This document shows, one piece after another, positions 1 through 38,189 of a DNA stretch of 38,189 nucleotides. Made by a program: the position numbers and the translations under genes. Under the pieces are notes generated by a model, which was not told where the DNA came from, ran no database searches, and saw nothing but the letters and a program-made list of their open reading frames with translations. Numbering within the stretch: the first letter of the stretch is position 1; each line of letters begins with the position of its first letter. Source of the stretch: Basidioascus undulatus (Eukaryota); contig JTLS01000043.1 in the NCBI GenBank assembly GCA_000826855.1, positions 1 through 38,189 of the forward strand, written 5' to 3'.

Positions 1-296
1 GCGGGGTTTCTGCCGGGCCCCATTCCAACATCCATCAGCCTCCGCGCCCCCGGCCCCCCTTCCGCTCACCCAATACCATCCCATCAACTCACCGCACTCC
101 TCCTCGCCCGCTTGTTCGGTGTGAGTCCATCGTTCCCGTCCTCCAGCTCTGCCGCCGCGCGCTTGAGCGCGTCTCCGCCGAGGGAGACCGCCCTGCGCGA
201 CTTCTTGACCGAGTTTTCCTTTTCCTGGGCCTGGTCTTTGGACAGCGTCGATGAGGACTGCGGCGTGGCCGTTGTCGAGCGCCGGCGAGCCGACAT
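1..296 (-). CDS. 5' part (exon 1 plus start of exon 2) of a probable kinetochore scaffold protein, Spc105/Spc7/KNL1 family; gene runs off the window edge
   Basis: ATG at 296. Exon 296-93 (68 codons) reads MSARRRSTT...QEKENSVKKSRRAVSLGG...LTPNKRARRSA. GTGAGT donor at 92, GCTGAT branch site and CAG acceptor at 12-10, then KPR at 9-1. The KEN...RRAxS...TPxKRARRSxxPR pattern matches my recollection of the sequence just before the SILK motif in basidiomycete Spc105/Spc7. The SILK/RVSF motifs lie outside the window, so the family call is inference. Confidence 0.55.
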
Positions 297-387
297 CCTG
301 CTGAGGGGCGAAGGGGGCAAGGAAGGCGCGGCGGGTAGACGGAGCGGGTAGACTGAGCGTGGATGGTGGTTGATGATCGAAAGGCAA

Positions 388-456
388 CACGCGCGTGCGG
401 GACGCGGATCCATTTTGGTCACGTGACCGCTTCGTAACGCAGTTGACTTTCACGCG
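388..456. promoter_or_regulatory. Putative promoter elements upstream of the Spc105-like gene: MCB-like ACGCG cores and a palindromic E-box
   Basis: ACGCG/CGCGT at 389-396, 402-406 and 452-456. Perfect 12-bp palindrome GGTCACGTGACC at 417-428. All lie about 90-160 nt upstream of the ATG at 296. Confidence 0.35.
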
Positions 457-825
457 ACCCGCCCTTCGCTTTTGCTGCACAAGCTGCAGTGTAAAATAAT
501 TCAAAAATTTCGCTGGCTTAATGAGCGCATCACGGTTCTGCCGTCGTCCGACGCCATGAAGCGGCTACCGTCTTCTTGGGGGGGTGTCTCTGCCCATCTG
601 CATTCCTGGGTAGCCATGATGAGAACTAACTTGCTTATTACTTCTCTCATTGAAATTCGAATCATGATAGTGGGCTCGCACCATATTTAAGCGTCCCGTC
701 CAGGTGCGCACCGCTTGCACAGCATGAACAGCAGTAGTAGGCGTCGTCATATATTTTTCGAAGACATGATCAAAGGTTGCTTTCTGGAATCTTCATTGTT
801 CATATCTACATCTAATTCCCCTCTT

Positions 826-3082
826 TTACACTCCTGACGTGGCTTGGTAGACTTCGACACTGCGGGCGAAGGTGTGAACATGAGGTTCCGTGTCCCACCC
901 TCCTTCAAGCATGCAGCTCCCCACCTATTGATCACCCATCTGCGCATTCTCCCCAGTATTAGCCCAAAAACTACTACTGCCCATTTTTAGAGTCAGAAAC
1001 GTACACGGCATTGTGGAAGTTCGCCGGATCCTGAACGATCGCTTGGCAAGCAGCCATGCCTTGCCCGCCTGGACACGTCAGCCCCGATTGCCCAGGGGAA
1101 TTATACTGTTGTGGCCTGGCATGAGCTCCAATAGTCCTTTCAGAAGGTTTAAGTTGAGCAACACCCACCGTGTTTCCCGCCCAGTCGCCTAAAGAAGGGT
1201 CAGCTGCAACGCAGGACATGCGGGTGCCTCGGAGGGAGACGTACCACAGAGTGTGATGTCTGATCGTGGCAGAGCTGTCTTAGAGAATAGCCCAGGAGCG
1301 TATTCTGACCTGAAACTCACCGAAAATAAGTCGGTGGTCGTAGAAATGGCCCGCACTGCAGGCCGAGCTATCGAAGTACGCGACCGGTGCACCCCATGTC
1401 GCCGGGTTGGGGGCTCCGGCAGTGATATCTTTGCAAAGGTCAATATCAGTAAGGTACGTAATGAAATGACAAGATAAAGAGACGAACCGGCTGGGATGCT
1501 CCCGCTGCTGAAGAACCATACTTTAATTCCCTCCGGCGTCTATCCCCTCCTCCCTTCCAATCAGCTTGACCCCCTCTCTCTTCCGAGCTCAAGGAAACGA
1601 TCACCCATTCATGAGCGTACACTCCCCCACCCGCAGCATTGAAACCCCCCCCGGCACTCGCAGCCGCTGGGACTTCCTTTAGATCATGCATCCGTATCAG
1701 CGGCTTGTGGTTGCGAAACCCAAAGGCAAACGTGCGCACATAGCTGCACCCCGTGTTCCCTGCGGGTCCCAGAGAGTTGCAGTCGCTATTCCATAGGAAG
1801 GTCCCGGTAGCCCCGACGCCCCCGTAGTGCGCGCATCTGAGAAATTTGAGTGAGAGGTGTGAGTCGGGATTGGCCGTGGGTGGCGAGCTTGAAAGCGTAC
1901 CCCGCGTTCGCGTGGATGGCGATGCGGTTGAAGGCGAAGCCATTCACCGCTATGCCAGGTACATAAGGTTTACTTATGCTCAAGGAGAGGACTGTGCTTA
2001 CTCTCTTTCGCGCCTCTGTTTATCAGCCATGCTCCTTCCGCTACGAAAACTACAGAGGCAACGCACCGATAACGTCGATTTCTCCTGCGTTTGGCCAGTT
2101 CTGGAAGATCCCCTCTCTTTAGATTAGCCCTGGCGAGTAATTAAGTGAACCACGAACCGGTCCAAAAGACCACCAGGCAGGCCAGACAGCTGGAACATGA
2201 CGGCATCAGCCTACGCATTTTGGATGCTTAAAGACTACGCACAGCAGCCATAGGGCATCGAGACCGCGTCCAGTATGAAGAGTCCCCCTGGATTGTCCTC
2301 CGTTACATAAGGGTTGGGTTTAAGAGAAGATTAGGCCTGGCAGCCTACCGGTGTAGGAGCGCAGGCTTTCAATCCGGACACTCCACAGGCATCGAGATCA
2401 GACGACGAGCGACACGGAAGAATGTTAAAATGACTACCTTGGTCTTCCCTGTCCAAGAGCCGTCGTGTTCACATCGTCTACTTTCATGAATGCCCTGCCA
2501 TACACAACGAGCTCGAGCGGGTCAGCACCATGACGATCATGAAGCGATATGGCAGTCAGGTCGCGTACCTTCCGTCCGCCCCAATGCCTGCTAGGCCTTG
2601 GGCAAAGGCCTCCGGCTGAGATAAATACCTTAGAATTCAGGGGATCAATTCAGTGTTCAGAGTTTGACCGTCAGAGATCAGAAATCGATACTCACTGCAC
2701 TGTGCCATGTGTCGGATCTGGACCGGAGTAGAACGACCATCCTCTGTTAGACCGCCCAGATCAACTGAGTTGCCCTTTATCTAATAGTCTAAGAGCTCCG
2801 AGAACTTAACTGAAAGAAGTTCGACCCCTTATACGCCTGAACAAGCGTGTACGGGTCCTTCGAACCAGCAGAGGACCCAATCGTCCCACTCTGCCGCCTG
2901 GGGTCTTCCTCCGTTCCTGGAGTAGGCGTAGCGGAAGTCTCTGGTGGAAGGGCAATGACGAGTGGGGCCGGCGGGTCGACCGGCGAAAGCCTCAGCCTGT
3001 CCCGCCCGCGCCCGCCGCGGCGCTGTGCGCCTGCAAAGCCGTCCAAGGCGAGGAGGAGTGCGATTGATGAGTAGAGGCGCAT
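826..3082 (-). CDS. Secreted glycoside hydrolase family 16 endo-1,3(4)-beta-glucanase (fungal Lam16A-like), about 19 exons
   Basis: Hand-spliced: signal peptide MRLYSSIALLLALDGFAGA; YTLVQAYKGSNFF; WSFYSGPDPTHG; GRPSVRIES; GGLFILDAVSMPYGC; VWPAWWSFGP|NWPNAGEIDVI(E) catalytic motif at about 2067-2100; GGFNAAGGGVYAHEW; GIKVWFF; PNPATWGAPVAYF; DITLCGDWAG; NAVWVINSVEVYQ; TAA at 828-826. ATG at 3082. Confidence 0.93.
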
Positions 3083-4057
3083 GGTGAGAGTTGGGAAGGA
3101 ACGCTTAGTTGGGAGATTGCATTTTTGGACGCGGAGAGATGAAAGTGTTCGCTGACGCTGGCTGCGCCGGCTGCGGTCCCGCTCGTTGACTCGGATGTTG
3201 CGCCGTAATTGATGATGGTGAGGCCCATATGAGGAGGTTATGTACTGTACAATCCCCTTAATTATGACAAAACAGGGCACAATGAGTTGGTACAACATAA
3301 TTTCATCCGCATCAACCGAGAAGCAGTCAGAAATGCGGACCTCAGGCTGTTGGTTCATTCCTTCCAGTGAACCGGGGCGGATGCTGAGGTGAGCGTTCCA
3401 GAAGCAAAGAACTTAAAGATGAGGGTGGTGTAGAATCATTCATGGTTGATTACTTAGATGCGGGAGGGGCAAGGAAATGTATGCACGGCAAGCAGAAAGC
3501 TTCACTGTGGCAAGTCCAGCTAGAGGAAGTACTGCTGTCTGAGTTTTCACTTTCGCTGCCGAGCAACATGCGACAGAAATTTTGAAACCGTAAAAGTTCT
3601 GCTGTTGAGCAGCAGAAAGGACTTGGCTCATTCTACGAATGCAGTGGCTCAGAAAAACAGCTGACGGGCAGCGGTTAGTGCAGCGGAATTCTGCAGCTCG
3701 TAAACAGTTTTTTTTTTCCAGTCTACATTGTCTTCATCTCAGACCTTCCGGGCATTTAAAACGACCCCCTCATTTCCCTCTTTGTCACCGTCCACCATCT
3801 TCTCCTCCGTTCCACCCACGATTCCGGCGTCTGCTCTCATTTGCCAATATCCTTGCCCTCCTTCTCCCACTGAATCCATGCCCACCCCAACCGCGCCAAT
3901 CTCTCCTCATTGCCCTCTGTCCATCTCCATCACTCTTGCCACCCACTCGCACCCCTCATAGCTCGTAGAAACAAGAAGTGCATGTGTTTCAGAACGAATC
4001 CTCAGAAGCACGAAAAATGTCCTTTGCGACCGCAAGCTAGAGCGCTTTCCATTAACC

Positions 4058-5396
4058 TTCTCCCATAGCCTTCAGTTCGCGGAGCAGGGTTGCGGGGCGG
4101 TCAAACTCGGCAACCCTGTTTCACCTGCCGGTCCTTCTGTCAGCTCCTGGCCAGGTAGTTTTGAGAGTGCAGCGAGGAGTGAAGGTGGTACGGACCTTCC
4201 CTTGTCCATGATCAGCATGAGGTCGAAGTCGGCGATGGACGACAGGCGGTGAGCAATCGCCTGGTGGCTGAGAGTGAGCCCGGTCTGGGTATGTGAGTAG
4301 AATTTCCAGGAACGACTAACGTGAAGCTCACCTTGTAGTCCACGCTCGCAGTCGCTGCAAGCACCCAAAACATCGTGAGCGCGAGGAATGCAGGAAATGT
4401 TGGACAAGCGGGTCGGGCTTACCATCGTCTAAGGTAAGCACCTTGGCTCATTTCAGGATGGCCCGAGCCATGCATAAGAGCTGCTCTGTAAGTGTGTTAG
4501 TTTTACAGACTCTGCGGTGGGACAGCATCTCACTCGCCTGCTTCTAGCCTTGGAGTTCGAAATCAAAGCAATCAAGGAACGTCTCAGATTTGAGCTCTGA
4601 TAGAAAACCTCGAACCTGAAGACATACCTGAGAAATGTTTGAGCCTCCCTCCCTGATCTGGTAATCGAGGTTGCGGAAGACGTTGCGGTTCTCCGGCGCA
4701 GCAGCCTCGTCCTGCGGCTGGTCGATAGGCGTGCTGGATGACGAGGCCGGCTTGTCGTCTTGATCGGAGATAAGGTGGACGCGGCGCGAAGGACGCTGTA
4801 GAGCTCCGCATCGTCGAAACGAAGATGTCGAGGGCTGGAGAGGTCGGAATAAGCTTTATGAAAAATTCCTTGGGCGCGGGCACCCAGGCAGCGCAAGGCC
4901 ATTCTTTCACGTACTTGACCGGAGGGTGCCGCTCAAGATAGACGGGTCTAGAAGAAAGGTTGGACTCGTAAACGTGGCAAAATGACGCAGGCTTTTCCGT
5001 AGCTTACCTTGAGGTACAATCTGCAGACGGGAACGGAGGTCTTCGAGTCAGATTTTCGAGATGTCTGCAGGATTGTTATTCCAATCAGAGCTGCAAGCGG
5101 ATATCCTGAGCGACCTCGATGAGGATCTACCTTGGCCATCAATCGAGATTGTGCCCTAATTCGCTTCGACGAAGTGGAAGAGTGACGACGCTTAAAACTC
5201 ACAAGCGTCTTCAGCATTCCGGCTCGCGTCGTACAATCCAACACCAAGCTATCAACAAACGCACCGAGCGTGCATTTGCCGCTGCCTGTGGGGCCGACCA
5301 TGCCGATCTACTCCACGACGTCAATGCAAGTGCCGCCCGGATCTTTCGCAGGAATTGACTCACCTTAGCGCCGCTTTGCTGCACGTTTGAACGACA
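4058..5396 (-). pseudogene. Intron-containing remnant of an ABCC/MRP-family ABC transporter, C-terminal nucleotide-binding domain only
   Basis: Exons read IGMVGPTGSGKCTL (Walker A), SLFHFVEAN*GTISIDGQ (TAG at 5158-5156), DISKI*LEDLRSRLQIVPQ (TGA at 5050-5048) and DPSILSGTLR. A frameshift separates ALDIF from FDDAELY. Then NLDYQIREGGSNISQ, QLLCMARAILK*AKVLTLDD (TGA at 4450-4448), ATASVDYK, AIAHRLSSIADFDLMLIMDKGR and VAEFDRPATLL. No transmembrane-domain exons were recognised upstream. Confidence 0.88.
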
Positions 5397-6459
5397 TGTA
5401 TGTGTGATGTTCTCTTTGAGAGAAGCTGTGAGAATTTGGAGGCTGCCATCCCAGCCTGAGGACGAACAGGCATCCAGACCCCGTGTAACTGATCAGCTCT
5501 GTGAAACTCAATTATGGAGCTGCAAGAATGGCAGGGACTTACTATTTCCTTCTCCGATACCTATGTTTTCCGCCGTATCGTTAATCAATCTGCTTGTTGG
5601 GCAGTCCTCGGCGTGTGCCTGCCAAACACTCTCCGAGTGCGACGCCTCGCCTTTTGCTGGATTACCTGTGGGCCGGGCGTGTTTCCTTTGTTGAGCGGGA
5701 TGCTTTGCACCCAAGCACACCTTGCATATAAGAGGTAATAAGCTTGTCTTCTATGCTTATAGGTACAATGCGCCATCTCGTGCATCCTCACATTCTTCAA
5801 TGTGAGGATGCTCAAGTTCTTTGTCACACTTAAAAGCCTCAATCTCTTCCGGGCATTATGCTCCTTCCTTTTACCTCGATAGAGATATCAACATGCACAA
5901 TGCGCCCCGTCTGTAGTTTATAAAGCAGTAAGACCTCCAAGCAAGCGAGCCCTAGCAGCGACCCTGTATGTGCCGTCGCTCCAACAATCAAACCGGAATT
6001 TTATGGTGGCAGCAGGAGGTCTGAGAAGTATAAGAATGTGCGGAATGTGGAGAGAGCATGTATTGCGATGTGAACGAGCTCCATTTTATGGAATGTCGGC
6101 AGATACTGGGAAGCGGAACAGCAAACCCTTGCAAGTCAAGGGTTTCTTCGGAAGCCTACGTTAGGTTCTCGAGAATATTGTTGAGGAAATGGTGAACTGA
6201 CACCAAGAGGCTACCGGGCCGCCGCACAGTGCCGAGCGCTGAACAGTACGTCTCCCTCAGGCTGCAAATCCTCCTGGACTCATCTGGGCATGTCTTATCA
6301 ATCCAGCCCAACAATTTTCGGGTACCTTATAGCATGGGATTATACTCCATTCGATTATGCACTCTCTGATCTTCCGTGTGGAGAACTGCACCGCGAGTGG
6401 CACTCGGCAGTCCACCAATTCCTCACTCGCTCGGACTTCACTCAAGTCACCTTTATTAA

Positions 6460-7089
6460 GTGAGTAGATCCAACTTCGGTTTCCCCCAGCAGTCAAGGGG
6501 CTCACCTCGACCTTCAGTGCCCCTTCCCACTTCCACCATCCTCCCCCTAACGCTTACCCTCCTACTCGTGCTCTTTATCTTTCTCACAGTCCTCTTCTTC
6601 GTCTGCTTCCTTCGACGCAGCTTCAGCTTCACGTGCAGTATATTAAGCCGACCACTTCGGGTCGTTCGCTCCGACATCCTCTGCGCCATACAGATTGCGC
6701 GCCCCGCCCACCTGCGCCAACCGCAACGCGTCCCGCAGGAAGCGCTGTTGGAGGGGCCCATGAGGCTAGAGGGCCGTTTTCCCGACCTGGATCTACAAAC
6801 GAGACAAGCTTTCAGCCTCCCCCGCCGAGATACCGCCCCTCCCTGCTCGCCTCAACCGACATCTTTCCGCCTATATCGCACCTCGCCCGCCCCCAAAAGA
6901 CTCCTTCTCCCAACCCAAAATATGTCGTCTCACCGAGTGGCTCCATCCGTCTCCTCCCACACGCATTCTCTCCAAACTTTTCATCTGCGCCCGCGGCGCT
7001 GCAGCGGACTTGTCACTGGGTGGGTCTGGGAGAAAGTAACACTTGCCGTTGAGGGCTTCGATGGGCAGCTCGGGGAGTCGATAGCGTGA
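6460..7089 (+). other. Orphan open frame with one predicted transmembrane helix; start and gene status uncertain
   Basis: 209-codon stop-free frame containing ILPLTLTLLLVLFIFLTVLFFVCFL followed by RR (positive-inside pattern) and a Pro/Ser-rich tail. It begins at GTG, with no in-frame ATG before the hydrophobic stretch. No recognisable family. Confidence 0.3.
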
Positions 7090-7596
7090 ACCAAAGGATC
7101 TGGGGGGACGTCATTTACATGAATGCTGTGTGTGGCCATCGACCCTCCAGGCATTTACCGTGAAGAGCGAACATCGCTGGACAGCTCACGGGGGCTGGAA
7201 GACCGAACTCCCCAAAGGACGAAAAATAACACAGAATGTTCTGTAAGGTGAGAGTGGCTGAAATCATCAATGTTGCAGGGTCGTGCATCCACAAATGCAC
7301 AGGAGCTAACGCACTCAATGTCGACACTGGCAGGAAGCGTGCGAACATAAAGCCATCTGTGCACTTTACGATGGCAAGGCTGTCACAGGTCTTAAAAGAC
7401 CTCGAACATAAATAATATGCAGAGAATCTCAACAAAAGCTGGCATAGGCGGTGAGAGGCGGATGCTCGAACATGGAAAAAAGGCAGGGGAGTGGGGACTT
7501 CACGATGCGGCGGTGCGGGACGAGCAGGATTTATGGGGCCAACAGAACACAGAAATAAACGCGAATGTGGAAGCAGAATGGGTTATACGGGAGAAG

Positions 7597-7986
7597 TTAG
7601 AGGAGACAAGAGGGTGTATCACGACGCGTCTCCTCGTACGCGAGGGGCATCTCGCGGCGCCATCCGTCGATGATGGTCAAGTTGGCGGCCTCCTCCTCAT
7701 GCCTCGCCCGGATATCAGGTGTGAAATCCTCCGCGACCTGAGCGCACAGTGCCTCCGCCAGCCCCAGCCAATCGCGCCAGGTGGCGGGCTGACAGTCGGC
7801 GGTGACGGGGGCTGAGAGCAGATCCACAGCCGATTGTGAGCCGGCGTCCTCCGATCTACGCTCGCATGTGTCGTCCCTCCAGCAGAGGCTGCCCCTGGAG
7901 GTACCTTTGGGCAGATGCGCAGCGAGACGGTCGAGGCGGCAGAGGTCGGAACGAATGATGCCAAGGGGCGGGTCGTAACGCTTGAA
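7597..7986 (-). other. Exon-like coding segment of an unknown (possibly decayed) gene
   Basis: TTCTGAT branch-like site and TAG acceptor at 7989-7987, then a 130-codon open frame FKRYDPPLGIIRSDLCRLDRLAAHL...WRDWLGLAEALCAQVAEDF...IIDGWRREMPLAYEETRRDTPSCLL* with GC-rich, coding-like codons. The best upstream in-phase frame contains stops. Confidence 0.35.
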
Positions 7987-8762
7987 CTACACCACGCAGT
8001 AAATCAGAAAAATGTCCCTCACAAATGAGAAAAATTCGACTCTCAGCGACAGCGTCCGTCAAGACGAGTTGCATTTTGCAGCATACACCCACGTCTGCGG
8101 ATCAAGCTTGTGTCCTCCCACCAGGCTCAGAGATTCTGCCAAAGTACTGAGGCTGTCTGGCAGAGAGGAGTCGGAGGACGAGAGAGGCGACCATTTCCCA
8201 TTGAAGGACGGCTGCCCTCAGGCAGAATTGGAGGGCAAATCCGCCCAGCTTTATCCCAGTCTCACAGTTGATGGCATGGTGAAGCGTCTCATGTTTTGCT
8301 ACCTGCGCTGGACACATTGGGAGGAGAGCAGGAGGAGGCGTGGGAGGTGTGAGAGGTCGTATGCGAATCAAACACTTCGGGCATGTGGAATGGAAGCATG
8401 ACTATCTCCCGACCACGGTTAGGACAGCGCTTGGAAAGGACTCTTCAACGAGCCTGGACATCTTCGAGGTGGTCGAGGACCCAAATATGGCACAATGGCG
8501 AGTTCAAACATTCAAACATGTTGCTATACGCGATGCACGTTCTGGACCTGTCCTCTCGTGCTTGAGCAGGTTCGACTTGCCAGTTGCTTGACTCTCGAAT
8601 GTGTGTTGACTTTTCGGAAGCTTCCTTCTGATCGTCAACATGAAGGAAGTGATAGACATTGCCCATTCTATCGATCGCGAGAAGCAGAGTGTATGGGTAT
8701 ATCGTAACATCACCGAAACGTGTAAGACACCAAACGGGGCTTTCTCTTCTAAACTGTCTGCC

Positions 8763-10468
8763 TCAAATGAAAGGACGCTCCGCTTGGGGCGTTATACTGA
8801 GAAACAGATGTGACCGTCAGCTGTGATGTATTTGTGGGAAGCGGCACTGAAACTCACCGAGCACCGTGCCGCCGCTGGCCGCCAGCGACGAAGTCGACGA
8901 TGGCAGAATGGGCAGTAACGCGGTCTTAACAAATGATACAAAAGTTAGCACAAGGTTCAAGTTTACCCAGACTATGTGGGAACAGCACTCACTGTCCCAC
9001 AGGACGACCGTGCGCGGGCGCCAGCGAATGCGCGCCTGGAAGTCAGCGCCCTTCTCAATGTGAGAGCTGTAAGGGACGGGGGGACGGGGAGGGGAAGAGG
9101 TTATTTGATCAGCGGTTTGTCCAGCGGGTTATACCAGGCCATCACATACTAGAGAAGCTCGAGGATCGTGTCGGACTCTTCCTTCTTCAGCCCAATGATG
9201 CGGCGAGAGAACTGGCGGTTGATGTAGAGCGCCTTGGCGCCCGTGACGGGGTGTCCTGAATGGAATGGCTTAAATGAGTACCTGTGTTTCATTTCGTGGA
9301 GGATGTTGGTTAATTACGGCGAACGAGAGGATGGATGTTCTTGACAGGCTCGCGCTTGACGATGCCGCCGCGGTTGCCAGCGCGAGAGTGCGCGGCCTGC
9401 TCGAAGCCGGAGTGCTCGACCTGAAGGGTCTCGAGGTAAGACCGGAAAGATTGAGAAAGGCGGTTGTAGGCCTCAACTTGGGAGACGTAAAGCGTGTCTC
9501 TGAAGCGGGCAAGGAACGTCGGATCCTGCGGTCGAAGACTGAGACGACCGACCGCAAGACTTACCCGCCGACCGGAGGAGTGTCGAAGAGGAAGAGAGCG
9601 GTCAACCCAGGAGGCTGCTCCTCGTAGCTTCAGAAAAATAAATACAAGTTTCATCAGCCTTCTGCTTGCTACCATTGTATCAAAGCCCAGAAGCAAGCTC
9701 ACGTCACGTCGGAGTGCCAGACAGTGGAACTGAAACGGTCGGACTGCTCGTAGTTGAAGGTCGTTTTGCCATCGCGGTAAACGAGATGGAACCTGGTGAA
9801 GGAGGGTCTATCAAAACAATATTAAGTCTGCAGAGGTCAATCGCAGCAACGCACTCAGGATACCCCTTGGGCTGTCCGGAGCAAGGGTGAATGTGAAGAC
9901 GACCGAAGTAGCTGCAATGGGAGACGGTTAACATGAGACTTGAAGTCACGACTTGAATTGATATTCTCACCTGCCCCAGTCGTTCAACAGCCACTCGGGA
10001 GACTCGTCGATGAAGTCCTGGTCATGGAAGACCTGCACAGTCGAAACAAAATCAGCATCCGCTATGTCGCTCTTGCCGGCCTCAAGTCCAGTGACTCACC
10101 GCCATACCCCTCTGGGCGACGAACAGAGCGAGCTGGTCGCGCTCGCGGTTGCTGAGATTGTTAAGCTGGACGCCCTCAATGGAAGTACCGAGGTACGGCG
10201 TAACGTCCTCGATGCAGGTCGCCTTCTCGAGGAACGAGCGCGGGTTTGGGTCCTTGAGAGCGCGTTGCCCCGGGTCGACGTGCTCGAATGGCTCGAGCGG
10301 TGGGAGCTTGAGGTCCGGGTCGAAGCATGGGAGCGCCCAGGCGTACTTGTAGGGGGCCTCCTGGGCCTGCTCGGCCGGCGCAGGGGTAGACGACTGAGCG
10401 TCGATGGACCCCTTGAGCGAGAGAGTCTCGAGCGGAGGGGCAATCGTTTCGGTTGCTACGGGAGGCAT
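8763..10468 (-). CDS. TauD/TfdA-family Fe(II)/2-oxoglutarate dioxygenase, probable sulfonate/taurine dioxygenase (JLP1-like)
   Basis: MPPVATET (ATG 10468; alternative in-frame ATG 10501); PPLEPFEHVDPG; VTPYLGTSIEGVQL...RDQLALFVAQRG; YFGRLHIHPCSGQPKGYPE; WHSDVTYEEQPPGLT (HxD); GGDTLYVSQVEAY; HPLVRRHPVTGAKALYIN; RIRWRPRTVVLWDNRVTAHSAI (distal His); RRHGARITPQAERPFI*, with TGA at 8765-8763. Confidence 0.93.
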
Positions 10469-12026
10469 CGTTTCTAGAATTGGATGGGATAAGGAAGGCA
10501 ATGAGGTACGAGGTCAGTGAGGTACAGGAACATGATGCACTCGAGTGAGAACGCTGATAAAGCTAGCTCGGCCAAGGATGGTGTGCTTGATTACTTCGGC
10601 ATACGGATCCGATTCTGGAACTTGGCCGAATCGAATAGGGGAGTCGGTACGGTGATACTGTAAGTCGCAATGGCAGACGGGGGAGCGAAACAAAGCGAAG
10701 ATGAGGCGAGAGGGCAAGCGAAGCACGCAACCGCCGTGTCTTTGACAGCCGCTGATCCTGCAGTCATCTTGCTGTCGCGAACGCTTTCAAAAAGTTGGTA
10801 TTCCGCCTAGGGGAACATGTATATAGATATAGCGAAGGAATTTACTGATAGAAATAAAAAAAACCAATAACTTCATTTGGAAACCACCCGCTTGTTCTTG
10901 CTGGGGTGGATCAGTGCGGGCTGGCGGACTGCGTTCCATGCTGTCCTGCCATTTTCAGAGCTACGTTGCGCTGCAGTTGCTGGAAAATCCCATGAGCGAG
11001 AAATTTCTTTTGCCCATATACTGGGGAAGGGACACCAATTTATACCCTTCCGAATGTGCGAGAGGAGAGTGAAACTGCATGCAAGAAGTCTCGAAAGGAC
11101 CTGGATTACCTAGGTCGAAACAACTGTTTTATCTAATATTCGCAGCTGCTAGTACTCTATACCTACGTATTAGAGAGGAATAGTCAAAAGGCAGCAGAAG
11201 TTCGGAAAGCCCAAGATTCGATGTCGGCTCAAACTACTCTCTTCAGAGTTTGGTGCAACCTTGCTCACTCGTCCCGCACCAGGAGTTGTGAACACTCGGT
11301 CTTCGGAGCGCCTCATGTCTTCCAAGCGGTTCTATATCCAGGTGTTCCAGCTTGACTTCTGAACCGAGGGGAATGTGCAGGAAAGACAAGCTTGTGCGTG
11401 GCACCGTCGCTCTACCAACGGCAACGCAAGGCAGCACGTACTTCGCGCATCGAGACGTTGTCTAGAAGGTCGATTGAGTCCGTATTTGAGAAAATAAAAA
11501 GTACTAGATTTTTTGTCGAGTAGAACTGGTTGACCGGCAGTGGGAATGCTTGGCAGTATCGCATGCTGTGAGCCGTATACTATGGCCGCAGTCAGTCTCT
11601 ACACCTTGCAATTGAAGAATGTCAAGACACACGCAGCGTACAGTATTGGCGAAATAAGCCCTCAGACGGAACAAGGTATCAACCCTGTTCTATTGGAGCT
11701 TTTTCAATCTGCAGAATTGGTGCAACACCTCGGTGAGTGCAAATTGACTGCCGGCTGCCGGCTGTCCGACCTGCCGCTGAATTGCATCTCCCGCTCGAGA
11801 GCTCTGCCAGAAGTCCTTGGAAAATGTCACAGATTCTTACAAGTAACATAACATGAGAGGAAATATCAAGAGTGTGCAGTCCTTGGAAGCGAGTAATAGC
11901 TCAAAAAGCCTGCATTAAACCCATGGTCTGCGTGTACAAAGAACAACACATCTGGCAAAACCGCAGCATTCCACAGTTTTCCCAAAAATATGAACAACAT
12001 AAGCACTAGAGATTACTATGATATCC

Positions 12027-12740
12027 TTAGAGGGATGCCGCGATCGCGCCGACAAGGACAGCCGCGAGCGCAGCGACCGATGAGCCGCTGAAGCCCGCGG
12101 CGCCATTGTTGCCCGTGGTGCTGGACGTGGAAGAGGGGGCCGCGGAGGTACCGGATGGGGAGGAAGAAGCGCCGGAGGAGGTGGACGAAGGGCTGCCGGT
12201 GGTGGACGAGGCGCCGGTGGCATTGCACTGGGCCTGCGAGGAAAAGGGGGTGCGTGAGATGAGATCAGGGGATAGACGTGTGTGGTGGGGCCGGAAAAAG
12301 GAGTGAGATGAGGGAACAGGGGGTTGGGATGAAAGGGTAGGGAAGAGGTACGAACCTGCTGGAGGGCCAGACCGGTCTGCTGGTCCGCCTCAGTGCAGTT
12401 GGCCTGGAGACACGCCCCCGTGGCAGACTGGAACGACTCGGACGTGCAGAAGCAGGAGATGTCGAGACTTTTCCGCGCCCGATGTGCACACATCAGCCCA
12501 CTCCACCCAGCTCGAAATGAGATGAGAAGACGCACAGGCTCGCGCAGCCCCCCTCGGCGATACCTTGTTGCGTGCAGTTAAGGACCTGTGCGGGATCAGG
12601 AAGAGACGTGAGATAAGATCCTGGTGACATCAGAAAGCTCTCCAGCGTACACATTCCGGGATGCTCGACACGTCCGGGAGCTGGGCGACGGCCAGAAGAG
12701 GGAGTGCAGCGAGCGCGAGAGAGGCCAGGCGGAACTGCAT
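12027..12740 (-). CDS. Small secreted, probably GPI-anchored CFEM-domain protein (4 exons)
   Basis: Signal peptide MQFRLASLALAALPLLAVA. Eight-Cys CFEM: IPEC|VLNCTQQGIAEGGCASL|LDISCFCTSESFQSATGACLQANCTEADQQTGLALQQ|AQC. Ser/Thr-rich stalk, then NNGA plus hydrophobic tail SVAALAAVLVGAIAASL*, with TAA at 12029-12027. Confidence 0.92.
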
Positions 12741-12828
12741 TTTCAGCGGGTGTGGGTCTACCGGGGACGCGGGTGGGGGCAGATGGTGATGGGGAGAAAG
12801 GCAGAAGGTCACTCGGGGGCTCGACCGC

Positions 12829-12836
12829 TTTTTATA
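12829..12836 (-). promoter_or_regulatory. TATA box of the CFEM gene
   Basis: TATAAAAA on the minus strand about 90 nt upstream of the ATG at 12740, in an otherwise GC-rich promoter. Confidence 0.55.
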
Positions 12837-13786
12837 TTGCCTCCTTGGCCGTTCTTGAAGCTTGCACGAAATGGCGAGGCCCGAAGGAGGCGTCCGAGCC
12901 GCATCGATTCCGGACAGCCGCGACAGACGGTCACGTGCAGAAAATGGATGCTTGGGAACCGGCTCTCAAGAAACCCAGCCATTCGAGAAGCGGAATACTA
13001 AACAATTTGAAGAGTCTATGGTTGAAGTCGTGGGTCCAACTGTGAAGTGCTCTGTCAGTTTCAAGTTCAAGGAAGTGTGATACGTGACGTTTGTCGAGCG
13101 AGACACAGCGAGCGGCCTGCGAAGAGGCTTGCATTGCGATTGCCAAAGACACAGAACACAACGCCTCAAGCTGCGCAATTGATATTGTTTATTGTTCCAC
13201 GTCAGAAAGCAATTAGATACATTCTTCCTTCTAAAAGCCCTGAAAGTGAGCAGCACTTGAGCAAGCGTTGTTACAGAGTGCACTTTCAGGCGAGGCTGCA
13301 GCATGTACGATGTTCAAGAGCTGCACCTGGTGCCTTCATTCAACGAAACTCAGAGTTCAGCAACAAATTTTTGGTGAAAGGAGCTGGGCCGCCAAGTAAG
13401 TAGAGGGTGCGGACCTCTGTATGCACTGGTGCCGTGCCTCATTTCGACACATCGCACGAAACATAGCGCTGTCACAAACTTTTCCAAACTTTCTGCCTCA
13501 TTAGGGAATATTCCAATCCAATACTTAGGCTCAATACTTTACTGCCCTGCTACACGGTCCTTGTTCCCGGAGGGCTAGAAGACTGCGCGCCCGATGCACG
13601 ACAGACGGCCTACTTCAGCAAGGAAGTGTTCACTGGTGCGGTGGAAAGGGAGACCAATACGTTTCATACGATGAGAAAGATTGCTAAACGTCAACATGTG
13701 TGATTATAGGAAAGTGGGGTATAACAACATCGAGTCTTGTCCCAGCAACTCGCCCCGTAGCAACGCTCCTCCCACCCAACCCGGCT

Positions 13787-14540
13787 CTACTCTTTCCCTC
13801 CCTTCCCGCCTCCCAGCTTCTTCCCCTTCATCGCAATATCAGAAAAGCTATGGACCCGTGTTGTATCGTAAGCGGGCTGCTCCTCCCCTTCCTCTTTCTT
13901 GCCGACCCACTCGTCCAGCAGCGTGTCCTCCCAGCGCGTTTCCTGCGCGAGGGAGGAGAAGGCGGTTGTGACTCCTATGGAATTGCAGAGACACTGTGAG
14001 GTTGGATAAAGGCGGGGTACGCAAATAAGTTGGAGACGTGCGGTTAAAGGCGAGCGTTGCGGAAGGGTGGGGGTTGTGATCTGTCGCGAGGAAGGAATCG
14101 GTGGTCCGTCAGAGAAGGCCGAGGAGATAGTGAAGTTGGGGCGCACCTGGGTGGAGCTTTAGGAGAAGCTACACATCATAGGGGGATCTTGAGCTGGTCC
14201 GGGGCAGGCGAAAAAGAAGCATTGACTCACTTTACGGTAGACTTTCCTGACACTTCCCTCCTCCAGGTCCCCCGCCTGCACCCCCAAGATGAAAGCGGCC
14301 TGTCATCCCCCGCCCTCTCAGTCCCATTACCTCCCTATTGGCGCTCTAGGTTTCTATGCCCACATGAACATCCTGCCCGTGCGCCAGCACCTGCTCGACC
14401 AGATCCGTCTGCTCTGCCCTTGGCTCGCGGGGGGTGTGCGGCTGTGGCGACGGGGAGGGCGAGGAAGAGTCTTCCAAGGCGGCGGGGAGAATTTTGCCTG
14501 GGGGAGCGGAATCTTTGGAAAGTGAGGACGAATCCGCCAT
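13787..14540 (-). CDS. Small J-domain (DnaJ/Hsp40 class C-type) protein
   Basis: ATG at 14540. Spliced: ...DLVEQVLAHGQDVH|AAFILGVQAGDLEEGSVRKVYRK|LLLKLHP|DHNPHPSATLAFN|RVTTAFSSLAQETRWEDTLLDEW...GGKE*. HPD motif and J-domain helix pattern are intact. The model needs a GC-AG intron at 14041-13975. The 3' end is less certain. Confidence 0.8.
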
Positions 14541-16189
14541 GGCGAGTGGTGCAAGAGGTGAAGGCGGGGTAGAGCTCGAAGAAATGAGAAGGGAAGCGGT
14601 CGATCGATGAAGTAACTCGCTAAAGTGCTTGGAGGGTGGCGATGATTCTGAATTTGCTTTGTCAATTTGAAGGGGCCCTTTGAGAAAATTAGAAGTGAGC
14701 AAATGAGGACGTGAACAACGGGCGGGCGAACAACGTGGCAAGTTCTCTACCGCGTTTGCCCCGACTGCGCCGTATTTCGACGGCATTTTCGACGGCAGTG
14801 ACGTTTTTTGTGTGGTCGTGGCGGTCGCGACGGTCCCGTGTTTTTGTTGACAAGATGAGTAACGGCATATAGTTACACTACTATCCCTTCAAGCTCATTG
14901 CAGTTTCGCGGCAACCGGCCGCATTGGCGGCCGTTGGTCCCTCTCCGCCTCGTATCAAACAATGCGGGCTCTCAGTGCAGGTTAATACTTTGGAAGTATG
15001 AACTTCAGAGCACAATGCACATGCATGTATCCCAGTGTTGCCAAGCATTTCGTTGCCCGCGATCTCCACGTCGCTCCACCGTGGGAAGTCGGGCTGCTGA
15101 AGTTCTGCCGCCAGAACTGTCGACTAGGTGTGTATTTTAATACCACGAGCAGCAGAGATTTTACATTAATGGGGCGCTGCCGGGAGCGAAAGTTCCGTTG
15201 ATGGTCAATGAGAAATTCTGCCGCCGAGGCCACTGAAAGTTCTGCTGCTTGGCTGCAGGAAAAAAATGGGACTTTCATACGCCAGATGCTGTGAATGGGC
15301 GTAGGAAAGCCTTCAGGATGAGCCAGTTCTCCATAGCATTTCAGGCTCAGGATTTCTGCTTTCTGCAAAACTTCCAAGGCCCATCTGCAAACTTCTCTCG
15401 GATCAGCACACATATTACAGGTTGTCACAGTGCTATAGAATGTTGTCACTCTTCGGTCGCAAATGCTCATAGCAGTTCCCCAGCTCTCCGCCCGCACCCG
15501 CACAGCTAGGAACCCAAGCCTCCCGCCCGCCGCAGGGCGGCGGGTCGACTTGCGCGTCGCCGCCTGAGCCGGAGCCGGAGTCTGCAAGGCAATGCAAGCG
15601 AGTCAATGATAAACACAGAAGAAAAATATAAGGAAAACACCTTCACGGGAAGGGAACATCGTAATTCTTGAGGTTTCATGAGGGGTTTTCTTTTGTGCAT
15701 GGCCGGCAATGAAGGGCCGCTCTGTGCCGTTGTTGGCTGGCAGAGCGAAGCTTTATGCGAAACGCGGTCGACGAGGCAGGAAAGGACAGGATGGCTCATA
15801 TCCAGGCATACGCTCTCAATTGAATTGATCTATCTCTTTAAACTCTTTAAACTTACTGTGAATTTCCTCAAAGAAGTGGCATATGGTGATGGGTTGCTGC
15901 CTCGGTATCGGGAACGGTCTTCTGGCTGACGCAATGGCACCGCAACGCTAGCAGCTCCCCCTCGCTGTACATGCAACGTTAAATACCATTGAATTTTCCA
16001 GAATCACTTATTGCTGCTTTTGCAGCGAGTCATAGTTATCAAGAACGTCTTCCAGTTTACGTGGGAAAGGCTGAATTGCACGAGACTTACAACGCGGTCG
16101 CGTCAAGCTCGTCTTGCCCATCACCGCGCCTTACTCTCTCCGGCCTCAGGCCACTCACACCAAACTAGTAACACTATCGAGGCTGTTCG

Positions 16190-19100
16190 ATGGACACGCG
16201 CCTCGATTCCGAGTTCTCCTCGTTCGCGGAGATACTGCAGCACCTGCGCACCGGCGGCGCAGACGCGCTCGAGCTGCCCGCGCTCTTTGCCCGCGCGTGC
16301 GACGCCAAGCTCGACGAGCCCGAGGACCTCGCCGATGTCGAGCGCGAGGCGTGGGAGCTTGAGCGGAATACTTGGACGCTTGTGCAGGCGCTGTACGAGT
16401 ACGTCTGGCGCTGGGGAGATCGGCAACGCGCCGGGAGGGGAACGCTCATCTCCGTGCCTGCAGGGAGCGATTGAGCGAAGATTACGACGGGCCTACACCC
16501 GACCAGATGCTCGCGGAGAACCCTTACGCCCCGCCGCTGGCGATAGTCCAATCTCTGATCGCGTCAGACAAATCCCTAACCGAGCTCAACGTGCGTCTTC
16601 TCGCTCCCCTTCCCGGATTCTTGCGTCTTTACTCAGAACCACACCTCTTTGCAGACCATCCGTCACTGGCTGCATTCCATTCCCACGCCCGTCTACCCCG
16701 TCGAAGTCCGCAAGGGCTTCCACACGTACACCAAAAACCGTCTCAAGCACGCCGCCCGGTCCGGGCAGGCGCCCCCGCGCGGCTTGGTTGGGACCTTGGA
16801 CCCCGACGCGACGGTCCGGACGGGAGGGCGGCTGGATGCGGACGATGCGGTGCGTAGTGTGGAGCTATGCTTGGGATTGTCGGACGCGTGGGGAGAAGGT
16901 CGGTGGGGCTGATGGGGAGGAGGCACCGGGACAGGCATACGACAAACCGTTCCTGCGCACGCTGTACGAGTATGTCCGCTTGGGGCGGATGGACCTCGCG
17001 CTCGACGTCTGCCGCACTTCCGATCAATCCTGGCGCGCTGCGACTCTCCGCGGCGGCCAGCTGTGGAACGACCCGTCCCTCAGTACGCCACATTCTCCCC
17101 GGCAGTCTCCTCTGGTCCATGTAACGCGCGGGCTGTCAATTGAGCGTGACCTATTCCTCCTCCGTTTCGCGTAGTTAACGATGACGAAGCCGCCATGGAC
17201 CTCTCCACCTCCGATCTTCCCTCTTCCACATCTGGGAACCCATCTCGGCAGCTGTGGAAGTCTATGTGCCGCAAGCTGTCTACGAACGTGCGTGCTTCAT
17301 ACCTTGCGTCCACGCCCTTTCCTTCACTTTCTTACGAATCTATATTATTGGCTCAAGCCCAACCTCGACCCGTATGAGCGCGCCTTGTACGGCGCCCTCT
17401 CCGGAGCGCTCGCGCCTGTGCTGCCCGTCTGCGCGACGTGGGAGGACCACCTTTGGGCGCGCGTCAACGCGCTCATGGAGCGTCGCGTGGATGAGAGCCT
17501 GCACGACGTCGGCGGGTGGTGGATCGAGCGTGAATTGGAGCGCGCGAACGCGCTGGCGCTGGATGAGCCGGGGGTGCCGGAAGGCCTGGAAGCTGTGTTT
17601 GAGCAGATTCGGAAGGTGGACGGCGCGGTCGGGTACGTCCAACTCCATGCCTTCTATTGTTTGGCGTTCCGTATTTACGCAATCCTTTTCCTGTGCCGAA
17701 CACAGCGCCGCCGCCCAAAACCCCTACCACGTCGCGCAGCAGGACCTGATCCTCTCCCGGCCCGCGCACCTCATCTCCTTCTTCGCCGCACAACTTCCCT
17801 CCCTGCCGAGCAGCGTGTCGCCCGAGCTCCTCGCGCAGCTCCTCCGCTTCTTCTCGCATCTCATCCTCTTCCTCCGAGCCCTCGGCCGCGACGAGGACGT
17901 CCCCTCGGGCTCCGCGGACGTGATCATCGAGGCGTACGTGCGCACGCTCGAACTGCGCGGGGAGAGCAGGGAGCTCGTCGCGCTGTATGCGGGGTGCTTG
18001 GGCGAGGACGCGGGTGGGGAGAGCTATGCGCGGTTCTTGCACTGTGCGTCGAGTTCGTTTCGCTTGGCCACCAGCGAGTGGGGCATTTTGCGGGCGCTGA
18101 CATCAGATGCGGACGCTGCTTTTCTCGTGACCTCGGCAGCTCTCGACCCCCAGCTCGACATTGACACGCGCCGCGCAGCGCTGCTGCAGACGTCGGAGCA
18201 CGGCCTCGACCTCGCGCGCGTCGCGAGCCGCACTGTCGAGCTCACGCTGGCCGACACGTTCATGGTATGTCCCCCACCTCTTCGCTTTTCACAAGTTCAT
18301 TGCTCATTTCGCTGACCCGCTCAATCCAACCAGTCCATGCCCGACTTCGGCCAGACCGCCGTTTCGCTTACGGACTTTTCGACCGCGCTCTCGCAGCGCG
18401 AAGTCGTCCTCATCCGCTCACTCGAGTGGCTCACATTCGCCAAAGAGACGTACCCCGACGCGCTGGGGCAGACCAACGGTCTCATGCGGTTCTTCCTTTG
18501 TGCGTGTCTCTCGTCTCAGTCCTGATGACCATCCTGTCGTCTCAATCAGGCGCGCGACTGACGCTTGACTTTGGCTGTTGTTCAGCGTCCGGCAAGATCC
18601 ATGCTTCTTCTTCCCTTCTCTTCTCGCTCCCCGGCGACCTGCTTTCCGCCCAGCCGCCACGACCTGCAGGCACCGAGGACGAGTCAGACCAGGCGATGGA
18701 GTACGCGCACTACCGCGCATTCTTCGACGTCCTCCAGCTGCATTCGCAGTGGTCCGAGCTCTGGAGCCGCCAACCGTCCGAGGCGCGCGGCGCGGCCGAG
18801 ATGCACTCCTGGGTAACGGCTGTGCGGGTGCGTGCTTCGTGATGAACGTCATGAACGTCAGAGGTCGCATGCGCGTCAAGCTGACCGATCATATGCGCCT
18901 TTCGGACGGCTTGGTTTTGTTTTGGTAGGAGTCAACAAAGCAAGTGTACAAGGCTTCGCTCGACCTCCTCCAGTCCGAGTGGCTCAAGATTGAGATCGTT
19001 TCCGACACGCTGGATGGTCAGTGCTCGAACCTCGCTGAAGTAATGACAGACAGTGCTGACGGTTCGTAAACCCGCTCGGTTTCAGGCGAGCGCCGCGCGG

Positions 19101-19449
19101 CCGAGCTCGCCCGCATCCGCCAAATTTACATCCCCGAGCTTGTCCATCGGTTGCACCACGTTCTCTTCGCCGCGCGCACAGTGGAGCCTTCGTGCGTTTA
19201 CATTCTCTCCTGCCTTAATGACACGCATTGTTGACTGGCTTGATTTCGCACTCCAGACATCTGCAGCACGCGCTGGAGCTGCCCAACGTCGTCGCGGACG
19301 AGCGGCACAAGCTCTACACCGAGTTCCTTTCACAGGGCCAGAACTCCCTCCCAGCGTACCTGGACCTCGTGCGCGCTGCCGCGCTGGCATGCTTGGACGA
19401 AGCGAAGGGTGGGAGGGATCCTTTCCAAGCGCCAGCTGCGGGTGCATGA
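16190..19449 (+). CDS. NUP84: Nuclear pore outer-ring nucleoporin Nup84/Nup107
   Basis: MDTRLDSEFSSFAEIL...WELERNTWTLVQALY; ENPYAPP; LDPDATVRTGGRLDADDA|AYDKPFLRTLYEYVRLGRMDLALDVCRTSDQSWRAATLRGG; GNPSRQLWKSMC; LDPYERALYGALSG...VCATWEDHLWARVNAL; LLRFFSHLILFL; LVALYAGCLGE; LIRSLEWL; ELARIRQIYIPEL; VADERHKLYTEF; TGA at 19447-19449. Confidence 0.95.
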
Positions 19450-19453
19450 GAAC

Positions 19454-19454
<1 letters not shown>

Positions 19455-19484
<30 letters not shown>
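19455..19484. repeat. Interrupted (TA)n microsatellite just after the Nup84 stop codon
   Basis: ATATATATATAATATATATATATATATATA read directly from the sequence. Confidence 0.9.
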
Positions 19485-19787
19485 CGTCGCGAAACTTGAA
19501 GTGCTCGCACGCGCGCACTTTACTTCTCAGACAGCAGGCGGAGTAGCATGAAGGATCTAGTGCGGCGTGTGCGTGTATGGTTATGAATCTCGGCCGTGTA
19601 TGTGAGTACAATTACAAACAATGCCAGCCCTCTGACGCAACAGAATAGCTGAGAAAGGAAAACAGGAAGACCAAAAGAGTATGGGCTGGAAGGCGGCGGA
19701 AGGTAATAAATGCGTGATCAGGAGCGTTCGGACGATTGGGGCGTGGGGTGAGACGGTGTGGGTGTGGGGGTACGCGATTAAGAGGTG

Positions 19788-22700
19788 TCAGGCGGAGGAG
19801 TGAGAGTGGACGAGGACCCGGTTCTTCATGCCAGACGTTTGCGGAACGATGTCCCTAAGGGGCGCAGACGCCGCCTTGTCGCTCTCGTGCACGGCGTTCG
19901 ACACGTCGCCGTCCGCCATGTCTGGCGCGACAAACGTCGACGACGGCGAGCGCTCCGTGGGAGTTACGCCGTCTTCTCTCCGGAGAACGAAGCGCCGGAT
20001 GAGTTCCACGAGGTCGCCTACGACACGCAAGGGGCTGGTCAGACCTCGGCCTCCAGAGGAACGCACGGAAACGGGACACTTGCCTTGCTTGAGCGGCTTG
20101 GTGAAGTAGCCTTGCATGCCAGCATCCATGCAGTTAGCCATGGTGGACGCCTGGCAGTCGGCGGTGAGGGCAACGATGGGAAGCGTGGTCTGTAGATCCA
20201 AGGTAAACAGGTCAAATCGGGTACCCTTATCTGCAAAACGCATCGACGTACAGCCGTGTGCCGCTTTCTTTCCCTCGCACGAAGTTTGCGCGTCGCAAGC
20301 AAGCCGTCGCACACAGGCATGTCTGGAACCAAAAAAAAAATAGCGTTAGACGAGTTCGCCACTGGACGGAACGGCGTGACAGCTCACGATGATCGAACAT
20401 CGCGACGCGGAAGAAGCCAGGCTCGTGCTGTTCCCAAACTGTAGAAAAGAAGTGAATCAGAAAGAGACGTAGAGCCACTTGCACTCAAGTCACGTACGCT
20501 TGATCGCCTCATCTCCGTTCGACGCCGCTTCCACCTTGAAGTCCAGGCGCTGGAGCTGCTTGATCACTGTCGGGAAACACAAAGCGTCAGCGATCCGCCG
20601 CACCACCAGAGACCCTGCCTCAGTCTGGACTTACGGAGCTTCTGCGCGACGGGGTTGTCCTCCGCGATGAGGATATGGCACGTCCTGAGGTACTCCTGCT
20701 CCTCTGGCGTGAAGTGGTCCGCCGTGTACATCTGCCGCGTGCTCGGCGACGGTGTTGCCAGACCGTTGAGCTCCTCGACGCCACAAACGCTCGCGAGCGC
20801 GCGCAGAAGCCGGACTCTGCGGAGAGGCTTGTTGATGCGCGAGATGCGCGTCCGACCAACGCTATCAGAAGCCCGCCGGCTGGACGCGTCGGAAACGGAC
20901 GGCCGCCGCTTCAACATCTCCGTCGTCGGCGCGAGGAGGTTGATGATTGTCGTCCTGGAAAGCTTCGGGGTGGCCTCGACGATGCGACGGACGCGGTCCA
21001 CTTCGCTCTCGGATTGGAGGTCGAGGATAACGAAGTCGGGCGGGGAGACATTTCCGTTTACGGTGGGCTCGGCGGAATCGGAAAACGATGCGAGGCGTTT
21101 ATCGAACTCCTCGAGTTTGGAGACGAACTCCGCAGGCAAGCCGTCCAAGGTAGTCTTGAGAAGGGAAGTGGTCACGGGCGATGGAGAGTAGGCGAGGATG
21201 CGCAGGGGTTTGGACAAAAGGTTGCGGCGAAGGCGGTCTGCCTCTTCGAGGTCGATTGGTCGGGGCACCTCCGAGGGGACGCGGACAGGGATACGGAAAG
21301 TAAACCTGCAAGCAAGTAAAGGCGCTTAGTTCCGCACACCACTAGACGGTATCGTGAAACACGCTCACTTGGATCCTTTTCCGGGGTTGGACGACACGTT
21401 GATGTCGCCGCCCATGAGCTTGCAGAGCTGCAGACAGATGCTCAGGCCGAGACCGGTACCTTTGGGTCGATATTATCAGAAACGGATTGAGACAAGGTAA
21501 AGATCATGAAGAATTACCGCCGAAGCGTTTTGTTGTCGAGCTGTCGACCTCTGTTTCGGGTGGACATCATCAGAAGAAGGTTTAGGTATGCAAACGTCTT
21601 GGGGTACGTACGGCTGAATGGCTGGAACAGGAGCTTCATCTCCTTCCGAGAGATACCCACGCCGGTGTCCTCGACTTCAATCTTGAGCACGACTTGATCA
21701 GCACCGGTGCGGATCTCTCCTGAGTGGTCGAGAGAACAGCACGCGGTCACAGCGCCCCTGCCAAGCACCTCCTTCAGTACATTCTCGGGTAAACAGTGGT
21801 CAAATGCTATACACACTTGAGCGTAAACTACCGGCAAATATCATTAGCTACGCCATGGAAGCGACGCGACGGCGAAACAACTCACCTTCAGGGCGTTGCC
21901 AAGCAAGTTTTGAAGAATCTGACGAATGCGGAATGCATCGCCCTACTCACCCATGTTAGAATCGACTGCGGGTTGGGTGACGGTGCATGCTCACCTCGAC
22001 CATGTCGGGGACGTCTGCTTCAATGGTCCACGCGAGGTCGAGCTGGGAGCACATGTCTCAGCAAGCATTCTAATATGAGCCTGAGCGCTCAATGACTCAC
22101 CCCCTTCTCGCTTGCGAGAGAGAGCAAGAGATCTTCACACTCGGCGATGAGGTTACCGGGCGGGAACGGAGCGACCTCGAGCTGCACGCCGCCGTGCTCG
22201 AGCTTCGAGAAATCCAGCAGCGCACTTTTGCGTGGAGAACAGATCCTAGTCAGCTCGCAAATACCAAGCGCCTTCAAGGCGGGAACACACCTAATCGTGT
22301 CGAGCAAGGCCTCGCATGATTGCCGCGCCGTTTGAACTGCGGCCCAATGTCAGCGGATTGCAGACATTAGTGACGGGTGACGGTAAATGCGAACCGAACT
22401 CTCGTTGCTCGGGGTCGAGCTTTGTTTCGGCAAGCAGGCCTAGCAGCCCGTAGAAGCTGGCAAACGGCGTCCGCAGCTCCTGGAGCCCTCCTCTTCGTCA
22501 GCTGCTCATTCAGGCGTAGGCGTGAGGTTAAAAGAAAAAAAAGGAAAAAAAAAGAAAACCTTACGTGCGACATGGACGCTAGGAAAGATGATTTGACGCT
22601 GGACAGCCGCAGCGCCTCTTCGCGACTCCTCCTCGCAGCCTCCAGAGCGGTACGTTGCTCCGAGATAGCGCGCAAGTTTGATTGCGTAGCTCGGCGAAGC

Positions 22701-25700
22701 GACCTGAACAGCGTCCCGTCTGCGACAACGTCAATAATTGCCCGGGTTGGGGCAATAAATCCGAAAAAAAAGCTTACTGGTAATTGAGATCGCGGCTTGC
22801 GTGGCCAGGAGACCCAAAACAGAAATCAGACCGTCGGCGAACGCGTTGGTGATGCCGCTCACGATATAAATGACGCCTGTTATTGAACGTTCAGCTATAC
22901 TAAGACCGGCGACAGAAGCAGCTGTCACGCACCAAGAATAGTGCCCTTGCTCTTGACTGTAAGAAACGCGGCGTTCAGTTCAAGCACCTGAAATGAGGTC
23001 GGCGTGCGACGTACCAGGTAGCGCTACAATACTCTTAACACGGCCGCCCGGGGACAGCGCAGCCACGCTGGGGCCGAAGCGAGGATCTTCAGCAGCATTG
23101 CTGAGGACAATGGCTTCGCGAGATCGAATGACTGCAAAGTGAACGTAAGACGGATGGCCGAGCAGAGATGCAGACGATGCACGTACCGTGACGGATGACG
23201 GGCACGGCTATCACATCGCTCGAGTCTTCTTCGGAAAGCGGACGGGGCTTCCTGAGAAGCACGTTTAAGCTAGAGGGACTGCGCAACGGAAGTGGCAGGA
23301 ACTCACTCGTAGACGATACAGCTGTCGGGAACGGTCAAGCGAGTCATGATGTCGAAAGTCGTCGACGCCTCGCCGCGTATAATGATGCAAGCGTGCTCGG
23401 CGCCGGACGTTTCCGCGATGATCTCCGTCAAACGCTCCAGGCTTGAGCTGAGGTTGACGTCGCTGGAGATGGCCTGGAAGCTCTTAATGATTGCTGTGTG
23501 GCACACGCGTCGGTCTCACATATTAAAAAGGGAAGGCGTCTTCGCATACCGGCAAGATCCGCGGCGGAGAGGTGCCCAACTGCCTCGTCCACGCTCTCCT
23601 TCGCATGCAACGCTGCCGATGCATCTTGCGCGCTCGAGGCGATGCTCTTGCTGCGATGTAGAGCCGGCATGTTGACGGGCGGCGTCGAGTCCGTCTGGAC
23701 TCCGACTTCGGCCGTATAGGTCGAAAGCGGTGCGTCGGACGTAGCCGACACCTGAAGAAGGCCGAGGAGGTACGACTACACGCAGAAGTCAGCATCGAGC
23801 CCTTCGGCGCCAATTGCTCGGGCACTCACAACGATGCCGGTAGCGCCAAAGTGACCGAATACGCCGAGGCTTTGTTGCTGCCTACAATCAGAGCGTGACA
23901 GTCAGACTTCTATCCCTGTTTCAGCTGACATGCACGTACATAGAGCGGCCGAGGGTCTCCATCCCGGTGCGGGAGAAGTGGCGACCCGTCTGAGGACCGC
24001 CGAACAACGTAAGCTTGATGTGCAGGGCAGCTCGGTCAAGAATCGTACCAGATAATGAGACCATCCTTCCTCCAGTATCCAGTGGCCCTCTTGAGCGGCA
24101 CTGATTAAAACAAAATCTGAACATCTGCTCAACGTACAACAAAGGACAAGGGAGGCCTACCGAAGCGCGAGATCGTATTCTTTCGCGGCACCGGGATCCT
24201 CGCGCAGCGACTGTTAAACACAGAGTAGCACGTGTTAGGGGACAAGCTTTGCGTGCGCAGAAATTTAAGACGAACCAGAACTTCGGCCGAGACGAGATGG
24301 TGCCACTGTGCGACGTTGATGCGAGCCGTGCGATGCCAGTCGGCCAGTTGGCCTCTCTTGACTTCTAGAGCGCGCTCGTACCGAGAGCGGACTGAAGCAT
24401 CGCTCACTCCGCGCCTTAAGCAGGCGACGAGCGCAAAAGCGTGGTAGGCAGTCAAGACCTGCGAATGGCGATGGTTGCCAGACGTGCTGCAATGTCACTT
24501 TATCAGCTATTGCGGCGGGGCGCGGAAGGAAGCAGAGCGCACACGGAGAAATGCGACTGTCCTCTTTCCGCCTCGAAGCCAAGCTCCGCGGCCGCTTCGT
24601 GGAAGCCGAGACAAAAGAGAGCGCAGACTTTGTGGGAAAAGTACTGCGGAAAAGACAAGCGGAGCTCAGTACTCGATCCGCCCGCGGTAAAGGCTGGCCA
24701 TACCATGTTCAGCGAAACATCAATGTTCTACAGAGATCGTCAGCACGTGCCGCTATTGCTTTCAACATCAGAGGGCGTACCATCGACGTGTTCCGGAGGT
24801 TCTGCAAGTACTCTTCCTCATTGTGTTCCTCGCTGTCGAAGATGTCGCCCGGTGAAGTAGCAGCGGTGCGACCCGCAAGCGCTCGTGCGCAATTCCTCGT
24901 GGTCATCAGGAACGCGAGCGTGTCGTTGCCGGCATGCCAATGAGAGAGATCCGACAAGACCTCTTCAGCGGCGTTGCTGCACAAGGACGTCAGTTGAACC
25001 CGCACATTACGTCTACTCCCTGAACTGAACTGAAAACAACTTGACTGACATGACCTCCTCGAGATGCTGCCGATGCCTCTATTGAGCGGAATTGCGAACG
25101 ATGGAAAAGACGACGGACGTACCCGCCCCGTTTGAAGCATGACGTTGATCTTGAAGCTGATGGCCCAGGCTTCGAACTGTCGGTCGCCTGAAGCAGTGAC
25201 GACTCAGTAATTGAGCTCAATGATTGTGGCATTCGGCGCGAACCTGCTGCTTGCGCGAACCCGATCGCCGTCGTTGCCATATGTCCCGCTTCCCGAAAAT
25301 GGCTGGCTTGCGCCGGGCTGATGCCCGAAATGTAGAGAACACGGGCGCGCCTGATGAGGCTTTGTAAGCGCGGGACAAGTCACCTTCAGGATACGTGTAG
25401 CCTTACCCCTTCTCGCTGTGTGATCCAAACTTGTCCGCGAGCGCCAGCCCGAGACGGGCAATTTCGAAGCCGAATCTATGGGCAAACAGCAACAGAGCTC
25501 GGCACGCAAGCGGCACCAAAGTTGTAATAACGCTTACTCGTAGTCCCCTGCAGAGAGTGCGAACCCCGCGAGGACGATAAATCCGGTAGCGGAAGCTGGC
25601 GAAATACCCTCCCTGGACAGTCGCATTGAATAAATAGGGCGTCGAGATACACCGGTCGTCATAAGCAACGTACTCGAGTGCAACCTGCACGTTCTTCAGT

Positions 25701-28700
25701 CCCATGTAGCCAGCGAGACTCGGCGAGAGATAGAACCTGTGTCACCACCACGATGAGCAATTACGAAGCGAAGTGAATGAGCAGACGAACGCGTACGCCA
25801 TCGCGAAAGCCTCGGATCTGCCATAGCAAGCGTGAGCGATGAAAATCAAAATGCGAGAAGAGCGGACGTACAAGAGCGAAGACAGCGCTGTAGCACGATG
25901 TTCCGTTGCTCGCGGCAAGCGCATGACCTCGTCGACGCCATGATCGAGGATATGCCGACGGACCGTATTGAACCTGGACAACCAATCAGCATTTCAACTG
26001 CACCACACTGAACCAAAAGTTGCGCACAGTTCGCGTGTTTCATCACTCGTGACGTCCGACCCGATGTGCACTCCCAACGCCTCGAGGGACGTGAGCAACG
26101 CCTGCATGCCGCGATGTTGTTCGCCCCTAAAGAAATGATTGCGCGCTCGGATTTGCTGTGCGACGGTCGTCTCTATGGTGGTAGGGTCTTGCACGGCATC
26201 AAGCGTGATCTCGGAGCGCGCGTTGTCCTCTGCAAGAACGAAAGTCAGTTCCATCACGGCGCTGAAGAAAGCATATAGGGATTACCGTTTCTCTGGTAGA
26301 GCCTGGGCAGTACGGTTGTCAGCTAAGAGCGTTCCGAGAGACGTGCATCAGAAAAGCCTACTCGGCAAGTTTGAGCATGAGATCGTTGTGATGCTCGAAC
26401 GCCGAAGCCTCAGGGTCATCGACGAGGAGATCGAAGGCGCCGGAGAAGTACGATAGCGCACTCTGCAAAGCAGTTACCGTCCGGTCAGCGAGGAACATTC
26501 GCATTTTCCTGAGTGCAAGGCATACCTCGAGAGCACCCTGACCGAACGACGACGTTCCCGCTTCGTAAAGGCACCTGACGTATGGCATCCGAGAAGCCAT
26601 CGGTAAGTTGCGCAGCGCAGGTTTACATCGCAGCAGATGCTCCGAGACTCGGTAGCGGTCAAAATTCGGTCGTTGGATGAGGAGCGTCGCGATCTGTTGG
26701 AACAATGCTTGGTCTCAGCAATGTTTGGAGAGACGTCGATCCACCAATACTAACCTTGAGCCTAATGGATTCGAACCCCTCCGGCTGGTCATGCGCTAAT
26801 TCGACGCAGGCTTGCCGTGTGAGGTCGTGCGAGAAGCGGGCTTGATCTCGACCAGACTGCACAATTGCTCAAGATTAGCGCGTGCCCCGAGCCAACTGTT
26901 GAAATAAGCAGGCGCACGGAAGTTACGAAACCTTCTCCCAACGCGACTTGCAGCCCAACAGACCATTTCTGCGAGAGGTTGCGCTTGCGCTTGTCCGCCT
27001 CGGTCGAGCTCGACCCCTCCTCCGACCCGCTCTCGTCCGTCTCGACGTCCTCGTCCATGAGCGCGGCGACAGTACGGATGTCGAACCAGTTGCCGAAGAA
27101 AGATGCAAAGGAGAGGAAACGCTGGACCTCGGGCGGCAGCTCGCGCAGGCGATGTATGAGGAACGTCGGATCAGACTCGGCTCCCTCGAGGTGTGACCTG
27201 GACTCGAAGAACTCTGTACAGCAGAGCGTCAGCGAGTGCGCGAAGCGTGCAGATCATGGAATAGATACGCACTCTCGATCGCGGAAAGATTGTACCGCCA
27301 CGAATCTTCTGTCCAATCGAAATGGATGAACTGGTGCTTGCTGAACTCGCCGAGGAGCGAACGCGTCGTGAGAGGGTTGCCGTGCACGTGCCGGTCGAGT
27401 ACTTGGGCGAGCTCCATGCACTCGTCGACGGGCCGATGCAGCGTGGCGGACACGAGGCTGGCGATGACGTGGGGTTTGAGCGGATTGAGCGCGATCCACG
27501 TCGCTCGCGAGTTGAACATCGCCCGTAAACGATCGCACGTCGCGTTGTGCTCCGACTGCGCAGCGAGGTAAGTTTCACTTCCGGACGCGTTTATGGCGCT
27601 CAGAGAAGAGCAACTCACGCGAACCGTGCAGAGGAGGAGGAGACGTATTCGGGACCGCGAGAGCGCTTCAATAAGCTTGAGAGAAGACGCGTCCGCGAGA
27701 TGAATGTCTTCGAGGTTGATGGTGATCATGCGCAGTCGGGCGAGCGCGGCGATGACCTCGAGCGTGACTAGTGGCGCGAGCGGCTCTCAGTTTGACGCTG
27801 CTGCTTCGCCAAGTGCAGGTGCTGACTCACTGGTGTGGAAGCGAACCCGAGATTCGGTTGAGGGGACCGACTCGAGGAGCGATTCCGATCCAGCGATGGC
27901 GACGAGCGTCTGCAGCTCCGGCACAGCGGTGTACAGAAGTCGGATGTTTTCGACCTGCGGGCCGAGGCTGGCCTTTAGGGACGAGAAGAAGTCGTGGATA
28001 ACGCTCTCTGGCTCGGTGAGGAAGTGGCGGAAGATGGAGGAGAGGCATGCAAGCTGCGCAAAGAACCGTATGTCAGCAACTCCTTCTGATGTACGGTTCC
28101 GAGCCGCACGCACAACCGCTGAGTACGGTGTTAAATCGCCACGGTCAAACTTTGCGCTCCCGACCAGTCCCAGCTCGATCGCTTCCGACCGGACCTCCGA
28201 GAGCAATGCACTCTTGCCGATCCTACTCAGGCTGGTGAGCGAGCAGGAACTTTGACGTGGTGAGAGGTTGGGACACACCCTCCTGGACCAGAAATAACGA
28301 CCGCCCTTACGCCCTTTCGCTGCTTCTTAACCGGTGGACCCGGCACTTGGATGACCGCGGGTCCTTCTGCAGGTCCAGCGCCTGCCGAGCTCGCGTCCGA
28401 CCGGATCGAGCTGCCGCTGTCGCTCCGAGCCTGCTCCAAGATGGGCGACGGTTGTGCGCCGCCGCTTGCAGGATACGAGCTCAGCTTGCTCTCGGTGGCC
28501 AGGGGCATGACCGAGCGTGTCAGGCTGTCGCCCGAGACCGATTCGGACTGGGTCTTGCGCGTACTCCCGCTCGTCGTAGACGCCTGGATGACGCGCGGAC
28601 CCTTGCCGACATGCGCATTCGCCACTTGCCGAAGGACTGCAAAGACAGGGTCAGGTTGATGATTGGAACATAAGGCTAACGTTCCGTATCGCAGACACAC

Positions 28701-30521
28701 CTCCGCGGACGACGCCGAGCTCTTCCTCACGGCCGAAAAGAGTGGACGGTATGACGAAAGTAGAGTTGAGGTCCTATCGGGCACCTCAAGTGTCAGCTTG
28801 CGTACGGGTTCTTCCGAACTTTTAAGACTAGTACAACTCGTTGCGCGATAGGGAACTCGGGAATCAACTGCCAGAACAGGTAGGTGAGCTCGCCGTATCC
28901 ACAGCTGAAAGGTTACGCTGCCCACCTCGGTCGTCTCTTCGCTGCTGGCGGACGCGAGAGTGAGAAGCCGCTGGCACTCCAACAAGTCTTCCTTCAGACC
29001 CGCAGCCGAACGGTAACGCTTGGCCGGGTCCTTCTGCATGAGCTTCTGGATGATCACGGACAAGACGCGAGGCACATCCGGTCGAATCTCGTGTACCATC
29101 GGCGGGCTGCGGGATCTGGTCGCTAAGAGCTGAACGGCAGACAAGCACCGAGAAAAGAGCGCGACTGAAAACGTACTCTCGGTTCTGGATTGCTTGAAAT
29201 ATCTCGAGCACTCCACCCTCGTATGGCGATTGCCGGGTAAGAACGACCCAAAAAACGACGCCGAGGCCGTACTGGGAACCCCGCCTTCGGTAAGCTCACG
29301 GCACCGAAGACCATACTAATGGAACTTTACCAAGTCTGTCCGGTGGTCGGCCGCCCCGCCAAATCGCCTTGCGCCAAGCTGCTCGGGACTGACGAAGCAC
29401 AGCGTCTCCTTGACGCGCTGCCGCTCGCTCTCCTCGAGTTGCTCCGTTGCGAGCACCACGGAGGAGATGCCGCTGTACGAGTCGAGCGAGATCGTCTTCT
29501 GGCCGAAATGCGCGAAGCGGACATGATCGGTATGCGCGTTCCAGTGCCAGGTGTTCGGCTGTAGGCGCAGAGACCCTCTGTCATGACACGCGGAAACAGG
29601 GAACCGGGACTGGAGCACATACGCGAATTTCGCCGTGTACCATGTTGAGGGAGTGGACGACTTCAAGGCAATGTGTCGCCTGTTGCGCGAAGCTGCTTGA
29701 CAACGACTAGGCTCAGCTCCAGATATCAGCTGTGCGTCCGAAGGCCCAAACTTACTCCAGGAAAGCCGCAATCTATGAGCAGCACTGTTGTCAAATCTCG
29801 CGCCCAGTGAACCCAACACATCACGTACGTCGATGATATCCCCCTCCTCCTCGTCAACATACGAGAATCCCTCCACCTCTGTGGCAGGTGTGATTTCCGC
29901 CTGCTCCTCACCCGACTCGTCTGATAAAGGCGCGGGCGTTGGCGAGCGCGTCTGGGCCGGTGTCGCCTCGAGAGTTTGAGCGGTCTCGGGTACGAGGAAG
30001 GTGTTTGGTCGGACAGGGAAGAAGCGCGCGAGCGCGTTCGGTCCGGGATGCTTGAGACTTGACAAGGATGTGCGGCGCTTAGCGTCTAGCTTAACAAGGA
30101 GAGGGCAGAACGAGGTACATCAAAACCGTTACGTTGCCGGCTGCCGGAGGAAGCATCAAGCACTCCATGATCCTCATCGTCCTTTGAGCAGCTTCGATCG
30201 AGTTTGCCAAGCTCCCCAGCCTACCACAACTGTGCTCTTAGCCCGCCATGTGTTCATCGCCGACACTCTACAAAATTATTGAACTCACATGTGTGTCTCC
30301 CGTTCCAAACTGAGCGCAGTCCTGGGCGAGATCTTGGCAAGGACCTTGATGCCCTCCGCGCCGTGCTTCTTCTCGCCTTCGACGAAGAGGCGCGAGGTCC
30401 CAGGGTCGCCCCAGGACCGCGCTGGGTCGGGGAACGTGTACCCCGGCACGCTCAGACGCCCATCCCGAAAGTAGAGGTCCGGCGACGCGGCACGCTCACG
30501 GCGAGCGGCACGACTAGACAT
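19788..30521 (-). CDS. Large multi-exon hybrid histidine kinase: Ser/Thr-kinase-like domain, AAA/STAND ATPase, helical region, GAF, HisKA, HATPase_c, two receiver domains (fungal group X / Candida Chk1, S. pombe Mak2-Mak3 type)
   Basis: ATG at 30521. Kinase-like: [49 protein letters not shown]. NTPase: [13 protein letters not shown] (Walker A), [12 protein letters not shown] (Walker B), [28 protein letters not shown]. His[17 protein letters not shown] (His codon 22567-22565), LLDFSKLE. HATPase: [46 protein letters not shown]. Receivers: PPDFVILDL...INKP and [11 protein letters not shown]...MFDH|HMPVCDG...IVALTAD...YFTKP. Stop at 19790-19788. Confidence 0.93.
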
Positions 30522-31755
30522 TGCCGTCGAAGCTGTTGGCGCTTCGAGTCTCGAGAAGCGACGATCGGAAGGCGCGTAGGCGGTTGCCGCCGGATAGAAA
30601 GGATGTTGAGGGTGGGGAACTGGTATAATCCGAGAACGAGAGGGATGGGTCTCTGCAGGGAAAGGGTCGGGTTGGAGGAGAGCAGGATGGGTGCGTGAAA
30701 CAAGAGACGAGCAAGTGCAGGGCTGCTTGCGAAGGGGAAGGGGCGAGAGATGACGACAACTGAGGAGTTGCCGTGTCAGCAGCCTCGCTCAAAAGTGCCG
30801 TGCGCATTGACCGCGTGTGATGATCAGCCAAGGTCAGAAGTACTTAAATACGAAATGCAAAGCAAATGTTTGCAATGGCTCACAGACACACGCAGAGTTC
30901 AAACGCGCAATGCACACCAATCAATGCCCTGAAGTCCACAGGGAGTGCAGAATGTCCGGGTGCAAAAGAACGAGCAAGTCCCTCACACCTCTCGGAGGTG
31001 ATCGACAGCAGGGTTGTGATTGTTTGGACAGTCCCATACCGAGGCGTTCTGCTTCGAGGCCTCAAGTGGCGCTGTCGACAGCGACGCGCGCATAGGCGAT
31101 ACATATCATATGTATGCCGCCCCGATTAGAAACTGCCCCGCACACACTCCGCCCTGTCGATCAGACATCCGCCCCACTGGCAGATCCAGTTCCCTCCAGC
31201 GCCTCCTTCACCAGAAGCGACCAGAAAGAAAGCGAGCTCTGCAGCAGAAGGAGGATGTCTGACGAATGTATGCTTTGGTGCTTCAAGCTGAACAGAAAGT
31301 CTGATGGTTGGGCTGATGCGATTGCTAGTTGTCGCGGCCGGACGGTCCTTCGAAAGCGACCAGCCCTGTGGTAACTGCCTGACCGAGACAGTGGACGGCC
31401 TGCGATGTTCCTTGTGAACTGCGCCATTTCTGAGCACCTCCCTTGGACGCTACCACACTCCGCGTCTCGTCATGAGCGGTCGCAAGCAAGCCTCAGGTAG
31501 TGCGAAGAGAGAAAAACGACCCAACGCAAGCTGCTCGACAGAGACGGTCGGCGCCGACGTCACATAAAAGTTACTCGCACATCGTTTGTTTCTCATCTTG
31601 TCACTAGGCCATATCACCGAGCTAGCAGGGTATATTCGTGAATACAGGAATGTGAAAGTGTCAAATGAGAGTCATCAACAAGCGAGAGAACAGCAAGGCA
31701 AAATGAAAGGTATGCGAAGTGTACTGTACTGAAAGGGTGCTACTGCGATATTGTT

Positions 31756-34700
31756 CTACGACTTGTCCTTGCTCCGGAACGGCGAGCCGAACTTGCTCCC
31801 AGGCGACTTGCTGAACGTGCTCGCGTTGTCGGGGGCCGTCTCGCTCGTGGAGACGCGAGCCAGGGTGGCCGACCAGTCGAGGTGCAGCGACAGCAAGCCC
31901 TGACCCTCGTGCAGCTCGGCTTCGACGTCGACTGTGTGTGGCAGCGAACAGTCAGTGTCTCGGGACCGTGAGCGCGCATCACAGCATAACCAGAACGTAC
32001 GAGATGTTACGCCCTGTTCAGGGTGGATGTAGCGCCCGATCGGGACCTCGACCTCGCCGAGCTCCTTGTCGGACAGCAACGTCCTGCTGTCAAAAAGCTC
32101 GACCTTAAAGGTGGGGCGGTCGGGCGATGTGCGCAGCGTGAACGTCTCGTCCCTACACCGTTGCGACGTGATCTGGTAAGCGGCCGCCCAGAAGCTGACA
32201 TGTGAAACAGTCGCACCAGGCCGGCTCGTGTGTCTTGCCGAGCGTATTAGTTTGAAACTTGTTCTTGCCGTATCGCACGAGCGCGTAAGGCTGTGCGGTA
32301 ACAGCATGTTAACGCCTCAGAACTGCAGCGAAGATCGATCTACCGGCAAAAGGACGCACCTTCGGCAGGTCGTGGTGGTGCACGCCCTTGAGATCCTTTG
32401 CGGATTTGACGGTGACCTTGAGCAGGCCAGGCTCGACAGGGGACGCAGCGCCGTCGACCGCCTGGCCGTTAGCGAGCTGAGTGCCAGGCAAGTCGGCGGG
32501 CACGGCGCTCTCGTCGCTGACGACGCTACCGTCCTTCCTCTTCTTCACAAAGCCAAAGACGCCGCCGACACCGCGCCCGACGGAGCCGACGACGTGCACG
32601 CTGCCCTTGCCGAGGTGGCCCGCGCCGTGAACGACGCCCTTCCCGGCGCCAATACCGATGCCGCCGACCTGGGTGAGCGCGCGGCCGGCGGTCGAGAAGG
32701 TCGACGTGCGCGAGCGCGTCTTAACGATGAAGCTCGGGCGGAAGAGAAGCGATATCCGGACCTCGCCCTTGTCGCCATGCTTGGGGTCCTTCAGCTGCAG
32801 CACGCGCTCCTCAGCCTGCAGCGGCTCGAGATCGGCGATGTCGATCTGCGCGGTACCGAGCTTGTCCGCCTTGCCCGCAAGCTCCCAGTCGAAGACCTCG
32901 AGGCTCAAGTTCGCGGCGGCGCGAGATGGCTGAAGTTTTGGGATCAGCAACGCTGCCCGATGAGTTTCCCAAGCAAAAAAAATTAAAAAGGACGTACCAC
33001 GGGCGTCTCGAACCATTCGTCCCAAGTCTGCGAGCGGAAGAGAGTGAGCAGCGCCACTTAATGCCCACACAAAAAGACGCGCCGGAGTGAGCGTCTTCTT
33101 CTTGGTCTCGCTCTTGTAGATCTTGTCGCCATTCAAGGTGAAGACTACGTAGGGGTCGGATTTGCCTATGCGAAGAGAAGGGTGAATTATGAGCGCCGCA
33201 GTCACGCAGAGTGTAGACTGAGAAGATGGCATACCAGAGCGGTCCGCGGCACGAAGGCCCTTGGCGTCGATGAGATCCACACGGAGGTTGCCCTGGTCTG
33301 CAGTCGCATTCTCCTAGGTCAGCAGCTGGTCAGAGGAAAGGGTTAGAAAGTCCAAGCGACGCACTATTCACGCTCTCGCGAGGCTCGAGTTTAATCGGCA
33401 CCGGAACGTAGCGCGCCTCGAGCTCCACCGTGCTTAACAACTCCGACTGAGTTGCGTTCTGCAGCACGAAAGTCCATCAGGGAAACATACCTCTCGTGCT
33501 CGCCGTCCTCGTCGCTCAAGTTGAACACCTCCGGCTTGTTCTGCAGCGTCAGGCCCAAGACGTATCAGTCCTTCTGCCAATCGCTTTCCACTACCGCTTT
33601 GAGCGTTGGCAAAGCAGAGACCAACCCACCAGGCACCGTTCCAAGAACTCCTTGACGTCCATAGCCGTCTCCGCAAAGACGTCCTCCTTCTCGTCCGCGT
33701 CGCCCTCGTTGAAGCGGATGCGGATCTGGCTGAACGGCAGCTCGCGGATGAACGCCTCGCCGACCTGGTCGAATGTGACCTTGTGCGAGCGCGCCTTCTC
33801 GGTCGAGAACGAAGGCCAGGACGAGTCGTCGATGAGGACCTCGAGACGCGCATCCTTCTTGTCGAGCTGGCCAGAGCGCACGTCGATGACGAGCAGGCCC
33901 GACTCTGACACACGCACAGAAAGTCAGTTTGGGACGCTGGAGAGTGCGATCGTGAGAGAACTCAAGACGCACCAGCCTCAAGCAGCTCATCGTGCGACAG
34001 CTCGACACCGTCGTCATCTTCCTCCCCCTCTTCCTCCTCGTCGAAATCGTCGCTGTTGGCCGTCCCAGTGCCTGAGCGGGTCGACCGCGTCGGGGAAGTG
34101 GGCGTGGGCGTCTGGGCGTCCGCCTGGGACGCAGCGGTGTGGGCGGTCCCCATAGTCGAAGCGGTGTCGACGCTAGCGGACGACGCGGCGGCGGCCTCGT
34201 TGCGCTGGACCTTCTGGATCGCCTGGTTGACCTCGTTCTCGGGCTCGTCAAACTTGAGGTTCTTGAGCTTGAGCGCGGGCACGAACTCGGCCTCGAACAC
34301 GACGTTGCCCTTGTACGAGCCGTCGCGCGCGAAGCGCAGCGGCTGGTCGCGGTCCGACTTGCCCGTCGACTCGTACGGCGCGTTCTTGTCGCCCGTCTCC
34401 TTCAGCAGATCGTAGACCTTGAGCTCCGTGTACCCGAGCGTGCGGTCCTGGATAAGCGTGGTCAGACAAGTTGGTGCAGCTGGAGGGAATGCATGCGCAC
34501 CTTCGTCAGGTTCTGGTAATCCATGCACTCGAGCACGAGCGTCTGAAGTCAGGAGCGTCAGCATCGGTTCGACAGCTGGAGCGTTTCTCGCAGTCGCACC
34601 TCGCGAGGGGAGTGAACGGGAGCGTAGAGGATCTCGTCCCACTCGGGGTTGAGGTCTGAACCGCAGTGACAAATGAGTATCGACAGCGCACGCAACGTTG

Positions 34701-37700
34701 AGCGGGGGGAACGCACTGTTGTTGATGACCTCGGTGCGAGCGAGAGTCTTGCCGCCGAGCTGGACCTTGAGGTACGGGTCGCTCTGCATCCGGAGAGCAA
34801 TCAGCGCTCGCTTCAGCGCGACCGCGACAAATCGACGCAGCGCACCTTGCCGCCAGTCATGGCCTCGACGTTCCTACAGCCGCGCGCACGCATCAGCATA
34901 CCACCTCCAACCCCCAAAACCTCCTCGCAACTCACTTGACGTCCGCAGCCCTCTTCGCCCACAGCCGGACGATGCCGATCGGCGGGGTGTACGATCCCGC
35001 GCCGTCGACCGCGCCGCTCATGGCAACGGGCTTGAACTCGGCCGAGAGGCGGACGCGGCCCGACTTGGCGCCCGAGAGGTTGAACCAGTCGATCTGCTTG
35101 TCCTTGGCCTCGAGCAGGTCGCGGAGCGGGATTGAGAGGTGGCCGAGCGTCGGGTTGCGCGCGAAGTCCTTGTCGTCCACGAGCTTGATCGAGACCATGC
35201 AATGCTGCTTGTTGGTGACGAGGAACTCCTTGAAAGACTGCGGGTGGCGAGCGAAAGCATTCAGCAACCCGATGTCGCCGGCGCCACGAGTATCAAGCAG
35301 ACGCGGGGCGTACCTCCCAGTTCGGCTTAATCGTACGCTTCATGACGTGCGTGCGGTGGATCTCGCGCCCGCGGAGGGAGAGGATCGCGAACGGGTTGGT
35401 GTGGCCTGCAGTCGAGCGGGACGTGTCGAGGTTGTTCGCCTGGTGGATCGTGAGGCGGACGACGCCGGTGGCTGTTGTCGAAGTGTCAACAGACGCCCTC
35501 TCCTAAGAGACATCAATAACAGCCAGAACGCACCGACATCAGGCACGGGCTCGACCGTCCCGTCCTCGAGCTTCTTGGGCGAAAGGACAGGGAAGTAGTT
35601 ACTGTTTCTCCCTCCTCGTAAGCGCCCCGCCCAACTGCGAAACCCTCTGCGGGCACCCGCGACTCACACGTCGTATTGCAGCTCGCCCCGGTCCTTGCCG
35701 TCCTTGATGATCTTGCCGGTGATGCCCTCCTGCACGGGGTCCTGCACGAGCGTCTGCAAGTCGAAGCTGACGATGCCGAGCTCCGAGTCGCGCCGGTGCT
35801 CGTTGTAGTCCATCACGCTCAGGACGAGCTGGTCGTTGAGCGAGTTGATCAGGAGGAACTTGACTTCGGTCCAGTACGGCGAGTGCCTGGTTTCATCCCA
35901 TCCTTATCGCGTCAGCCCCCGGATGGAAAGGGAGAGTGTGAGAGAGGGACCCACGTCGAATGCTTGACCTTCGTCTTGTCCAGCACCCCGCGGTTGCTAA
36001 TCGAGAACGCAACATACGGGTCAGGGCTGCCGCCACCGATCTTGCTCGCGCGCAGCCCGCGCGCCTGGTGCACCGTGATCTGGAGGACGCCGACAGCCGA
36101 TTCTGTCCTCCCACCCGGACTCCGTCAATAACCCACGCCTACTCGCAGCGATAAACGGAGAAGAGGAGCGCACCGAGCGGCGCGCCGGATAGCATCTCCT
36201 CGAGGTTGAGCGTGAAGACTGTTCCCCCGGCGTTCAAGTCAGGATCTGCGCCGTGCTGCAAGCTCAACAGCAAGCGGTGAGTCCGAAGCGCACCATTCGG
36301 GTTGTACATCATCGGCCCGAGCACAGCGTGGACTTGATCGCGGATGAACGCCGAGAGGCCGGGGATCTGCAGTGTAACTTCGTCAGATCAAGGAGGGTGG
36401 GAGGGGCAGGAAACCAGAAAAGCAAGCGCACATTGCCGATATCGAACCCGAACGTCTCACCGCCCACGGGCTTGAGGACGTAGTCGAAGATAGGCTTCTC
36501 CATGAAGCTGACGTCCTGTTCCCTCGCTTTCCCCCCATCAACCTCCCGCTCCCCTTCAACCCAGCCAAAAGAAGGCGCGACGCACCACCAGCTTGACATG
36601 CGGGAAGTTATTCATGAGCGTCAAGCGGATGCGCATGAACCCGCTGAAGCTCATGTCCTCGAGGAGGATGGGGAGCGCCTTTCCGACGACGCCCTTGCCG
36701 ACGCGCACGGCGAGGACGATCTTGGGGTTCACCTGCAACGCCGCCTGCCGGGGCGTCACGTCCGACATGTCCGTCGGCGTGAAGGAGACGCGCCAGTCCA
36801 TCTGCACGATGTTGTCTGCGGTCGAGGGCCACGTGCGCACGGACTCGATGCGCGGGGCTTTAGTGCCTGTGAGAGGGGAGGGGAGTGGGTGAGTTGGACA
36901 GGGAGGGAGAGGGAGGGGAAGGGGCGCAAGGAACGAACCGAGCGTGAACTGCGTCATGCGGATCGAGTCGAGGAAGCTGGGAGTCGAGACGGAGAGGACC
37001 TGGTCGACCGTCTGGACAATCGTCGCGGAGAGGACGGGCTCGTAGATAAGCCAGAAGCGGGAGAGCTGGGCATGTGGATAGGCATAGTTAGCAGGGGAAG
37101 GGAGATGATGGTCGGGGACGGGTTGAGGACGGACGAAGTTGTTGATCCCTACGCACGGTGGACCCAGAATCAGCAGCCGAGCAGGAAAGAGTGGGCGGAC
37201 CGAAGCTCACAGTCCGCGCTCTCCGCCTCAGTCGCCAACCTCGTCTTCATCAACTCCCTCGAAATATCATCCCTCACGTTCCGCCTCACCCTCCGCACGC
37301 TCGCGTTGTAGTACGTCGCCGCGCCAGCGAGGACCAAGATGATCCACCCGAAGCCGAGGCGGAACGTCGCGAGGAAGTGGGTGAAGAGAACAGAGACGAT
37401 GATGACGCCTGCGTTGTGCCACCACTGGCCGTAGAACGCGTCGCGAAGGAGGAGACCCTCGGCCTCGTCCGCGGTCGACTCGGTCGCGAGCGAGCCGACC
37501 CACCCGATTTTGTACCACTTGGGGAACTTGGGGAGCCCTGACGGCCCGGGCAGCGCGCCGGGCACCTCCACGTCGGAGTCGTACTCGGCAGCTTCGGCGG
37601 TAGCGGCTGCAGCGGCTTGGAGGGAGGTCGTGGGCTTGACGTTATTCCCGCCCGCGTCGACGGCGAGGGCTGTGTTCCGGGTTCGTCAGACGGGCGGAGG

Positions 37701-38082
37701 TTGGGATGAAGTGCAGGAAACGCACCGGCGCCCGTGTCCCCACCCTCCGCATCGACACCTTTCAGTGCGTCTTTCTGGGACGCAATCTGCGCCTCCTTCG
37801 CTTCGGGCGGGGCGTCGGGGTCGAAGGTGTGCCTGGGTTGGGTGTCAGATGTGGACGGGGGAGACGGGAGTGTGGAGCTCAAGAGTGGACTCACACGTTC
37901 GCGCCCTTCTCGCTGTCCTTGGCGAGGCTGTTCTTGAGCGCGCCCACGCTGTCCTCCTTCTTGAACCCGTTCCCGCTGCCCGCACCGCTCTCCACAGCGA
38001 CAGGCGTGCCGTCCGCCTTTGCGCCATGCTTGGCGTGGTCGGTTGCTACGGCGGGGGAGGACGAAGCCGGAGACGCAGACAT
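31756..38082 (-). CDS. TCB: Tricalbin / extended-synaptotagmin (N-terminal membrane hairpin, SMP domain, multiple C2 domains), ER-plasma membrane tether
   Basis: ATG at 38082. WYKIGW; GQWWHNAGVIIVSVLFTHFLATFRLGFGWIILVLA (membrane anchor); RRNVRDDISRELMKTRL; ESADWINNF|LSRFWLIYEPVLS; DSIRMTQFTLG.KAPRIESV; VNPKIVLAVRVG; MRIRLTLMNNFPHV (SMP); C2 motifs GGSPDPYV, SDPYLKV, LNPEWDEILY, LRAADRSGKSDPYVVF, LEVFDWE; ends SPFRSKDKS* at 31758-31756. Confidence 0.95.
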
Positions 38083-38189
38083 GGTCGTCGGCGGGGAATT
38101 GTCAAAGCGGGCGATCTTGGTGCTGCTGGCCTATTGGGAGAGGATAAAGTCGATGACCAGCGGGGACCAATCGCGCGTGTGGAAGGTAT

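Follow-up and report, generated by a model that had tools for sequence, protein, structure and literature searches.

The GH16 gene on the minus strand of contig JTLS01000043.1 of Basidioascus undulatus raises the question of where the second catalytic glutamate of its product is encoded. In GH16 enzymes with the motif ExDxxE, the first Glu acts as the nucleophile and the second Glu as the acid/base. Exon 8 of this gene carries the first Glu and the Asp of the motif, and the second Glu is encoded only if a predicted exon of 3 nt is spliced in. When the end of exon 8 at 2067 is joined straight to the exon starting at 1949, the product reads EIDVIAVN; when the trinucleotide AGA between them is spliced in, it reads EIDVIETVN. 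We consider it likely that AGA is a constitutive exon that completes the second catalytic Glu, and this is the best explanation of the locus, the splicing itself being predicted. The window in this study is the whole stretch of DNA that was analysed, 38,189 nt in length.

The gene was rebuilt by coordinates and occupies the following interval.

826 to 3082, minus strand: GH16 laminarinase-like gene of Basidioascus undulatus, contig JTLS01000043.1

The coordinate model has 19 exons and 18 introns, and its CDS of 1146 nt encodes 381 amino acids with no internal stop. The ATG is located at 3082 and the TAA at 828-826, all of the splice borders are GT-AG, and the N-terminus of the product is hydrophobic and signal-peptide-like. 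The exons measure 3, 15, 15, 20, 32, 32, 34, 34, 45, 48, 49, 52, 57, 60, 72, 97, 101, 108 and 272 nt; the gene therefore possesses other tiny exons (15, 15 and 20 nt) besides that of 3 nt. The 16 introns away from the micro-exon are 53-74 nt long. Those beside it are 62 and 52 nt, the latter being the shortest in the gene and 1 nt under the range of the other 16, and without the micro-exon they become a single intron of 117 nt. An introner-like origin of the 18 introns was rejected, as their mean identity was 0.54 against 0.51 after shuffling; the best pair reached 0.68 against a shuffled maximum of 0.62.

Based on sequence comparison, the gene is assigned to the fungal GH16 beta-1,3(4)-glucanase-like, laminarinase-like genes, because the spliced model aligns with the protein P0003 and P0003 matches solved GH16 chains. 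A search with a 35-aa exon against 1.84 billion representative proteins gave four matches (best E 1.6e-05), including P0003, a complete protein of 356 aa; the best single-exon match had 59% identity over 32 residues. The spliced model and P0003 were aligned over 297 residues (36% identity, E 7e-54), and the alignment is gap-free at the motif, with GEIDVIETVNG of the model opposite GEIDIIEGVNN of P0003. Among the solved GH16 chains, P0003 matched 3wdt (a Paecilomyces beta-1,3-1,4-glucanase; 1.2e-56), 5jvv (6.7e-55) and 2cl2 (5.8e-50). The last is titled 'putative laminarinase' in the structure table, and we take it to be Phanerochaete Lam16A. The search with P0003 gave 628 relatives at E <=0.001, and 120 of 120 among the matches listed carried the precomputed label PF26113. 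Pfam returned 0 families for four single exons, and hmmscan of P0003 also returned 0 despite its precomputed PF26113 label. Against an HMM built from 31 family members the spliced model with AGA scored 395.6 bits, and it was aligned end to end with fungal relatives, the closest in the set being Agaricomycete GH16 proteins with 41-47% identity. The initial annotation had already recognised a GH16 enzyme with ExDxxE, and the P0003 alignment and the HMM score support this assignment. A search for close orthologs with exon 1 (90 aa) against a set of 5.8 billion proteins gave no match, and none of the candidates had a word in common with the 35-aa exon after its extension to 46 aa by codons of the flanking intron.

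The second Glu is to be expected in such a protein. The model and its relatives have in common the WPAxW and NWP motifs that flank the GEIDxxE strand. GEIDxxE itself is present in all of the 121 family proteins that cover the site (the family set holds 123 proteins, and two fragments that end short of the motif were left out), and the second Glu is also present in 80/80 related metagenome loci. This Glu is followed by G (114 proteins), N (4) or Q (3) in the family set and by G, A, Q or N in the loci; Thr in this position, as in the model, was found in 0 of 121 proteins and 0 of 80 loci. The AGA model matches 43 of the 44 invariant columns of the 31-protein alignment, the exception being a Thr-to-Ala change elsewhere. 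Two classes of active-site motif are described for GH16, ExDxxE (beta-bulge) and ExDxE (PMC6827312), and EIDVIAVN, the product of the direct join, matches neither of them. The gene almost certainly needs the 3-nt exon to spell its second catalytic Glu.

In the order of transcription, the locus consists of the following parts.

2067 to 2100, minus strand: exon 8, 34 nt, read directly; encodes NWPNAGEIDVI and ends with the G that opens the Glu codon
2005 to 2066, minus strand: upstream intron of the gene model, 62 nt, with donor GTGCGT and acceptor aaAG
2052 to 2059, minus strand: 5' arm GCCTCTGT of an inverted repeat within the upstream intron, from the fold and the repeat search
2022 to 2027, minus strand: branch-site-like motif GCTGAT; its branch A (2023) precedes the G of the acceptor (2005) by 18 nt
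2012 to 2019, minus strand: 3' arm ACAGAGGC of the inverted repeat, from the fold and the repeat search; spans both decoy AGs
2014 to 2017, minus strand: two decoy AGs (2017-2016 and 2015-2014), 7 and 9 nt past the branch A, from the path enumeration
2002 to 2004, minus strand: predicted 3-nt exon AGA, from the sequence, splice paths, shuffles and HMM
1950 to 2001, minus strand: downstream intron of the gene model, 52 nt, with donor GTAAGC and acceptor catAG, without a canonical CTRAY
1901 to 1949, minus strand: exon 10, 49 nt, read directly; CG finishes the Thr codon and is followed by VNGFAFNRIAIHANA

The 3' end of exon 8 at 2067 reads GGA GAA ATC GAC GTT ATC G, and the donor GTGCGT follows from 2066. 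Exon 10 begins with CGGTGAAT at 1949 (CG GTG AAT), after the 'catag' that ends at 1950. Between them, aaAG-AGA-GTAAGC spans 2006-1996, with the acceptor AG at 2006-2005 and the donor GTAAGC at 2001-1996. With the AGA, the Glu codon would be completed at its second and third bases (G+AG), and the Thr codon would gain its first base (A+CG). The initial annotation had placed these strings, the exon ends at 2067 and 1949 and the GCTGAT correctly on the minus strand; the two peptides that it gave for the locus with and without AGA, as well as its intron lengths of 62 and 52 nt, were reproduced by our model.

We enumerated the splice paths across this interval, combining GT or GC donors with AG acceptors and allowing at most one internal exon (<=45 nt) and requiring introns of >=35 nt. 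There were 133 such paths, 42 of them in frame without a stop. The sole path giving ExDxxE followed by x-V-N with no indel is that through 2004-2002 and the donor GTAAGC. Use of the AACAG acceptor would create a 14-nt exon (2015-2002); an immediate stop had been predicted for it, and it does read EARKRR-stop. The reading that the 3-nt exon supplies the Glu is supported as the only indel-free solution. The initial annotation had overlooked a 12-nt exon at 2013-2002, whose acceptor is the AG at 2015-2014. This exon is in frame and reads IGAKETVN, so that GAK is inserted and the Glu comes three residues late. Against the HMM of 31 members, the scores were 395.6 bits for the 3-nt exon 2004-2002, 387.8 bits for another 12-nt exon (2004-1993), 386.7 bits for the 12-nt exon 2013-2002, 385.7 bits for the skipped form and 180.8 bits for the truncated product of the 14-nt exon.

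In a rival reading, the 12-nt exon at 2013-2002 would be the one used, which would give EIDVIGAKETVN. Its reading frame is intact, it shares the strong GTAAGC donor, its introns would be 53 and 52 nt, and its acceptor AG comes earlier past the branch site. However, this AG lies 9 nt past the branch A, and in the gene's other introns the distance used is never under 11 nt; the AG is also located inside the 8-bp stem of the inverted repeat. In the protein, the insert breaks the ExDxxE spacing that is kept in 121/121 proteins and 80/80 loci, and the score falls 8.9 bits under that of the 3-nt model. We regard the use of this exon as quite unlikely.

The 3-nt arrangement is beyond chance. When the interior of the 117-nt interval was permuted with its ends kept, 165 of 200,000 shuffles produced a 3-nt exon that restored the Glu, had a donor scoring no lower than GTAAGC and left each intron at >=45 nt; two more permissive donor cut-offs raised the number to 1,182 and 2,478 of 200,000. 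Across the 38-kb window, one strand has 5 and the other 7 sites at which AG-NNN precedes a donor of equal quality; within the remaining introns of the GH16 gene, no internal AG-NNN-GT reaches 3.0 in the intron-only donor score. As expected of a genuine ultra-short exon, the locus has AG/GT borders, normal flanking introns, and a frame and homology that are restored by the exon; the acceptors score low. These results bear on the idea of a pseudogene, decaying or without expression, in which AG-AGA-GT is a coincidence. The exon searches, with no close ortholog and a best match limited to 32 residues, are consistent with this idea. A coincidence of this kind is what the shuffles make rare, however, and all 19 exons are in frame with GT-AG borders and retain 43 of the 44 invariant residues. 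A pseudogene is therefore highly improbable.

The splice signals around AGA are uneven. No donor in the gene scores higher than the upstream GTGCGT (10.0); GTAAGC, the donor of the micro-exon, reaches 5.2, inside the 2.1-9.5 span of the others. The acceptors of the micro-exon (-1.4, purine-rich) and of the downstream intron (1.6) are weak compared with the 16 others (2.9-9.7), a comparison that is biased since the matrix was trained on those same 16 acceptors, which raises their scores. The pairing of the strongest donor of the gene with its weakest acceptor at the micro-exon would suit a gene that normally skips the 3-nt exon, with the 117 nt forming one intron and EIDVIAVN belonging to an inactive glucan-binding GH16-like protein. 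The direct join is in frame, and the family HMM still gives its product 385.7 bits. On the other hand, a 117-nt intron would be an outlier among introns of 53-74 nt, and the skipping reading leaves a Glu-restoring exon with a good donor to an event seen in just 165 of 200,000 shuffles. The retention of the nucleophile Glu, the Asp and 42 other invariant columns fits a working enzyme, and the lost Glu is one that all 121 proteins and all 80 loci possess. Routine skipping is therefore unlikely.

For the 3-nt exon to be used, the acceptor at 2006-2005 would have to be chosen among several AGs. Its distance from the branch A is 18 nt, and in the 11 other introns with CTRAY this distance is 11-27 nt (mostly 16-23). 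CTRAY is missing from the downstream intron, as it is from five other introns of the gene. The bypass of the AGs at 7 and 9 nt is in character for this gene, because introns 2, 6, 11 and 16 likewise bypass AGs 7-14 nt past the branch A. The same four introns break the rule 'first AG >=10 nt after the branch point', which was rejected. Position alone cannot single out 2006-2005, since the AGs at 2004-2003 and 2002-2001 (20 and 22 nt past the branch A) are also within the usual range; their use would produce a frame-breaking 1-nt exon or no exon.

The two decoy AGs are covered by the 3' arm of the inverted repeat. This perfect 8-bp repeat (2052-2059/2012-2019) is paired in the minimum-energy fold and in the centroid fold alike. 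Shuffling yielded stems of >=8 bp in 45 of 5,000 cases, and among the 18 introns just one more carries such a stem. A special RNA structure over 2075-1940 as a whole was rejected (z-score 0.16), and the 8-bp stem alone stands out. The stem may help to steer the choice of acceptor to 2006-2005, and we treat it as a lead and not as a finding because the region overall is not unusually structured.

The initial annotation proposed that inclusion of AGA varies with conditions, so that splicing switches between an active glucanase and a dead glucan-binding isoform. Skipping does leave the frame intact, the acceptor is weak and several AGs compete, but frame neutrality comes with any 3-nt exon by chance. 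Exon skipping is generally the least common type of alternative splicing in short-intron fungi, and we count this against a switch. Neither the sequence nor the fold, with the ordinary z-score given above, indicates regulation. In its favour, the Trichoderma virens regulator Xlr2 is reported to have a condition-dependent microexon (PMC11121469). All in all, the proposal found no support, and a regulated switch is very unlikely. In a related form of the idea, inclusion would be incomplete and condition-dependent, the ratio being set by the weak acceptor, the competing AGs and the stem that hides two of them; we think this quite improbable as well. If it were true, one gene would secrete an active beta-1,3-glucanase together with a dead glucan-binding form without the acid/base Glu, and the dead form could, for example, shield or sense cell-wall glucan.

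Constitutive use of the 3-nt exon would work as follows. The gene is an apparently intact, secreted-type GH16 gene whose 19 exons are separated by 18 short introns, one pair of which splits the codon of the second catalytic Glu. Each of the flanking introns (62 and 52 nt) would be recognised alone by intron definition. The length of the exon is then not limiting, because introns of 50-75 nt can be recognised as units with no need for exon definition. Removal of the two introns is probably sequential, since just 3 nt separate the acceptor from the following donor. In the upstream intron, the acceptor at 2006-2005, 18 nt past the GCTGAT branch site, would be chosen and the two nearer AGs bypassed. 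The mRNA for an active enzyme would accordingly run from 2067 through 2004-2002 to 1949 and read EIDVIETVN.

Comparative DNA provides a view of how widespread this architecture is. We formulated it as a pattern (W-P, G-E-I-D, a split Glu codon, an intron of 42-72 nt and AG-ARN-GT), which matched its own site once in the window and was found in 0 of 100 shuffles; in metagenome contigs it gave 0 matches. A family-wide metagenome scan, in which the query peptide patterns excluded the motif, collected 80 related loci. The motif is contiguous and intron-free in 80/80 of them, and at least 14 have intron-like breaks elsewhere. Both of the introns beside the micro-exon are thus missing from every relative examined. 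The micro-exon is not general to the family, because all 80 loci encode the motif without an intron. A conserved AG-NNN-GT in orthologous genes had been suggested as a check on the exon, and no such element was found among these distant relatives, which share about 40-47% identity at best. The comparison shows what appears to be a lineage-specific micro-exon, and non-conservation in distant relatives is no proof that the exon is false.

A missed exon in this gene has practical consequences. The annotated protein would be in frame and would look like a normal GH16 protein without the acid/base residue, and the error would not be flagged. CAZyme catalogues, or a 'pseudo-enzyme' call for the gene, would then be wrong. 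The gene offers a clean test for micro-exon-aware annotation, in that a frame-neutral 3-nt exon is visible only via the family alignment. It also shows the extent to which introns may fragment a catalytic motif in one fungal lineage, the motif of the relatives being uninterrupted. The locus is a real trap for gene predictors, yet it is a known kind of fungal feature. No new mechanism is involved, since exons of 1-3 nt and micro-exons in catalytic motifs have already been documented in fungi.

Within GH16, the gene shares the GEIDxxE strand with its relatives, including 2cl2 and 3wdt, but the identity is just 36-47%, and the Glu is followed by Thr here and by G, N, Q or A in the relatives. Phanerochaete Lam16A reportedly contains a 3-base micro-exon that codes for a catalytic residue, as the initial annotation noted; our full-text literature searches did not find this exon in Lam16A, nor did they find any GH16 example of a 3-nt exon. 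Exons of this size have been described on a larger scale in Coprinopsis cinerea. Its long-read annotation lists 27 of these 3-nt exons, spread over 26 genes, and internal exons of <=15 nt occur in 1,165 of its gene models (PMC12230235). The same report states that ultra-short exons of 1-3 nt are missed by gene predictors and terms them a hallmark of complex gene models. The B. undulatus gene resembles these cases in having a predicted 3-nt internal exon between short introns in a basidiomycete-type gene. Unlike the C. cinerea exons, which come from full-length transcripts, the GH16 exon is a prediction, and the available part of that report names no GH16 gene or catalytic residue among the 3-nt exons (PMC12230235).

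A fungal microexon can alter what a protein is able to do, and in this respect the locus is like Trichoderma virens Xlr2 (PMC11121469). The Xlr2 microexon was seen as two mRNAs under two conditions, whereas that of the GH16 gene is predicted from sequence. Parallels are also found in cytochrome P450 genes. Fusarium CYP621A has a 1-nt exon in a conserved P450 motif with support from SRA reads, and Phanerochaete CYP5141A1 has an 8-nt exon in the AGHETT motif of the I-helix (PMC12940212). In these P450 genes the tiny exon interrupts an invariant motif, and without it neither the motif nor the reading frame would be preserved. The predicted GH16 exon likewise falls within such a motif and is required to complete it, and in both families it takes manual curation against a family alignment to reveal the exon. 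The GH16 exon differs from the P450 exons in belonging to another enzyme family, and in that its omission keeps the frame and would make the error silent.

The micro-exon, a predicted 3-nt exon (2004-2002, minus strand) that completes the second catalytic glutamate codon of the laminarinase-like GH16 gene, lies within a short run of potential splice acceptors, and the intron directly 5' of it contains an inverted repeat.

2001-2006, minus strand: tandem AGAGAG at the micro-exon, with three overlapping AG acceptor candidates
2012-2019 and 2052-2059: perfect 8-bp inverted repeat within the upstream intron, its 3' arm lying over both decoy AGs
2495-2568, minus strand: intron 2 of the GH16 gene, with a perfect 8-bp inverted repeat

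The three candidates are 18, 20 and 22 nt from the branch-site A at 2023. According to the enumeration of splice paths, use of the second AG as acceptor would leave a 1-nt exon and shift the frame. The two decoy AGs, at 2017-2014, are closer to the branch A than the predicted acceptor, and the inverted repeat may mask these competing acceptors. Stems of at least 8 bp were found in 45 of 5,000 shuffles. Intron 2 is the sole other intron of the gene that carries a perfect 8-bp inverted repeat, and there too an AG is passed over, 10 nt past a CTGAC motif.

The GH16 gene and the other genes and open frames noted in the window are as follows.

826-3082, minus strand: GH16 gene, extremely fragmented (gene model)
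1-296, minus strand: 5' end of a further gene, with an ATG near 296 and its first donor (GTGAGT) near 90
11915-12577, minus strand: one open frame with a CFEM domain match (E 2e-05)
15993-18842, plus strand: three adjoining open frames matching Nup84/Nup107 (PF04121; E 2e-11, 8.8e-18 and 3.8e-22)
32309-33313, minus strand: one open frame with a C2 domain match (E 6.6e-12)

According to the gene model, 18 introns interrupt a CDS of 1146 nt, and exons of 15, 15 and 20 nt occur besides the 3-nt exon. Comparison of the introns ruled out that they are copies of one another. Among the database proteins matched by one 35-aa exon of this gene, P0001 (891 aa) is made up of a GH16 fragment that occurs four times in tandem in near-identical form, a structure that is probably an artefact of assembly or prediction.

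Downstream of the GH16 gene, approximately 530 nt separate its stop codon from the start of the further gene, whose predicted N-terminus is basic and rich in Ser, Arg and Lys. Since the PF04121 matches fall in adjoining open frames, they indicate a nuclear-pore gene with few introns, and the open frames of this neighbor are approximately 1 kb long. CFEM is a domain of fungi, and its match here fits a fungal nuclear genome. In tblastn, genomic loci related to the GH16 gene showed only 1-3 intron-like breaks, a count that is a lower bound.
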